A stretch of DNA of 55,334 bases from a virus. Its lineage: Duplodnaviria; Heunggongvirae; Uroviricota; Caudoviricetes. Under the pieces are notes generated by a model. It had not been told where the DNA came from. It searched no databases and saw nothing but the letters and a program-made list of their open reading frames with translations. The DNA lies in the IMG/VR virus record IMGVR_UViG_2737471838_000004, positions 1-55,334 of that record; one strand, written 5' to 3'. Positions 1 through 55,334 of this stretch are shown piece after piece. The translations under genes were made by a program, and so were the position numbers. The number at the start of each line of letters is the position of its first letter. The first letter of the stretch is position 1.

Positions 1-1446
1 ATGAGTATGTCATCCATACCGTCGTCCTCCCAATCCGGGAAGCTCTATGGCTGGGTCGAAAGAATTGGTAACAAGGTTCCCCATCCTTTTTTGCTCTTTA
101 TCTATTTGATAATCGTACTCATGGTGACGACGGCAATTTTGTCAGCCTTTGGCGTCAGTGCGAAAAACCCGACCGATGGTACGCCGGTGGTGGTGAAAAA
201 CCTGCTCAGTGTGGAAGGATTACACTGGTTTTTACCCAATGTGATTAAAAACTTTAGCGGTTTTGCTCCACTTGGAGCGATCCTGGCGCTGGTTTTAGGT
301 GCCGGCCTAGCGGAGCGCGTCGGCTTACTGCCAGCGCTAATGGTTAAAATGGCATCGCATGTTAATGCCCGCTACGCCAGTTATATGGTGCTGTTTATTG
401 CTTTTTTCAGCCACATTTCTTCCGATGCGGCGTTAGTGATCATGCCACCGATGGGTGCGCTGATTTTTCTGGCGGTGGGCAGGCATCCAGTTGCAGGTTT
501 ACTGGCTGCCATTGCAGGCGTAGGTTGCGGCTTTACGGCTAATTTACTGATTGTCACAACCGACGTGTTGCTGTCGGGGATCAGCACGGAAGCGGCGGCT
601 GCGTTCAATCCGCAAATGCACGTCAGTGTAATTGATAACTGGTATTTTATGGCCAGCTCCGTAGTCGTACTGACGATTGTTGGCGGCCTGATAACCGACA
701 AAATCATCGAGCCACGATTAGGTCAATGGCAGGGAAACAGCGATGAGAAACTGCAGACATTGACCGAAAGTCAGCGTTTTGGTTTACGCATAGCAGGTGT
801 CGTATCGCTACTTTTTATTGCTGCGATCGCGCTGATGGTGATCCCGGAAAACGGGATATTGCGCGATCCGATTAATCACACCGTGATGCCATCACCCTTT
901 ATTAAAGGTATCGTGCCACTGATCATTCTTTTTTTCTTTGTTGTCTCGCTGGCTTATGGCATCGCTACCCGCACAATTCGACGTCAGGCGGATTTACCGC
1001 ATTTAATGATTGAACCGATGAAAGAGATGGCGGGATTTATCGTGATGGTTTTTCCCCTCGCCCAATTTGTCGCCATGTTTAACTGGAGCAACATGGGGAA
1101 ATTCATCGCCGTGGGGCTGACCGATATACTTGAAAGTTCAGGGCTTAGCGGCATCCCGGCGTTTGTCGGTCTGGCGTTGCTTTCCTCTTTCTTATGCATG
1201 TTTATTGCCAGCGGTTCCGCAATCTGGTCGATTCTGGCCCCCATTTTCGTACCAATGTTTATGCTACTTGGCTTTCACCCGGCATTTGCGCAAATCCTCT
1301 TTCGTATTGCCGACTCATCCGTATTGCCTTTAGCGCCGGTATCTCCTTTTGTTCCACTGTTTCTTGGATTCCTGCAACGCTACAAACCAGACGCAAAACT
1401 GGGTACTTACTATTCGTTAGTCTTGCCCTATCCGCTTATCTTTTGA
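1..1446 (+). CDS. abgT: AbgT-family p-aminobenzoyl-glutamate transporter (host gene; 481-aa ORF ending at the prophage edge)
   Basis: ORF track 1..1446; N-terminus MSMSSIPSSSQSGKLYGWVERIGNKVPHPF and a multi-TM hydrophobic profile typical of the AbgT/YdaH family; lies outside the phage module. Confidence 0.8.
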   Translation: MSMSSIPSSSQSGKLYGWVERIGNKVPHPFLLFIYLIIVLMVTTAILSAFGVSAKNPTDGTPVVVKNLLSVEGLHWFLPNVIKNFSGFAPLGAILALVLGAGLAERVGLLPALMVKMASHVNARYASYMVLFIAFFSHISSDAALVIMPPMGALIFLAVGRHPVAGLLAAIAGVGCGFTANLLIVTTDVLLSGISTEAAAAFNPQMHVSVIDNWYFMASSVVVLTIVGGLITDKIIEPRLGQWQGNSDEKLQTLTESQRFGLRIAGVVSLLFIAAIALMVIPENGILRDPINHTVMPSPFIKGIVPLIILFFFVVSLAYGIATRTIRRQADLPHLMIEPMKEMAGFIVMVFPLAQFVAMFNWSNMGKFIAVGLTDILESSGLSGIPAFVGLALLSSFLCMFIASGSAIWSILAPIFVPMFMLLGFHPAFAQILFRIADSSVLPLAPVSPFVPLFLGFLQRYKPDAKLGTYYSLVLPYPLIF

Positions 1447-1534
1447 ATGGGTAGCATGTAGAAAAACTAATTTGTATTCAACGTCTTATGCTTTGTTTTT
1501 GTTTTTGATTTACCAATTTGGTCACTATTTGGTA

Positions 1535-1564
1535 CACAAAAAGAAACGAGGCGTTAGCCTCGTT
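1535..1564 (-). terminator. rho-independent terminator downstream of the tail-fibre gene
   Basis: perfect 8-bp stem AACGAGGC/GCCTCGTT with GTTA loop, followed on the minus strand by TTTCTTTTT; sits between stf stop and abgT stop. Confidence 0.5.
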
Positions 1565-1595
1565 TCGCGCGGCGATGTTCTTCGCACATCACCTC

Positions 1596-4091
1596 TTATT
1601 CTTCGCTTTCGGTCAACTGCCGGACAAGCTCTTCAAGTTTTGTGATCCGTTCATCCATAACGGCAATGTTAGCTCGTAGGCTGGCATTCTCCTCTTCCAG
1701 TTCGGTGACGCGCTTGTCTGTTTCGCGTGCCACCTGGACAAGTAAACCAGTCACCGCAGCGTAGTCAACATTGAGGTAACGCGTTTCCTCGCGTAGCTCG
1801 TTGCCGTCAGTGGTTGGGCCTTGTAACGCTTCACCGTAATGAGTAAACGATCCAACAGCCTCCGGTAGCGCCTCCATAACCTCCTGAGCGATAACGCCAG
1901 CGTAAGGCAGGCCGTTTTCCTTAAGGGTATAGGTGTACCCGTTCATTTTGCGGATTGCTTCAGTTGCATCACCTATAACCTGAATGTTGTCTTTCAGGTC
2001 GCGATCAGATGATTGGTTTACTGCTACGCACGTAACGTTTCCAGACGCTTTAATGTTTGTCACATCAAGTCTGTCGTTTGCGAAACTATATGCAATTGCG
2101 TTACTAACGCTTCCGGCATTATCATAATCGCGCTTCTGAATAAACCAGTTGCCAGCATTAGCAGCGAGAGTATAAGTAGGTGTGTTTGCAGGGCGATCTG
2201 TTTCATCAAATCTTATTGCAGGGGTAACACTATTTATTTGTAAAGGTTTTTCAATCGTTGATTTAAGTATCGCACTGTCAACAAGCAAATTACCTTCTGA
2301 GGTAAGATTTATGTATCTAGTAGTGCTATTTGAACCACCGCATGTAAACCTTATTGTTAGTCGACCTTGCTCATTTGGGTAGGTCTGAACATACATATCA
2401 CCAGCAAGGCGCACAGTGTTATCACTTGCTAACAGTCTAGTATGTAGCATCCCGCTACTAGTGTAGTTGCTAGTAGAATCACTAGTTTTGTCGAGAAACA
2501 TACTATCAAGCTGTGGACTGTTACTTCTACCCAATCCTAGATTAGTCCTGGCATTATCAAGGCTTGTCGTACCAGTGCCGCCTTGCGCTACGCTTAATGG
2601 AACCCATCCAGATCCGTTATGGCAACCCCACAATCCAGATGTTGACACCTGAAGGCGTGGCGCATCTGATAAATATTTCGAATAAACGTAAGTGGTGGAT
2701 TCGCCTTCTTCAACTCTTTCTGTTAATGCTATTTTTTTCCATGCGCTCCAACCTTGCTCGCCATAAGACCTTCTATAAATAATTGCCATATTGTTAAACA
2801 AATAATAGGTCTGTATGCACCCCTCAGAATCTCCTGCGCCAGTTTTTTGCACCAACAATGACCCTGCGATCCGTATAGGGTAATTTAATTCAGGTTTTGC
2901 GTTTGCTGATGATACTTGATGATAAAAGCCTGATGCGCTTCCTTTTAAGTCATCAAGATTCTGGCTATCGCTAAGGGTAGTTTTTGCATCATGCATAACC
3001 ATTAGGTTTTTTCTGGCTTCTGCTGCGTTTCCAGCACCAGTGCCGCCATACATAACGCCTAACTTAATCGCCCCGCCGTTTGAATAAGCACCCCACCCAG
3101 TGTTATTAACGAAGATATAATTTTTCTTTTCTCCGTCCCACAACTGAGTTTCTTTTGCAGTGTTACTAACCTGAAGCAAGCGATCTACTTCATCTTTTCT
3201 TGCGTGTCGTAACCATTGCGGGCCTGTTGATTCACTCCATTTATAAGTGTAAGCACTGCCAGTTATCTTACCTATAAAAAGGCCAGCAAATTCTGGTACG
3301 CCGCCCAAAGTAGGGCAAATAAAGCCAGATAAATAGCGCTCACCTGAAGCAATAGAAGGCCACCCGGTAGCAGCACCTTCCATGATGCGCAGAAAGCCAA
3401 TATAACCTGATGGGTTTCCTGAAATATCTGGGCAATCTCGAGGATTTGTGGAAAGACCTATGTTGGATCCGGTAATGGCCTGAGCCTGGTTGCGATAGTT
3501 TAGCGCATCGGCTGCTGCTTTTGCCGCATTCGTTTCGCTGGTGGCTGCCGCTGTTTTGCTGTTGCTGGATGCTGTTTCGCTGGCTTTTGCTGCATCCTGT
3601 GACGCTTTTGCCGCTGTGGCTGAGTTTGCTGCCGCCGTCTTTGATGCAGCCGCCGCGTTTTTGTCTGATTCTGTTTTTTGAGCGTTGGCGGTTGATTTCG
3701 CCGTTTCTGTGCGAATGTCGGCAAGAAGCTGCTTCATCTGACCATCACCGCCGAACTCATTCCACCATTCAACGGCAGCGGCAATCTCTGTTTCCTTGCC
3801 CTGGTAGTAACGCAGCGTTTCGGCTACGTCCTGAGCAAGCCCATCAACTGAGATCGAGTCAGATAGCAGAATACTAAATTTTGTTCCCGCAGGGATTGCA
3901 GGGTTAGCCGCTGGCGTCACTGACAATTCAGTACCGCTTTTAATTTCTGTAATGGTAAAGATCTGCACCGGATTGCCGATTGCAATAAGCGTGCACCCTA
4001 CACGGATGAGAGAAAGAGGCGCGGAAAAGTTTGTTCCCGTGCCTGTAACTGTGTTGCCATTGATGGCAATTGTTCCAGTTGTGTAAATCAT
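1596..4091 (-). CDS. stf: side tail fibre protein with C-terminal intramolecular-chaperone (peptidase S74-like) domain
   Basis: 831-aa ORF; lambda Stf-like N-terminus, long Ala/Ser/Thr-rich repeat region (AAKAS/TAAA), C-terminal DLKDNIQ...GYTYTLKENG...AQEV block typical of self-cleaving tail-fibre chaperone domains, ending in a coiled coil. Confidence 0.8.
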   Translation of the reverse strand: MIYTTGTIAINGNTVTGTGTNFSAPLSLIRVGCTLIAIGNPVQIFTITEIKSGTELSVTPAANPAIPAGTKFSILLSDSISVDGLAQDVAETLRYYQGKETEIAAAVEWWNEFGGDGQMKQLLADIRTETAKSTANAQKTESDKNAAAASKTAAANSATAAKASQDAAKASETASSNSKTAAATSETNAAKAAADALNYRNQAQAITGSNIGLSTNPRDCPDISGNPSGYIGFLRIMEGAATGWPSIASGERYLSGFICPTLGGVPEFAGLFIGKITGSAYTYKWSESTGPQWLRHARKDEVDRLLQVSNTAKETQLWDGEKKNYIFVNNTGWGAYSNGGAIKLGVMYGGTGAGNAAEARKNLMVMHDAKTTLSDSQNLDDLKGSASGFYHQVSSANAKPELNYPIRIAGSLLVQKTGAGDSEGCIQTYYLFNNMAIIYRRSYGEQGWSAWKKIALTERVEEGESTTYVYSKYLSDAPRLQVSTSGLWGCHNGSGWVPLSVAQGGTGTTSLDNARTNLGLGRSNSPQLDSMFLDKTSDSTSNYTSSGMLHTRLLASDNTVRLAGDMYVQTYPNEQGRLTIRFTCGGSNSTTRYINLTSEGNLLVDSAILKSTIEKPLQINSVTPAIRFDETDRPANTPTYTLAANAGNWFIQKRDYDNAGSVSNAIAYSFANDRLDVTNIKASGNVTCVAVNQSSDRDLKDNIQVIGDATEAIRKMNGYTYTLKENGLPYAGVIAQEVMEALPEAVGSFTHYGEALQGPTTDGNELREETRYLNVDYAAVTGLLVQVARETDKRVTELEEENASLRANIAVMDERITKLEELVRQLTESEE

Positions 4092-4267
4092 CGCAATGAC
4101 TCCATTATGTTAATTAACGGAATAATTCTACCATTTTGTGATCTATGTTGCATTTTATGCTTACACAAAATGTTTTGTTGATTTATATCAATATACAAAA
4201 TGTGGTTTTGTCGGATATTTAAGCCACCGGATAAACCGGATGAACCAACAAGAATGAGGATTCAAAA

Positions 4268-4516
4268 ATGAAAAACATGTTCAAAGTGGTATTATTCGCT
4301 GCGGCTGTTGCTCTTACTGGTTGCGCTGTTGACAAAGATGCTGCATTGCACAACCTGCCAAATAGCGGAGTGATTCCGCAAGAAATTGTCTATGATGCTA
4401 ATGGTCATCTTGTCTATGACACTGAAAAACTTCCGTATACTGGACAATGGTGTCATGAACTCGATCACAACATGCGCCGCATCGGTAGCCCGTCGAATTG
4501 TGTAGCTAACTACTAA
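4268..4516 (+). CDS. small secreted lipoprotein (moron, opposite strand to tail genes)
   Basis: 82 aa; signal peptide MKNMFKVVLFAAAVALTGC with lipobox LTGC; AGGA RBS; own terminator; located between J and stf. Confidence 0.6.
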   Translation: MKNMFKVVLFAAAVALTGCAVDKDAALHNLPNSGVIPQEIVYDANGHLVYDTEKLPYTGQWCHELDHNMRRIGSPSNCVANY

Positions 4517-4520
4517 AAGA

Positions 4521-4550
4521 AAACCCCGCGCGAAGCGGGGTTATTTTTTA
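4521..4550. terminator. bidirectional rho-independent terminator (ends lipoprotein gene on + and J on -)
   Basis: stem CCCCGC/GCGGGG with GCGAA loop, T-tract TTATTTTTT on +, A-run upstream giving T-tract on -; J stop codon lies in the T-tract. Confidence 0.6.
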
Positions 4551-7500
4551 TGACCAAGAACCAGAACTCCTTGTAACAAGCGCAAGTCCAGCCCTTCTTT
4601 CTGTACCTGTACTGGTGTTGGTGTATTCTTCTGTTATTGTTATGGTTACTTTTTGCGCCGTGATCCCTGTGACGCAATGTGATACCGTAAATCCAAATTG
4701 AGGCGTAGATGCCGCCCTCACGACTGAATATGTTTTACTATTTCCATTAATGTTTATTGTCACTTTTATGGTTGTTGACTGAGAATACTGATAGTAAGTC
4801 AGGTGATAAGGAATCATCACAAAAACGGTTTTAGAAAGCGAACTCGAAGACGAATCTGTATAAGTTTTAGTAACAGAACGCGATGCACTGTCCGACTGGT
4901 TAGGGAATGATGCTTGAGGTATAAAGTTAGTTGACGCGACATCGCCTACAAAACTTGTAGCCTCTAGCGACCCTTTAAATTTACCGCTATTTGCATACAC
5001 CGCCCCCCTTACCGTTACGTTGTTAAGCTCCGCGCTACCGTTTTTATTAATCATCCAGCCAGCCGAACCGGCTTTATAGTTGGTTGACTGTATTTGCTGT
5101 GCAATTTTAGCTGTAGTGATTGCTGCATCTGCAATTTTAGCCGTTCCTATTGATGCGTTTTTAATAAACGCTTCGCGCACATACATTGCACCATTTGTAA
5201 CATAGAAAGGTGTCGTATATGTGCCGTTTGCCGCCGTCATTAGCACAAAACGGTCAACAAGGAAAATGCATTGTGATTGTGTGCTACTTCCCGATCCGGT
5301 CATACCTAACGAAATCCCGGACGCATACTTCATGCCGTTATTGTCAGTAGCGATCTTAATGCTCCACGTTGCCGACATATCTGTTTCAATACCGGCAATT
5401 GCGGTTTTGTTTTCCTCGATTGATACCGATTGCCCGTCGATTGAGGCCGTGATACTTTCGATCTGCGTGGCGGTTGATTCCTTGTAAGATGTAAACGCTT
5501 CGCCCCACTCCGTGATCGATGCTTCGTTTGCTTCCAGTGATGCGCTAATCTCCGCAAACTGTGTAGCGTTGGCCTTTTCGTGGGTAGCAAGTGCCGTTTG
5601 CATTTCGGTAATGGCTGCCGACACATCATCATCGATTTGGGCTTGCAATTGCTCCAGTTTCTGCGCGGTCGCCTCCTTCTCTGTAGCAATAACTGAATCA
5701 ATGCGCTCAATTTCTGCTTTCGTTTCCGCTTTCTGGCTCTTATATTGCGCCGTTAACGATGTGCGGGTTCTGGCGTTAGCTAATGAGTTATTCATAAGCG
5801 CAATGGCTGCGTTTTGCAGGCTGGCGCGGGTCTGCATTAGCTCGTTTTCCTGCTCCGTCAATTCTACGCTGATTTCGTTAATCTGGCTTTCGTGCTCCCC
5901 AATTCCGTCCTCATTGTTTTTTATACGTTCTTCCAGATCGGCGGTTGATTCCTTCAGGTCGGTAATAGTCTGGTTCATTTCTTCCACGTCACCCATTAAA
6001 CCTCCTGTTACTTCGTCCATGGAGTCCTTGATCATGTTCTGGAATTGTTCGCTTTCCATAACTTCATTCAGCACGGCATCCGTGATTTCTTCGAAGTTTT
6101 CGGAAGGTTTACCGCTGGCTTCGATAAAGTCAGATACACCGAAAGCGTTTTTTGTGCGCACGTAAACGTAATACGTGTGCCCCGTTGCCATCCCGCCGAA
6201 GGTCCATTGATACCCGCGCCCGGTGAATTGCGCTGATGTGGTTACTTTGGATGGATCTGTGATCTGATTTTCCCCTGAGTAGTAGAACTCGTATGCTGTA
6301 TCAGTGGTTAGGGTTGTTTTGCTGATCGGGTACACCGTTGCCTGAAAAACACCAGGCACCCAATTAACGCCGACGGGGGCCGCTGGCGCACCAATAACCA
6401 GATCCACAATACTTTCTGCGCCCTTCATGCCAGTGTCATTACGACCGCGAATACCAAGCGTGTAGCTGCCTGCGTCGAGGCCATAAAATTCATAGCGGTA
6501 ATTCGTGGTTTCATAACTTGCCACCACGCGACCGTCTGCATTATATACGCGGATTTCAAAGGTAAGACGATGCGTTGTTGTCTGTGTTTCCCATGTTGCG
6601 CGGCATTGAACCGTTTCAGAACCAGCGTTTAACACTTTCAGATTTTCAATGTTAGGTACGCGGAAGTGATTAAGCGTGTCGTTGTTGATTTCGAAGACTG
6701 CGCCTTCATCAACTACGGCCTGTTTGTTAGGGTCGTGCTGTGCGGCTTCGATAGTGTATACGCTGTTATTTTCTGTTTCCGCTACGCTGGTGATCCTACA
6801 TAAAACGGGTTTTGCTGCTTCAGTCGATACAGCAAAAACAGTGCCATTGCGAATCCATGCCGGGGCCGCAGCAAGGGTAATATTGTTTCCGTTAATTCCG
6901 GTGATCTGGTGTTTTTTAAATTTACCATCGTTATCAAGTAATCTGATGGTGTCACCAGCCGCGATATATTCAGAATCAACCTTATCGACCGTTATCACTT
7001 TGCCATTGTTCGCCACGATACGACCGCCCAAACGAGCACCAGCGCGGTTATTGTCGAGGATCTCGATAATATCCCCAGGGGTGAAGTGAATGGCGTCACG
7101 GGCCATTTTAAACGTAAATTTCGACGGCTCGCGTTTTGCTGTTTCGATCAGCCATTTACCAGCGCGGTAAGCCTGTCCGCGAGAAGTACAGCCGAACGCC
7201 TCCAGCGTGGTTTCGTTGTAGCCGTCGCGGGCGATCAGTTCATCGTCAGAGACATACTCTTTTGACTGTTCCCAACCGTTACCCGGATCAGTCCAGGATA
7301 CAATCACGGCGTTGTAGCACTCAGCGCGGGCAAGGCTCGAACGGGTGAATACACCATCTACGACATTTGCGTTCGTGATAGTTGCAATCGGATCTTGTGG
7401 CGCATCAATCATCACTGTAAGACGTTGCCCATCCCATAACGCAATACCACGGAACATGCCAGCTATATTATCAAGTAAGTCGCGGGCGCTCATTTGCTCT

Positions 7501-8504
7501 GTGATGTAAGCGTTAAGCGTCATGCGAGGCTCTTTCCCACCGTAGCCATCATCAACCAACTGATCGCAATATTGTGAAAGCGTGTATAAAGCGCCATCGT
7601 CAACATCAATATAACCAGCCTGTCGAGCAAGGCCGAAACGGTCGTTTTTGATCAGGTAGCGGAACAACCACGCGGGGTTATTGGTGTACGCCTTTTTAAA
7701 GCCACCCAGCCATAAACCGGAATAAGTGCGCTTTTCCGGGTCGTAGTTATCAGGAATATCAACAATCAGTCCGCGAAGGTGATAGGTGCGGGTGGGCGTG
7801 TCAGTGTACTGATCATGATCAATCACCACTCCAGCTACAGCGGTGTGAGGATAAGACAAATTATCGTCGATGATTTCGCTGTAACTGCTCCACCGTGTAT
7901 CATTGCTAAGTAGATCGCTGTTGCTGTCTGCCGTTACTCGGCGAACGCGAATATCAAACGGCTTTTCATCCGGCGCGTTGATAATGTGAGCTTCCAAGTA
8001 TTCACCGCTCTGTTTACCAGGCCCGATGGTAATATCCTTAACCAGCGTCCACGTAGATGATGATGATGGCTTAACATCAACCATTAACATAACTGACGTG
8101 TTGTATTGATTGCCCATATCATCTGACTGAACGAGAGCGTCAACGCCAACATTTAATCTGACGCGGGTCACGTTCGGATCTGATACCGTCCTGACCAGTG
8201 GGGTGTCATGCGTTACTTTTGCGTTGACAATAACGGTTGATTCAATGGCGTTGAAGCCGTTGATTGGTGATTGATCAGCCGTACCATTACGCCATGCCAC
8301 GCTAACACCAGGGACTGATGTGTTTCCGCTTGCGTCAGTGATGGGAGTGTCATTAAGCATCACGCTGTTTAATGGAGCGGTTTGATTGACGCAGCCAAAA
8401 ATTGGACCTTCACTTAGAATATCCAGAACCCGATAAAATTGTTTGTGATACAAATTATCATTAATCAAGGTAGGTGTTTTCGCCTTACCGCCACCACTAG
8501 ACAT
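4548..8504 (-). CDS. J: host specificity / central tail fibre protein J
   Basis: ORF 4548..8543; start moved to the internal ATG (MSSGGGKAKTP) preceded by GGAGG; lambda gpJ-like N-terminal and central regions plus a long coiled-coil segment and divergent C-terminal domain. Confidence 0.85.
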   Translation of the reverse strand: MSSGGGKAKTPTLINDNLYHKQFYRVLDILSEGPIFGCVNQTAPLNSVMLNDTPITDASGNTSVPGVSVAWRNGTADQSPINGFNAIESTVIVNAKVTHDTPLVRTVSDPNVTRVRLNVGVDALVQSDDMGNQYNTSVMLMVDVKPSSSSTWTLVKDITIGPGKQSGEYLEAHIINAPDEKPFDIRVRRVTADSNSDLLSNDTRWSSYSEIIDDNLSYPHTAVAGVVIDHDQYTDTPTRTYHLRGLIVDIPDNYDPEKRTYSGLWLGGFKKAYTNNPAWLFRYLIKNDRFGLARQAGYIDVDDGALYTLSQYCDQLVDDGYGGKEPRMTLNAYITEQMSARDLLDNIAGMFRGIALWDGQRLTVMIDAPQDPIATITNANVVDGVFTRSSLARAECYNAVIVSWTDPGNGWEQSKEYVSDDELIARDGYNETTLEAFGCTSRGQAYRAGKWLIETAKREPSKFTFKMARDAIHFTPGDIIEILDNNRAGARLGGRIVANNGKVITVDKVDSEYIAAGDTIRLLDNDGKFKKHQITGINGNNITLAAAPAWIRNGTVFAVSTEAAKPVLCRITSVAETENNSVYTIEAAQHDPNKQAVVDEGAVFEINNDTLNHFRVPNIENLKVLNAGSETVQCRATWETQTTTHRLTFEIRVYNADGRVVASYETTNYRYEFYGLDAGSYTLGIRGRNDTGMKGAESIVDLVIGAPAAPVGVNWVPGVFQATVYPISKTTLTTDTAYEFYYSGENQITDPSKVTTSAQFTGRGYQWTFGGMATGHTYYVYVRTKNAFGVSDFIEASGKPSENFEEITDAVLNEVMESEQFQNMIKDSMDEVTGGLMGDVEEMNQTITDLKESTADLEERIKNNEDGIGEHESQINEISVELTEQENELMQTRASLQNAAIALMNNSLANARTRTSLTAQYKSQKAETKAEIERIDSVIATEKEATAQKLEQLQAQIDDDVSAAITEMQTALATHEKANATQFAEISASLEANEASITEWGEAFTSYKESTATQIESITASIDGQSVSIEENKTAIAGIETDMSATWSIKIATDNNGMKYASGISLGMTGSGSSTQSQCIFLVDRFVLMTAANGTYTTPFYVTNGAMYVREAFIKNASIGTAKIADAAITTAKIAQQIQSTNYKAGSAGWMINKNGSAELNNVTVRGAVYANSGKFKGSLEATSFVGDVASTNFIPQASFPNQSDSASRSVTKTYTDSSSSSLSKTVFVMIPYHLTYYQYSQSTTIKVTININGNSKTYSVVRAASTPQFGFTVSHCVTGITAQKVTITITEEYTNTSTGTERRAGLALVTRSSGSWS

Positions 8505-9063
8505 ATAGACCTCCAGTTTCGTGTAATTTCGTGTAACCGGCACCAGCTTTGTTTAGCTCTTCAATCATAAACGACCGCCACGCAACGGCGGCGTTAATCG
8601 CCATCTCGAGACCGCCCCACGACATAACGCTAAATGATTTGCTAATTCTTTTAGCGTTATCAGTGGTAATGCGTGCTCTAATAGATCTACCTTCTGCGTG
8701 CCAACACACTCCAAAAGGCAAGCCGTTAAACCTTATTGAACGACCTACAGTCATGTTTCTGGCGTTGCCTTTTTTATCTGTTACGCGTATGTTGTTGAAT
8801 TTATTGTTAAGCCCATTACCATCAATGTGATCTATGATTTCACCGCGTTTTAATTTTCTGCCGCTGCATAATTCGAAAACAATCCGGTGTGCATAATAGC
8901 GGCGGCCCTTCCATGTAATTTTCCAATACTTATTGCCGCTTTTTGCTGCTACTATTTTCCCCGCTGCGTCGCCCGCCCGTGCCGTTCTGCTGTTAGCGGT
9001 GACCTTCCACCTTAAACATGAAGGCGAATCCTCATCATAAACAAACAATTCAGACCAGTTCAC
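8497..9063 (-). CDS. HNH homing-endonuclease-like protein (HNH + AP2-like domain) inserted between tail genes I and J
   Basis: 188 aa; YAHRIVFE...GEIIDHIDGNGLNN...NIR motif pattern of HNH_3/AP2 endonucleases; paralogous to three other ORFs in the window. Confidence 0.7.
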   Translation of the reverse strand: MNWSELFVYDEDSPSCLRWKVTANSRTARAGDAAGKIVAAKSGNKYWKITWKGRRYYAHRIVFELCSGRKLKRGEIIDHIDGNGLNNKFNNIRVTDKKGNARNMTVGRSIRFNGLPFGVCWHAEGRSIRARITTDNAKRISKSFSVMSWGGLEMAINAAVAWRSFMIEELNKAGAGYTKLHETGGLYV

Positions 9064-9076
9064 TTTAACCCTCCTG

Positions 9077-9607
9077 TTAACTTACAACGTCTAGGGCGTC
9101 TTTATTATTGGTTGTGTCAATACCCAAGGAACCAACATTCGAACCTATTTTCATTTCACCCAACAGGATCGGCACTGGTCTACCCTGGCCAACCTTGTTT
9201 TCAACGCTGGTGTATGTGTTGTTAGATATGGTGTTATCTTGTGCGCTTTCTGCTGATGTTTTTATCTTCATATTGCGTGACATGAAGATCGAGAACGCAA
9301 CGCTGACAACCGAAACACCGATCAAAATCCAGCCTACAACGCCAATCCCTGCAATACCGCCTTCCACCACTGGCGCAACAATGACGGTAGTTCCGTCCGG
9401 GTATTTACTGTTAACCGCTGCGGGCGCGGTCTTTTCGTTATAATCTTTTCCGGCAATCCTCAGGCGCAATGGGGTACTTAAAAACGCCTTTTTGAACTCA
9501 TGATTCTGCGCAACCAGTAAGTTAAGCCCTTGCGCTGGCGTATCAACGCTTAAACACACCTTGCCGTAATATCTTCGAAGATTGCCCGTAAATCTAAATT
9601 TGAGCAT
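9077..9607 (-). CDS. I: tail assembly protein I
   Basis: 176 aa; position after K; hydrophobic central segment and C-terminal LLGEMKIGSNV similar to lambda gpI (LYGEMRVGSRV). Confidence 0.7.
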   Translation of the reverse strand: MLKFRFTGNLRRYYGKVCLSVDTPAQGLNLLVAQNHEFKKAFLSTPLRLRIAGKDYNEKTAPAAVNSKYPDGTTVIVAPVVEGGIAGIGVVGWILIGVSVVSVAFSIFMSRNMKIKTSAESAQDNTISNNTYTSVENKVGQGRPVPILLGEMKIGSNVGSLGIDTTNNKDALDVVS

Positions 9608-10281
9608 TTGTCAGATCTCCATATTGAGTTGGTCTGTCGAACATACGCAGGCCGCATTTGCTCGCGGCGGCTTAATAGTCCGGCATTGTCATGATGCAAA
9701 ACAGTATTGTCTCCCAGGTAAATCATCGCGTGACATGGGTCAGCGCCTTTAAACGGCTGGCGGATAATCACATCACCTGGCTGAATGCTTTGCGCGTCAA
9801 CCTGATAAAACCCGTTTAGCGGCAAGTTTTTTAAATACAGGTTTTCCCCACGCAGCCACCACCCATCGTTGCGCTCAAAGTCCGGTAGATCCACGCCACA
9901 AAGGTGATAGGCGTCACGGAAAAGCGAGTAACAATCTGTTTTCCCGTGCTCAAATTTACGGCCCAACAGGTGAGCCACCGGGCGGAATTTTCTAACCATG
10001 CCACCGGAACACAAATACCACGGCAGGCCGGAAATAACCTGCTGTTGTCGATCCCGTGCTGACAATATCAACGAATTGTCAGTATGGGAGTGAAAAACGG
10101 CGGTTATAACGCCTAATTCGTCAGCTTTGATATAATCGTCAGGCGATATTTTAAAGCTGTTGTGCGGCGTTTCAGACACGTTTAAGCACGGGTAAAAATA
10201 ATCGTTATCTATCACCAACCCGCACACTTCCTCGCGCTGGTGGGCTGCCGCATAGCGAATCATTTTATCTTCAAGTGCCAT
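9550..10281 (-). CDS. K: tail assembly protein K (MPN/JAMM + NlpC/P60 domains)
   Basis: ORF 9550..10377 trimmed to the ATG abutting the L stop; JAMM motif HSHTD and NlpC/P60-like Cys (DCYSLF); conserved position between L and I. Confidence 0.75.
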   Translation of the reverse strand: MALEDKMIRYAAAHQREEVCGLVIDNDYFYPCLNVSETPHNSFKISPDDYIKADELGVITAVFHSHTDNSLILSARDRQQQVISGLPWYLCSGGMVRKFRPVAHLLGRKFEHGKTDCYSLFRDAYHLCGVDLPDFERNDGWWLRGENLYLKNLPLNGFYQVDAQSIQPGDVIIRQPFKGADPCHAMIYLGDNTVLHHDNAGLLSRREQMRPAYVRQTNSIWRSDKCSNLDLRAIFEDITARCV

Positions 10282-10283
10282 AA

Positions 10284-10988
10284 TTAACCGACCTTGCTTG
10301 ATCCGGGGAAACATGAAATTGGTAACGGATTGGGGCGCGGGAAACGCAAACGGCAACCGCTCAGGCGGTGGCTGCATTTATCCAGTTTTGGATCGCTGGT
10401 CGATTCGTCTTTATCTGTAGCTACAGGGCCGCCACTGTATCCGCAACCGTCGCCCCGGTATTGCCACTGGCAAACGTCAGCGAGGATTGTGCGCCCAGGG
10501 ATAACTGCCTTGTCGGCATCAATTGGCGTTGAAAGTTCATATTGCACCTGGTCGGCTGTTTCTTCGCTCATCGCCTCAACGACGTAAAAAGATACAGCCT
10601 CGATAGATGGATCTGCATCTGGATTGCCATTGGGGAAGTTGACAGCGTCCAGATATTTTACTTCCACCTGGCGGCGCGTAACCTTCATTCCTCGCAGGTC
10701 GTTGAAATCGTTGTTCATCCCGGTGATTAGCCCGCCAATGTTGGCTACTACCATTTGCGGGCGCGAGTAAACGCCTTCGTTTTTCATTTCGAAGCCAGTA
10801 GCCTCGATTGGGTAGCTGTTGTAAGCCAAGCCCTTCCAGATAACCGGGCCGTAATAGCCATTCGTGCCGGAATGGAAGCGGATAACCTCGCCACCCAGGG
10901 GCGTGAGGTCTAATTCAAACAAGTCAATTACCGCTCCGACCCCTGCATCGACGGAATCAATAATCATTTCTGTAGGTATGCTGCGCAT
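10284..10988 (-). CDS. L: minor tail protein L
   Basis: 234 aa; clear similarity to lambda gpL (FLDAVNF.NGN, RGD.CGYSG, DKCS..LSGC). Confidence 0.85.
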   Translation of the reverse strand: MRSIPTEMIIDSVDAGVGAVIDLFELDLTPLGGEVIRFHSGTNGYYGPVIWKGLAYNSYPIEATGFEMKNEGVYSRPQMVVANIGGLITGMNNDFNDLRGMKVTRRQVEVKYLDAVNFPNGNPDADPSIEAVSFYVVEAMSEETADQVQYELSTPIDADKAVIPGRTILADVCQWQYRGDGCGYSGGPVATDKDESTSDPKLDKCSHRLSGCRLRFPRPNPLPISCFPGSSKVG

Positions 10989-11041
10989 TTTATCACCTTG
11001 TCATTTTGTGATCGCCATCACGCTAAATCATACCAAAACGG

Positions 11042-11070
11042 TTGATAGCGCTTTTTACAATATGTATATT
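11042..11070 (+). promoter_or_regulatory. sigma70-like promoter of moron cassette B (TTGATA-17-TATATT), -10 overlapped by inverted repeat ACAATAT-gt-ATATTGT
   Basis: near-consensus -35/-10 with 17-bp spacer in the L/M intergenic region, upstream of plus-strand ORFs. Confidence 0.4.
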
Positions 11071-11116
11071 GTACTCAAAAGGAAGCATGGTTAACAAAAT
11101 GGCGCGGAGGTGTTAT

Positions 11117-11272
11117 ATGGCTGACAAGGTGTGGAGGTTGACGGTGTTCCTGGCTGATGGCAGGGAAATGACTGTAGCTCTGTATAAAGACGAAGGCGAG
11201 GCACTGACTGACGCGCTTTTACTTGCTGAAGATGACCGCGTTTTGGGGTACAGGATAGAACCTGTCAAATGA
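11117..11272 (+). CDS. hypothetical small protein (moron cassette B)
   Basis: ORF 11042..11272 trimmed to the ATG preceded by GGAGG (MADKVWRLTV...); alternative start at 11087. Confidence 0.4.
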   Translation: MADKVWRLTVFLADGREMTVALYKDEGEALTDALLLAEDDRVLGYRIEPVK

Positions 11273-11284
11273 GAGGTTAACAAA

Positions 11285-11638
11285 ATGCAAAAGTATCGTC
11301 TTGATGTCTGGATGGCTGGTAGTGATGATTGGGAAGGTTACGGCTTGCATGACAGTTACGAAATGGCGGTCGAGGAAGGAGAAAAACTCGTTCGATTCTT
11401 CGGTCGCGCAAGAGAATTCAAAATTACTCCAGTACAAATACCGGATAAGGTGGAAGATATGAACCCGAAAGATATTAACTTTAACGTCAATGTTGAATTT
11501 GCTGATTCTATGGATCAATCTTGCCCTGGCGAAATACACGCAAAAGGTTTCCCGGCTGACGATCCTGAAGCAAAACGTGAATACGAAAAAGCGGCAAAAG
11601 ATTTCTGTATCGACAATTTGTCTGCGTTCAATAAATAG
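11285..11638 (+). CDS. hypothetical protein (moron cassette B)
   Basis: 117-aa ORF, acidic, tightly spaced after previous ORF. Confidence 0.5.
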   Translation: MQKYRLDVWMAGSDDWEGYGLHDSYEMAVEEGEKLVRFFGRAREFKITPVQIPDKVEDMNPKDINFNVNVEFADSMDQSCPGEIHAKGFPADDPEAKREYEKAAKDFCIDNLSAFNK

Positions 11639-11647
11639 GGTGGGAGT

Positions 11648-11896
11648 ATGGCGCGGCGTAATCACGGGGATTATGTGTACACGTTGAAACAGGCCGCCCG
11701 CCTTATCGGTTATCATGAACACGAATTTATTGATTTGCTGATTGAGCGCGGGATACTGTACCAGGTCTGTTTAACACTGTACCCGAAAGCGAAATACCTA
11801 CAGGAAAAGTTATTCATCATCATGACGGATGAAAACCAGGTCAACCATTCATTCGTTACTGATAAGGGCGTTAATTATCTGCGTGATAACTTATAG
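11648..11896 (+). CDS. hypothetical protein, possible HTH (moron cassette B)
   Basis: 82-aa ORF; GGGAG RBS; segment YTLKQAARLIGYHEHEFIDLL resembles a helix-turn-helix. Confidence 0.45.
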   Translation: MARRNHGDYVYTLKQAARLIGYHEHEFIDLLIERGILYQVCLTLYPKAKYLQEKLFIIMTDENQVNHSFVTDKGVNYLRDNL

Positions 11897-12052
11897 GTGA
11901 CAGATTATGAAAAATAGAAGTTTTGGCGCTAATAATAATGGGACTGATAGTATTTGGCGTTCATGCTGCCGATTGGGACTGGGCGGCGATAGCCAATAAT
12001 ATGGCGCACGCACACCCAATGAGTTTGCTGTATATTAACTACTAAAAGAAAA

Positions 12053-12080
12053 CCCCGCACGAAGCGGGGTTGTTTTTATA
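12053..12080. terminator. bidirectional rho-independent terminator, near-identical to the one at 4521..4550
   Basis: stem CCCCGC/GCGGGG, loop ACGAA, T-tract; about 41 bp including the preceding AACTACTAA shared with the 4509..4550 site (2 mismatches). Confidence 0.6.
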
Positions 12081-12276
12081 CACCATCAACCAAAAATAAA
12101 ACCTCCTTGCCTTCCCTGGATCTGCATCCTACATACCCATCACCAACATCATGAAGATACCATGTATCGCCATTGTCAGCCTTTACAGTAAGGTCGTTGA
12201 TCTCGTAGTCGTCAAATAATGTAAAAGCGTCAGTTTTGTCCACTACACAAGTCCCGTACATAACAACCACCCCCAA
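12076..12276 (-). CDS. hypothetical small protein downstream of M
   Basis: 66-aa ORF immediately after M on the same strand. Confidence 0.35.
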   Translation of the reverse strand: MGVVVMYGTCVVDKTDAFTLFDDYEINDLTVKADNGDTWYLHDVGDGYVGCRSREGKEVLFLVDGV

Positions 12277-12630
12277 TTAGCCAACAACTTGCTCAAATGT
12301 TGCGTTTAGCGTGTATACAGGCCCGTCCTTTGTCATACTCCAGCTACGGCAAACAAAAAGCCTTTGCACGCCATCCATAGACGGCGACCAGTAAAAAGCC
12401 TCGACAGCGCCGCGCGCCCTCAAGAATGCTTCTGCCTGGATCGCCACGTTCCCACTATCACCGCATCCTGCGCTACTGCCTTTAAAAACCAGGGTGTAGC
12501 TATCAAGCAACGTGTTAATCCCTTTCGCCTGGCGCTGTTCATAACCATCACCAAGTTTAACGACCGACACATTTGGTTCCCTGGTCACGCTGTAGCTTCT
12601 TTGCGGCGTCCATCTGAAAACTTCCGGCAT
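12277..12630 (-). CDS. M: minor tail protein M
   Basis: 117 aa; lambda gpM-like motifs (FRW.P, GDGYEQR, FEQVV); GGGGGAA RBS. Confidence 0.8.
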   Translation of the reverse strand: MPEVFRWTPQRSYSVTREPNVSVVKLGDGYEQRQAKGINTLLDSYTLVFKGSSAGCGDSGNVAIQAEAFLRARGAVEAFYWSPSMDGVQRLFVCRSWSMTKDGPVYTLNATFEQVVG

Positions 12631-12729
12631 GATTCCCCCTATAAGTTACATATTGCATACATCTTTACGCGCTTCTACGCGAAAAATGATAACTTCGTCA
12701 CAAGAATTATACCCAGTTTACGAAATGGC

Positions 12730-12758
12730 TTCACACAGGACGCAACAAGATGTATACA
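12730..12758 (+). promoter_or_regulatory. candidate promoter of moron cassette C (TTCACA-17-TATACA) with upstream AAATGGC module
   Basis: 17-bp spacer; the 12-mer AAATGGCTTCAC is shared with the cassette D promoter at 15951..15962. Confidence 0.35.
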
Positions 12759-12799
12759 GAAAGCAAGAAGAGAAAGCAGTACCGACAAAGGGGGCCAAT

Positions 12800-12955
12800 A
12801 TGGAACGCTATGTAGTGGTAATGCTAAACAAAGCATTCGAACAGGTGGAAGTTGCGATTGTGAAGGGTTTTGATGATGCATTCAAATACGGTCAATTCAT
12901 GATGAATGCAAAAGAAGATGAATACCGTGATTTCTTCCTGAAAGTGGTCAACTGA
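12800..12955 (+). CDS. hypothetical small protein (moron cassette C)
   Basis: ORF 12629..12955 trimmed to the ATG with AAAGGGGG RBS (MERYVVVMLNK...). Confidence 0.4.
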   Translation: MERYVVVMLNKAFEQVEVAIVKGFDDAFKYGQFMMNAKEDEYRDFFLKVVN

Positions 12956-12975
12956 TTGATTGCGTGGGGTGAGTT

Positions 12976-13230
12976 ATGAAATTGGTGGCGATTGGCAAAA
13001 ACCTGAAAGCACAGAAAAACGCACAGGAACGGATCATCAAAAAAGGCAAGGCTTTATTAAATTCTTTCCTGAAAAAAGAGGCCAACCCCAAAAAATTACG
13101 CGATGGCTACGGCTATAAATTTGACATCAACCCCGATTGGCGGTTATTCAGCGAAGATTTAAAGATGTGGTTAATTATTGACCATCTGGAATACAACCGC
13201 CACTGTGGCGTAAAAGGGGCGCATAAATGA
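12976..13230 (+). CDS. hypothetical basic protein (moron cassette C)
   Basis: 84-aa Lys-rich ORF. Confidence 0.45.
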   Translation: MKLVAIGKNLKAQKNAQERIIKKGKALLNSFLKKEANPKKLRDGYGYKFDINPDWRLFSEDLKMWLIIDHLEYNRHCGVKGAHK

Positions 13231-13533
13231 GGTGAAATATGGATGACGATAAATTCACCTGGCGGGAGATCTGGAACATCTGGCAGGTGATGTTTGCTCG
13301 CAGCTACATAGCAAGAAACGGCAGGTTGTGATTTGCGGAGGAAAATAAAATGAAAAACCCGGCAAATAAAAGCAATGTAAAACGTATGGCATGGGTGCTA
13401 AAATATATGGATAGCAAAGGGGATACATATACATGTCCATTTTTCAGGTATACTGACGCGGTGTTTACAAGAAGTGTACACGGAGGGAAAATTGAGAGAG
13501 GATATACAAGATTTGAGAATAACTAAAAGATAA

Positions 13534-13560
13534 CCCCGGCATTGTACCGGGGTTTTGTTT
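13534..13560. terminator. bidirectional rho-independent terminator (cassette C / tape measure gene)
   Basis: stem CCCCGG/CCGGGG, loop CATTGTA, T-tract TTTTGTTTATTTG; preceded by TAAAAGATAA. Confidence 0.55.
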
Positions 13561-15907
13561 ATTTGCGGCGCGGTTGCAACATTCCTCCCGGTCGTTGCGA
13601 TTCCCTTGCCATCATTTTCATTGCTACGCGCTCCATCGTCTGCTCAAGTCTGCGGCTATCTTCGTCGCTAAATCCGTTTGTGGTCTGAACTGTGATTTGC
13701 ACAGGCATATTGATGCCGCCACCATTGAAGAGATCGCGGCCAGGAATTACCCTACCATTTTCGCCAGGAATCATATACTGACGCCCGTTGCTCGTCTGGA
13801 ATAGCTCAGGTATTCCGTGTTCCCCTACTCGATACAGGCTACCACCATTAACAGAACCACCATTATAACGCCCGCCACCAAAGATTGACGTTGCCAGCGA
13901 CATGATCGCAGAAAGCGCCGCAGCACCAGCCGCCGCCCAGCTACCACCAGTTGACGCAGCCGTAGCCGCCGCTGCCGGGGCCGCCGCCGCTGCAATCTGG
14001 CCTTGTGCCGCTACCGCGCCTGCCGTGGTACTTGCTTGCGTGGCCTTGCTTTGTGTTTCCATCATTAACTGATCTGCTATCCAGTTAGCGGCAATTTCTG
14101 ATAGTTTGTTGCCAACGGTGTTAAGTATGCTACTTCCCAGGTTGGCAAAAACCTCGCTTAATGATTGAGTACCGTTTAACAGTCCTGTAAGGGCATTGCC
14201 CATGCCACCTTTCAGGCCGCTGGCGCAAGCGCCGATCAGTCCGTTTGTTTCGCTTTGCGCCTGCCATTGCTCCCACTTCAGATCCCGGATCTGTTGTTCG
14301 TATTCCAATTGCGCCTGTCTCTGTTGCGCCTCTGTAGCGCCCAGGTCCAATAGCATTTGCTTTCTTACGGCCCATTCATTTTGCGCCTGTTTGATTGGGT
14401 CAATTTCGCCCTTAAGCTGGTCCATTGGGCTAACTATGTGGTCCCATTTGTCGCGTAGCTCATCAACAGGGATTTGCGCCAATTCGTCCTTCAGTTCCTT
14501 GCCTATACCTTTCTGCGCGGCCTTGTACTCAAGGAGGGTTATTTTTCCCTGGGCAAATGCGGCGTCAATGGCCTTGCCGTTCTCCAGTGCTTTACGCATA
14601 GCGGCGGCGTCTTTGTTGTACTGGTCAGAGACTTTTATACCTTCATCACCAAGCCGATCAGCTTCAGATTTCTTGTCTTTTTTGCCCTTTTTACCTTTTT
14701 TCGGTTTACCAACTGGCTGATCGAATCCCGTGATCTTACCATCGTCAGCCTCACCCTGTTTCTCCATGAACTCATCATAGGCGGCAGTTGCGTTTTTAAT
14801 GTCGTTTGCAAACGTCATGACCTTACCAACTGTAGGGCCAAATTTCTTCTCGTTGTTGCTATTTAGCTCTTCCTTGCGCTTGTCAATGATTTCCTTCATC
14901 CATTTGTAGCCATCCATTAGCGCCTTGATTGGCGTTACCATCCTGATAATCTCTTCCGCCACCTCGCCAGCCTTAACAGCAACATCATCAAACATGTCGA
15001 TAAATTCGCTGCCAGCCGTTTTTAGTGTATTGAAACATGTTGCGGCGAATTTTGCGCCTTTACCTAATCCCTCAACGCCACCAGTGATTAAGTCTATTGC
15101 CGACACAACGCCATCTGATATGCCGAAAAGATCGTCTAGCTGTTCGACAAGTCCCATAACCTCAACTTTAAGCTCGTTGAAGGCCATGCCGGATGTGCGC
15201 GGCAACTGTGCGAACTTCTCGTTTGTTTCCTGCGTGGCGGCCTGGATCGCGTTAAGCATCCTTTCAGCAGTGATCTTGCCGTCCAGCATTTCAGCGCGGA
15301 ACTGACCCATTGACAACCCCATCTGTCGGGCCATTTCCTGTATGATTGTTGGGGTGTTGTCACGGATTGAGTTAAATTCTTCAGCCTGCAACACGCCAGC
15401 ATCAATAGCCTGGCGGAACTGGCGCATGGAGTTTGATAGTTGTTCCGCAGACACGCCGCCCAGGTTGCCGAGTTTTTGCAGCGTGCTAACCAGGTTGAGG
15501 ACCTGGCCTTCCGTAGCGGATGTGTTTTTTAGCGATATAGCAAGACCTTGCCACAGATCGCCAGTATCCTTGAGGCTTTGGCCTGTTTCTTTTGATATTT
15601 CTTTCAGTCTATTGAAAACGCGTTCCGTGGCCTCCGCTTCACCTGTAAGCAGTTTGATTTTTACGCGAAGCATTTTTGCCTGCTCCGCCATGTCAATAAA
15701 CTGGCGAACCGCCTCCGCAGCAAGCAACAGATGAATGACCCTGGATAGTGCTTTGATTGAAGTCTTAAGCGTGTTCACCTGGCGGTCAGCGCGTTTTGCG
15801 CCACGCTCGATACTGTCAAAAGCCTGGTCCGCCTGTCGCTGAGCGACTAGAAGTTGACCAGTTTTTGCATCAACTTCGTAATAAATTGTACCTAAACTGG
15901 TGGACAT
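13559..15907 (-). CDS. tail length tape measure protein
   Basis: 782 aa; long alpha-helical protein with Gly/Ala-rich C-terminal part; positioned between tail chaperone and M. Confidence 0.85.
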   Translation of the reverse strand: MSTSLGTIYYEVDAKTGQLLVAQRQADQAFDSIERGAKRADRQVNTLKTSIKALSRVIHLLLAAEAVRQFIDMAEQAKMLRVKIKLLTGEAEATERVFNRLKEISKETGQSLKDTGDLWQGLAISLKNTSATEGQVLNLVSTLQKLGNLGGVSAEQLSNSMRQFRQAIDAGVLQAEEFNSIRDNTPTIIQEMARQMGLSMGQFRAEMLDGKITAERMLNAIQAATQETNEKFAQLPRTSGMAFNELKVEVMGLVEQLDDLFGISDGVVSAIDLITGGVEGLGKGAKFAATCFNTLKTAGSEFIDMFDDVAVKAGEVAEEIIRMVTPIKALMDGYKWMKEIIDKRKEELNSNNEKKFGPTVGKVMTFANDIKNATAAYDEFMEKQGEADDGKITGFDQPVGKPKKGKKGKKDKKSEADRLGDEGIKVSDQYNKDAAAMRKALENGKAIDAAFAQGKITLLEYKAAQKGIGKELKDELAQIPVDELRDKWDHIVSPMDQLKGEIDPIKQAQNEWAVRKQMLLDLGATEAQQRQAQLEYEQQIRDLKWEQWQAQSETNGLIGACASGLKGGMGNALTGLLNGTQSLSEVFANLGSSILNTVGNKLSEIAANWIADQLMMETQSKATQASTTAGAVAAQGQIAAAAAPAAAATAASTGGSWAAAGAAALSAIMSLATSIFGGGRYNGGSVNGGSLYRVGEHGIPELFQTSNGRQYMIPGENGRVIPGRDLFNGGGINMPVQITVQTTNGFSDEDSRRLEQTMERVAMKMMARESQRPGGMLQPRRK

Positions 15908-15940
15908 GATTTAACCTCGTAAAGTGTGATCCTGATCTCT

Positions 15941-15986
15941 ATTTTATACAAAATGGCTTCACTTCAACGAATACATTTTGTATAAA
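15941..15986 (+). promoter_or_regulatory. candidate promoter of moron cassette D (TTCACT-17-TATAAA) bracketed by a perfect 13-bp inverted repeat TTTATACAAAATG / CATTTTGTATAAA
   Basis: inverted repeat arms overlap the -35 upstream region and the -10; located just upstream of plus-strand small ORFs. Confidence 0.4.
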
Positions 15987-16280
15987 GAGGCTAAAGGAAA
16001 GGGATAGAGTAAAGGGATTTAGAAGACCGGATTAACCGGAGGAAGCAAAAGAGGATAAGAAAATGAAAAACTACTACCGACCCAACGAGCATGAGCACTA
16101 TGCCGACTTTATCGAAGAAATGCTGAAAGCACTTAAAAACAAGAAATAAGCTGGGCAGGCAAATGGACACAATCAAAACAGTTATAGATGTATATATTAC
16201 GGCATGGTTAGCATTTAATGTGATGGCTGTGCTAGTGCTGGCAATGACAACCGAAGATAAACGTAATTAGGGGGTGTATC

Positions 16281-16583
16281 ATGGAAATGGTAATTTGCTT
16301 CGTAGGATTCATCGCAACTATGGTTGTGGCTCAGAAAAAACATCTGAATATGCTATTGGCATTCTTTGGTGCGCTGATTTGCTGGCCTGCTGTATTGATT
16401 TACGCACTGTGTGTTAACAAAAAGATGTTTAAACACTACGTCGATGCATTGACTTTCGTTAACATGGAGTACCCAAACGCAACTGACGTACAGAAAACAC
16501 AGGTTGCAACTTACCTATACGATAACGTGTACGATATTCACGACCTGGATGAGGCAAGATGCAGATTTGCAGCATACAAATAA
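16281..16583 (+). CDS. small integral membrane protein (moron cassette D)
   Basis: 100 aa with two hydrophobic helices; preceded by two mini-ORFs (about 16063..16149 and 16164..16271) and followed by a terminator. Confidence 0.5.
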   Translation: MEMVICFVGFIATMVVAQKKHLNMLLAFFGALICWPAVLIYALCVNKKMFKHYVDALTFVNMEYPNATDVQKTQVATYLYDNVYDIHDLDEARCRFAAYK

Positions 16584-16591
16584 AGATAAAG

Positions 16592-16618
16592 GCCCGGTTA
16601 ATTCCGGGCTTTTTCTTG
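16592..16618. terminator. bidirectional rho-independent terminator (cassette D / tail chaperone gene)
   Basis: stem GCCCGG/CCGGGC, loop TTAATT, T-tract TTTTTCTTG; preceded by TAAAGATAAA. Confidence 0.55.
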
Positions 16619-17278
16619 CTCGCGTTTTTTCATCAATTCCAGCACCCTTTTAGCGGCCTCCATTTGCTCATCATAATCACGTTTATTTATCTGAACGTTT
16701 GGCTTACGTTTCTCGTTTCTTTCGTCTGGTGGCGTTTTAGCGCGTACAGCGGCCCTATATCCGGTCATTGTCATACCCCACGCCTCAGACTCAGACAACC
16801 CCAGGTGAGCAACGGCAGAATAAACATACTCAAGGATGTCGAATGTTGGCTTGTACTCACCCTCCTGGTTTGTGACCGTGTCTTCATCTGGTCCGTCACC
16901 AATTAAACCGTGATACATGCAGTGTTGCGCCAGTGTGATAACGTCGCTGGTGGGCATCAATCCAGGTTTTAGTCTTAACTTACCAGAAGGAGTAAAGCTG
17001 CATTCGCCCAATAACGGGCCTATTTCGTCCTCTGAGCAACATTTCAGGACGTGGATGGACGTTTGCACTAACTCACCATAACAACGCGCCAGAATGCGAT
17101 TGCGGAGGTCTGTATCCGTTGGCAAGCGTTGTGGGTATTTGCCACCATGCACCGTTGCGAAATATTCAACCAGTTCCCTGTCACTGCCGATCTTAGCCAT
17201 TGCAGCAAAGCAGGGATTGAATTCGTAACGTCTGCCATCAACCACAACCGCAAACTGTCCTGTTCGAACGTGAATCAT
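16598..17278 (-). CDS. putative tail assembly chaperone
   Basis: ORF 16598..17287; sits between major tail and tape measure genes, acidic with basic C-terminal tail; no obvious G/GT frameshift partner; start probably ATG at 17278 (GGGTGA RBS). Confidence 0.4.
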   Translation of the reverse strand: MIHVRTGQFAVVVDGRRYEFNPCFAAMAKIGSDRELVEYFATVHGGKYPQRLPTDTDLRNRILARCYGELVQTSIHVLKCCSEDEIGPLLGECSFTPSGKLRLKPGLMPTSDVITLAQHCMYHGLIGDGPDEDTVTNQEGEYKPTFDILEYVYSAVAHLGLSESEAWGMTMTGYRAAVRAKTPPDERNEKRKPNVQINKRDYDEQMEAAKRVLELMKKREQEKARN

Positions 17279-17286
17279 AGTTGTCA

Positions 17287-17315
17287 CCCTAAAAATAAAG
17301 GGGCCAAATGGCCCC
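17287..17315 (-). terminator. stem-loop terminator/attenuator after major tail gene
   Basis: GGGGCCATTTGGCCCC hairpin followed by TTTATTTTT on the minus strand. Confidence 0.45.
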
Positions 17316-17326
17316 GATGTTAATAT

Positions 17327-17809
17327 TTACTGTTGCACTGACGGAACGTCACCTACTGTGACCTTGCCAGCGCTTTCGCACTCAATTGACCATGTTGATA
17401 CATCGTCGTGCGGATCTTCTTCTTTAAAGGAGGTGCAAAGGAACGGGCCTTCTGTTACGTCGAGCGGAGAAACGAGTTTAAGCCAGACGTAAGGCTGCGC
17501 ACCAGTTGTTTCGCCAGGGTTAATAACGTGGCGTTTAAGTACTTTCTGGTTGTGGATTTCTTCGGTGCGGGATACGCCGTCACCTGAGAAGGCAACAGAT
17601 TTGTAAGTTACCAGTGATTCTTTGGTGTAGTCTGCTGATTTATCAGCGGTGGCGTCTGCGGTTTCCCATTCTACGGAAAGAGATTTGCCACGCATCATGC
17701 CTAACGCTTTATAAGCGCCTTCTTCAGGTTTCGCATTAGGGCAAGCGATAGCGTAAAATACGGCAACGTCGCGGCCTAAGAACGAACCTTTATCACAAGT
17801 CTGAGACAT
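17327..17809 (-). CDS. major tail (tube) protein
   Basis: 160 aa; position and composition typical of siphovirus major tail subunits; followed by an attenuator hairpin. Confidence 0.7.
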   Translation of the reverse strand: MSQTCDKGSFLGRDVAVFYAIACPNAKPEEGAYKALGMMRGKSLSVEWETADATADKSADYTKESLVTYKSVAFSGDGVSRTEEIHNQKVLKRHVINPGETTGAQPYVWLKLVSPLDVTEGPFLCTSFKEEDPHDDVSTWSIECESAGKVTVGDVPSVQQ

Positions 17810-17822
17810 GTTTAGTTACCTC

Positions 17823-18209
17823 TTATCTAGATATGATGGTTTGGAAAGCTACGGTGAAAATAAAGCGCCCTTCTCTCGTCTGCATTGCAGGAATAGCGCC
17901 AATTGGTTTCATGTGAGTAATTTTATCAGTTTTGTATTCGGTTATCATACTCTGGCGTATTGCGTCGGCGAGGTCTTCCACTTCACTGATATTTGCGTCA
18001 TTGCGTGCTGAAATTACCAGGATGCGGAAATAATCACGGGTTACTGCTTCTTCACCAGCCGCGCCACCGTTTTGCTGTATGACAATGTACCTGTCGTTAT
18101 TCGAATTGGATCGCTCATTCCAGAAACGGGCCTGCAAAATATAACCTTCGTCGTACCCGTGGGACTTAATCCAATCCCTTATTTCGTCATATACTTCGCT
18201 GCGTTTCAT
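17823..18209 (-). CDS. tail completion / head-tail joining protein
   Basis: 128 aa; conserved position in head-tail joining block. Confidence 0.5.
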   Translation of the reverse strand: MKRSEVYDEIRDWIKSHGYDEGYILQARFWNERSNSNNDRYIVIQQNGGAAGEEAVTRDYFRILVISARNDANISEVEDLADAIRQSMITEYKTDKITHMKPIGAIPAMQTREGRFIFTVAFQTIISR

Positions 18210-18679
18210 GATTGTTTCGTCCAGTACCCAAGTTTTATCGTGTTCCAGATTTCATTGAAATTGTCTGGTTCCTCGAACGCCTTGCGCAAAAATTCCGGTT
18301 CAGCGTTAGGATCCCAGTAATAACCTTTCCCAGTACCTCCGCCGAACTCAACTACCTGTTTCGGGCCGAAATCAGAAAGGTTGTTGGTTTTACCAAAATG
18401 CTCGCGAGGCTGCCCCATTAATGTCCCCGGCATGTCATGCACCCATTCAGCATAGCGGGCGGTATATCCAACCCTTAGGCAAAGGCCGTTGCCGTTTTTC
18501 TCGACAGTCTGGTACATGCTGTTAATCAAAAAACCCGTATCAACTGGCGTCATTCCAGATGCAAGGCCGGACGCAACGTTTCCAACAATCCACAGCACTT
18601 CATAAGTCTTTTTGTCTGCTATATTCCTGATTTCTTCCGTCATTTTCATACGGACGCGTCTGACGCCTTTCAGTGGCAT
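18206..18679 (-). CDS. HK97 gp10-like tail component
   Basis: 157 aa; overlapping start/stop with neighbours; composition typical of HK97 gp10 family. Confidence 0.55.
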   Translation of the reverse strand: MPLKGVRRVRMKMTEEIRNIADKKTYEVLWIVGNVASGLASGMTPVDTGFLINSMYQTVEKNGNGLCLRVGYTARYAEWVHDMPGTLMGQPREHFGKTNNLSDFGPKQVVEFGGGTGKGYYWDPNAEPEFLRKAFEEPDNFNEIWNTIKLGYWTKQS

Positions 18680-18681
18680 AA

Positions 18682-19071
18682 TTAACCTCCTGTGACGATC
18701 TTATAATCCGGCGTGTCGTTAAACATACTCATGTCCCATTCAACGATCCCGGTTATAAAATTGGCCCCAGCCGCCAGCGGGTCAGCAATAGCAGTGGTGT
18801 CGCCAGTAGCAATCATCCAACCCTTTTCCGGGCGCTGCACTGGCTGCATCTTGTGAAGCAGTTCGGTATATACGGTTATTGTGTTGCTAACCTCATTCCC
18901 GTTTGCGTCTGTTGCGGTTCCGTCAGTGCGTTCCCATGCACAATCAATAAGATATGGCGTTCCGTATACATCGGAGTTTGTCCAGTCGTCACGCGTCACG
19001 GGGTAAATGGTGGCCAACGCTTTGTAGCTGAATCTCGCGATCTTACTCATAGCCATAGCTCCATTTAACAA
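18682..19071 (-). CDS. head-tail adaptor / head closure protein
   Basis: 129 aa; conserved position. Confidence 0.5.
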   Translation of the reverse strand: MLNGAMAMSKIARFSYKALATIYPVTRDDWTNSDVYGTPYLIDCAWERTDGTATDANGNEVSNTITVYTELLHKMQPVQRPEKGWMIATGDTTAIADPLAAGANFITGIVEWDMSMFNDTPDYKIVTGG

Positions 19072-19258
19072 TTTTCGGATGGGTTTTCGCCACGCGCGGG
19101 CAGAGAATTACCCATTCGCCAGCGTCATTGAGATATGCCGCCACCTGCCGCCCGGTATCAGTCTGCACCCACACGCGGGTGAACAGCTTCGGTAATAGCG
19201 GCTTCGGTAATGTAAGGTCATTCCACATTGCTACATCCTCCCGCTCTTGCCTATCCAC
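19043..19258 (-). CDS. hypothetical small protein
   Basis: 71-aa ORF overlapping neighbours in head-tail block. Confidence 0.3.
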   Translation of the reverse strand: MDRQEREDVAMWNDLTLPKPLLPKLFTRVWVQTDTGRQVAAYLNDAGEWVILCPRVAKTHPKIVKWSYGYE

Positions 19259-19617
19259 AGCCCAGCGTGCGCGGTATTCTGTGGATCTGCCGGAACCAAT
19301 TCAGCGGTGCAGTGATGTTTATCGAGGGAGTAAAGCAACGAATAGGCTGCTTTCCATTTTTGGTTGAAATCGACATATCGGTATGACTGGCTTGCGCCGT
19401 TCGTACCAGTATGCGAGGAAACGTATTTGTTAGCCTGGGTAAGTCCTAACAGGCCAATCAGGTAAAGTTGAATTAATGTTGCAGTGGAGGCCGGATAGTT
19501 GGCATCAAGGCATTCGTTAACGCTGTTTGCCTGCTCCACCAGCAAGGATAAGATAACGTCTGGCAGGTCAATACCCTGGCTTTCAAGATATTCCCGCGCC
19601 TGTTCTGTAGTGACCAT
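19231..19617 (-). CDS. head-tail connector (gp6-like) protein
   Basis: ORF 19231..19632 trimmed to MVTTEQAREY with GGAGAAG RBS; first gene after the capsid terminator. Confidence 0.5.
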   Translation of the reverse strand: MVTTEQAREYLESQGIDLPDVILSLLVEQANSVNECLDANYPASTATLIQLYLIGLLGLTQANKYVSSHTGTNGASQSYRYVDFNQKWKAAYSLLYSLDKHHCTAELVPADPQNTAHAGLWIGKSGRM

Positions 19618-19639
19618 TTGTCTTCTCCACATACAAAAA

Positions 19640-19668
19640 AAATCCCCGGCATCGCGCCGGGGAGTTAC
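19640..19668 (-). terminator. rho-independent terminator after major capsid gene
   Basis: CCCCGGC GCGAT GCCGGGG hairpin followed by TTTTTTTT on the minus strand. Confidence 0.55.
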
Positions 19669-19681
19669 AGGAAATTTATAA

Positions 19682-20734
19682 TTAAGATTGTTTGCCGTAA
19701 ACGACTCCGGAACGGCCCAACATGTCGCAGGTGATTTGTAAACCTTCGGCAGACATGATTTTGAAATTGTAGTTATCGGTAGGCATGGTGCGAGGAACAG
19801 GCACTACGCCAGTAGTCATACCGATCAGCGGGGTGATGACATCACGGCGGCGCTGATAAGCAATGATTTCGTTGCCTTTCAGTGCAAAGCTCTGACGAAT
19901 TTCACCAACAGGTGCGAACGGCATAACAGTTTTGAGCACGCTACCAACAACAGCACCGTTAACGATGTGCGGGCGGGCCAGGTTAGCCATAATTTCAGGT
20001 GACACCCACATGACATCATATTTTGCAACGAAGTTATTGCGGGCCAGAACACCGAATTCACCAATGGTGAAGAAGTTGATCAGTGCGTCAAATTGCGCAG
20101 TGGTCAGGTCAGTGGTCAGGGTCAGTTGTTGGGTGTTTTTGTGGTTTTTAATGCCCATTGCTTTATGACCATCAACAACCATTGCGTCATTACCTTCAAG
20201 GTAGAATTTAACGCGGCGTTTGTTGAATTTTTTCAGTTTCAGGCGCTGACTGTCCAGGGCAAGGTCAATGCCCACAGTGTTTAAGCCATGAGCTAAACGC
20301 CAGTTGACACCGTAACCAGCGGTAAACATCGGGATCGGGTCGCCATCGCTGCCGTATTCTGTGTGATCAAAGCCGTGCGGTGCCTGGCCATCCATAGACA
20401 TCACGACCTCATCGCTAATGTCGCCGGATACGCTGTACATTTTCAGCGTTTTACCGATAGGCAGTACGGTTTGAACACCCATCAGGTCGTTGACGATTTC
20501 GATGCCGATTTCTTCGGTGTTCAGTTCGATGATCTGGTTATCAATTTCTTTCCAGAACTCTTGAGCGAAGCCACCAACAGCGTTGCAGGCCAACATTTCA
20601 GCGGTCATGTTTGCCTTATTTGCAGTAATCATGGCGTCATGTTGAGCGTTAAAGATATTACGTTGCGCCCACAGTTCATTCCAATGGCCCTGCATACGGG
20701 CGTTGGTAGCGAGGTTTTCTTTAGTAAAGTACAT
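19682..20734 (-). CDS. major capsid protein
   Basis: 350 aa; position after decoration/scaffold genes and followed by a strong terminator. Confidence 0.8.
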   Translation of the reverse strand: MYFTKENLATNARMQGHWNELWAQRNIFNAQHDAMITANKANMTAEMLACNAVGGFAQEFWKEIDNQIIELNTEEIGIEIVNDLMGVQTVLPIGKTLKMYSVSGDISDEVVMSMDGQAPHGFDHTEYGSDGDPIPMFTAGYGVNWRLAHGLNTVGIDLALDSQRLKLKKFNKRRVKFYLEGNDAMVVDGHKAMGIKNHKNTQQLTLTTDLTTAQFDALINFFTIGEFGVLARNNFVAKYDVMWVSPEIMANLARPHIVNGAVVGSVLKTVMPFAPVGEIRQSFALKGNEIIAYQRRRDVITPLIGMTTGVVPVPRTMPTDNYNFKIMSAEGLQITCDMLGRSGVVYGKQS

Positions 20735-20751
20735 GTTTTTCCCCTTTTAAA

Positions 20752-21123
20752 TTAAGCTACGCGAACGCGGATGAAGTCTTCAGCTTCCAGTTTCACGTCT
20801 TCCTGGCAGTACGCGACAGTAACTTCGTTTACCTGGATGGCCTGATCTTTGGTGTAAGTACCAAGTGCAACGCGCATTGCGAATTCGCGGCCTGTTTCAA
20901 AGTAGTCAGCAACAACGGTTTCATTCGTTGCGATGGCATCGGCGATGGTTTTGCCTTCATGGAAAGCAGGGTTAACGATATACAAGCGGCCTTCTGCTGT
21001 GGTCGCTTTAACAAATTTACCGCCTTCCAGTTTAACCAGTTCACCAGGTTTTAATTCAGCACCAGCGAGGCGGGTTTCAGTGATGGATTTACCATCAATA
21101 TTTACACGACGAAAACGAAACAT
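20752..21123 (-). CDS. head decoration protein
   Basis: 123 aa; gpD-like size and position directly upstream of capsid gene. Confidence 0.5.
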   Translation of the reverse strand: MFRFRRVNIDGKSITETRLAGAELKPGELVKLEGGKFVKATTAEGRLYIVNPAFHEGKTIADAIATNETVVADYFETGREFAMRVALGTYTKDQAIQVNEVTVAYCQEDVKLEAEDFIRVRVA

Positions 21124-21139
21124 TGTGATCCCCTTTTAA

Positions 21140-22474
21140 TTAGAAATAGGTGTTAAAGTCTGGTACTTCGCCTTTTTTACCTTCGCTTGCTGCGTTGGTA
21201 GCCATCGGCGCGGCTTTGCCCAGGGATTTAAACATTGCATCGAGCGCATCGCCGCTTAATGCGTTAGCAACAATTTCGCCGTGAACTTTTGCTACTGCGG
21301 CGCGTTTTTCTTCGACTTCTTTATCTGCTTTGGCGGCAATTTCTTTTTTAATTGCTTTCTGGTTGGTCTGCAATTCTTCTACGCTTGCCTGTACTGGTTT
21401 TAATGCCTCTGCTACTGCATTAGCGATATTGGCTGCTAAGCCTTCGTTAATTTCTTTTACCAGTTCGGCGCGTTCTTCAGGTGTTAAAGGCATGTCGGTT
21501 TCCTCTTTCTTATTGGCCTGGATTTTTTCTTTCAGGATGAATAAATCGGATAGGTGTTCAGCGAATTGAGTAAACCAGGATTTCGATTCCTCGTTAGTTT
21601 GCAGTTCGCCATCATTGAGAATTATTTTACCAGCCTGTTTTTTGTATGTGCAAACTTGAGCAATTTCACGTTGTTGTGCTTCATGATATACACCATCGAC
21701 CAGGATGCCACCATCATAAGCACAATAAACGTAGCTTACTTGTTCGTCATTGAAGTCATGAATATAAACGTAGTCGGCGTCTTTATGTTTTTCTTGGAGC
21801 GCTGCGTAAAGCATTTTCTCTGTGGCACGATAGCTACCCTCCATCATCGCTTTTTGTGTCAGTGGTCTGGCGGTTGCGGTATTAACCATCAGGCCAACCC
21901 CCTGTTCCGGTGATGCGGCGGGCGGCTCATGCAGTAAAATAGCGTCATGGTCGATCGACATAATTTTAACAACGCTGTCAGCACCCTGGGCTTTCATCTC
22001 TTCCGTAGCTGGCATACGTTGACGATATACGGCGACGGATGACCAGATCGGATCTTTGCTTTCGCCTTTTTCCAGTGCTTCAAGTCGGCTCAATAACTCG
22101 CGGCCCTGTTCTGAATGGCTGGCGGTTTCAACATCAACCCATTTTTCCACATAAACACGATTGCCGCGTAATTCAACATTTCTGTTCCATGCGCCGCAAA
22201 AACCAATATTCAGTCCTTCCGGGCTAAATGCGGAAACGAATTCACCGTTAACCGTAGGATGGCCCAGCGGTGCGAGCGTACCTTCCAGAGATTGATAATT
22301 AGCAATGATTTCAGCTTCCGGGTAATATTCCCGATTCATAACGATATTAAAGGGCAACGTATAAGACGGGACTACAATGTGTTCGCGCCCGTTATATGTT
22401 TCCCGGCGGATGGTATTAGCGGTTAATTTGGTATTAACCTGAATCAGTTCTTTATTCACGGTTTTTACTCCCAA
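21140..22474 (-). CDS. putative scaffolding / prohead maturation protein
   Basis: 444 aa; Ala/Lys/Glu-rich helical C-terminus; located between MuF-like and decoration genes. Confidence 0.45.
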   Translation of the reverse strand: MGVKTVNKELIQVNTKLTANTIRRETYNGREHIVVPSYTLPFNIVMNREYYPEAEIIANYQSLEGTLAPLGHPTVNGEFVSAFSPEGLNIGFCGAWNRNVELRGNRVYVEKWVDVETASHSEQGRELLSRLEALEKGESKDPIWSSVAVYRQRMPATEEMKAQGADSVVKIMSIDHDAILLHEPPAASPEQGVGLMVNTATARPLTQKAMMEGSYRATEKMLYAALQEKHKDADYVYIHDFNDEQVSYVYCAYDGGILVDGVYHEAQQREIAQVCTYKKQAGKIILNDGELQTNEESKSWFTQFAEHLSDLFILKEKIQANKKEETDMPLTPEERAELVKEINEGLAANIANAVAEALKPVQASVEELQTNQKAIKKEIAAKADKEVEEKRAAVAKVHGEIVANALSGDALDAMFKSLGKAAPMATNAASEGKKGEVPDFNTYF

Positions 22475-23361
22475 TCTTCGCCATATTTAGCGTGCGCAAC
22501 CTTATAGTTTTCTTGCGCCCGATCTAATATTCGTTTGTTTAATATATTACCGTATTCGTCAACTAATACGGTAATCGTGCTACATTTGCAGTTAATTGAA
22601 TTAGGGGATTTGCTCCACCATTCGCGCTGCTCTTCTATGGTGTATGTTTTCCCGTGCCGCTGTGCGTGTGACAGCCTGGTAGTCGGTGACAATGCCGAAA
22701 TGTGCATCTGCATAGTGCGCAAGTTAAGCTCTTCAGTAGCCGCTTCTGCCTCATCCATACGCGCTGTGCGCAACGCTGTGCATATTTCAGTACGGGCAAT
22801 ACGTTTGCACCTGTATAGCGGTAATTGCGTTTCCTGCTGCAATGTGCGCGCTATTTCGAGTGGGTTTAAGCCACGGGCCATGCCTTCGGTTAATCGGCGG
22901 GCCATATCCTTCTTGATCTGTGCCGTCAGCCCGCGCATCTCTTCAAATACACGGGTACGGACCAGGGCAAGGCGCGTGCGATAGGTCTGGCTGGTTAATA
23001 CCGCCGACACTTCAGGGTAAGCCCTGGAATATGTGACTGACTGGTTAGCAAGGTTGGCATATTCCTGTGAAGTGCCGCGCTGATATGCCACTTTCACGTA
23101 TTCCTGCCAGAACCAGAAGTTCTCCGGGTCTGTTAACTCGAATATTTCATCAATCATGTCGCTGGCGTCTTCCAGCAAGTCATGTAATTCGTCAATGTAG
23201 ATCTGAAAGGTGTATTTCTTATTAACAGCCAGGCTGTATTGCATTCTGTCCAGTATGGCAATATACGGATCCGCAACTTTCTTCAGGCAGGCTTTAAAAC
23301 GCTTGATAGCGCCCGAACGTAACTTCCCTGTCATGGTCGGGTCTTCGGTGTTAGATGGCAT
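22465..23361 (-). CDS. phage head morphogenesis protein (Mu F / SPP1 gp7-like)
   Basis: ORF 22465..23409; C-terminal region typical of MuF-like minor head proteins; directly downstream of portal. Confidence 0.65.
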   Translation of the reverse strand: MPSNTEDPTMTGKLRSGAIKRFKACLKKVADPYIAILDRMQYSLAVNKKYTFQIYIDELHDLLEDASDMIDEIFELTDPENFWFWQEYVKVAYQRGTSQEYANLANQSVTYSRAYPEVSAVLTSQTYRTRLALVRTRVFEEMRGLTAQIKKDMARRLTEGMARGLNPLEIARTLQQETQLPLYRCKRIARTEICTALRTARMDEAEAATEELNLRTMQMHISALSPTTRLSHAQRHGKTYTIEEQREWWSKSPNSINCKCSTITVLVDEYGNILNKRILDRAQENYKVAHAKYGEDWE

Positions 23362-24742
23362 TATCGCGGCTGGAGGTATTCGCCTGATTATCTTCTTCAC
23401 CTTCATCATCGTTTTCCTCTTCCGTTTCCACTACACTGGCAGGGCCATCGTATCCGGCAGCCTCGCGGATCTCGTCACCGCTAAATATTTCTTCACCAGT
23501 AGCCAAACAAGCCTGATTGATTTGTGCCATTTTGTGTGCCGCTTCCAGTAGTTCGGCTTTGGTCATGGCGTTCAGGTCGTCCCATATCACTGATACGTCA
23601 ATTGGCATACTGATAAGGCGGAGATCTGCCATCTTGCTGAATAGATCCTCAAGTTCACCGCCGATTTCCTCCCTGCGGGTCATACAGCGGCTGTTGAAGT
23701 AGCGGAGGTCTTCGGTTGATGCGCGTTCGCCCTGCTGGTTCCCAACCAGGATGCGAGTCGGAATATCAATACCAGCGGCGGCGGTTTGCAGGTTGACATC
23801 ATAGGTTGCTGACGGGTCAGATACGGCAGTCACCAGCGGGCTAACTGTGGCCCCTTGTAATGCCATCATCACGTCGTTACCCTTATTCATTTCATCCGCT
23901 GCCTCGTTGAATTTTTCTCGAAGCTCTGTGACGTCGCATCCGTATGTGGCTGCCAGTGACCGGAAGTCAATATCCTTGTCGAACGAGATAGCTAACTGGC
24001 GGGCAGCGTTTTTCAGGAATGATTCACCGCTACCCCCTTCCACTTTCTCAAGCGACACAAAGGCGTTATATGACGGCTCAAGGAAGGCTATTGCATCATC
24101 AGAATAGTCACCGAAGATGAATATGCGGTCAGGGTGGATCCTTCTTGCTATGGTCTTACTGTTAATGCGTTCCTTGTACTCCCACCACGTCGGCAGGCCA
24201 TAGTTTTCATTATCCGGGTTTTCTTCGAAGTCCTTCGGCGTCAGAGCACCAGCCCATGCCGGGGTAAATTTGGCAATGCCTACGCCTTTTGTCACAGGCT
24301 GGTCCCACGCCTTACCATCTCTGACATGAATCAACAGGCCAGCATAACGACCGATGAGGCGGCGGCGGTCACATTCGGCAATGACGCGCCAAAATCTGTT
24401 GTCGAACTGTTTCTTGATTTCTCTTTCCCAGGGTGTTTCCTTTTCGGCCTTCTCGTCTTCGGTTCCCTCGATTAGCGTTGGCATGGTTCTCCAGCAGGTA
24501 GTGACAATCTTTTCTACAGCACCATGAGCGATACCACCGCGACGATACAGCTTGTATAGATCGTCATAGGTTATTTCTTCTTTGAATCCGTATTCACTCC
24601 ACGCAGCATCACGTTTGGCATCTATCCCCATAGTGAATGGGTGTGCTGCGGCATAGCGGGCGTAGGCCGCCTGGCGTTGAGACAAGGCAGCATTAACCGC
24701 CAATTCTAAATTGGATGGCATAATGTTTACTCCTGAATACAT
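23351..24742 (-). CDS. portal protein
   Basis: 463 aa; acidic C-terminus, position after TerL; start may be ATG at 24721 (AGGAG RBS) rather than 24742. Confidence 0.75.
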   Translation of the reverse strand: MYSGVNIMPSNLELAVNAALSQRQAAYARYAAAHPFTMGIDAKRDAAWSEYGFKEEITYDDLYKLYRRGGIAHGAVEKIVTTCWRTMPTLIEGTEDEKAEKETPWEREIKKQFDNRFWRVIAECDRRRLIGRYAGLLIHVRDGKAWDQPVTKGVGIAKFTPAWAGALTPKDFEENPDNENYGLPTWWEYKERINSKTIARRIHPDRIFIFGDYSDDAIAFLEPSYNAFVSLEKVEGGSGESFLKNAARQLAISFDKDIDFRSLAATYGCDVTELREKFNEAADEMNKGNDVMMALQGATVSPLVTAVSDPSATYDVNLQTAAAGIDIPTRILVGNQQGERASTEDLRYFNSRCMTRREEIGGELEDLFSKMADLRLISMPIDVSVIWDDLNAMTKAELLEAAHKMAQINQACLATGEEIFSGDEIREAAGYDGPASVVETEEENDDEGEEDNQANTSSRDNAI

Positions 24743-24799
24743 GTTTACGCGTTGCTACGCGAAAAATAGAAAAACTTGTTGGTAGTTGTGAGGCAGATT

Positions 24800-26284
24800 T
24801 TAAAATCCGCGCAGGCGCTTCGGTAACATGAGGCCCATCGCCTGTGGCTGGCTCAGTTCGGTAATGCCCCATACCATTGCGTCCATACGGTCAGGGGATT
24901 TTTTGGCGGTAGCTGGCACGTATTCCATCATTTGATTTTCCAGCGTGTACAGTTCACCAGTGTGGGCCACCCTTCCTTGTGCATACAGTGCAGATATTGG
25001 TTCGGCGCGGGCGAATTTACCCTTGCTTGCGTGTACCTTAACAATGCGGCCTTTGAATCCTGCATTGCGTAGCGTGGCCTCTGCCATTTCACCGCCCTGG
25101 TTGGTTTCGATAACCATCGCGTCAGCCTCATGAATGTCGTATGCGCTCATTGCTGCTTGCGCCCAGGCATTAGGGGACATGCGGCCTGAGTAGTCACCAT
25201 CAACAGAATACTGAGCATTTTTACCGCCACCGTAAGCGGAACATGCAACGATCCCCGTTTCGTCCGATTCTTCCGATGATGTTGTAGCCGGGTCGATAGC
25301 TATTACCGTGCGGATCTTGTCCTGCGTTATCTGCATCCGGTGCGCTGCGGTTATCATGGCTTCAGTCCACAATGCACCCTCTTCGTCGAATTTACGCGGG
25401 CGCTGCATGTACTGGGCCTCAAATGACCGCCTGTGTGCTTTCAGTCCAGCTTCATGATCGTCATTATGTTTCCTGGGCCACAGCCAGCCATCAGGCAGGT
25501 TGTGAGCAATAGGGATGGCGAACTCGTTTTCAGGGTACAAATCCCAATAGTCAACGCTGTTGTCGATCTTCACTGGCAGGTTCAGGTGATACCACTTTTC
25601 CCCGCTCCCACCGCGTAACAGGTAGCCGGACAAATCATCGTAATGGATGCGCTGCATAATGACGATAACAGGCGTCGTTTGCACTGCCAGACGTGACGCA
25701 AGCGTGTCGTTATAGTTGGTGTTTACCTGCTTTCTCACTACGTCAGAATAAGCGTCAGCAGGTTTCAATGGGTCGTCGATGATTAACGCGCCGTTAAATC
25801 CTGGTTCCATATACCCGGCACGGAACCCAGTTACCTGGCCAAGCGATGAGGTCGCGTACACGCCGCCACCGTATTCTGTCCACCACATAGATTTACTGTT
25901 GGCATCATTGCGGATCTTCATGGGCCACATTGCCTGATATTCAGGCGTGCAGATCATGTTTCTTACAGTCGAGGAATTTAGTAATGCCAGGTTGTTGGAA
26001 TAGGAAACGTGAAGGAATCGTGTGCGGGGATTTATTGCGAGGGACCGCGCCATCATGTTGATAGTTGCGATCATGGTTTTGCCGTACCCTGGAGGGATGT
26101 TAATGATGAGTCGGGTTATCTCACCATTGACAACGCGTTGCAGTGCGTCGCGGATAGCTAAATGATGGCCTGAGATTAACATCTTCGTTCCGTTCGCTTG
26201 CTTGTAAAAGTAGCGATTGAAAAACAGGCCATCGTTTTCACATTTGGACTGAATTACTCGTTCTCTGATTGTCAGCATAATCAC
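24800..26284 (-). CDS. terminase large subunit
   Basis: 494 aa; Walker A-like PPGYGKT, ATPase and nuclease regions typical of TerL. Confidence 0.9.
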   Translation of the reverse strand: MIMLTIRERVIQSKCENDGLFFNRYFYKQANGTKMLISGHHLAIRDALQRVVNGEITRLIINIPPGYGKTMIATINMMARSLAINPRTRFLHVSYSNNLALLNSSTVRNMICTPEYQAMWPMKIRNDANSKSMWWTEYGGGVYATSSLGQVTGFRAGYMEPGFNGALIIDDPLKPADAYSDVVRKQVNTNYNDTLASRLAVQTTPVIVIMQRIHYDDLSGYLLRGGSGEKWYHLNLPVKIDNSVDYWDLYPENEFAIPIAHNLPDGWLWPRKHNDDHEAGLKAHRRSFEAQYMQRPRKFDEEGALWTEAMITAAHRMQITQDKIRTVIAIDPATTSSEESDETGIVACSAYGGGKNAQYSVDGDYSGRMSPNAWAQAAMSAYDIHEADAMVIETNQGGEMAEATLRNAGFKGRIVKVHASKGKFARAEPISALYAQGRVAHTGELYTLENQMMEYVPATAKKSPDRMDAMVWGITELSQPQAMGLMLPKRLRGF

Positions 26285-26766
26285 ACCTCGTCTTCTACTT
26301 CCTGGACGATGCGGGCGATCTCTTCTTTCGTGACTTCCACCTGGACGGGCGCTTCTTCCTTGTTGCCTACGATCTCCTGTGTGACGCGCTCGCCATACTT
26401 ACGCGGTTGCAGTTTTGCTAATAGCCATTTACGAGTTTCAATCATCAAATGGTGTCTGTTCAGTTCTTCCTTTTTGATGTTCTCTGGCGCGTCAGCAAGG
26501 TCGATGATCTCATCAGCTAACACCTCGAAGCCGATCTCCTTCGCGCGCATATACATGTCCGAAAACTCCGGCACATCTCTGAACCACTTGAGGATTGTTG
26601 AACGTGCAGGCATACCAGGCATCTTCGAAATCTTGTTAATACTTTCGCCGTCCGACACAAGCTCGCAGATCTCCAATGCCTTTTCTTCTGAATAGCCATG
26701 TGGACGGCCCACCTTTTTGGCTGCTGGCTTTTTATCGTCAGCATTTGCCTTTTTAGTGCGGGCCAT
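26281..26766 (-). CDS. terminase small subunit
   Basis: 161 aa; N-terminal basic region plus HTH (ICELVSDGESINKISK), overlaps TerL start. Confidence 0.8.
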   Translation of the reverse strand: MARTKKANADDKKPAAKKVGRPHGYSEEKALEICELVSDGESINKISKMPGMPARSTILKWFRDVPEFSDMYMRAKEIGFEVLADEIIDLADAPENIKKEELNRHHLMIETRKWLLAKLQPRKYGERVTQEIVGNKEEAPVQVEVTKEEIARIVQEVEDEV

Positions 26767-26776
26767 ATTTCACCTC

Positions 26777-26860
26777 TCAATATTTATTGATGATATATAC
26801 GCAAGCAACAAAACTTGCACAGTATGTTAATACTTCCAACCAGTCGAATAGCTCTTTCAT
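26777..26860 (-). CDS. mini-protein, single hydrophobic helix (27 aa, MKELFDWLEVLTYCASFVACVYIINKY)
   Basis: hand-translated; ATGA overlap with preceding mini-gene; directly upstream of terS. Confidence 0.35.
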   Translation of the reverse strand: MKELFDWLEVLTYCASFVACVYIINKY

Positions 26861-27000
26861 TGTTTACCCTTGAATCTCTGTTTTGATTCTCTGTAAATAA
26901 GCCCGGTAATCATTACGATCACGTATACGCATAACATTAACGCGATAATAAGCACGCCAGAGCAAACTAAGAACATTAACAGATCGATAAACTCAAACAT
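26857..27000 (-). CDS. mini-protein, single hydrophobic helix (47 aa, MFEFIDLLMFLVCSGVLIIALMLCVYVIVMITGLIYRESKQRFKGKQ)
   Basis: hand-translated; AAGAGG RBS. Confidence 0.4.
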   Translation of the reverse strand: MFEFIDLLMFLVCSGVLIIALMLCVYVIVMITGLIYRESKQRFKGKQ

Positions 27001-27010
27001 GATTGCCTCT

Positions 27011-27082
27011 TTACATAATCGTAAACGCCCAGGTAATAAGGACGATAGCTAAAACCATGTATATAAAATCTGACTCTCTCAT
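27011..27082 (-). CDS. mini-protein, single hydrophobic helix (23 aa, MRESDFIYMVLAIVLITWAFTIM)
   Basis: hand-translated; AAGGTGG RBS. Confidence 0.35.
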   Translation of the reverse strand: MRESDFIYMVLAIVLITWAFTIM

Positions 27083-27097
27083 ATTGTTCCACCTTGT

Positions 27098-27142
27098 TTA
27101 CGCGAAGAAAACAATAACAACTAACAGCGTGCATATAGCCAT
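27098..27142 (-). CDS. possible micro-ORF (14 aa, MAICTLLVVIVFFA)
   Basis: hand-translated; weak RBS; may be non-coding spacer. Confidence 0.15.
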   Translation of the reverse strand: MAICTLLVVIVFFA

Positions 27143-27158
27143 GATTAAGAAATCACCG

Positions 27159-27233
27159 TCAGACATTTATAATAAACCCCACAATAACAACCGCCGCGAT
27201 ACATACGAATAATACAGCTTCGATAGTTTCCAT
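27159..27233 (-). CDS. mini-protein, single hydrophobic helix (24 aa, METIEAVLFVCIAAVVIVGFIINV)
   Basis: hand-translated; AGGTGA RBS. Confidence 0.35.
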   Translation of the reverse strand: METIEAVLFVCIAAVVIVGFIINV

Positions 27234-27241
27234 ATATTCAC

Positions 27242-27310
27242 CTATTGAGTCAGCGCGGTCATGGTAAGAACAATCGCAACGATCAGGAAAAAGAAATCAA
27301 GCCATTTCAT
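27242..27310 (-). CDS. mini-protein, single hydrophobic helix (22 aa, MKWLDFFFLIVAIVLTMTALTQ)
   Basis: hand-translated; GGGAG RBS; ATGA overlap with upstream mini-gene. Confidence 0.35.
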   Translation of the reverse strand: MKWLDFFFLIVAIVLTMTALTQ

Positions 27311-27387
27311 TTTTTAAACTCCCGGTATACGTCCACGGCAATAACTACAACTACAGCCACCAGCAATAGCATTTCATATGCGTTCAT
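27307..27387 (-). CDS. mini-protein, single hydrophobic helix (26 aa, MNAYEMLLLVAVVVVIAVDVYREFKK)
   Basis: C-terminal part of ORF-track entry 27307..27492; AGGTGA RBS before internal ATG. Confidence 0.4.
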   Translation of the reverse strand: MNAYEMLLLVAVVVVIAVDVYREFKK

Positions 27388-27395
27388 GCTTTCAC

Positions 27396-27470
27396 CTATA
27401 CAACGTTCTTCCACCAGAAATAGATAATGACGGCGACCAACGACCACCAGATGAGATCGTAAATATTCAT
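27396..27470 (-). CDS. mini-protein, single hydrophobic helix (24 aa, MNIYDLIWWSLVAVIIYFWWKNVV)
   Basis: hand-translated; GAAGG RBS. Confidence 0.35.
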   Translation of the reverse strand: MNIYDLIWWSLVAVIIYFWWKNVV

Positions 27471-27481
27471 GGTGAATACCT

Positions 27482-27568
27482 TCAGCTTTCAATGAATATC
27501 ATGATCGCCAGCCATACAGCGACGCAGGCAGAAAGGATAATGAGCGGGTCAATCATATTGTCACCCAT
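27482..27568 (-). CDS. mini-protein, single hydrophobic helix (28 aa, MGDNMIDPLIILSACVAVWLAIMIFIES)
   Basis: hand-translated; abuts previous mini-gene. Confidence 0.35.
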   Translation of the reverse strand: MGDNMIDPLIILSACVAVWLAIMIFIES

Positions 27569-27664
27569 CTAATATTTGCTCTTTACGGTTATCAGCACGG
27601 CAATAACAAAGCCAACCAGAAATACAGATATACCCATCAATCCGGCAATGGTGCTCTCGTCCAT
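27569..27664 (-). CDS. mini-protein, single hydrophobic helix (31 aa, MDESTIAGLMGISVFLVGFVIAVLITVKSKY)
   Basis: hand-translated; GGGGGTGA RBS; start 2 nt after stop of the HExxH gene. Confidence 0.4.
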   Translation of the reverse strand: MDESTIAGLMGISVFLVGFVIAVLITVKSKY

Positions 27665-27666
27665 AA

Positions 27667-28209
27667 TCACCCCCGCTTAAAGCTCATAACACGCGGTACA
27701 AGCGCTTCTTTTGCTTTAGCCTTGCGTTTCCCTTTCTTCGCTGTTTTTTCTTCTTCCTTCGGCTGTTCTGCCTGTTCTAATGCCTGCTCAACGACTTCAG
27801 CCGCCTGCATTGCCGCTACCTGTGCTTCGTTTGATTCTGCCAGGATCGGGAAGAATGCATCAAAGATGCGGCCCACCATGTAAGCGTAAGTCTCATTCGC
27901 CGGATGAGATGGATCAGTGGTAGCCACGACGCCTACATCGCTTAAAACGTGAAATGTAGTGTGCGCCGCTTCATGGACCAGTGTTCCTAACTCATTGTCG
28001 AATACTGCGATCACGTAGAAGTTACCGCCTTTCTCGCCAGTGCAAGTAAGCGTCAATCCTCCTGCCAGTTCGAAATCAGGTTCGATCGGAATTCCTGCCT
28101 TTTCGCAAAATTCATAAAACATCTCGCGGGTCGGGCAAAAGAAAACGGTTGTATGCTCAAAGAGCGGTACTTTGAATTGAGGCAATTTAATGCCTTTAGC
28201 CTTAGCCAT
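27667..28209 (-). CDS. HExxH-motif protein (putative zinc metallopeptidase-like) with Lys-rich C-terminal tail
   Basis: 180-aa ORF with AGGAGA RBS; motif LVHEAAHTTFH; C-terminus KEEEKTAKKGKRKAKAKE. Confidence 0.5.
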   Translation of the reverse strand: MAKAKGIKLPQFKVPLFEHTTVFFCPTREMFYEFCEKAGIPIEPDFELAGGLTLTCTGEKGGNFYVIAVFDNELGTLVHEAAHTTFHVLSDVGVVATTDPSHPANETYAYMVGRIFDAFFPILAESNEAQVAAMQAAEVVEQALEQAEQPKEEEKTAKKGKRKAKAKEALVPRVMSFKRG

Positions 28210-28487
28210 CAGAATAATCTCCTATTCTGAAAAATATAACCCCCGCAAAACTCGACACCGCAGGGAGTGAAAACAGCTATAAAACACTGAAAACGGCGCT
28301 TCATCAGTACCGTTTCCAGAATTTTATAAAATTGGTGAATGGCGCTTTCTTCTACCCAGGTAGCGCCATACCTGTTAATGAGGTTGTTTACCCGGTATTA
28401 CGTGTTTTTGAATTTCCGCCGTCGCTCGCGGGAAGGATTGGCCCGGTTATGGCTGGCTGACAGAAACGGCGACACGTCAACGCGCTG

Positions 28488-28976
28488 TTATTCTTTGCGT
28501 AAGCACTGCGTTTTGATGTATCCCTGAAGCGCGGTTATCTTCGCATCCTTCTCTTTCAGTTGTTCTCTGAGGGATAGATAAGCCGATTCAGCGTCGGGAG
28601 TGAGTCTACAGGCGGCTCCATCAATGGCGCTGGCGGATCCGGTGGAGTCGGACACTCGCACAGGTGTTGCGTTGACGCGCAACCGGATAGAACCGTTATC
28701 AATGCCAGTGCGCAGATCGGCAATGTCAGATCTGATAGCTTTAATTTCATCGTGATACCTCTTATCAAGTTTTGACAGTTCGGCGTTTAGCTCCTTCATC
28801 TGCTGAATAGTGTTACTTGCTGTTTTCAGTGCGCCTTGCGTGGTCGTTAATTCTTCCTGTAACCTTGTCGCCTCACTCTGGTAATAGCATGTTACGGCGG
28901 TAAGGCTGGCAATGATGCAAACAACAGCGGCGATGATTAACGCCTTCACCTTGTCCACGTTTCCCCCCATTCGCAA
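28488..28976 (-). CDS. Rz: i-spanin (Rz-like)
   Basis: 162 aa; N-terminal TM helix, coiled-coil periplasmic domain; embedded +1-frame lipoprotein ORF. Confidence 0.8.
28556..28750 (-). CDS. Rz1: o-spanin (Rz1-like lipoprotein) embedded in Rz
   Basis: ORF 28556..28768 trimmed to MKLKLSDL; lipobox LSGC, Pro-rich ([14 protein letters not shown]); entirely within Rz in another frame. Confidence 0.7.
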   Translation of the reverse strand: MKLKLSDLTLPICALALITVLSGCASTQHLCECPTPPDPPAPLMEPPVDSLPTLNRLIYPSENN

Positions 28977-29437
28977 ACGGCATATTCAACCTCGCGGCGG
29001 TTTACCAGGCCTTGCCACTTCTTACCGCCAGCGTATACCCAGCGCTTAAGCTGTGCGCACGCCTCTGATTTCTTGCCGTCATTGAGCAGTTTTAATAAGG
29101 TTGATGTTTTGAAGTTGGTCGCGCCTACGTTATAGGCGAATGAATAAAGTGCAGCGCGGGTGAAATCTGATATTTCGACTTTGATATATGGGTCAATCGC
29201 TTTTGCGGTCTTGTGTAGATCTTTATTTAACAAAGCATCGCATTCTGATTGCGTGTAAGTCTTGCCAAGCATGATGTCTTTTCCGACGTGTCCATAACAT
29301 ATCGTGTAAACACCGATGACATCTCTGTATGGCTTATACTCAACGCCTTCAAGGTCTTTTATCATCACCCCCGCAATAGCGATCGCCCCACCAGCCGCCG
29401 CCGCAACAATCTTGTTTTTCAGCGATTGGCTAATCAT
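28946..29437 (-). CDS. SAR endolysin (T4-lysozyme-like glycoside hydrolase)
   Basis: ORF 28946..29518 trimmed to [25 protein letters not shown] (signal-anchor-release segment), then lysozyme-like region; follows holin by 1 nt. Confidence 0.8.
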
Positions 29438-29438
29438 G

Positions 29439-29639
29439 TTACTTATTCCCCATTCGTGCGTCGTGTTCCTCTTGCGCCCGCTTATTCTCCTGTGATTTGA
29501 AGTAATAATTAACGGCAAATGTGCCTATGGTTGATAAGATACCCACAAAGACGGCAATGTCATTGATGGTTATCGCGCCGAAAAAAGCAGTTACGGCCCC
29601 GGTCACATACGCACACGCCTCCCGTATTCTGTCGAACAT
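29439..29639 (-). CDS. holin
   Basis: 66 aa; two hydrophobic helices and charged C-terminus; GGAGG RBS; first gene of lysis cassette. Confidence 0.7.
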
Positions 29640-29655
29640 AGATTTACCTCCAACA

Positions 29656-29682
29656 AAGCAAAAACCCGGCGCGGGGCCGGGT
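29656..29682 (-). terminator. terminator hairpin immediately upstream of holin (tR'-like)
   Basis: CCCGGC CCCGC GCCGGG hairpin followed by TTTTTGCTTTG on the minus strand. Confidence 0.5.
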
Positions 29683-29710
29683 AGTTACAGTTTCGCATTG
29701 TTAGGTAATA

Positions 29711-29739
29711 TTTTAATCTGTTTGTTTTCGACCCACAAA
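29711..29739 (-). promoter_or_regulatory. candidate late promoter (PR'-like; TTGTGG-17-TAAAAT)
   Basis: good -35/-10 with 17-bp spacer about 25 nt upstream of the terminator and about 70 nt upstream of the holin start. Confidence 0.4.
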
Positions 29740-29806
29740 TACGGCTTTACTGCTTTCTGTATATCAGGCCATTATCAAGTAGCATTTGCATGTGCCAACG
29801 ATCCAT

Positions 29807-29923
29807 CATACTTGATTCCCAGCATAGTTTTTCTGGATCCTGAATCATCACCTTGTCACCCTTAACCAGATAAGCGATGTTAAATAACATGTGCAAATAG
29901 ATGCCGTCTTCGATCTCGTTCAT
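29807..29923 (-). CDS. hypothetical small protein (38 aa), tandem paralog of next ORF
   Basis: hand-translated MNEIEDGIYLHMLFNIAYLVKGDKVMIQDPEKLCWNQV; ATGA overlap with upstream ORF. Confidence 0.3.
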
Positions 29924-30102
29924 AGCTCGCCAACCTTAAATAGTATGCCTTTATCAACGCTTAGCTTAATATCTTCCCTTGTTGTTTTGAAGAATGGCTC
30001 TGCGTATTCCTCACCATCTACGCTGATTGTTACGGTATCGCCGTCAACCATGTAAAAAACGTTTTCCATCTGGTTTACACCATAGATTCCGTCTTCAATC
30101 AT
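29920..30102 (-). CDS. hypothetical small protein
   Basis: 60-aa ORF (MIEDGIYGVNQ...) in tightly packed minus-strand array. Confidence 0.4.
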   Translation of the reverse strand: MIEDGIYGVNQMENVFYMVDGDTVTISVDGEEYAEPFFKTTREDIKLSVDKGILFKVGEL

Positions 30103-30299
30103 TTCTTGCGCTCCTTAATGGCTCGTTTGATCTGCGCCACCGTTGCAGCGAAGAAAGCGATGAAAACCAATACAGGCCAGAAAGGTATCTCAAATCCGCA
30201 ACGGTCGGCCTCGCTAACCTTAATAAAACATGACATCAGGATCGCGCCAGCGATATAAAGCAAAACAATCACAGCAATAAGGCATTCAATCATCTTCAC
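30099..30299 (-). CDS. small membrane protein
   Basis: 66 aa, two hydrophobic helices, basic C-terminus. Confidence 0.45.
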   Translation of the reverse strand: MKMIECLIAVIVLLYIAGAILMSCFIKVSEADRCGFEIPFWPVLVFIAFFAATVAQIKRAIKERKK

Positions 30300-30418
30300 C
30301 CCCCAAGATCGTGATAAATATCGTTAGGGTCTTCTCCATGTTCCTCGCAAAAACGATCAAATAGCGCCCAATTTTCAGAAAGAAACATGATTAATAAATT
30401 TTTATACCACTCTTCCAT

Positions 30419-30673
30419 TTAATCATCCTCATCGTCTTCATGTTCAGCAAGGAACTCATCAACCACGCGATAAGTTACTGGCGGGATGTATTCGAAATCA
30501 TCAGAATCGAGATCAAGCGTCCGGCGGTCGCCGTCATCATCCAGCGTATTCATCCCTAATTCACCGAAAGGGCCGTACCCCATACGGCCCAAGTATTCGC
30601 AACCAATCGTAAACCCAGGATATTCGCCTTTACACCTGATTTTGTATAGCTTACTTGATGCGCTCAATATCAA
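30419..30673 (-). CDS. hypothetical acidic protein
   Basis: 84-aa ORF, acidic C-terminus EHEDDEDD. Confidence 0.4.
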   Translation of the reverse strand: MILSASSKLYKIRCKGEYPGFTIGCEYLGRMGYGPFGELGMNTLDDDGDRRTLDLDSDDFEYIPPVTYRVVDEFLAEHEDDEDD

Positions 30674-30974
30674 TTCCCCCTGTCACACCTTCAGTCATTT
30701 TGTATTCAGCCACCAGTTCAGATCCAATCAATTCCACATCAACATCAGGGCAAGGATTAAGCACCACAGATGCAAAAACAAAATGCTTAACGTGATTTGT
30801 ATCATCAAGGTGTTTCACGTCAAAAGGCGGTTCAGGTACGTGAAAGCATTTAACGTGCGCATCGTCTTCAGTAGCTACACGGAAACATGCGCCAGGTTGC
30901 CCGGCGTACTGTCCCAATCTTTCTTCGTTCGGTAAAGTACCACGAAAAACTTTAACACTGGCAAATTTAGACAT
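30651..30974 (-). CDS. hypothetical protein
   Basis: 107-aa ORF in array. Confidence 0.4.
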   Translation of the reverse strand: MSKFASVKVFRGTLPNEERLGQYAGQPGACFRVATEDDAHVKCFHVPEPPFDVKHLDDTNHVKHFVFASVVLNPCPDVDVELIGSELVAEYKMTEGVTGGIDIERIK

Positions 30975-30997
30975 TTGTTATTCTCCTTCGTAAGAAA

Positions 30998-31297
30998 TTA
31001 AAATTCAGCACCAGGTAAGCTACGCGCTTTATTCACCGCATCGTGTTTTAACGATAAACCAGCGCGATAATTCATAATACCCATATTGCCAACAGGTATT
31101 TCATTATTTTCTGCCTTTATTCTGAACAACTGGTTTTTAGTGAAGATCCTGTCACCATCAGTGATGTATAACCAGTCTCCACGCTTACCAACAACGACAT
31201 GAGATCGGCCTAAACTGTCTTTAAATTCATAATTGCAGAAAACATCATCGTTAGGCACTTCAACAAAACAGCACGCTATGAACTTATCGCTTTTCAT
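30998..31297 (-). CDS. hypothetical protein
   Basis: 99-aa ORF in array. Confidence 0.4.
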   Translation of the reverse strand: MKSDKFIACCFVEVPNDDVFCNYEFKDSLGRSHVVVGKRGDWLYITDGDRIFTKNQLFRIKAENNEIPVGNMGIMNYRAGLSLKHDAVNKARSLPGAEF

Positions 31298-31593
31298 GAT
31301 TCAACCCTTCTGGTTTGATGGGCCATCCGGCCAGTGTTTTATTTTTCTTCGTCTCATTTAAATCCTAAACACTCAGCGTATTCGTCAATGCTTAATGCTT
31401 CTTCACCTGGTGCCAGCAATTCAAAGTAGCGGGCGTATAGTTCAAAAACCCATGCTGGATATTTAGCGTTAGCGTTCATTTTCTTGTCTCCCCTTCCGTC
31501 TTCTTTGACTTATATATAACAAAACGGCACTGCCGAAACAATGCCATTCTGTATACTTTGCGAGGTAGATCACATTTATTGATGCGAACAACA

Positions 31594-31809
31594 TTACCAC
31601 TTAACAAAACGCGCGATCGGTTCCTCGCCGAACTGGCTGGCAACGTGTCCACGCGCGTAACAATCCCAATAGCGCCAAGCGTCGCCGTGATCGTCTTTAA
31701 TGTATTGCGTGTTAAGTTCATCACCAGTAAGGTGACCTACTGTATATATTCCGCCGACCTCAAAGCATGATGTTTTTGATTCAGTGCATCTGACATACAT
31801 GATATTCAT
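31594..31809 (-). CDS. hypothetical protein
   Basis: 71-aa ORF in array. Confidence 0.35.
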   Translation of the reverse strand: MNIMYVRCTESKTSCFEVGGIYTVGHLTGDELNTQYIKDDHGDAWRYWDCYARGHVASQFGEEPIARFVKW

Positions 31810-31822
31810 TCCCTATTTGGAT

Positions 31823-32029
31823 TTATAAATAGCGCAACTGGCACACCATTACCGCCAGCGCCATCAACGAATCCGCTACCATCAAGATCGCTATAAAAAA
31901 CCACGGATCGCCGTCTTCATCATAAATGTACTGAATATCGTTAGTTCTGCTTATTAGCGTTTCTATGTCGTAAATCTCATCAACTACAAAAAGATCAGGG
32001 AAACGAGACTTTATACATTTTACAAACAT
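31823..32029 (-). CDS. hypothetical protein
   Basis: 68-aa ORF in array. Confidence 0.35.
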   Translation of the reverse strand: MFVKCIKSRFPDLFVVDEIYDIETLISRTNDIQYIYDEDGDPWFFIAILMVADSLMALAVMVCQLRYL

Positions 32030-32280
32030 CAGAAAACCCCTTTATAATCGACCGTGTATTTTGCTATCAGCTTCCATTCACAATAGCTTTCCATGTCGCG
32101 CGGTTGCCATCCTTTCATGCCTGCCGCACTTCGCGCAGCGTGACGGCGACAATTGTCGTTAAGGTCTACAACACACCACGGCTGAAGCACAAACATGTAA
32201 TTGGCCTCGTTGACCAGGATCGCCATCTGCTTTCCTGTTGCCTTATCTTTCGCCCGGAAATAGCTTACCCTTATTTTCAT
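32029..32280 (-). CDS. hypothetical protein
   Basis: 83-aa ORF in array. Confidence 0.4.
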   Translation of the reverse strand: MKIRVSYFRAKDKATGKQMAILVNEANYMFVLQPWCVVDLNDNCRRHAARSAAGMKGWQPRDMESYCEWKLIAKYTVDYKGVF

Positions 32281-32491
32281 TTTGATATACCTCGATCAAC
32301 ATTTCTTCCTCAAGGTTGGCAGGACGTTTACGGAATACCCCGGCAAAAACCAGATCGTCGAGTAGGTCTTCACGCTTAAATAACCACTCTTTCATTATCA
32401 CCCCGTCGTCACTGCGATATACGACGCCGTTTTTCAGAAAATAAAAAGTGTTGATGTCTGTCTGGAGGTATAGATCTTCGTAAACGTCCAT
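32243..32491 (-). CDS. hypothetical protein
   Basis: ORF 32243..32617 trimmed to MDVYEDLY start. Confidence 0.35.
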   Translation of the reverse strand: MDVYEDLYLQTDINTFYFLKNGVVYRSDDGVIMKEWLFKREDLLDDLVFAGVFRKRPANLEEEMLIEVYQNENKGKLFPGER

Positions 32492-32495
32492 AATG

Positions 32496-32723
32496 TTAAC
32501 TCTCGACCACTTCCAGCCCGCGCCCCTTGTCGCCAACGAAGTCGCCCAAGCTGAACGTATACGACCACGCCGGATTAATGTAGTGATCATCAGCGCCAGC
32601 GGCAATGAGGTCAGCACCGTTAATCATGCAAGTGACATTATCACTATGAACGACGTCAACCACCTTACCAACAACCTGTTTCAATGACGGATAACCGTGA
32701 TCGTGCAAGAATTTTACTTTCAT
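32496..32723 (-). CDS. hypothetical protein
   Basis: 75-aa ORF in array. Confidence 0.4.
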   Translation of the reverse strand: MKVKFLHDHGYPSLKQVVGKVVDVVHSDNVTCMINGADLIAAGADDHYINPAWSYTFSLGDFVGDKGRGLEVVES

Positions 32724-32725
32724 CT

Positions 32726-33004
32726 TTACCCCTTATAAGTAACAGCATCAGAAAGCAACAATACCGCCAACATCTCACCGTCATGTAACGGATCTGGAAT
32801 ACCAAAAAATATATCGCTTTTACTGTCAGGTACTACTACGCGCATATTGCCTTGTTTATCTTCATGTACGAACCACGGCTTTTCGTGTGGCTCAAACATG
32901 CCGAAAAGCAATTTAAGATCTATTTCTTCTCCCTTCGTGAATAACGATACATCCGTTGTTGCGATAACTAACGCTTTCTGATCTGCTGCTTTCTTTGCTT
33001 TCAT
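32726..33004 (-). CDS. hypothetical protein
   Basis: 92-aa ORF in array. Confidence 0.4.
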   Translation of the reverse strand: MKAKKAADQKALVIATTDVSLFTKGEEIDLKLLFGMFEPHEKPWFVHEDKQGNMRVVVPDSKSDIFFGIPDPLHDGEMLAVLLLSDAVTYKG

Positions 33005-33234
33005 TCCTCTGCCTCCCAGCGGTCAATGCTGATTAGAAAATCGCGGATAGCGTGGCGCTCGTCGCGCGTTGGTTTCCGCTTCCGGTAAATTTTGAAATCG
33101 AACCATTCTTTTTCTTGTTCGAAGTCCAGATCGTAAGCAAGCGCCTCAATATATCCGCAGTCGTGATACTGGTACGCCACGCCAGCACGAACAAAAAAGC
33201 GGGTTTTATCCCGCTTGTGCTCATAGATACGCAT
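33001..33234 (-). CDS. hypothetical protein
   Basis: 77-aa ORF, overlapping stop/start with neighbours. Confidence 0.4.
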   Translation of the reverse strand: MRIYEHKRDKTRFFVRAGVAYQYHDCGYIEALAYDLDFEQEKEWFDFKIYRKRKPTRDERHAIRDFLISIDRWEAEE

Positions 33235-33244
33235 ATTTCCCCCG

Positions 33245-33475
33245 CTATGCAGTTGTGTAGCTGTCTACCAGCTTTTCATCCTTCATTCTGGCAAGCTGTG
33301 CGATGTTCATCGTGTAGCCGCCATCAGAGAAAAGCCACTCCGCAGCCTTGCGACGAAAAGCGATATCATCATGGTTACGCGTCCATGTAGCGATCACCAC
33401 GCGCTTTCCGTCAGTGGCGAACATAGATAATTCGTTATCAACTACGTCGATAGCCTGCCAGATTTTTAGCTCCAT
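33245..33475 (-). CDS. hypothetical protein
   Basis: 76-aa ORF in array. Confidence 0.4.
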   Translation of the reverse strand: MELKIWQAIDVVDNELSMFATDGKRVVIATWTRNHDDIAFRRKAAEWLFSDGGYTMNIAQLARMKDEKLVDSYTTA

Positions 33476-33831
33476 GATTTATCCCCGTAAATTTTGAATA
33501 ATTCCCGTGCTTCCTGATCTTCGAATAACTTCATATGCAGATCATGCAGTCGGCGCATTGTGCGGAAGCGTGGTCTAAACTCCTGGTTTCTTTTAATGAA
33601 CTTACCACCAATTGAATAAATATGACCGTATGAATACCATCTATTCCCTACCCAAATTAGATAAATTTCACCCTCATAATTAAATTTGATTGTAAGCTCG
33701 TCAACATCCATTATTAATCCTTTGTCGAGGATGTCGTTTAGCATATCATCCCATTCTTTGAGAAACTGCTGTTGATACATGCCAAAAATTGTATTTGCAG
33801 CATGGCAAAGATAATCAATGATTATTTGCAT
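33466..33831 (-). CDS. hypothetical protein
   Basis: 121-aa ORF in array. Confidence 0.4.
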   Translation of the reverse strand: MQIIIDYLCHAANTIFGMYQQQFLKEWDDMLNDILDKGLIMDVDELTIKFNYEGEIYLIWVGNRWYSYGHIYSIGGKFIKRNQEFRPRFRTMRRLHDLHMKLFEDQEARELFKIYGDKSWS

Positions 33832-33835
33832 ATTA

Positions 33836-34048
33836 TCACCACATCATATAGTAAACGTTATCATCAGCTAATAAGTCGGCGTCATCCTGCGTCATGTGTC
33901 TGGCCTCAAGGAAAAAATCCTCATCATGCCACTCACTAACAAGCATTCGCGCCCATTTACGGCGCTGGCGTTTATTGTGTCGCAGATCATCAAAAGCCTT
34001 TAATGCTTTGTCGTATGCCCTTACAAGGCGCTTGCGGTTACTTTTCAT
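33836..34048 (-). CDS. hypothetical protein
   Basis: 70-aa ORF in array. Confidence 0.4.
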   Translation of the reverse strand: MKSNRKRLVRAYDKALKAFDDLRHNKRQRRKWARMLVSEWHDEDFFLEARHMTQDDADLLADDNVYYMMW

Positions 34049-34319
34049 CGCTATGATCCTGTAAACAGTCGTTATAGCCTTCGATGTATCCGGTTAATCC
34101 GGTATTACTTACTGACCAATCAGCAGAACGGCGTTTGATGGCCTTATCCATAGTCATTTCGTCGCCTGGTCCGCCCGACTCAATGTATTTTCTTAAATCC
34201 CTTGCTATCCACGCCCTCAATTGTTGTGTATCACGGCACAACCTCGCTGATAATGTCAGGTCATTAACCAGCTTTGCAAATAGATGTTCTTTTAATTTAG
34301 GCTTCATCATCGTCACCAC
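34038..34319 (-). CDS. hypothetical protein
   Basis: 93-aa ORF in array. Confidence 0.4.
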   Translation of the reverse strand: MVTMMKPKLKEHLFAKLVNDLTLSARLCRDTQQLRAWIARDLRKYIESGGPGDEMTMDKAIKRRSADWSVSNTGLTGYIEGYNDCLQDHSDEK

Positions 34320-34500
34320 GCTTGTAAATTTTGACAGGCTTAATAGGGATGGCAGGCAATTCGCCTTCGTTTAACGCGCTTGCCATGCCCAATATTAAAC
34401 GCGCTTCCGCACCAGTTACTTTCTTACACCATGCACCGCCTGTTTTATCTTCGAACAAGATAACGGCAAATTGATCGTTTATTTCCAGCTTATCCATCAC
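34297..34500 (-). CDS. hypothetical protein
   Basis: 67-aa ORF, ATGA overlap with the Q-like gene stop. Confidence 0.4.
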   Translation of the reverse strand: MMDKLEINDQFAVILFEDKTGGAWCKKVTGAEARLILGMASALNEGELPAIPIKPVKIYKRGDDDEA

Positions 34501-35219
34501 TCACCCCGCGTCACTCGTTTAATTTCGTTATCCGCCCGCGCCTCTTCTTTGAACAATTCAGCAATGGCGTCTTCATAGAAAGCGCGGTATTTCTTCCACC
34601 ACGTTGATCGGCTTACCGGGAAAACAAGCTGATTAACCTCCTGCCGGACAAGATCTACAGGGAAACGCGAGTACCCGCGCCCGCCGCAGTGCTGGCACGT
34701 TTTGAAAACTGGCATTTCCGCCGCTTCACTGGCTGCTTTATCCGGTACTTCGCCACGTCCCTTGCATTGTTTACAATGATTGCGAACTGTCCCATGCCCC
34801 TTGCATTTTTTGCAAAGGTGTTTTTCCCCGTATTCGTCAAACGTAAATTTATATCCGCCGCACTCCATACAAGTTTTTTCCGTCGCGGCACTCTGGCAAT
34901 AATCACGAAACGCGAAAACGGCAACAAGAATAATGAGATCATTGCGTTGTGCCTCGTCCAGTTCCATAACGTATTTATAGTCTTTTGCCATAGCTCTTAA
35001 ACGCTCTGTAAGCAAAACTACGGCCTTATGTTTTTCGGCTTGTGATAGTTCCATCTTCCCTAAAAAAGCGCTATAACCAAGCTCTACGCGCGATTGCGCC
35101 ATACCCGCAGCGGTTAGCGCATCCGTTGTATTAAGCACATCCGGGGACGTGCCCCGGCTTTCGTCTGATAATCGCGGTGATTTGGGAAAGTGGAATTTTA
35201 GAATTGATTCTAAATTCAT
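34497..35219 (-). CDS. Q: putative late-gene antiterminator Q (zinc-finger type)
   Basis: 240 aa; Cys cluster CMECGG...CKKCKGHG...CKQCKGRG...CQHCGGRG; located downstream of rusA/ninG as in lambdoid phages. Confidence 0.5.
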   Translation of the reverse strand: MNLESILKFHFPKSPRLSDESRGTSPDVLNTTDALTAAGMAQSRVELGYSAFLGKMELSQAEKHKAVVLLTERLRAMAKDYKYVMELDEAQRNDLIILVAVFAFRDYCQSAATEKTCMECGGYKFTFDEYGEKHLCKKCKGHGTVRNHCKQCKGRGEVPDKAASEAAEMPVFKTCQHCGGRGYSRFPVDLVRQEVNQLVFPVSRSTWWKKYRAFYEDAIAELFKEEARADNEIKRVTRGE

Positions 35220-35401
35220 TATTTGCCCCCGTAACGCGCTGCCAGTCGTTTACGATCAGAAATAGCTTGGACTAACTTTCTCTCAAGCTCTTTCAGTGCT
35301 AGCAATTCGCGCATGTGAAAAGCCTGGATTTGTCGTACCGTTTCTAAATCATGCTCATCACGCTGAATATCAATTTGCAGATCTTTAATTTCGTTTTTCA
35401 T
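35219..35401 (-). CDS. hypothetical small coiled-coil protein
   Basis: ORF 35219..35434 trimmed to MKNEIKDLQ. Confidence 0.3.
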   Translation of the reverse strand: MKNEIKDLQIDIQRDEHDLETVRQIQAFHMRELLALKELERKLVQAISDRKRLAARYGGK

Positions 35402-35804
35402 TGTCACCCCACATATTAGTCGCGTATTCGTCAATATCCGGTAGTAGGTCGCCGCGTTCGCGGATCTTAATAAACAATCGCCCGCCTTTTACCTTCCGGC
35501 AGCGAACAATTTTTATAGAATCGATTTGTCCGTCATCAGTCCAGAATCCGGCGTATGTAAGGCTATCAAAAAGGCATTTAGGGATATTATCCAGATCTCT
35601 GGTTCGGTTATCCGGCGGCGCGGCATGAATGGTAATTGCCAGTCGGCAAGATAGGTTAATATTTAAATTTAATAGCTCGATGATGTTTCTTACCTGTTCC
35701 CGGTATTCTTTCCCCACTTTACTGATATAATGAAAACCTCGTGAATGCCGGTAATACCTATTATTCGATGGCGGGTAAGGCAGGCTAAAAGAATATTCAT
35801 TCAT
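35385..35804 (-). CDS. rusA: Holliday junction resolvase RusA
   Basis: 139 aa; motifs PPSNNRYY, RDLDN, GFW.DD typical of RusA. Confidence 0.85.
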   Translation of the reverse strand: MNEYSFSLPYPPSNNRYYRHSRGFHYISKVGKEYREQVRNIIELLNLNINLSCRLAITIHAAPPDNRTRDLDNIPKCLFDSLTYAGFWTDDGQIDSIKIVRCRKVKGGRLFIKIRERGDLLPDIDEYATNMWGDNEKRN

Positions 35805-36289
35805 GGAGGATTTCTCATTTCATATTTGTGAAAACCGTATTTTATTTCAGCGTCACGTCTAGCGCGTATTGCGTCTTCTATATCTTTAAACCTCCCTAAA
35901 TAGATTGTTTTGCCGTTTACATGTATAAAAGCGTCATAAGCGTTTTTATGGAAGTAGACCCCGGTTATTCCTAGTTTATTATTTTTCTGCACGTTCCTAT
36001 TTTGTTGGTTTTGCTGTGGAGTAACAAGAAACAGGTTTTCTATATTATTATTTAGTCGGTTTCTATCAAAATGATCTATTTGATACCCTTCCGGGATCGG
36101 GCCGTTGTGCATCTCCCAAATAATATGATGTGCCAAATACATGTTTTGTTTGTATTTTATTAATCTGTAAGACGTTGTGCTACTCACACAACCAGCAAGA
36201 TCACCGACACAAATTTTTCCGTGTTTTGGTTTTATTTTCCAGTAAAGATCGCCATTTCTATATTCAAATATATCACCCCAATTATGCAC
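35801..36289 (-). CDS. HNH homing-endonuclease-like protein (HNH + AP2-like)
   Basis: 162 aa; IWEMHNGPIPEGYQIDHFDRNRLNN...NLFLVT; paralog of 49570..50073 and 52979..53437. Confidence 0.75.
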   Translation of the reverse strand: MHNWGDIFEYRNGDLYWKIKPKHGKICVGDLAGCVSSTTSYRLIKYKQNMYLAHHIIWEMHNGPIPEGYQIDHFDRNRLNNNIENLFLVTPQQNQQNRNVQKNNKLGITGVYFHKNAYDAFIHVNGKTIYLGRFKDIEDAIRARRDAEIKYGFHKYEMRNPP

Positions 36290-36890
36290 ACTTACCTCTC
36301 CTTAAATCATCTAATTTTTTTTGATAGTATTGAATAAGCTCTTTACACTCCTGAATGGTCCATTTATGAGTCTCGTTATTATTTTCTAATGCCTCCACCC
36401 GTTTTAAGCCAATGCGCTTAATCAAATTAATTCTGTATAGTTTGATATTCCCGTCTAATACCTGATTGCAGTGCTTACATTGACGATGAATATTGTCCTC
36501 ATTAAAACGAAGATGCCCGGCGGCGGCTACACTTCTCATATGCCCCGCGTCCCAACCGCATTGATCGCCGTAGTAAGTGCCACACGAAATACAGGGTAAA
36601 TTTGCGTCGCGCTCTCTTATATACGCATTACATACCGCCTGGCACTGTTTCAACCAATAACTACGCGGATTTAACTGTTTCCGCTTACGGTTGCGTTCTT
36701 CCCGCTGGCTATCACGGCGTTTCTTCCGTTCCATCGCCTTCATAGCCTTCTCACGGTCGCGGCATAACTGGTCAAACTTCAGTTCTTCCAGACATTCATC
36801 GCTGCACCACGTTTGATTGTGATATTTAGGCTCAAAAAAAACGCCGCAGCATTTGCAACGGCGTCGTATGGGTTTTTTAGGGTTTTGCAT
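36282..36890 (-). CDS. ninG: NinG (Rap) recombination-associated protein
   Basis: ORF 36282..37019 trimmed to MQNPKKPIRRRCKCCG with GGGGTGG RBS; Cys-rich N-terminus and LPCISCG...DAGH...RFNE..NIH.QC..CN motifs of the NinG family. Confidence 0.75.
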   Translation of the reverse strand: MQNPKKPIRRRCKCCGVFFEPKYHNQTWCSDECLEELKFDQLCRDREKAMKAMERKKRRDSQREERNRKRKQLNPRSYWLKQCQAVCNAYIRERDANLPCISCGTYYGDQCGWDAGHMRSVAAAGHLRFNEDNIHRQCKHCNQVLDGNIKLYRINLIKRIGLKRVEALENNNETHKWTIQECKELIQYYQKKLDDLRRGKCA

Positions 36891-36904
36891 AAAAACCACC
36901 CCGA

Positions 36905-37081
36905 TTATTTTTGATTCTCTGTTTCGTTCAGCCTTTCGGCGTGTCCGGCCCTTAGCCAATGATCTAAACATTCGTTGCACTCGTTGCAGTCTCCTTTCTT
37001 CGTGCTGCATACATTGCACATTGCACGCATGACGCTTTCTCGTTCATAGTCGTCATGCCATTGGTAATTATCAAAAGGCAT
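36905..37081 (-). CDS. small Cys-rich (zinc-ribbon-like) protein
   Basis: hand-translated 58 aa MPFDNYQWHDDYERESVMRAMCNVCSTKKGDCNECNECLDHW...; AAGGAGA RBS. Confidence 0.4.
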   Translation of the reverse strand: MPFDNYQWHDDYERESVMRAMCNVCSTKKGDCNECNECLDHWLRAGHAERLNETENQK

Positions 37082-37240
37082 AATGCTCTCTCCTTTTCAG
37101 GTGATTTCTACGCATTTCAGCGCTGCCGGATTTTTAAAGAGCATTTCGTTTGCTTGAAGTATACAAAATGGATACACCATAACAAGACAAAAAGCGCCAT
37201 TATGTGATCCGCATCACGCAATGACGCCATTTTGTAAATT

Positions 37241-38023
37241 TCAGTCCGGTAAAACGCGGTTAAGCGTAGTACGATTGATGGCACGGTCGTTAGCAAGGAA
37301 TACAGCACGGGCAAAGCCACGCGGCGTTAGTGAGCGGATCATCTTTGTTCGTTTCGTCCTGCCTCCGGTTTTCGCCCACCCAGGGTTATCACCAGAGTTA
37401 AGATCTACAGGTCTAAAAAGCGGCTGTTTAAATCCGTTACCGCACCATATGCAAGTTTTCTTTGTATATGCGTCGCGCGGCGGGTAAACATCCGGGAAAG
37501 CAGGATGTTTGTCATCTTCCGGCAGGTAGCCACCGTAAGCGCAAGGATTGAAGATAAAATCAGGCTTACGCCATAACGTTGACAGTGCGCCCACCGGATT
37601 TTCCACCATCCACGGCACGTTGTACATATTTGCCAGTTTTTCCACCAGTTTTGCGCTATTCGCCGCCTTCACCTGGAAGCCTGGATCTTTTTTTCGCTTG
37701 TCAGCGAACCAGCGAGCGCCAGACACGGCGAGATCGTCGCATGGCGGAAAACCCATGATAATATCAGGCTCCGGGTAAACTGATAATTCAGGCGAGAACA
37801 TCACCAGGAAATGGCTATCAATCCATACGTTAACGTATTCAATATTTGGATGAATTATTTTAACGCCTTCATAATCGCCGTGATTTGCGCCGTCATAGTT
37901 GAAGCAATAGCACTTATATCCCGCTTCAGCCCAATCTTTAACTGCGTACCCGCTGCCGTCGTACAGCGACCACACAACCCAACTTCTTAGCCAGTTATTT
38001 AACCAGTGTTTAGCCTTTCTCAT
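37241..38023 (-). CDS. divergent DNA cytosine-C5 methyltransferase-like protein
   Basis: 260 aa; motif I-like LYDGSGYA, motif IV-like GFPPCDDLAVSG (PCD rather than PCQ), motif VI-like MVENPVG. Confidence 0.5.
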   Translation of the reverse strand: MRKAKHWLNNWLRSWVVWSLYDGSGYAVKDWAEAGYKCYCFNYDGANHGDYEGVKIIHPNIEYVNVWIDSHFLVMFSPELSVYPEPDIIMGFPPCDDLAVSGARWFADKRKKDPGFQVKAANSAKLVEKLANMYNVPWMVENPVGALSTLWRKPDFIFNPCAYGGYLPEDDKHPAFPDVYPPRDAYTKKTCIWCGNGFKQPLFRPVDLNSGDNPGWAKTGGRTKRTKMIRSLTPRGFARAVFLANDRAINRTTLNRVLPD

Positions 38024-38565
38024 TTTATGCCCTCAAACGTGAAATAGCGGCGCATGATGATAGTGATCACCGTTACCGCTGCCATTTTTGAGATGAATTG
38101 CATTGCTGATATTTCAGGCATAAACGCCATGAATGATAGCGTAGGAAAAATCAACGCATCGCCAATGGCTGACGCTATATTTGCAGGCCAGCGCTTAGAA
38201 TCGAAATCACCAGGCAAAACCCGGTAAACGCCGCCAGAAATAAGCGCACCGGAAACAACCGCAACGAATGACGCTATCGCCACCATTCCGGCGTCGTAAT
38301 TTATCAGCACAGTAATTGCGCCAGCGGCGGCGCATGTAGTAGCTGACCATTTCAGGCCGCCGTCATATAACAGAAAGTCACGGATCATCATATTGACATA
38401 CACAGCGGCTACCGTGGTGATCGGAATTACCCACGGGCCACAGTGGTTAACAATAAGGTTGATGATCACGAAAACGGCGACATAAACGCAGGCTAATAAC
38501 CTGTTAATTGTCACCCTTTCCATTTTTATGATACCCCGCCGCGCGTAATAGCGATTCGTTGTCAA
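38020..38565 (-). CDS. multi-pass integral membrane protein
   Basis: 181-aa ORF with 4-5 predicted hydrophobic helices; start may be the internal MERVTINR. Confidence 0.5.
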   Translation of the reverse strand: MTTNRYYARRGIIKMERVTINRLLACVYVAVFVIINLIVNHCGPWVIPITTVAAVYVNMMIRDFLLYDGGLKWSATTCAAAGAITVLINYDAGMVAIASFVAVVSGALISGGVYRVLPGDFDSKRWPANIASAIGDALIFPTLSFMAFMPEISAMQFISKMAAVTVITIIMRRYFTFEGIK

Positions 38566-39016
38566 ACTTCACATCAAGCCGATTAGTAATCTTACCACCG
38601 TTAAACATCACAGGTGGGATTGTCCCCAGTACAATAGATGGTTCTGGTCCAGCAGGATCAGCAAAAGTTTTCTTCAATCCACCGATAGGGAGATCAAAAA
38701 CGCCCTGTTTCTTTCTTTGTTCTTCCTCCCGCTCCGTTAATATTTGCTCCGCTTTTAGCGCGTTATAAGCAATAAGGTCTATAAGAGTATCGAGCGGGTC
38801 GCTACCATTGCTTAAAACGGCCTCTAATCGCGCCTCCTTGAGACAAATTAGCAGATCCCATACATCAAGCGGGGTTAAATTTGTCCCCTTCTTAGCGTTG
38901 TAAATATTTGCTATTTTTGGCGCTGATTTTTCTTCTTTTCGATCGTATCCGTTTTGTTCCCCTCTTGCCTCAATAGTTTCAGCCGCAAGTCTTAGCAATT
39001 CAGCCGCTTTACTCAT
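38504..39016 (-). CDS. hypothetical protein
   Basis: ORF 38504..39034 trimmed to MSKAAELL; function unknown. Confidence 0.45.
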   Translation of the reverse strand: MSKAAELLRLAAETIEARGEQNGYDRKEEKSAPKIANIYNAKKGTNLTPLDVWDLLICLKEARLEAVLSNGSDPLDTLIDLIAYNALKAEQILTEREEEQRKKQGVFDLPIGGLKKTFADPAGPEPSIVLGTIPPVMFNGGKITNRLDVKFDNESLLRAAGYHKNGKGDN

Positions 39017-39548
39017 TTTCTGCACCTCTTGCATATAGCTCTTTACGTGTTATCTGCGTGAAAATACATTCATGTCTGCATCGTGGATGCCAGATCAAGA
39101 ACAAACTCCCTTTATTGTTTCCGCTTGCTGGTTTACCCGTCGCAGCATTGATAAACGCCAGCCGCCCTCGCGTAATTAATCGGCATTCGTTTGCCGTCTC
39201 CACGCCGTTCATAAACCAGTTAACAGAGATGTCGGCGGGCAACAACATTACACAGCCAATATGATTTCGGTGATGTTCCGTTGCTGCCTTATCAACGAAT
39301 GGCCCCGGATTAGAATATGGTGGATTAAGCCAGACATACTCACCAGGCATTGCCACCGCTCCCCACGGATAATGCAACGTGTCCATTTCTTCTGTTATAT
39401 ATCGCGGGATTAATGCGTTTGCCTTGTTTGCCGCCACGTCAGCGACGAATTCGAATTCACGATCCATTCCTCTAAAAACTGGTTTTGGCGTTTGCCATAA
39501 GTCCTTTATTTCTTTTGGCGTATGGCTTCCGCCGTAATCATTTTTCAT
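39009..39548 (-). CDS. dam: DNA N6-adenine methyltransferase (phage Dam-like)
   Basis: 179 aa; catalytic NPPY motif in WLNPPYSNPGPFV. Confidence 0.8.
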   Translation of the reverse strand: MKNDYGGSHTPKEIKDLWQTPKPVFRGMDREFEFVADVAANKANALIPRYITEEMDTLHYPWGAVAMPGEYVWLNPPYSNPGPFVDKAATEHHRNHIGCVMLLPADISVNWFMNGVETANECRLITRGRLAFINAATGKPASGNNKGSLFLIWHPRCRHECIFTQITRKELYARGAENE

Positions 39549-39557
39549 TACGCCCCC

Positions 39558-39791
39558 TTAGAAATAATCCTGATCAGTCCCCCAGCGGTTATTTAGATAC
39601 CCCACCAACCACACAAAACGCTCAATGCTAATTAGCGGGGCGACCTTGCGATAATGCTTGTCGAGTATCAGCCGCGTGGCTTTATCGCTGTATCCGTTCT
39701 TTTCTACCTCCGCTTTGCAGGCAGAAAGCGCCGCGCGTGCGGCAGTTTTTACGGCGTTGAATTGCGGCTCTGACAGGTTGAATAAAGCCAT
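39558..39791 (-). CDS. hypothetical protein
   Basis: 77-aa ORF in early-left operon. Confidence 0.4.
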   Translation of the reverse strand: MALFNLSEPQFNAVKTAARAALSACKAEVEKNGYSDKATRLILDKHYRKVAPLISIERFVWLVGYLNNRWGTDQDYF

Positions 39792-39793
39792 AA

Positions 39794-40045
39794 TTAAAAA
39801 GGATCATCCCAATCTGGCGCGGCAGTCCAGCAAAACCCGATAAATGCACTAACCGTTAATAAAGCGCGCCCTGCGGCAAGGATCTCGCCTATTTCGTTAA
39901 ATTCAGGCAGTGACCACGTAATAAACATTGCCCCCAGCATAATAACAACGATAACAGCCATGAACGCCAGGAAAACAAAAAGCGTAGCTAAAAGCCACGC
40001 TCCCAACCAGTTTAAAAAGCTCTTAACCATTTTAAACGTCCTCAA
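39794..40045 (-). CDS. small membrane protein
   Basis: 83 aa with two hydrophobic helices. Confidence 0.4.
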   Translation of the reverse strand: MRTFKMVKSFLNWLGAWLLATLFVFLAFMAVIVVIMLGAMFITWSLPEFNEIGEILAAGRALLTVSAFIGFCWTAAPDWDDPF

Positions 40046-40235
40046 TCACCCCGTCTTTTACACGCTCTTTAATATCCCAAACGTGAGGCTTGCATATTTC
40101 CTGATAATAGTGATCTGGCCTGCTGCCAAAATACCATTTGCCATCCATATAAAAATAAACGCCAGAAAAATTTCCTGGCGCTGCCTTTGTTGCTGATTCT
40201 GGAATTTTCCATTCTTTATAGTGTTTAAACTTCAT
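40032..40235 (-). CDS. hypothetical protein
   Basis: 67-aa ORF. Confidence 0.35.
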   Translation of the reverse strand: MKFKHYKEWKIPESATKAAPGNFSGVYFYMDGKWYFGSRPDHYYQEICKPHVWDIKERVKDGVIEDV

Positions 40236-40419
40236 GAGCTTTTAAATAACCTCTTCTGAATGCTTTGATGTAAAGTCCTAGCCTTCTTATATGCTGAACG
40301 CCATCAATGATGCGCACTAAATAAATCGCCCCGTTTGCGTCAGATACAAAACGACAACCAAAACCAATGCCGACTAACTTCAGGTTTTCAGGTATTCTAT
40401 AATCAGTTTCCTGTTCCAT
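40225..40419 (-). CDS. hypothetical protein
   Basis: 64-aa ORF. Confidence 0.35.
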   Translation of the reverse strand: MEQETDYRIPENLKLVGIGFGCRFVSDANGAIYLVRIIDGVQHIRRLGLYIKAFRRGYLKAHEV

Positions 40420-40517
40420 GCCTCACCTCATATGGTATTCAATAAACCACCTGATAAACAGGCATAAGGCAATAAAACCCCAGCAAATGCACATAAATAA
40501 CAATGTGTCGTCCATAG

Positions 40518-40736
40518 TTAAGCCTCAATTAATCCGTAGTCGAATTTACCCAAATATCTTTCAAGGCTAACGACTTCAATACCATCTACACATCTCTTCC
40601 ACACAGACACCTGGCTTTCATTTTCCCTGAAGTGCATATTAGAAAGCACTTCATCGGCTGGATAGCTTTTCCCGGCGACGTAGGCATCATGACCTACGCC
40701 ACCTTCTACGCAATAAAGCATGAATTCGCGTTCCAT
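40518..40736 (-). CDS. hypothetical protein
   Basis: 72-aa ORF. Confidence 0.4.
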   Translation of the reverse strand: MEREFMLYCVEGGVGHDAYVAGKSYPADEVLSNMHFRENESQVSVWKRCVDGIEVVSLERYLGKFDYGLIEA

Positions 40737-40835
40737 TTTGGCTTCCTCCGCACCGTAAACCTTTTGATTTCGGCTTACAAAACGGATATGCGATCACAAT
40801 ACAAAATGTATATTTATGTGATCTGAATCACTCGG

Positions 40836-41456
40836 TTAATGCAGTACACGTTTTCCCTGTTCAGGCATCGGCTGTGCGTTTTTCCGTGCATCATTAAGCA
40901 CAGCGATAGCCGCCTGTACACCGAAATCATTTGCGCGCATATCATTGCCAACCATTTCACCGTAAAACAGCGGCATAAACGCTTTTACTTCTTCTTCTTT
41001 ATGGCCTTCCTCAATGCATTTCTGTAACATCTTAACTTCAAAGATGTTTTTCATCAGTCCGCGCATAGAATGCAGTGAAACACTACCAAGCTGATCCTTG
41101 TTCAACGGGAAAATAACAGCACTTCCGAACGCGAGCGGATCAACCTCTTCCGGCACTGGTACGCGTCCGAATTCTTCCTCCATGCGCTTCACAAAAGTAA
41201 GAGAGAATACATAACGCGCTACCGATGTTTTTTCTTCCATACTTAAAGACACGTAATCGCGGATTGACGCACCCATCACAATATCAACAACCTGTAGCGC
41301 CAGATTTAAATCAGCGTCATACGCGCCAGCTTCCATATCTTTCAATACTTCGTGATAATCCTTCGTTTCCACTTCATGAAAACTTGCGTCTTCAGTGTAG
41401 CGAGTGATTAACATGCCATCGCTGCCGAGTGAATAAGCTGTTTTGATGTCGTTCAT
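40836..41456 (-). CDS. hypothetical protein
   Basis: 206-aa ORF. Confidence 0.5.
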   Translation of the reverse strand: MNDIKTAYSLGSDGMLITRYTEDASFHEVETKDYHEVLKDMEAGAYDADLNLALQVVDIVMGASIRDYVSLSMEEKTSVARYVFSLTFVKRMEEEFGRVPVPEEVDPLAFGSAVIFPLNKDQLGSVSLHSMRGLMKNIFEVKMLQKCIEEGHKEEEVKAFMPLFYGEMVGNDMRANDFGVQAAIAVLNDARKNAQPMPEQGKRVLH

Positions 41457-41469
41457 GATGTTTAGCCTT

Positions 41470-41802
41470 TTATAGTGGGTGATGCCATTTCATTTCAGTT
41501 TCTGGATTAAACGGGTTTCCTTCTCTTGAAAGGAATAAATCACGCTCCCGTTTCAGTTCTTCCGGACTTATTTCTATTTCATCAATCTGACCGAACGATC
41601 CTGGCATCATTCGTTTTAAATCAGATAGCGGACGCATAAGGCCGCAACCGCGTAACAGCATATCGACCGCGAATTGCCGCCGCCCGCCAGCGTCATTGAA
41701 GCGCCGCGCCCAGGACACAACCACGATCCGGCGTTCGAACTCAATAAATAGTGATAGCTTGTTTGATTCTGCATCATATGCTTTATGGAATTTAATTTTC
41801 AT
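41470..41802 (-). CDS. hypothetical protein
   Basis: 110-aa ORF. Confidence 0.45.
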   Translation of the reverse strand: MKIKFHKAYDAESNKLSLFIEFERRIVVVSWARRFNDAGGRRQFAVDMLLRGCGLMRPLSDLKRMMPGSFGQIDEIEISPEELKRERDLFLSREGNPFNPETEMKWHHPL

Positions 41803-41983
41803 TTAACACCTCGACGTATTGCTCAAGATGCCATTGACCCACCTCGTCGTAATCTTCATCGAATATTGTTACTTGACCGCCTGGCCCGAAATAAAAGGCA
41901 GTAGCAATAAATTCATACCCGAACCACGCGCGGAGTTTTTCACCACCGTTCAGGTGTTTAACCTTCACTAATTTTATAGCCAT
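41792..41983 (-). CDS. hypothetical protein
   Basis: 63-aa ORF. Confidence 0.35.
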   Translation of the reverse strand: MAIKLVKVKHLNGGEKLRAWFGYEFIATAFYFGPGGQVTIFDEDYDEVGQWHLEQYVEVLNEN

Positions 41984-42246
41984 ACGCCGAACATCCCATT
42001 CAGACCAGCGAACAACCGCCGCCAGTGGTTTTCAACATAAGCCCGGAACGGCTTAACGCGAACATTGCGGGCCTTCAGTTCAATCTTGTCGAAGAAACGC
42101 GGCTCTATAATTGTTCCATCCAGATATTTAACCAGGATCGGGCGCTCAAGATCGTTATATGTCTTGTTCAGCACGACCAGCCCAGGGTCACTACGATATG
42201 CTGGCAAAACAACGAGATCACCAGCTTTTGCATTCCACGGAGTCAT
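41974..42246 (-). CDS. hypothetical protein
   Basis: 90-aa ORF. Confidence 0.4.
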   Translation of the reverse strand: MTPWNAKAGDLVVLPAYRSDPGLVVLNKTYNDLERPILVKYLDGTIIEPRFFDKIELKARNVRVKPFRAYVENHWRRLFAGLNGMFGVWL

Positions 42247-42483
42247 AACATCACCCCTTTACCAATAAGGCCAATCACCGCAGCCAGTGCGCCACAAAAG
42301 ACAACCGTAAACAGGAAGCAAATAACGCAAAACGCGACCGTTACAATATCATTACTGACTTTCATAATTAGCCTCACATATTAGTAATCAGTTTTATGAT
42401 CGCCACCGTAATATAAAGCGATACGCTGAGATACAGCACCGCCACCGCTACCGCCGCAAGCAATGCGGCAATTTTTGCAAGAT

Positions 42484-42735
42484 TCATTTCCCGCCCTCCG
42501 CAATGAATTTATCAAGCCATTTGTTATTCGCCAGTCGTTCGGCATCTTCGCCAAATGATTTACGTTCGCTTAATTCCTGTAGAGTAGGGAAAGGCCATTT
42601 GTCGTGCCACCCTGCCGACGCTTCGAACTCATAGTTTCCGCCGCCGAACTCGATAAACACATCGCTATCATCAATGTTTTCCTGGTTTCTCTGAAAACAT
42701 CTGCCGTTATTTTCGCTTAATGTTGTGGCTGTCAT
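42484..42735 (-). CDS. hypothetical protein
   Basis: ORF 42484..42963 trimmed to MTATTLSENN to avoid overlap with upstream gene. Confidence 0.35.
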   Translation of the reverse strand: MTATTLSENNGRCFQRNQENIDDSDVFIEFGGGNYEFEASAGWHDKWPFPTLQELSERKSFGEDAERLANNKWLDKFIAEGGK

Positions 42736-42748
42736 GATTAACACCTCA

Positions 42749-43054
42749 TTAATCGTTAATAACCTGGCCCATACGACCGCGATATTTGCGCATACGTGGA
42801 TCGACATATTCAGGCCAGTGCATATCCGGTTTTCTTTGCAGTGGGTAAAAACTTGCTTGCCAGTTGTCGAACCATATTTGCTTTGCGTACAGGTCACTAA
42901 ATCTTTTTGCCATCCGTTCCGCTGCCGTGCCGCATAAAAAAAGCCCATGATCGATTTGATCACGGGCTTCTTTTAATACTTGCTCTTTTGTTCGCGGAAT
43001 CGGTGGCGCATTAAGATAATGCGTAGATTCTGCTTTTGCCATACTGTAAACCAA
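42749..43054 (-). CDS. hypothetical protein
   Basis: 101-aa ORF directly downstream of ssb; start uncertain. Confidence 0.4.
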   Translation of the reverse strand: MVYSMAKAESTHYLNAPPIPRTKEQVLKEARDQIDHGLFLCGTAAERMAKRFSDLYAKQIWFDNWQASFYPLQRKPDMHWPEYVDPRMRKYRGRMGQVIND

Positions 43055-43478
43055 TAGGACTGAATGGAATATCGTCGTCGAAGTCCATCGGCGGCGGATT
43101 ATTCCCGTTATTATTCTGCTGCTGCGGCGGCGCTTTCTGCTGCTGGCCTTGCTGCTGGCCTTGTTGGTTGACGTTCATGAATTCGAACTCATTAACCGCC
43201 ACTTCGACCGCCGTCCCCTTCGTGCCATCGTTCCGGTCAAACTGCCGAACATCCAGGCGACCGCTTACCACTATCTTTCCACCCTTGCGGATATGCGGCG
43301 CTAATTTTTCCGCACGCTCACCAAATACCAGACAAGTGATCCACATTACCCGCTTATTATCGCCGTAGCCATTCGTTACAGCTAACGGAAAACTACCAAT
43401 AGCTTTCCCGTTTTGCGTGTAGCGCACTTCCATATCATTACCGATATTCCCGCCCAGCGTGATTGAATTTAAACTCAT
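43011..43478 (-). CDS. ssb: single-stranded DNA-binding protein
   Basis: 155 aa; OB-fold region, Gln/Gly-rich linker and acidic C-terminal tail DFDDDIPF. Confidence 0.85.
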   Translation of the reverse strand: MSLNSITLGGNIGNDMEVRYTQNGKAIGSFPLAVTNGYGDNKRVMWITCLVFGERAEKLAPHIRKGGKIVVSGRLDVRQFDRNDGTKGTAVEVAVNEFEFMNVNQQGQQQGQQQKAPPQQQNNNGNNPPPMDFDDDIPFSPIGLQYGKSRIYALS

Positions 43479-44113
43479 TAATTGATCTCCCCGTTAAGCT
43501 CTTTTAAGCGAATGTCATAAACGTCTTTCGCTTTCTGTTGTTGTTCTGAATCCTTAGGCAATAGCTTCCAGCACTTGCCGAAGATCTCGCGTAACTTGTT
43601 AGCGTCAGGCGCTTTTGCTGCTGCATCACAGAAACGTGCTAATACTTCATCAGGATTTGGCGGCGCTTTCTGCTGCTGTTGTTTTGGCGGGTTTTTCTGC
43701 TGTCGCGGCTGTTGATTTGTCTGTTTCGCGTAAGCATCAGTATCAGGATCTTTTGCGTCATCAATGCAGAATAAGCCGTTCAAAGCATATTTTCGCGCGT
43801 AACTTGATGTCGCTCCTGTTAGCTGGCTTGCATCCATACCCTTCTTGCTTTCTTCCTCCCTGGCGTAAGCAGTTACCGCTATTACGTCTTCACCGTCGCT
43901 TAATGTTGCAGTTGCTTTCACATAATAGCGATTGCCGATCAGGACAATTTCATCACTTACAGTCAGCGTGATATTTTGAAGCAGTGGTTTAACCGCCTCT
44001 AGAATATCCTCCGCCGACCTGTAATTATACCCGCCAAAATTATTACGCTGATTTTTCGGCGCGTTCAGCGTTTGCTGAATCGTCCACAGCTTTTTGTGTA
44101 ACTCTGTTTTCAC
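43478..44113 (-). CDS. erf: Erf-family single-strand annealing protein
   Basis: 211 aa; N-terminal region with YNYRSAEDI typical of ERF recombinases; GTG start with AAGGAGA RBS; adjacent to ssb. Confidence 0.65.
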   Translation of the reverse strand: MKTELHKKLWTIQQTLNAPKNQRNNFGGYNYRSAEDILEAVKPLLQNITLTVSDEIVLIGNRYYVKATATLSDGEDVIAVTAYAREEESKKGMDASQLTGATSSYARKYALNGLFCIDDAKDPDTDAYAKQTNQQPRQQKNPPKQQQQKAPPNPDEVLARFCDAAAKAPDANKLREIFGKCWKLLPKDSEQQQKAKDVYDIRLKELNGEIN

Positions 44114-44262
44114 TATTTAATCTCCTTCGCTGTTAACACTACGTATAAGGCTTTATTCGCGGCGCTCCACATTTCGGCATCGTGAAGCATTTCCGCTACA
44201 GCCAGTTTGAATTGAAGCGCCTCGATAACCATAATGTCACCTCCTGCTGTTTACATTTTGTA

Positions 44263-44553
44263 TTAATGGTAGCGGACTTTATCCAGGGGTTTTTCCCCTA
44301 GTTGGCGTGGTTGCGTTGCGTGGTAGTAGTTGCCGCTTTCATTCTCCGTATACCATTTTACTGATCCTTTGCGACGTTCTTTAATGCTATTTGATTTGCA
44401 TCTTTCCTCGTTTGCAAAGCGAATAGCTTTATCCACATTGTCTGTTTTATTAATTGCAGGTGATGATTTTCTTTCGTTTTCTCTTTTTATTCTTCTGCGT
44501 TCCCTGGCATTCATTTTGCTATCACATTTGCCATACATAATTGTAACGGTCAT
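44263..44553 (-). CDS. N: N-like transcription antiterminator (arginine-rich motif)
   Basis: 96 aa; N-terminus MTVTIMYGK...NARERRRIKRENERK resembles the P22 N-type arginine-rich boxB-binding motif; AAGGAGA RBS; first gene downstream of pL-like promoter and nutL-like site. Confidence 0.55.
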   Translation of the reverse strand: MTVTIMYGKCDSKMNARERRRIKRENERKSSPAINKTDNVDKAIRFANEERCKSNSIKERRKGSVKWYTENESGNYYHATQPRQLGEKPLDKVRYH

Positions 44554-44608
44554 AATCTGATCTCCTTATATCCTTGATGATACTTAATAAAAATCATCTT
44601 CGTTAATT

Positions 44609-44646
44609 GCCGCACTTCCAGCGGCTGACCAGATTGTTAAAGAGCG
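44609..44646 (-). promoter_or_regulatory. nutL-like site: boxA (CGCTCTTTAACAA) + 8-nt spacer + boxB-like hairpin (GCCGC TGGAAGT GCGGC)
   Basis: read on minus strand in the leader between pL-like promoter and N; boxA matches the CGCTCTTTAACAA consensus. Confidence 0.45.
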
Positions 44647-44903
44647 GCTTAACATCTTTCAACTAATCCCGCAATCATCGCCGTTTCCGGTGTGACCCTG
44701 CTCACTCCAAGCAAGCTGACTCGTCGCCTTGCGTGCGGTTTCGTGGGGGATGTGACGCTTTAGACACCCCATGCGCCTTGTTATCAGTGCCGCTTTCGGT
44801 CCCCCAGCGGGGAGTTACTCCACGGTTGACAAGGTGTTAAGCCTGATTTTTTAAAGTGCCTGGAAGGTGCTTTTTTGTTTCCTGCCTCCTTCCTTTGATT
44901 CGC

Positions 44904-44932
44904 AATATACGCCCTGTGATATGTCGAGTCAA
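44904..44932 (-). promoter_or_regulatory. pL-like early-left promoter (TTGACT-17-TATATT)
   Basis: near-consensus sigma70 promoter downstream of the cI terminator, reading toward N; preceded by TATACAAAATGG. Confidence 0.5.
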
Positions 44933-45024
44933 TCCATTTTGTATACTTTTTTTAAAATATCTTCTATCTCATTGATTTTTAAATGATAAAAACCGTTTTT
45001 GGTTTACGTTTTGGTGCTTTCCGG

Positions 45025-45050
45025 GCAAAGAAAAGCCGCCATCCGGCGGC
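45025..45050 (-). terminator. rho-independent terminator after repressor gene
   Basis: GCCGCCGGATGGCGGC hairpin followed by TTTTCTTTG on the minus strand. Confidence 0.55.
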
Positions 45051-45056
45051 TAATGT

Positions 45057-45704
45057 TTATGGCAGGTTCACGATCTTCGCATCCACTACCACGCCTATGA
45101 TTTTAGATTCTGGATTCATAGGGATTGGCGGATACAGAGGATTGAGAGAACGTAAAAGCCTTTGACCTCCATCAATAACAAGCTGTTTAAACGTAGGCGT
45201 TTGCCCTTCCTCCAGTTGGGCTATAACCAGTTTTCCGTCAATAGCTGGCGCGTGCGGATCGACAAGTATCATCGTCCCCGCTGGTATACTCAATCCTTGC
45301 GGCGCGTTCATTGATTCGCCTTTAGCTACCAGCCAATAACTATCATCTGAACAAATAACGCTAGTCGTAACGTGTGGTAATGTTGATCGCCTTGTGTCTT
45401 CCATATTGTTTACTGCGTCCTTCCAGTCAACAACCGGGTAACTGCCTAAATCACGCGGCGGCGCACCCGGCAACGTGTTAGAAACAGAATCATCAATGAC
45501 CATTCCGTCATGAGTAACAGTGAATTGCCGACGACCAAGCGCCCGCATAATCCGCGCAATGTCTTCAAGATTTGGCTCACGGCGACCATTCAGCCAGTGT
45601 GATAAGCCGCCTTTCGTGATCCCCATGAGATCCGCCAATGAATCCTGGCTCATGCCTTGCGCACGCATAAGCTGCTTTGCTAAGTCATACCATTTTGTTT
45701 TCAT
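45057..45704 (-). CDS. cI: CI-like immunity repressor (HTH + S24 LexA-like autopeptidase domain)
   Basis: 215 aa; N-terminal HTH (QDSLADLMGITKGGLSHWLNGRR), C-terminal S24 motifs GESM and FKQL. Confidence 0.85.
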   Translation of the reverse strand: MKTKWYDLAKQLMRAQGMSQDSLADLMGITKGGLSHWLNGRREPNLEDIARIMRALGRRQFTVTHDGMVIDDSVSNTLPGAPPRDLGSYPVVDWKDAVNNMEDTRRSTLPHVTTSVICSDDSYWLVAKGESMNAPQGLSIPAGTMILVDPHAPAIDGKLVIAQLEEGQTPTFKQLVIDGGQRLLRSLNPLYPPIPMNPESKIIGVVVDAKIVNLP

Positions 45705-45870
45705 GTCGCTACCCTATAACCTCAAAAAGTTTGACGCAAGTCACAAAACGTATTTTTCAAGCCTTGATCTTAAAGCTCCATTCTGTAAACTTTCAGACAA
45801 GGTAAGACCATACTTGCAAGGATGCAAGAAAAAAGATAATGGAAAGCACAAAAAGGCACATACCTTAAAA

Positions 45871-45902
45871 GCTCTTTAAAAACCAGGTGTCGCTGCGAAG
45901 CG
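45871..45902 (+). promoter_or_regulatory. nutR-like site: boxA-like (GCTCTTTAAAAA) + 8-nt spacer + small GNRA-type hairpin
   Basis: in the cI/right-operon intergenic region upstream of the first plus-strand gene; weaker match than nutL. Confidence 0.3.
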
Positions 45903-46009
45903 AAAAACAAATATCACGCAACGGCGGGATCTGTTGAGCGGTCAGTCACTGCTATCTAATGCTAATGGGATACCCGCCCGCGCGTTCACTCTAATCATAG
46001 GAGAAAAAT

Positions 46010-46255
46010 ATGTATTACGTGCGCAAGGCTTTTGATATTCGCCTGAATAACAATGATCCGGCGCAAAAACTCATCTTAATTGCACTGGCAACAAAGGCCG
46101 GATGCAACGGTAAAAGCGAAGTAACGCCGGAAGAGATCGCTGAAATGTGCGAAATTTCGTTACGAGATACTATCTCTGCACTTCATCAACTGAAAAGAAG
46201 CGGCCTGATCAGCCAGCTGCCAGGTTTCTTCTGTGTTTATCAGTTGATGTTCTAG
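46010..46255 (+). CDS. small HTH protein, first gene of rightward operon (possible Cro-like / initiator-N-domain paralog)
   Basis: 81 aa; AGGAG RBS; resembles N-terminal HTH domain of the following O-like protein. Confidence 0.45.
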   Translation: MYYVRKAFDIRLNNNDPAQKLILIALATKAGCNGKSEVTPEEIAEMCEISLRDTISALHQLKRSGLISQLPGFFCVYQLMF

Positions 46256-46276
46256 TTTATCAGGAGGCCAATATTT

Positions 46277-47305
46277 ATGAGTATGCGGCTAATGGTCGAG
46301 GTATTCCATACTGAGGTCGGGAACCCAATGCACAAACTAGTGCTGTTGAAGTTAGCTGATAACGCTAATGATAACGGCGAGTGTTACCCTTCTTACCATC
46401 ACATAGCAAAGGAATGCGAGATCAGTAAGAGTACAGCAATGAGGGCTGTCGACGCACTTTGTGAAAAAGGTCTATTGATTAAACAACCAAGATACTTAAT
46501 CGGAGGAAAGGAGCAAACGAGTAACTTCTATGTGATAGTTCTGCCATCATTGCAGGGTAGTGTCACAGTGACACCGGGGGTAGTGTCAGAGAGACACCAG
46601 GGTAGTGTCACAGTGACACCGGGGGTAGTGTCAGAGAGACACCAGGGTAGTGTCACAGTGACACCGGGGGTAGTGTCAGAGAGACACCCTAATCAGTCAT
46701 ATATAACCAGTAAAGAGAACATTAAGAACAATACACTTCGTGTATTGGAAAAAGACGAGTCTATCAGCGAAGAAGATCGGGTGGCTGATTTGGCAGCGTC
46801 GCGCGTACTCGATCACTATAACAACAAGTTTAATAGCAAGCATAAGGAGAAAAAATACTTTGTTAACCTACTGAAGAAGACAAAAACACGAGGCGCATAT
46901 ACTGAAGAAGATTTGATCATGGTTATCGACTGGATAGCGGAAACATGGTCGTTTAAACCGGAACCGATAAAGATCGCCAGGGTAAGCCGCTTTGATGAAT
47001 ACCGGGCAAAGGCTGAACAATGGCGAAGAGTTACAGCTACTGTAAACGCTGCCGATGTGGTGGAAGAGTTTAACATCACGTTTGATGGACTGTTGCCACC
47101 TGCCGAACTTGATCGTGATCTTGAACGCAAGATCTATGCGTTCACTGACTACCTGAAAGACAAAAGCATTAACGGCTTTATCGCCTACTTTGAAGCGTTC
47201 AAAAACACGGCTTCAGATTTTTACTTCGGCAATGGCTTCACTGCGACACTTGATTTCCTGCTTAAACCAAAAACGCTACGTGATACACGCGCTGGCGCTC
47301 TTTGA
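46277..47305 (+). CDS. replication initiation protein (lambda O-like) containing internal iteron array
   Basis: 342 aa; N-terminal HTH domain, linker encoded by 3 x 45-bp direct repeats (QGSVTVTPGVVSERH x3), C-terminal domain. Confidence 0.7.
   Translation: MSMRLMVEVFHTEVGNPMHKLVLLKLADNANDNGECYPSYHHIAKECEISKSTAMRAVDALCEKGLLIKQPRYLIGGKEQTSNFYVIVLPSLQGSVTVTPGVVSERHQGSVTVTPGVVSERHQGSVTVTPGVVSERHPNQSYITSKENIKNNTLRVLEKDESISEEDRVADLAASRVLDHYNNKFNSKHKEKKYFVNLLKKTKTRGAYTEEDLIMVIDWIAETWSFKPEPIKIARVSRFDEYRAKAEQWRRVTATVNAADVVEEFNITFDGLLPPAELDRDLERKIYAFTDYLKDKSINGFIAYFEAFKNTASDFYFGNGFTATLDFLLKPKTLRDTRAGAL
46553..46687 (+). repeat. origin iterons: 3 tandem 45-bp repeats, each two about 22-bp sub-iterons with internal dyad GTGTCAC..GTGACAC / GTGTC..GACAC
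   Basis: perfect tandem copies of CAGGGTAGTGTCACAGTGACACCGGGGGTAGTGTCAGAGAGACAC inside the O-like gene, followed by an AT-rich stretch. Confidence 0.8.
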
Positions 47306-47438
47306 CCAACCACGATACACAAAAACCCAAAATAACCAACCAAGCAAGCTCACCAGCGAGCTAAATTGCATTGGGTGCTACACTTGCATACCTTTAGATG
47401 TTTATCTCGTTAGAGAGCGTTTTAGAGAGGATTTTAAA

Positions 47439-47540
47439 ATGGACGGTAAACACATTTTCGCCCTGGCTTTTGCCATCGCTGCTGCAATCGCTGTTAACGT
47501 AGCGTTGTTCGGCGGTTTGTTCCTTCTTGTCAATCCATAA
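47439..47540 (+). CDS. possible small membrane peptide (33 aa)
   Basis: hand-identified MDGKHIFALAFAIAAAIAVNVALFGGLFLLVNP with GAGAGG RBS. Confidence 0.3.
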   Translation: MDGKHIFALAFAIAAAIAVNVALFGGLFLLVNP

Positions 47541-47672
47541 CCTTCATACCAGTCTGTAAGTCAAAAATTAGCCACCTGAAAGCGCCTCTGACGCAATAAG
47601 ACACTGCAACCTGTGCAATCGGGTTACGCGGTGGGATTTTTGCGTTGTAGCGCGTTTTACGGAGAAATTACA

Positions 47673-48416
47673 ATGTCTGAGTTGATGAGTTTTAATTTTG
47701 ATAACAATAAAATCACTGCTGTAATTTATGACGGTAAACCTGCTTTCGTTGCAATGGATGTGGCGCGGGCGTTAGGGTACGCAACTCCGCAAAAAGCAAT
47801 TAGTGACCACTGTAAGTCATTGATAAAAATAAAATGTTCTGAAATGGAACATTTGGGATTCACTCCAATCCCGCAAGGAGTAACGCTAATCCATGAATCA
47901 GATGTTTACCGTCTGGTGATGCGTTCAAAAATAGAATCGGCTGAGCGCTTCCAGGATTGGGTGTGTGAGGAGGTTCTCCCTGCTTTGCGTGAAAATGGAC
48001 ATTACGGTTTTAAACCAGCTTTGCCGGATTTCACTGACCCAGTCGCTGCGGCTCGCGCATGGGCGGATGAGGTGGAGAAAAAACGATTAGCACAGAAAGA
48101 AGTTGATCGTCTGGCGCTGGAAAACAAGGAATTAGCGCCAAAAGCGGCTGTCTGTGATGCGATTGTAAAAAATAAACAGCATCGCAATGCTACACAGGTT
48201 GCCAAGCCTTTGGGTATGACTGCTACGCAACTCAACAAAAAACTTGAACAGGTTGACGTGTACGATACTCGAATTAAGCGCGGCGGGCGTATGTTCAAAC
48301 AGTGGTTCGTAGATGAAGGCTATGGAGTGGTAAAATGTTCGGCTGATGGTTACGTCCAATCACTATTTACTGCTAAGGGCCAGATTTGGGTATCTGAACT
48401 TTTTGCTTGTAAGTAG
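47673..48416 (+). CDS. Bro-N domain antirepressor-like protein
   Basis: ORF 47613..48416 trimmed to MSELMSFNF with GGAGAAA RBS; N-terminal Bro-N-like region (FNFDNNKITAV...AMDVARALGY). Confidence 0.65.
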   Translation: MSELMSFNFDNNKITAVIYDGKPAFVAMDVARALGYATPQKAISDHCKSLIKIKCSEMEHLGFTPIPQGVTLIHESDVYRLVMRSKIESAERFQDWVCEEVLPALRENGHYGFKPALPDFTDPVAAARAWADEVEKKRLAQKEVDRLALENKELAPKAAVCDAIVKNKQHRNATQVAKPLGMTATQLNKKLEQVDVYDTRIKRGGRMFKQWFVDEGYGVVKCSADGYVQSLFTAKGQIWVSELFACK

Positions 48417-48449
48417 GTATACATTTTGTTAACTGGAGGAATTAACATT

Positions 48450-49580
48450 ATGTCGCAAAGAAAAATCAGCGATGAACAATTGATCGCTGAATACAACAAC
48501 GGTTTAACGTACAAACAGATCGCTGAAAAGTACGGCATGTCTAAACGCAATGTCGAACGCCTGGGCGCAAAACTGGCAAAACGCGGTTTAATATCAACAC
48601 GCCGCGCGCCTGGTTTTAGCGTTACTGGCGAGTCAGTGCTTGTTGACAATAACGGGAATACAGTCATGCGCTGGATTAAAACAGCCCGTGACCGCGACGA
48701 AATGGAAATGCTAATGGAAGCTGCACGCGACGCTTTCACGGATGAAATACCACGCGCGGAGGCCGTGCCAGTTCCGGAAATTGATTTTCAAAAAAGCCTG
48801 GCTCTTTATCCGGTATTTGATCTGCATATCGGGGCGCTTGCTCATAAAGCTGAATGCGGCGAGAGCTACGACACTGGGATCGCTGAGCGCGTGTTGAATG
48901 ACTTCTTTGACTACGCCGTTGGCGCTGCGCCGATGTCTGAAAAAGCTGTATTGCTTCTCGGTGGCGATCTGCTTCACTCTGACGGTATGGTCCCGGTGAC
49001 GCCAACAAGCGGGCACATTCTTGATCAAGATAGTCGCTACGCAAAACTTGTTTATGTGGCGATCCGGTCTGTCCGTCGTGCGGTAGGGAAGATGTTGCTA
49101 AATCATAAGGATGTGGAAATCCAGGTGTTATCAGGGAATCATGACCAGTCTGGTATGATTTGGCTACGTGCGGCGCTGGCGGCTTTTTACGAAGATGAAC
49201 CGCGCGTGACGGTTGATGTGTCCCCTGCCATCGTCCACCACACACAGTACGGAAAAACGTTCCTTGCTTACCACCACGGGCACACTATCAAAAAGCCTGA
49301 AAATTTATTGTCTGCTTGCGTCTCTGACTGGCGGGAAGACTTTGGCAAGTCAAAATATGTTTACGTACATGTGGGCCATTTGCACCATAAATCAGTGACA
49401 GAATCATCTATAGGCATAGTTGAACATCATGGCACGTTAGCGGGAAAAGACGCTTATTCAACTAATGGAGGATGGAGATCGCAACGTTGCGCTGCGGTTA
49501 TCATTTACAGTCCTGACTATGGCGAAATTGGTCGCTTTGTATATAGGCCTGAAATGGTGGAGTGTCATAATGTGGGATGA
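48450..49580 (+). CDS. HTH-domain protein fused to calcineurin-like metallophosphoesterase domain
   Basis: ORF 48426..49580 trimmed to MSQRKISDE (GGAGG RBS); N-terminal HTH (LTYKQIAEKYGMSKRNVERL); phosphoesterase motifs DLHIG, GGDLLHSD, GNHD, GHLHH. Confidence 0.55.
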   Translation: MSQRKISDEQLIAEYNNGLTYKQIAEKYGMSKRNVERLGAKLAKRGLISTRRAPGFSVTGESVLVDNNGNTVMRWIKTARDRDEMEMLMEAARDAFTDEIPRAEAVPVPEIDFQKSLALYPVFDLHIGALAHKAECGESYDTGIAERVLNDFFDYAVGAAPMSEKAVLLLGGDLLHSDGMVPVTPTSGHILDQDSRYAKLVYVAIRSVRRAVGKMLLNHKDVEIQVLSGNHDQSGMIWLRAALAAFYEDEPRVTVDVSPAIVHHTQYGKTFLAYHHGHTIKKPENLLSACVSDWREDFGKSKYVYVHVGHLHHKSVTESSIGIVEHHGTLAGKDAYSTNGGWRSQRCAAVIIYSPDYGEIGRFVYRPEMVECHNVG

Positions 49581-50073
49581 TTTATTTACCTATAGTGACG
49601 GCGTTCTATATTGGTCTTGTAATCGTGCAAACAACAAAATAAAAGCAGGTAGCGTGGCTGGATGTAAACATTATCGCGGATATTGGACTGTACGCGTTAA
49701 TGGTATTTGTTGCACATGGCGTCACCGCATTATCTGGGAAATGTTTAACGGCCCTATTCCTGATGGAATGGAAATAGATCACATAAATCATGTACCTGGT
49801 GATGATAGAATCGAAAACTTAAGGATGGTGACAAGGAAGGAGAATAACAGAAACAAAACAATGCCATCAAGTAACACTAGCGGATGCGTTGGCGTTACGT
49901 GGAACAAGAAAACCAATAAATGGCGTGCGCAAATAGGTATAAGGGGGTCTGATGGGAAAAAGAAAACAATATACGTTTATTACGGTGACTCATTTGATGA
50001 TGCCGTAAAAGCAAGAAAAGAAGCTGAAAGAATGTATAACTTTCATAGCAATCACGGCATTTCTTTACCATGA
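49570..50073 (+). CDS. HNH homing-endonuclease-like protein (HNH + AP2-like)
   Basis: ORF 49465..50073 trimmed to MWDDLFTYSDGVLYW; IIWEMFNGPIPDGMEIDHINH...NLRMVT. Confidence 0.75.
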   Translation: MWDDLFTYSDGVLYWSCNRANNKIKAGSVAGCKHYRGYWTVRVNGICCTWRHRIIWEMFNGPIPDGMEIDHINHVPGDDRIENLRMVTRKENNRNKTMPSSNTSGCVGVTWNKKTNKWRAQIGIRGSDGKKKTIYVYYGDSFDDAVKARKEAERMYNFHSNHGISLP

Positions 50074-50107
50074 ATATTCCATTTTGTAAACCGGAGGCAA
50101 TAACATA

Positions 50108-51523
50108 ATGGTAACTGAGCAAATAAACTCGCTACGGCAGGAACGTGAGGCGTCAGTTATCGGCGGGCTACTGTTAGGTGGCCTTACTCCTAACGCGCAA
50201 GATGTTCTCGCCACACTTGATCCTGAAGTGTTCACGATCCCGCTTTATAAACGTGCGTTTGAAGTTATCCGGGCACAAGCCAGAAACAGGAATCTCATCG
50301 ATGCATTGCTGGTCGGTGATGAGATTGGTAATGAAAATTTCGTACCGCTGATGCAAACGGCGCGATCGTGCCCTTCTGCTGCCAACCTGAAGGGATACGC
50401 ACAGTTACTACGTGAAGAGCACCAGCGGCGGCAGATGTTGGAACTTATCGACGATATACGCTACAAGCTGGAGACGGGGACGCTAGAGGTCGTCAAAGAG
50501 ACGATGAAAGATTTTGATTCCCGGTATTCAAAATTAAAGGTAACGAAAGACAAGATTATCCCCGTTCTGTTGCGCGATGCGGTCCAGGAGTACACAGAAG
50601 TTTTAAGTAAGCGCATGGAATGCGGTGTCAATTCTGACAACATCAAAACAGGGATAGAACCACTCGACGAAATGTTAGGCGGCATTAACGCTACTGATTT
50701 AGTGCTTCTCGCCGGACGCCCTGGGTCTGGTAAATCTGCGTTGGCGCTGACAATTGCACGCGCTGCTGCTGAACGCCCTTACCCTGGAAGCAAGGATCAG
50801 CGGGTTGGCGTTTTGTTCTTCACGCTTGAAATGTCACTCGATCAGATGACTGAACGCGCTATCGCTGGCGCTGGCAATTTATCAACTGACTGCCTGCGCA
50901 ATCCGGTAAAACTTGATGATGAGGGGTGGGCGCATGTAGGCCAGGGGATGAGCGCACTTGCTAACCTTGAGGTGTGGATCGTTGACGCATCGCAGTTAAC
51001 GGTTGAGGAAATACGCGCAACAACGGAACGCATGAAGCAGGATCACCCGAACTTGGGTATGGTAATGATTGATTATATCGGTTTAATGCAGCTTGCTAAG
51101 GCAGAACGTCACGATCTCGCCGTGGGGCAATTATCGTGGTCGTTAAAGATGATGGCGAAAGAATTGCGTGTACCAGTGTTGGCGCTGGCGCAACTGTCAC
51201 GCCGCGTTGAGGAACGACCGAACAAGCGCCCTAACAATTCTGATCTTCGTGATTCTGGCAACCTTGAGCAAGATGCCGACAGGATCATCATGGTTTACCG
51301 CGATGGGTATTACGACGAGCAGTCTGTTGCCCGCGAATACATGGAAATCATTGTGTCAAAAAACCGTCATGGTAAGTCTGGAACTGTTTACCAGCGGTTT
51401 GATGACAACGGTAATATCTTGCCATGCGACCAGGCGCGCGCAGCCGCAGCGTGTATTCAGTCAATGAATCATCGCACAAGCCGTTTTAACCAACGAAACA
51501 ATCAGAATAACACATCTTTTTAA
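50108..51523 (+). CDS. dnaB: replicative DNA helicase (DnaB-like)
   Basis: 471 aa; DnaB N-terminal domain, Walker A GRPGSGKSA, RecA-like C-terminal domain. Confidence 0.85.
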   Translation: MVTEQINSLRQEREASVIGGLLLGGLTPNAQDVLATLDPEVFTIPLYKRAFEVIRAQARNRNLIDALLVGDEIGNENFVPLMQTARSCPSAANLKGYAQLLREEHQRRQMLELIDDIRYKLETGTLEVVKETMKDFDSRYSKLKVTKDKIIPVLLRDAVQEYTEVLSKRMECGVNSDNIKTGIEPLDEMLGGINATDLVLLAGRPGSGKSALALTIARAAAERPYPGSKDQRVGVLFFTLEMSLDQMTERAIAGAGNLSTDCLRNPVKLDDEGWAHVGQGMSALANLEVWIVDASQLTVEEIRATTERMKQDHPNLGMVMIDYIGLMQLAKAERHDLAVGQLSWSLKMMAKELRVPVLALAQLSRRVEERPNKRPNNSDLRDSGNLEQDADRIIMVYRDGYYDEQSVAREYMEIIVSKNRHGKSGTVYQRFDDNGNILPCDQARAAAACIQSMNHRTSRFNQRNNQNNTSF

Positions 51524-51602
51524 TCAATATGAGCAAACGGCTTACCGGAAAGTTTACCGCTTTCTGGTGGCTGTTATCGCGTTTTAAATGAGGCTAAAAA
51601 CA

Positions 51603-52160
51603 ATGAGCGCTGAACTTGAAACAAAAGTTATCAATATCCTTGAACTTGATGGCATCGCAACAATGCACCAGTTACGCAATAAAACGGGGTTATTGGCTGG
51701 ATATGACAAAAACGGGTTACTTCCTGAGGCAATTAAACACTTAATAAAAAACGGTATCGTCGAGCGCGTATATACATGTTTTGGACGCCGCCGCCGTCTG
51801 CTGGGCTATCGTATTAAACAGTTATATGCTGAACGTCGTGAGAGTGTTGCGTCGTTATTTAGTGACTACAGCGTTAAAAAGCGTATGCGCGACATTAGCG
51901 CTGAAACGGGAATACCGTGGAATTATCTATCTCGTACTCTGCGTTTAATGGTTATTGATGAAACGCTTTGCGTTGACCCTAACCGACACGGGGTAAATTT
52001 TTACTCATTGTTTAAACCTGGGCGCTTCGGTCACGCTAATGATTTGGCGTTTGACTTTGACAGCCGCCTGAACGAATACCGGAAAAATAACGGCCTGCTA
52101 CCGGATAAACCAGTATTTGAGATTGAAAAACTTAACGGTGAAACGGGGTTGGAATTATGA
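51603..52160 (+). CDS. hypothetical protein
   Basis: ORF 51588..52160 trimmed to MSAELETKV. Confidence 0.45.
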   Translation: MSAELETKVINILELDGIATMHQLRNKTGLLAGYDKNGLLPEAIKHLIKNGIVERVYTCFGRRRRLLGYRIKQLYAERRESVASLFSDYSVKKRMRDISAETGIPWNYLSRTLRLMVIDETLCVDPNRHGVNFYSLFKPGRFGHANDLAFDFDSRLNEYRKNNGLLPDKPVFEIEKLNGETGLEL

Positions 52161-52363
52161 GACGTGTAATTTTTTATTCAGTTGAAACATTCATTGACGA
52201 ATCTCACTTTAAATTTCCATGCAATTCTTGCGGCGCGATGGTTTATACACCTCCACTAATGCGCAAGTACAGGCACGTAAAATTTAACCGGGCTTTTGTG
52301 CCGATTCGTTACGCTTTGCAGGCGTTGCGCGGTGAATTACGGAACACAATGCGGATTGTGTAA
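52157..52363 (+). CDS. hypothetical small protein
   Basis: 68-aa ORF overlapping stop of previous gene. Confidence 0.4.
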   Translation: MRRVIFYSVETFIDESHFKFPCNSCGAMVYTPPLMRKYRHVKFNRAFVPIRYALQALRGELRNTMRIV

Positions 52364-52372
52364 GGTGAGATC

Positions 52373-52570
52373 ATGAATAAAGAGTTAGATTTAACAGTTG
52401 AAGACTTGAGCACGATTGCGGAATACATGCGAGGTGACGATCCTGATAAGCCTGTTGTTGTTGATATGAGGTACTTAAAAAGCGCTTTTATGACAAGCTC
52501 GCGCCTAATTTCTTTGCGGGCGATCATGTATGCGCGGGCGCAGTGGAAAAATAGTAACGGTGTATCATGA
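52373..52570 (+). CDS. hypothetical small protein
   Basis: 65-aa ORF. Confidence 0.4.
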   Translation: MNKELDLTVEDLSTIAEYMRGDDPDKPVVVDMRYLKSAFMTSSRLISLRAIMYARAQWKNSNGVS

Positions 52571-52986
52571 GGCAAATTAGATTTGAGATAGTAAACGACG
52601 CCGTGAAAGAAAATGCTGTCAGGCAGATAAGAGAGATCCAGCCTGATAGCAAAAGCCCGCTGATAATTACCATCCAGGAGAAAACCCGCTCGCTAAGTCA
52701 AAATGCGAGACTGCACGCCATGCTATCTGATATAGCAAGGCAAGCTGAGTATTTAGGCAAAAAAAGAACCATTGATTTTTGGAAGGGTTTATTTGTTTCT
52801 GGATGGATGATTGCTACTGGGTATAAAGCTGAAATAATTCCAGGGCTTGAAGGTGAGTTTATCAATATAAGGGTAAGCACTACAACTTTAAGCAAACGAG
52901 ATTTAAACGAATTAATGGAATATATCGAAGCATGGTGCGTCGCCAATGGTGTAAGATTATCAACGTGGAGAGTATATAATGGTTGA
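52567..52986 (+). CDS. ninB: NinB (Orf) recombination mediator
   Basis: 139 aa; NinB-family signature (ITIQEKTRSLSQNARLHAMLSDIARQ). Confidence 0.8.
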   Translation: MRQIRFEIVNDAVKENAVRQIREIQPDSKSPLIITIQEKTRSLSQNARLHAMLSDIARQAEYLGKKRTIDFWKGLFVSGWMIATGYKAEIIPGLEGEFINIRVSTTTLSKRDLNELMEYIEAWCVANGVRLSTWRVYNG

Positions 52987-53437
52987 TTGGCATTATTACT
53001 TTGAATATAGGGAAGGATTTTTGTATTGGAAGGTGAATCCTTCATGCAAAATAAAGGCTGGAGCATTGGCTGGAAGTTTCAGCCATCGCGGATACATGAA
53101 GGTAAGCATAAATAAAAGGCGTTATTATGTTCATCGGATTGTTTGGGAAATGCACAACGGCCCAATCCCTGTTGGGTATGAGGTGGATCATATAGATAGG
53201 AATCCATCCAATAATTTAATTCAGAATTTACGCCTTGTTACTCATAGGGTTAATATGAGGAACCAACCTCCTAAGACTAATAGCGGATGCATGGGTGTAT
53301 CATGGTATAAAGCATATAATAAATGGCAGGTTAGAATTAAAGTTGATGGTGTTACTTTATTTATAGGGTATTTTGAAAAATTAAGTGACGCAATAAATGC
53401 GAGAAAGGAAGCTGAATCTAAGTATTGGGGGCAATAA
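52979..53437 (+). CDS. HNH homing-endonuclease-like protein (HNH + AP2-like)
   Basis: 152 aa; YVHRIVWEMHNGPIPVGYEVDHIDRNPSNN...NLRLVT. Confidence 0.75.
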   Translation: MVDWHYYFEYREGFLYWKVNPSCKIKAGALAGSFSHRGYMKVSINKRRYYVHRIVWEMHNGPIPVGYEVDHIDRNPSNNLIQNLRLVTHRVNMRNQPPKTNSGCMGVSWYKAYNKWQVRIKVDGVTLFIGYFEKLSDAINARKEAESKYWGQ

Positions 53438-53613
53438 TGGTTAGTTACTACATGGCTAAACCTACTGGAATTTTGTATAAGATTGATGGCGAATACGTTT
53501 ACTATTTTCACAACCAGGCGCGCGAGTGGCGATTGTGTCACGCGCACTTTCAACACGAAATAGAAAACCATCCTGAATACTTTATCAAAGTTGACAATGT
53601 AACGGTGGCGTAA
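53437..53613 (+). CDS. hypothetical small protein
   Basis: ORF 53425..53613 trimmed to ATG overlapping HNH stop (TAATG). Confidence 0.35.
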   Translation: MVSYYMAKPTGILYKIDGEYVYYFHNQAREWRLCHAHFQHEIENHPEYFIKVDNVTVA

Positions 53614-53614
53614 C

Positions 53615-54265
53615 ATGGCAATTAAAACACCTCATGCGATAGGCAAAATGATCCACAGATTCCGCGCTGATATTCCGTCTTTCGAAGTGGCAACGTTTTT
53701 AAGTTATTACGATTTTGGTATGGAGTATTACGCAGGATCTAAGGTTGGCGGCGAATCTTATACATTGATGGCTAATACGTGGCGCTTTATACGTTTCTCT
53801 GAAAAGGATGATGACGGTATGAATAAAGAAAGTGAAGTTATTGATGAATTAATCGAAGATGAACGCTGCGACTGCGAAACGCAACCAGAAAAAACGGAAT
53901 GGAAGCAAGGAGAAAAGCCGCCATGCGGCGTGTGGTTGGAGTGTTATTATCCTGATGGTTATCTAGTTGGGATTGTAATGTTTAAATTTGTCGGTGATAA
54001 ATTCGGCGTGTACACTGAAAAAGGCAGTAAACAGCAAGAACATACCATTGATTGGGGTTTTTGTAATTATTTTTTATACGTTGATCCTAAAGAAAAAGCA
54101 CTTGCTGAAATCGCGTTTGCGCTGGCTACTAAGGTGATTGGTGAAGACGCGGCAAAAGAGATTGACTTTAACCATGACAATGATTTTTCGTGCGATTATC
54201 GCAATATGGCGCAAGCTATTATTGATGGATGTATCGGACACGTTGAATACACGGGGAAAAGATAA
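53615..54265 (+). CDS. hypothetical protein
   Basis: 216-aa ORF. Confidence 0.45.
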   Translation: MAIKTPHAIGKMIHRFRADIPSFEVATFLSYYDFGMEYYAGSKVGGESYTLMANTWRFIRFSEKDDDGMNKESEVIDELIEDERCDCETQPEKTEWKQGEKPPCGVWLECYYPDGYLVGIVMFKFVGDKFGVYTEKGSKQQEHTIDWGFCNYFLYVDPKEKALAEIAFALATKVIGEDAAKEIDFNHDNDFSCDYRNMAQAIIDGCIGHVEYTGKR

Positions 54266-54483
54266 TGGATAAGATCGGCACAATACTTATTAATCGCGAG
54301 CAAGTGCAAAAAATGTTAGGCGGGCTTAGTAAGTCCGCCTTTTTTAAGCTCGTTAAAAAATGGAAAGATGCGGGAACTCCTTTCCCTGAACCTGTTAAGG
54401 GGATGCCAGCATTAAAGCGCGGCGGATCTCTTTACCGTTATCAGGATGTTATTTCATTTTGTAAATCAATGGGCTTCATGTAG
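54265..54483 (+). CDS. putative excisionase / AlpA-like HTH regulator
   Basis: 72 aa; small HTH protein convergent with and overlapping the integrase 3' end. Confidence 0.45.
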   Translation: MDKIGTILINREQVQKMLGGLSKSAFFKLVKKWKDAGTPFPEPVKGMPALKRGGSLYRYQDVISFCKSMGFM

Positions 54484-55334
54484 TAATCAGCCAGTTTATT
54501 CATCGCCTCTATTTGCTCCTTCACGTAATCATACTGATCATATATAGCCATCATTCCCGCCAGTTTATGACCTAAAACCTTTTCTGCTACGTGCGGCGCA
54601 ATGCCAAGCGCTGAAAGGTTTGTCCTTACAGTGCGGCGCAAGTCGTGACACGACCACGGCTCGCCGCCCATCCTTAGCATCAAATCCCTTGCGGCTGTTT
54701 TCGGCACGCTCCTGTCTACCGCTTCATCCCTTCCAGAAAGCACGGGAACGAAGATAAAATTAAAGCCGTGCAAATCCATAGCTTCACGCAATAAATCAAC
54801 GCTAACGTCGGATAAACCGCGCTTAAACTCATTTCTGTTCTTACTCAATGCACCCGGCACGGTCCACACGCAGTTATCAAGATCGAAATGTTCGCGCCTT
54901 GCGTTTGTTAGTTCGCTTGTTCTGCATCCGGTGAATATAATCAGCTTCATCAATATCTGATTTAGCCGCGCCATTTTTGAACTGTCTATAATGCTGATTA
55001 GATGGTGAATCTCTTGTATTGATAAGACGCGTTTCCTTTGCGCCGGGTTTTTGCCTACGTCTTTCACGCGTAGCAATGATATGTCGTCACGCTCCACGCG
55101 GCGGCGGCGCATGGCATATTTTATAACCGCCTTCATCCTGTTTAAGACTATCCCGGCCTGAACGGGCGCGCCACCATTAGCTACCTTTCTAAAAATTCCC
55201 TCCCACATCATAGCGTCCATATCATCGACTATATAGCCACCGTATGGTTTTATGACGTGCTTATCTAGCATGGCCTCAACCTGCTTATAATTGACCATGT
55301 TCCTTGCCTGCGGCGATTCCATGTACTCACTCAC
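54441..55334 (-). CDS. int: tyrosine integrase (C-terminal 297 aa; N-terminus beyond window end)
   Basis: catalytic region HDLRRT...LGHK...Y at C-terminus; ORF runs off the right edge. Confidence 0.85.
   Translation of the reverse strand: MSEYMESPQARNMVNYKQVEAMLDKHVIKPYGGYIVDDMDAMMWEGIFRKVANGGAPVQAGIVLNRMKAVIKYAMRRRRVERDDISLLRVKDVGKNPAQRKRVLSIQEIHHLISIIDSSKMARLNQILMKLIIFTGCRTSELTNARREHFDLDNCVWTVPGALSKNRNEFKRGLSDVSVDLLREAMDLHGFNFIFVPVLSGRDEAVDRSVPKTAARDLMLRMGGEPWSCHDLRRTVRTNLSALGIAPHVAEKVLGHKLAGMMAIYDQYDYVKEQIEAMNKLADYYMKPIDLQNEITS

Follow-up and report, generated by a model that had tools for sequence, protein, structure and literature searches.

Genes at the initiator locus

The window, by which is meant the whole 55,334-nt stretch of DNA that was analysed, is a member of the mEpimmI group of coliphages and is temperate. 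In human gut isolates this group is as common as the lambdoid phages (PMC11893012); neither an origin nor iterons are mentioned in that paper. A replication initiator gene lies at 46277..47305, and within its coding sequence a tandem array of short dyad-symmetric repeats is followed by an AT-rich block and a palindrome. These features and the surrounding genes are listed here.

45057..45704: CI-type repressor
46010..46255: small HTH_36 paralogue (81 aa), just upstream of the initiator gene
46277..47305, plus strand: replication initiator gene, 342 aa (ORF, Pfam, PHROG, nucleotide identity, AlphaFold2 layout)
46277..46543, plus strand: N-terminal winged-helix coding region, aa 1-89 (AlphaFold2, variable positions of relatives)
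46544..46765, plus strand: interdomain linker coding region, aa 90-163, predicted disordered (AlphaFold2)
46553..46688, no strand: iteron array of six 20-bp dyad-symmetric iterons (Tandem Repeats Finder, repeat and pattern searches)
46689..46733, no strand: A-rich, AT-rich block, presumed DNA-unwinding element (composition and conservation)
46729..46747, no strand: palindrome CAATACAC-TTC-GTGTATTG (arms of 8 bp) at the right-hand edge of the AT-rich block
47024..47302, plus strand: C-terminal domain, aa 250-342 (BLASTP against P22 gp18)
47613..48416: Ant-like (antirepressor-like) ORF, between initiator and helicase
48426..49580: exonuclease ORF, between initiator and helicase
49465..50073: HNH endonuclease ORF, between initiator and helicase
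50108..51523, plus strand: DnaB-type replicative helicase, P22 gp12 homologue (Pfam, PHROG, identity to gp12)

The initiator gene is 94.6% identical in nucleotide sequence to that of the mEp013 'DNA replication protein O', and its product matches the 'replication initiation O-like' PHROG families 8540, 391 and 428. The protein is laid out as an N-terminal winged helix, a disordered linker, a helical middle domain and a C-terminal domain resembling P22 gp18, as seen in an AlphaFold2 model of moderate overall quality (mean pLDDT 57). Three helices (aa 17-29, 40-47 and 51-63, the last being the predicted recognition helix) and a beta wing (aa 67-87) make up the N-terminal domain, to which Pfam assigns HTH_36 at 1.9e-14 (aa 16-67, above the gathering cut-off) and which carries a DxGECxP motif (D32-N-G-E-C-Y-P38) conserved in the alignment; DnaD_N is matched at 1.1e-3. 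The linker at aa 90-163 has a pLDDT of 20-28 and a single 3-residue helical turn as its only secondary structure, the middle domain is helical (aa 165-253), and aa 250-342 are 34% identical to aa 175-271 of P22 gp18 (E 9e-14 by BLASTP, with tblastn in agreement). The winged-helix domain (aa 1-89) is presumed to bind the iterons, and the C-terminal domain is presumed to recruit the helicase.

The preliminary description of this DNA, made from the letters alone, had called the initiator 'O-like'. Because the N-terminal domain falls outside the lambda O family, the term is valid only for the architecture and the gp18-like C-terminal domain. Neither Phage_rep_O (PF04492) nor TIGR01610 matches the initiator at E <= 0.01, with both profiles readily finding lambda O (5.7e-36 and 5.4e-39) and P22 gp18 (6.9e-38 and 2e-24) as positive controls, and the best BLASTP hit to lambda O spans 13 aa at E 0.067. 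The N-terminal half belongs in truth to the family of the HTH_36 'replication protein' genes (PF13730). No matching chain was returned by a PDB sequence search with the initiator, and a scan of genome contigs with its N-terminal domain gave no confirmed relative. The plasmid collection yielded distant homologues only, on phage-sized 'plasmids'; a 28%-identical protein on a 12.5-kb Bacillus smithii plasmid is uninformative on function because that plasmid comes without replicon typing.

The helicase gene and the lack of a P-type loader, both proposed in the preliminary description, were borne out. Pfam recognises DnaB_C (7.5e-76) and the DnaB N-terminal domain (5.4e-12) in the product of 50108..51523, which also matches PHROG_19 at 1.3e-109 and is 57% identical to P22 gp12 over 444 aa, and none of the 18 early-right ORFs between 43.5 and 54.5 kb (searched against PHROGs, eight of them also against Pfam) matches a loader family, whether of the lambda P or the DnaC type. 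The initiator and helicase genes do not lie side by side: about 2.8 kb separates them, and the gap in mEp013 is similar, but shorter. Directly upstream of the initiator, a position that it keeps throughout the group, the gene at 46010..46255 encodes a protein that is 34% identical to the initiator N-terminal domain (E 9e-10; HTH_36 at 4.4e-4).

Signals of a more general kind contributed little. The minimum of cumulative GC skew in the window, near 45 kb, falls where minus-strand genes give way to plus-strand genes and is uninformative on the origin because it is fully confounded with that change in transcription direction. DnaA boxes are absent from 46.0-47.4 kb and occur at chance level in the window as a whole, and no promoter or terminator found between 45.6 and 47.7 kb exceeds the shuffle expectation.

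The iteron array and the adjoining AT-rich block

The array is the top-scoring tandem repeat of the 55-kb window, with a Tandem Repeats Finder score of 272 as against 63 for the runner-up. It is reported at 46553..46688 with a period of 45, 3.0 copies and 100% matches, and again with a period of 23, 5.9 copies and 84% matches. The three perfect 45-bp repeats of the preliminary description were thus recovered as identical copies at 46553-46597, 46598-46642 and 46643-46687, with the end of the array moved from 46687 to 46688. The two sub-iterons of about 22 bp that had been seen in each unit are present as well, and they resolve into six 20-bp sites at 46556-46575, 46579-46598, 46601-46620, 46624-46643, 46646-46665 and 46669-46688, spaced 23/22/23/22/23 bp from start to start. 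Their consensus is GGTAGTGTCA[C/G]AG[T/A]GACACC, two types alternate along the array (A, GGTAGTGTCACAGTGACACC; B, GGTAGTGTCAGAGAGACACC), and each unit carries the inner dyads GTGTCACAGTGACAC with 7-bp arms and GTGTCAGAGAGACAC with 5-bp arms. When the pattern GGTAGTGTCASAGWGACACC was searched with up to 3 mismatches, exactly six matches were obtained (starts 46556, 46579, 46601, 46624, 46646 and 46669), with no further copy anywhere in the window and no match in any of 100 shuffled controls.

As had been noted, the array is translated within ORF 46277..47305 and encodes one peptide, QGSVTVTPGVVSERH, three times. The units of 23 and 22 bp place GGTAGTGTCA in two reading frames, in which it is read as G-S-V-T and as V-V-S. 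A unit of about 22.5 bp thus puts one DNA motif into two frames, so the array is not a peptide repeat, and its period could not be maintained by selection on one. Among close relatives the array has 2, 4 (the usual number) or 6 iterons, that is, one to three 45-bp units. The window gained its third unit recently and in frame, which took the common number of four iterons to six; the 100% identity of the three units indicates a very recent duplication. An assembly artefact was considered and is unlikely because three-unit variants recur in four independent cluster representatives, among which all three of the iteron types described below are found.

The preliminary description had also placed an AT-rich segment after the repeats. 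The 45 nt that follow the last iteron (46689-46733) are indeed 73% A+T, with A at 0.51 and T at 0.22 on the top strand. This places the block at the 98.6th percentile among all 45-nt windows of the 55-kb stretch, and only 1.7% of the 45-nt windows within the initiator gene match its A+T. A second patch of the gene, around 46817, is equally or slightly more AT-rich, and the AT-richness of the block is moderate. When 10 mEpimmI genes were aligned, the bin at 46697-46726 showed a column identity of 0.983, third codon positions included, as compared with 0.83-0.93 for the five bins that precede the array and the eight beyond 46727; it is the best-conserved bin over the first two-thirds of the gene.

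In its placement the palindrome at 46729-46747 corresponds to the right-arm palindromes found in the lambda and P22 origins. An alternative right-arm allele occurs in mEp554 and L009 (TATACCCCCTT..CCCCC / TACCCCCTT..CCCCC) and resembles the right arm of P22. In the terminator scan the palindrome registered as a weak minus-strand terminator-like site and nothing more. At the equivalent position, A+T is 76% in lambda (A 0.58), 71% in P22 (A 0.56) and 73% in the window (A 0.51). Homology of the block to the P22 or lambda origin was examined and rejected: 501 of 2000 shuffles reached the local alignment score with P22 and 901 of 2000 that with lambda, as against 0 of 2000 when P22 was aligned with lambda. 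A shared 9-mer, AATCAGTCA (P-N-Q-S), had hinted at such homology, but the alignment is non-significant. The likeness is limited to composition and position.

Pairing of iterons and winged helices among relatives

The relationship between protein and site was followed in 106 close homologues of the initiator, taken as cluster representatives. Their iterons fall into three types by the right half (GACAC, GTCAC and GCAAC), all copies within one phage are of the same variant, and each type is accompanied by a single N-terminal allele (12/12, 39/39 and 54/54). Eight of the ten variable N-terminal positions lie at aa 41-63 and track the iteron type. Between the GACAC and GTCAC types the consistent protein differences are S52R and A60S only, and the predicted recognition helix contains both. 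The allele of the middle domain, whose start is about as far from the iterons on their opposite side, occurs in free combination with every one of the three types. Physical linkage and common descent may account for part of the association of iteron type with N-terminal allele, since the cluster representatives are not independent.

Phage MagusPhagus and some E. coli prophages combine the gp18-like C-terminal module with another N-terminal domain, Lin1244_N. In MagusPhagus the linker repeats have changed as well, to AAAGGGTCATG (4.2 copies), an AT-rich stretch again follows, and the C-terminus is unchanged.

Among 55 distinct, diverged viral loci whose HTH_36 initiators carry the DxGECxP motif, 53 have a tandem array. 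These arrays have a period of 21-24 (or 45) bp and start 170-300 nt downstream of the motif; in the remaining flanks, about 4 kb per locus, there are only about nine comparable arrays in total over the 55 loci. In diverged relatives the array keeps its period, its position and its dyads, and the encoded peptides differ. The consensus of the SfV type, GGTAGTGCAGAAAATTCACC, bears a recognisable relationship to the iteron of the window, with unrelated peptides encoded. Homologous winged helices (49-56% identity over aa 1-90) occur in SfV orf39, in Lys8385Vzw and in Eru5/Eru6 Stx phages such as Stx2a_F403, where the winged helix is directly followed, as it is in the window, by an array; its period is 21-24 bp and its consensus, GGTAGTGCAG....TCACC, is related to that of the window. 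The C-terminal halves and partner proteins of these genes differ from those of the window: no gp12-like helicase is encoded beside the gene in SfV-type genomes, and in F403 the neighbour is of the primase type. Nothing is known of the replication proteins of Eru phages, according to a paper in which iterons are unmentioned (PMC8951638), and no description of the origins of SfV, Lys8385Vzw or Eru5/Eru6 phages was found in the searchable literature.

Within mEpimmI, the N-terminal domain and the iterons might tentatively be regarded as a replicon-specificity cassette that can be exchanged and has at least three alleles, in which allele and iteron number (2, 4 or 6) set replicon compatibility and competition. 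This proposal is less likely than not to be right. If it is true, it would depend on cassette allele and iteron number which relatives, co-resident or superinfecting, are able to use each other's initiator. A rule that cognate iterons follow immediately 3' of the HTH_36 domain would point to the origins of SfV-like and Eru5/Eru6 Shiga-toxin phages, among the many phages with an HTH_36 domain at the start of the initiator to which such an annotation rule would extend. The natural variation in iteron number (2, 4 and 6) and the pairing of two residues with one base pair provide material for studying how initiator and origin specificity change together.

A candidate origin and its relation to known systems

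Taken together, these observations indicate that the region 46553-46747 is very probably the vegetative replication origin of this temperate mEpimmI-group coliphage, built on the lambdoid plan and served by a P22-type module of initiator and DnaB-like helicase. The origin reading of the preliminary description is supported, and the evidence for it consists of the motif read in two frames, the arrays at 53 of 55 loci, the pairing of iteron and recognition helix, the conserved A-rich block, the disordered linker and the gp12-like helicase encoded without a loader. In this way a candidate replication origin can be placed for mEpimmI coliphages, a group whose origin is not described in PMC11893012.

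Three other explanations bear on the same evidence. The iterons may be binding sites through which the initiator acts in autoregulation, titration or incompatibility, with the true origin elsewhere. In many plasmids iterons also act in copy-number control, and beside the present array AT-richness is moderate, with a comparable patch elsewhere in the gene. Binding to the two extra iterons of Stx phages is only weak (PMC7466680). Against such a role, the 55-kb window has no second array of comparable quality and no further iteron when up to 3 mismatches are allowed, and the A-rich block, conserved at silent positions too, and the palindrome complete the full tripartite layout of the lambda and P22 origins. 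A purely regulatory function is thus considered improbable. A further candidate for the protein that occupies the iterons is the 81-aa HTH_36 paralogue, which would bind there in place of the initiator and repress or regulate replication; both its relatedness to the initiator N-terminal domain and its conserved place directly upstream in the whole group would suit this role. However, its HTH region is identical across phages of all three iteron types, and it is retained in MagusPhagus, where the N-terminal domain and repeats of the initiator differ. The paralogue therefore does not track the iteron sequence as the initiator recognition helix does; as the iteron binder it was rejected, and a part for it in this form seems very improbable.

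The least probable explanation, to which hardly any weight is given, is that the repeat arose by neutral or protein-level slippage within a flexible Gly/Pro/Val/Ser linker and has no function as DNA. The perfect identity of the three units, which points to a very recent duplication, the variation from one to three units among close relatives and the tolerance expected of a disordered linker all accord with slippage. It would not account for a period of 22-23 bp, which is no multiple of 3 and yields unrelated peptides in two frames, nor for the preservation of period, position and dyads in diverged relatives with different peptides, nor for the single iteron variant per phage that matches the recognition-helix allele.

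If the region is an origin, the steps that we infer would be as follows. The initiator would be made from the early-right operon after inactivation of the CI-type repressor, and its winged-helix domain, probably as a dimer, would bind the dyad-symmetric iterons at 46556-46688. Six sites about two helical turns apart could give rise to a nucleoprotein complex akin to the O-some of lambda, and strain from this complex would open the adjacent A-rich block, bounded by the palindrome. The gp18-like C-terminal domain would then recruit the phage's own gp12-like helicase to the open region with no need of a loader of the P or DnaC type, after which host primase and polymerase would take over. The repeats had been placed in the linker-coding region, and the candidate origin does lie wholly within the predicted linker (aa 93-157). 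It is because the encoded linker is disordered that an origin can sit within the ORF, and such a linker would tolerate any peptide that the iterons encode as well as the gain or loss of 45-bp (15-aa) units.

In RepA_N replicons of Gram-positive bacteria, too, the origin iterons lie within the rep gene itself. The RepA_N initiators, represented by the RepA proteins of pSK41 and pTZ2162 (4pql, 4pt7 and 5kbj), bind iterons through winged helices. They are the top Foldseek matches of the initiator model, among whose hits the DnaD N-terminal domain also figures (5kbj, 4pql and 4pt7 at E 0.025-0.04, none at E <= 0.001), in a weak structural match (E 0.025, TM 0.2 over the whole query) whose signal is that of winged helices in general. 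A relationship to RepA_N is a putative one, to be read as a lead.

The likeness to lambda is one of plan. The origin of lambda and the candidate origin of the window are both situated midway along the initiator ORF, where the linker between domains is encoded, and in both the dyad-symmetric iterons are followed by some 45 bp that are AT-rich, with an A-rich top strand, and then by a palindrome. Lambda has four 18-bp iterons spaced 20/24/23 bp, whereas the window has six of 20 bp spaced 23/22 bp, and in each case the spacing is about two helical turns. The N-terminal domain and iterons are likewise inherited as one specificity unit, with the recombination joint downstream. The Stx phages 933W and P27 have a 6-iteron origin, and there, too, iteron number differs between relatives (4 or 6), with a corresponding insertion in the protein (PMC7466680). 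Unlike lambda, the window phage has an HTH_36 domain in place of Phage_rep_O/TIGR01610, iterons that are unrelated in sequence and lack the internal A-tracts of lambda, and its own DnaB-like helicase instead of a P-type loader.

With P22, whose origin is annotated inside gene 18, the window shares the module itself, that is, an initiator whose C-terminal ~95 aa resemble gp18 and a DnaB-type helicase that resembles gp12 at the identities given above. In contrast to P22, the N-terminal DNA-binding family and the iterons are different, there is an extra helical middle domain, and initiator and helicase genes that are adjacent in P22 stand well apart. The mEpimmI locus would extend the lambda/P22 paradigm to one more family of DNA-binding domains, with the current picture of phage replication unchanged.

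The iteron array and its flanking DNA

The strongest tandem array of the 55,334-bp window lies at 46553..46688, where Tandem Repeats Finder reports a 45-bp unit repeated three times head-to-tail with zero mismatches (period 45, 3.0 copies, 100% matches) and a score of 272, against 63 for the runner-up. The same stretch is also called at period 23 (5.9 copies, 84%), so that each 45-bp unit splits into two related half-units, one of 23 bp and one of 22 bp. The layout of the region can be read directly:

46277..47305 (+), initiator ORF, 342 aa, enclosing the iteron array
46556, 46579, 46601, 46624, 46646 and 46669 (starts), six 20-bp iterons, type A (GGTAGTGTCACAGTGACACC) alternating with type B (GGTAGTGTCAGAGAGACACC)
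46729-46747, palindrome with 8-bp arms, CAATACAC-TTC-GTGTATTG, after the AT-rich block

A perfect 7+7-bp dyad (GTGTCAC-A-GTGACAC) is present in type A, and a 5+5-bp one in type B. Searching the whole window with a degenerate iteron pattern (<=3 mismatches) returned the six array sites only, and none of 100 shuffled sequences gave any match. The 45 nt past the last iteron (46689-46733) are 73% A+T (A 0.51, T 0.22), with a strongly A-rich top strand and an A+T content at the 98.6th percentile of the window; the region lacks DnaA boxes. The preliminary description had reported three perfect tandem 45-bp repeats, each of two roughly 22-bp sub-iterons with internal dyads, followed by an AT-rich segment, and had named a tandem-repeat search as a check. 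That search recovers the array as described, the sole wrong detail being its end, placed at 46687 instead of 46688.

The right arm varies among relatives. In mEp554 (L004 ~2405-2430) and another related locus (L009 ~1911-1931), it carries the allele TATACCCCCTTGTATCCCCCC instead of the AATACACTTCGTGTATT palindrome, and the right arm of the P22 ori (ATACCCCCTTACCCCCTAAAGGGGG) is similar to this allele.

Conservation of the repeat and its association with the initiator allele

Four lines of sequence evidence point to the repeat being a DNA element and not a peptide repeat. Because the half-units measure 23 and 22 bp, GGTAGTGTCA is translated in two ways, type A giving G-S-V-T and type B (G)-V-V-S; the conserved motif is read two ways as a result of the 22.5-bp period, which selection on the peptide cannot keep. 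Among 55 distinct viral loci whose initiators carry the HTH_36 DxGECxP motif at just 34-60% identity, including SfV orf39, Lys8385Vzw and the Eru5-type Stx phage Stx2a_F403, Tandem Repeats Finder detects in 53 an array with a period of 21-24 (or 45) bp, starting 170-300 nt past that motif, while comparable arrays elsewhere in the flanks (~4 kb per locus) number about nine over all loci. The SfV-type iteron consensus, GGTAGTGCAGAAAATTCACC, has visible kinship to the window iteron, whereas the peptides of SfV-type arrays (e.g., GGSANNSLSGAANSPGSAG) have none to those encoded here. In ten genes compared from the mEpimmI immunity group of temperate coliphages, the outer iteron parts (GGTAGTG ... 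ACC) are invariant, and the 30-nt bin just 3' of the array (46697-46726) has the top column identity within the gene's first two-thirds (0.983, third codon positions included), compared with 0.83-0.93 in five bins 5' of the array and eight bins after 46727.

The number of units is itself variable. Two 45-bp units (four iterons) are found in 98 of 120 close cluster representatives, one unit (two iterons) in 15, several of them on phage-length contigs, and three units in four, across all three iteron types. Two units, slightly unlike each other, are present in every one of the six sequenced mEp phages and in all IMG/VR relatives compared as DNA, so the three identical units of the window are an in-frame expansion of recent date; gains and losses of this kind recur. 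It has been reported that lambda has four iterons and Stx phages six, with an O protein 13 residues longer, and that the minimal unwinding unit is two iterons plus the AT-rich tract (Stx phage study, PMC7466680). The variation in unit number among mEpimmI relatives parallels that between lambda and Stx phages, and it agrees with this minimal unit.

The fourth line, seen directly in the data, is an association of iteron type with initiator allele among 106 cluster representatives of close homologues:

Iteron types and the peptides they encode
Right half GACAC: ..SERH
Right half GTCAC: ..S/TQSH
GGCA..GCAAC: ..AESN

Each type has a single N-terminal allele class (39/39, 54/54 and 12/12), counts to be read knowing that cluster representatives are not independent and that simple linkage could explain some of the association. 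Ten positions vary in the N-terminal domain, eight of them at aa 41-63, a segment made up of helix 2, the turn and the predicted recognition helix, and S52R and A60S are the only consistent N-terminal differences between the GACAC and GTCAC types. The middle-domain allele, which starts 3' of the iterons at roughly the distance that separates them from the recognition helix on the 5' side, combines freely with all three types. A natural domain swap in Escherichia phage MagusPhagus (L016 1213..2265) points the same way: its middle and C-terminal domains are the same, its N-terminal domain is Lin1244_N, and the repeats in its linker are different ones (AAAGGGTCATG x4.2 at 1599-1644), with an AT-rich stretch after them. 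This chimeric type occurs in ~28 complete E. coli genomes (prophage matches H55-H82).

The initiator, its partners and the phage group

Family relationships were observed directly. The first ~90 residues of the initiator match Pfam HTH_36 (1.9e-14), the full-length protein hits several PHROG replication-initiator families, and the C-terminal 93 residues align with the P22 gp18 C-terminus (34% identity, E 9e-14). BLASTP against lambda O found nothing, and the protein matches neither Pfam Phage_rep_O nor NCBIfam TIGR01610, both of which lambda O and P22 gp18 match strongly. The label "O-like" therefore holds for the architecture and gp18-like C-terminus, but not for the N-terminal domain, which has no detectable kinship to lambda O or P22 gp18. 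As had also been proposed, the window encodes its own DnaB-type helicase (50108..51523, 57% identity to P22 gp12) rather than a P-type loader; none of 18 ORFs scanned at 43.5-54.5 kb resembles lambda P or a DnaC-type loader.

An AlphaFold2 model of moderate quality (20 aligned homologues, mean pLDDT 57) gives the domain layout to its own accuracy. Residues 1-89 form a winged helix (helices 17-29, 40-47 and 51-63, then a beta wing), residues 90-163 have almost no secondary structure (pLDDT 20-28, one 3-residue helical turn), and residues 165-253 form a confident helical domain, after which the C-terminus is modelled as helical with low confidence. Iterons (aa 93-137), AT-rich block and palindrome (to aa 157) all fall within the predicted disordered linker.

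The neighbouring genes include:

44263..44553 (-), N-like antiterminator (PHROG_271, 1.8e-11), left of the repressor, which we take to agree with the published Gp17 of mEp021
45057..45704 (opposite strand), CI-type repressor (HTH_3 + Peptidase_S24), upstream of the initiator
46010..46255 (+), 81-aa HTH_36 protein, paralogue of the initiator N-terminal domain (34% identity, E 9e-10), directly 5' of the initiator gene and in the place of lambda cII
49465..50073 and 52979..53437 (+), paralogous HNH endonuclease ORFs (PHROG_99, 2e-60 and 3.5e-61)

Erf recombinase and SSB genes accompany the antiterminator left of the repressor. The SSB-like protein (43011..43478, -) has a Gln-rich low-complexity tract, QQGQQQGQQQKAPPQQQ, which TRF calls at 43120-43163 as a repeat of 12 and 15 bp; a Q/P-rich tail is likewise present on the neighbouring Erf protein. 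The initiator is separated from the DnaB-family helicase by an Ant-like antirepressor (Bro-N + KilAC) and a PHROG_704 "DNA repair exonuclease" that starts with an HTH domain at its N-terminus, both within 47613..49580 (+), and by an HNH endonuclease. What lies in the 47613..49580 interval varies among mEp013, mEp044, mEp010, mEp554 and mEp021, making it a variable cargo slot within the replication module. The two HNH ORFs look like mobile homing-endonuclease insertions: one lies just 5' of the helicase gene and overlaps the exonuclease ORF end, the other follows NinB, and mEp013 lacks the first, its exonuclease gene leading directly to the helicase gene.

At the DNA level, the initiator gene shares 94.6% identity with "DNA replication protein O" of Escherichia phage mEp013, and its counterparts in mEp044, mEp010, mEp554 and mEp021 are related to it, a kinship that places the window among the Nus-dependent "non-lambdoid" coliphages of the mEpimmI group. 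The paper describing this group mentions no origin, iterons or helicase (PMC11893012), and we found no description of an mEpimmI phage origin in the literature.

A probable origin and its relation to known systems

Taken together, these observations make it likely that the iteron element is the phage origin and works in the following way. The N-terminal winged helix would bind the dyad iterons as dimers, and the multi-site complex may then strain the A-rich block and open it. The gp18-like C-terminus would recruit the gp12-like helicase of the phage without a loader, as in P22, and host primase and polymerase would complete initiation.

It is improbable that the iterons are initiator-binding sites for regulation only, with the origin elsewhere, as the full tripartite layout is present at the array and the window has no other candidate array. 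The 81-aa paralogue, conserved in mEp013, mEp044, mEp010, mEp554 and mEp021 with a counterpart in MagusPhagus, might instead be the protein that binds them; this is quite unlikely, given that its HTH is identical in phages of all three iteron types and that MagusPhagus keeps the protein though its repeats differ. Slightly less probable still is a linker repeat that is neutral or acts at the peptide level, against which stand the reading of the motif in two frames, the conservation of the array across the HTH_36 initiator family and the association of iteron type with protein allele.

An origin here will not surprise a specialist. It would nevertheless be useful for annotation, and the mEpimmI phages offer a natural series well suited to work on specificity.

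In lambdoid phages, the N-terminus of O makes up a single specificity unit with the iterons, and the allele association in mEpimmI homologues matches this pattern. The top Foldseek matches to the model are RepA_N plasmid initiators, which bind iterons, and DnaD; these are weak (E 0.025), and the likeness of the predicted structure may serve as a lead, no more. The N-terminal half groups with HTH_36 initiators, namely those of SfV and the Eru5/Eru6 Stx phages, and it does not match the lambda O N-terminal family. According to PMC8951638, nothing is known of the replication proteins of the HTH_36 Eru phages. The AT-rich block is very close in composition to the equivalent tracts of lambda (76% A+T, A 0.58) and P22 (71% A+T, A 0.56), and the palindrome after it sits where the lambda and P22 origins have their right-arm palindromes. 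Local alignment of the block with either tract is no better than with shuffles, whereas the P22 and lambda tracts align significantly with each other; the likeness is one of layout alone. P22 gp18 and gp12 are the relatives of the initiator C-terminal half and the helicase. The proposed mode of working joins a lambdoid origin, embedded in its initiator gene, to an initiator-helicase module of the P22 type.

Follow-up and report, generated by a model that had tools for sequence, protein, structure and literature searches.

An HTH-metallophosphoesterase of the PHROG 704 family in an mEp021-like temperate coliphage as a candidate phage DNA nuclease

The window analyzed here is the 55,334-nt stretch of DNA of the virus record IMGVR_UViG_2737471838_000004, an mEp021-like temperate coliphage. 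Its early rightward operon carries a gene (48450-49580, plus strand) whose predicted product joins an N-terminal helix-turn-helix (HTH) to a C-terminal metallophosphoesterase (MPE) domain, an architecture confirmed by motifs, conservation, an AF2 model and family profiles. Judged by its homologs, this HTH-MPE protein is an ordinary member of a known and very common phage family, PHROG 704. We modestly favor the interpretation that it is an HTH-tethered, metal-dependent (Mn is proposed) DNA nuclease acting on replication or recombination intermediates or on host DNA. Its substrate and role are what we infer from the DNA-metabolism genes that surround family members and from the genetics of an ortholog in the T1-like phage Bas1. 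A first-pass annotation had described an atypical HTH-phosphoesterase fusion that might, for example, degrade cyclic-nucleotide signals. The fusion stands, while its atypical status does not and the cyclic-nucleotide role is now disfavored.

The open reading frame is intact from the ATG at 48450 to the TGA at 49578-49580 and encodes 376 amino acids plus stop; the 377 residues reported earlier had included the stop codon. A GGAGG ribosome-binding site (48435-48439, plus strand) can be read about 10 nt upstream of this ATG, and the same start is used for mEp021_11, a "hypothetical protein" 97.6% identical to the window protein. With a TTG at 48426 as the alternative start, the Shine-Dalgarno sequence would fall within the reading frame, and the mEp021 annotation does not use that start. 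Copies in mEp515, mEp010, mEp013, mEp044 and mEp554 are 90-97% identical to the window protein. These phages make up the mEp-immI group, described as non-lambdoid and Nus-dependent (PMC11893012) in a paper that does not discuss the HTH-MPE gene.

The gene was first placed between an antirepressor and a helicase, which is roughly right. The upstream neighbor is a BRO-N/KilAC antirepressor (ATG 47670 to 48416, plus strand), and a DnaB-type replicative helicase, the operon's next conserved gene, lies downstream (50108-51523, plus strand; Pfam DnaB_C 7.5e-76, DnaB N-terminal domain 5.4e-12), but a free-standing HNH_3+AP2 homing-endonuclease gene of 167 aa (49570-50073, plus strand, ATG 49570; Pfam HNH_3 1.4e-21) intervenes before the helicase. 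The final 11 nt of the HTH-MPE gene are shared with this HNH gene, whose insertion accounts for the altered last seven residues of the HTH-MPE protein. Matches in mEp013, mEp044, mEp554 and 35 E. coli prophages end at residue 369 (nt 1104); the annotations of the three phages show no HNH feature in the matched regions. The divergence of the 35 prophage copies from nt 1104 is as expected if the HNH gene is absent from these as well.

The predicted catalytic core spans residues 113-365 (48786-49544, plus strand, as are all features of the gene), a beta-rich region in the AF2 model. Motif I (D124-L-H126, 48819-48827) contributes putative metal ligands, and motif II (G172-D173-L-L-H176-S-D178, 48963-48983), assigned by conservation and by alignment with Mre11, contains the candidate bridging aspartate; its H176 occupies the position of the histidine in the "GDLxH" motif of Mre11/SbcD. 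Motif III (G229-N230-H231-D232, 49134-49145) aligns with Mre11 GNHD, the motif IV region (Y274-H275-H276-G277, 49269-49280) offers H276 as a metal ligand, and motif V (G309-H310-L-H312, 49374-49385) aligns with Mre11 GHIH. We compared 60 homologs with identities down to about 30%. Invariant columns are D124, H126, G128, G172, D173, T184, N230, H231, H276, G309 and H312, while H176, D178, D232, G277 and H310 are at least 90% conserved. By sequence, these columns correspond to the complete set of binuclear-metal ligands that characterizes the calcineurin-like superfamily. The motif set quoted in the first-pass annotation (D.H, GDL.H.D, GNHD, GH.H) held up, since DLH (124-126), GDLLHSD (172-178), GNHD (229-232) and GHLH (309-312) each occur a single time and follow the canonical order, an ordered set that did not arise in any of 20,000 shuffles of the sequence.

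A family-specific conserved insert, VTPTSGHILDQDSR (residues 183-196, 48996-49037), follows motif II in the 60-sequence alignment. T184 is invariant in it, L191, D192, D194 and R196 are at least 90% conserved, and no counterpart was noted in the alignment with Thermotoga maritima Mre11. This insert could possibly form a substrate-binding loop.

Both a domain search and structure prediction had been suggested for checking the assignment, and the two support the HTH and MPE architecture. Searches of Pfam, NCBIfam and PDB sequences with the single protein returned weak HTH matches and no MPE match, and Pfam Metallophos did not match the window protein even at E<=1. Among the 60 family members, Metallophos was matched by 16 and Metallophos_2 by 12 (E<=0.01). 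The AF2 model built on the alignment has a mean pLDDT of 91 and consists of helices, a hairpin, a long helix and a beta-rich core with the beta-sandwich fold of MPE proteins. Because family members match Metallophos and the fold fits, membership of the superfamily holds by transitive homology and fold. A profile of the C-terminal domain matched T. maritima Mre11/SbcD at E 0.001 with collinear motif pairs (profile/Mre11: tDlHlG/SDWHLG, GDflH/GDLLH, GNHD/GNHD and GHlH/GHIH), so the motifs do align with the metallophosphoesterase fold. In Foldseek comparisons Rv0805 (6.9e-8) scored level with DP1 and Mre11 (about 1e-7). These three score alike, and the fold therefore leaves the substrate unfixed.

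The N-terminal domain is a predicted three-helix HTH of LuxR/GerE or sigma-70 region 4 type (residues 8-44, 48471-48581; AF2, Pfam and profile evidence). Its helices in the model cover residues 8-16, 21-28 and 32-44, with pLDDT of 91-94 for residues 11-40 and 84 for residues 41-50. Pfam searches with the single protein gave several sub-threshold HTH matches within residues 10-55 (E about 1e-3). The family profile matched GerE (E 8.6e-4) and also RhlR, sigma-H, NarL-type, LuxR/FixJ and sigma-70 region-4 HTHs, and among family members Sigma70_r4_2 was matched at 1.5e-9 and GerE at 2.4e-8. We consider the HTH of the window protein real but weak by sequence.

The HTH is linked to the core by a beta-hairpin (residues 58-78) and a long helix (79-97), together at 48621-48740 according to the AF2 secondary structure. 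A 317-aa homolog from a Campylobacter phage has no HTH; it aligns from query residue 62 and keeps hairpin, helix and core. Such homologs are a minority, and the hairpin-helix linker is retained in them. From these alignments, the HTH appears to be a usual but separable module of the family. The existence of HTH-less homologs further suggests that DNA tethering is not obligatory for the function of the core.

ICP1 Odn is a DNA-binding domain fused to a nuclease of the T5orf172 fold, which targets a satellite origin. Its likeness to the HTH-MPE protein is an architectural analogy, that of a phage nuclease steered by a fused DNA-binding domain, and the nuclease folds are unrelated. After the example of Odn, we considered the HTH as a mimic of the DNA-binding domain of the replication initiator and dropped this idea. 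A sequence comparison found no similarity between the HTH and the phage's own replication protein, and a small HTH reading frame opening the operon is only weakly similar. The latter resemblance (residues 19-56, 48504-48617, against 46121-46228) amounts to 37% identity over 38 residues at a pairwise E of 2e-4 and is matched by a 37-nt DNA repeat of 73% identity. It is probably a generic wHTH resemblance.

The window protein matched PHROG 704, annotated as "DNA repair exonuclease", at E 2.2e-144 (residues 4-370 against positions 2-389 of 390). By tblastn, 2,038 of 50,697 phage records carry homologs; in 1,953 of them the match covers at least 80% of the query including the HTH. The fusion, which had been thought atypical, is thus the normal form of the family. 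The gene occurs in T1 (ST16, 58% identity), most Drexlerviridae, Jerseyvirus and Dhillonvirus, with tblastn coverage of at least 97% for the T1-like, Jersey-like and Dhillonvirus proteins, and further homologs are found in some Autographiviridae, N4-like marine phages and many vibriophages. When 1.84 billion cluster representatives were scanned exhaustively with HMMER, 4,644 clusters (50% identity) scored at E<=1e-3; among the best 150 of these, 141 are at least 350 aa long. Existing labels include "putative phosphoesterase", "calcineurin-like phosphoesterase superfamily domain protein", "HTH and metallophosphatase domains containing protein" and "DNA polymerase II small subunit". In prophages of 35 of 5,426 complete E. 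coli genomes the gene is always labeled "hypothetical protein". Our literature search found no report of an enzymatic assay for any PHROG 704 member.

Since N4-like vibrio and roseophages carry homologs, we examined whether the family is the classical 5'-3' exonuclease encoded by N4. This was rejected, as tblastn with the query and with the homolog of SBP1 gave no match in the first 40 kb of N4. Two T1-like copies, 64-66% identical, come from records named "Streptococcus phage MBBL140" and "Campylobacter phage A14a" (47 kb). Both records look like coliphage-type (Drexlerviridae) genomes, and their host labels are doubtful.

Within PHROG 704, T1 ST16, gp37 of Citrobacter phage Stevie and Bas01_0050 share the HTH+MPE architecture, a length of about 370-380 aa and the invariant residues, and the T1-like proteins are 56-67% identical to the window protein. 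An HNH homing endonuclease often follows the gene in these phages. The window copy belongs to a temperate coliphage and lies in a DnaB operon, while the copy of virulent T1-like phages closes an SF2 helicase/Dam operon and adjoins the lysis cassette; the window protein also differs from the T1-like proteins in its last seven residues, at the HNH insertion. Outside the family, the GDxxH and GNHD motifs of the MPE nuclease domain recall Mre11/SbcD, with marginal sequence similarity through the family profile. Mre11/SbcD, however, has a C-terminal capping domain, while the HTH-MPE protein ends 11 residues after its core, and unlike Mre11/SbcD it has an N-terminal HTH and the family-specific VTPxSGHxLDxDxR insert. 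No Rad50/SbcC partner was found among the three largest reading frames of the window (tail proteins) or the neighbors (antirepressor, HNH and DnaB), nor is one annotated near the gene in mEp021, T1 or Bas1. Lacking both capping domain and partner, the protein falls outside Mre11/SbcD. PolD DP1 has an OB fold before its MPE domain where the HTH-MPE protein has only the hairpin and helix, identity is 13%, and neither a DP2-like gene nor a polymerase was found in the window operon. With no OB fold and no DP2, it is not a DP1 member either, and at most it works like Mre11/SbcD or DP1.

The genomic surroundings of family members were sampled by hand in 13 annotated or Pfam-marked contexts. In T1 and Stevie an SF2 helicase, VRR-NUC and Dam are in the same operon as the MPE gene, and in Pantoea phage Nifs112 it belongs to a row of 5'-3' exonuclease, HNH, endonuclease VII, MPE, phosphatase, dNMP kinase and ligase genes. 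One locus (L015) has PolA, endonuclease VII, MPE and HAD_PNKP, a Campylobacter phage has ligase, MPE and Holliday-junction resolvase near one another, and KE08 has helicase, MPE and primase. A temperate phage (L007) carries DEAD helicase and primase, then MPE, then a Q antiterminator. Neighborhoods in unrelated phages are thus dominated by DNA-metabolism genes. In Dhillonvirus the gene lies between lysis and terminase genes. Since its position varies among phage groups, it is not strictly a replication-module gene. In the Jerseyvirus Salmonella phage SeF1 (locus L011, 4759-7626) it is part of a small opposite-strand island within the tail-gene cluster, together with superinfection immunity, HNH and antirepressor genes and far from the replication genes.

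Bas01_0050 of the T1-like BASEL phage Bas1 is 56% identical to the window protein (E 4e-158, residues 1-369 of 376). Spontaneous Bas1 escapers of the DRT7/UG10 reverse-transcriptase defense carry missense or frameshift mutations in this gene, expression of Bas01_0050 is toxic in E. coli, and, in parallel, lambda escapers of the same defense are mutated in gam (bioRxiv 10.64898/2026.02.16.706125). These genetics indicate that phages can do without the gene in the laboratory, that its expression harms the host and that the function of the family is linked to the biology of DNA ends. Taken together with the DNA-metabolism neighborhoods, they are the reason for favoring a nuclease.

In the proposed mechanism, the protein would be expressed from the early rightward (replication) operon and held on DNA by its LuxR/sigma-4-like HTH. 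A binuclear-metal center formed by D124, H126, D173, N230, H276, H310 and H312, with H176 and H231 as presumed catalytic helpers, would hydrolyze DNA phosphodiester bonds in the manner of Mre11/SbcD or of the proofreading exonuclease PolD DP1, and would do so without a Rad50/SbcC or polymerase partner. The protein would likely process DNA ends, or intermediates that arise as the phage replicates and recombines, or else attack host DNA, and its role would be accessory rather than essential. A more speculative extension, which we regard as doubtful, is that the action of these proteins on DNA ends is what DRT7/UG10-type defenses sense and that PHROG 704 HTH-MPE proteins, instead of being generic repair exonucleases, are functional counterparts of lambda Gam. 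They could, for example, act as an end-processing or anti-RecBCD nuclease or supply the host-DNA-degradation function of T1-like phages, with the HTH giving sequence- or structure-specific targeting.

Other activities of the MPE superfamily have to be weighed against a DNA nuclease. Lambda phosphatase and CthPnkp, both MPE enzymes, possess end-healing-type activities, and the HTH-MPE protein might likewise resemble the MPE domain of bacterial Pnkp. As a 3'-phosphatase or 2',3'-cyclic phosphodiesterase, it would clean up damaged ends of RNA or DNA so that a kinase and ligase can act on them, for instance once a host anticodon nuclease or a defense nuclease has attacked. This would agree with HAD_PNKP after the gene in L015, with phosphatase, dNMP kinase and DNA ligase after it in Nifs112 and with ligase before it in the Campylobacter phage. 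Moreover, Drexlerviridae without the SH3 gene mostly have polynucleotide kinase or dNMP kinase next (PMC13164509). The structural support for end healing is weaker, however, and the scanned reading frames of the window include no ligase or PNK domain; we regard it as unlikely. The example given in the first-pass annotation, an anti-defense phosphodiesterase destroying the cyclic nucleotide or oligonucleotide signals of CBASS, Pycsar or type III CRISPR, seems quite improbable. The core fold is as similar to the class III cyclic-nucleotide phosphodiesterases Rv0805/CpdA as to DP1 and Mre11, but an HTH has no obvious role in signal destruction and the gene sits amid DNA-metabolism genes. Under DRT7 defense the phage benefits, and does not suffer, when the ortholog is lost. 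PADLOC returned only insignificant matches to the HTH region of the protein, which also speaks against an anti-defense role. Unlike typical accessory anti-defense genes, the gene is persistent (core) in 508 of 522 Drexlerviridae, where a 2026 pangenome study found a persistent exonuclease-holin-endolysin-spanin block (PMC13164509).

Resemblance of the HTH to sigma-70 region 4, GerE and LuxR raises the possibility of a transcription regulator that controls the early-to-late switch or its own operon, with the MPE domain as sensor or accessory. The gene is often found where early and late genes meet: it directly precedes the lysis genes in T1-like phages, terminase in Dhillonvirus and the Q antiterminator in L007. 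Strict invariance of all catalytic residues nevertheless argues for an enzyme, some homologs have no HTH, Bas1 frameshift mutants are viable, which is unlikely for a late-gene activator, and the window phage has its own Q-type antiterminator (34500-35219, minus strand). We give a regulatory function about the same low probability as signal destruction. That the protein is a counterpart of lambda NinI, acting as a Ser/Thr/Tyr protein phosphatase, is very improbable. Both it and NinI are phage-encoded calcineurin-like MPE proteins of an early operon, and in one temperate relative the gene has a nin-like position just before Q, but the GDxVDRG and GNHE signatures of PPP phosphatases are missing from the HTH-MPE protein and its closest structural similarity is not to PPP enzymes. 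Among these possibilities, a DNA nuclease is the reading that we prefer.

The window instance is itself ordinary, with a closely related deposited mEp021 gene and a catalogued family. Interest rests on the abundance of the family, present in about 4% of sequenced phage genomes and near-universal in Drexlerviridae, and on the fresh link to DRT7, not on anything unusual at the locus. Assignment of a substrate would annotate thousands of phage genes and might explain what DRT7 senses. The PGAP/GenBank label "hypothetical protein" in mEp021 and E. coli prophages could become "HTH domain-containing metallophosphoesterase (PHROG 704)".

In at least six phage lineages that are unrelated to one another, a PHROG 704 gene has an HNH gene as its immediate neighbor. 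Examples are T1 ST15, bas01_0051, SeF1_025, gene 0034 of 98E30-1, ORF30 of Nifs112 and gp003/gp007 of SBP1. These neighbors probably represent homing endonucleases that exploit the conserved gene as a target. The window operon has two paralogous HNH_3(+AP2) homing-endonuclease genes, the one overlapping the HTH-MPE gene and another at 52979-53437 (DNA repeats D2 and D5).

The rightward operon diverges from a CI-like repressor (45057-45704, minus strand). It opens with the small HTH reading frame (46010-46255, plus strand), followed by a replication protein with an HTH_36 domain (46277-47305, plus strand), and continues past dnaB with further genes including NinB. The slot directly upstream of the HTH-MPE gene (47613-48416) is a swap site, occupied by the BRO-N/KilAC antirepressor here, by a 495-aa zinc-ribbon protein in mEp021 (locus L001, 4480-5967) and by Rha, BRO, KilAC or zinc-ribbon genes in E. 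coli prophages. A search of the operon for repeated DNA motifs as candidate HTH targets found only one array, at 46553-46688 inside the replication-protein gene. It consists of three perfect 45-bp tandem repeats, each with the palindrome GTGTCACAGTGACAC, which encode SVTVTPGVVSERHQG three times. By analogy with lambda O, these repeats look like origin iterons within an initiator gene. Leftward-strand genes include, in addition to the Q-type antiterminator, NinG (36285-37019) and Erf with SSB (43014-44113). In this phage group the "left" operon extends into the late genes, and the replication operon runs in the opposite direction, towards the integrase.
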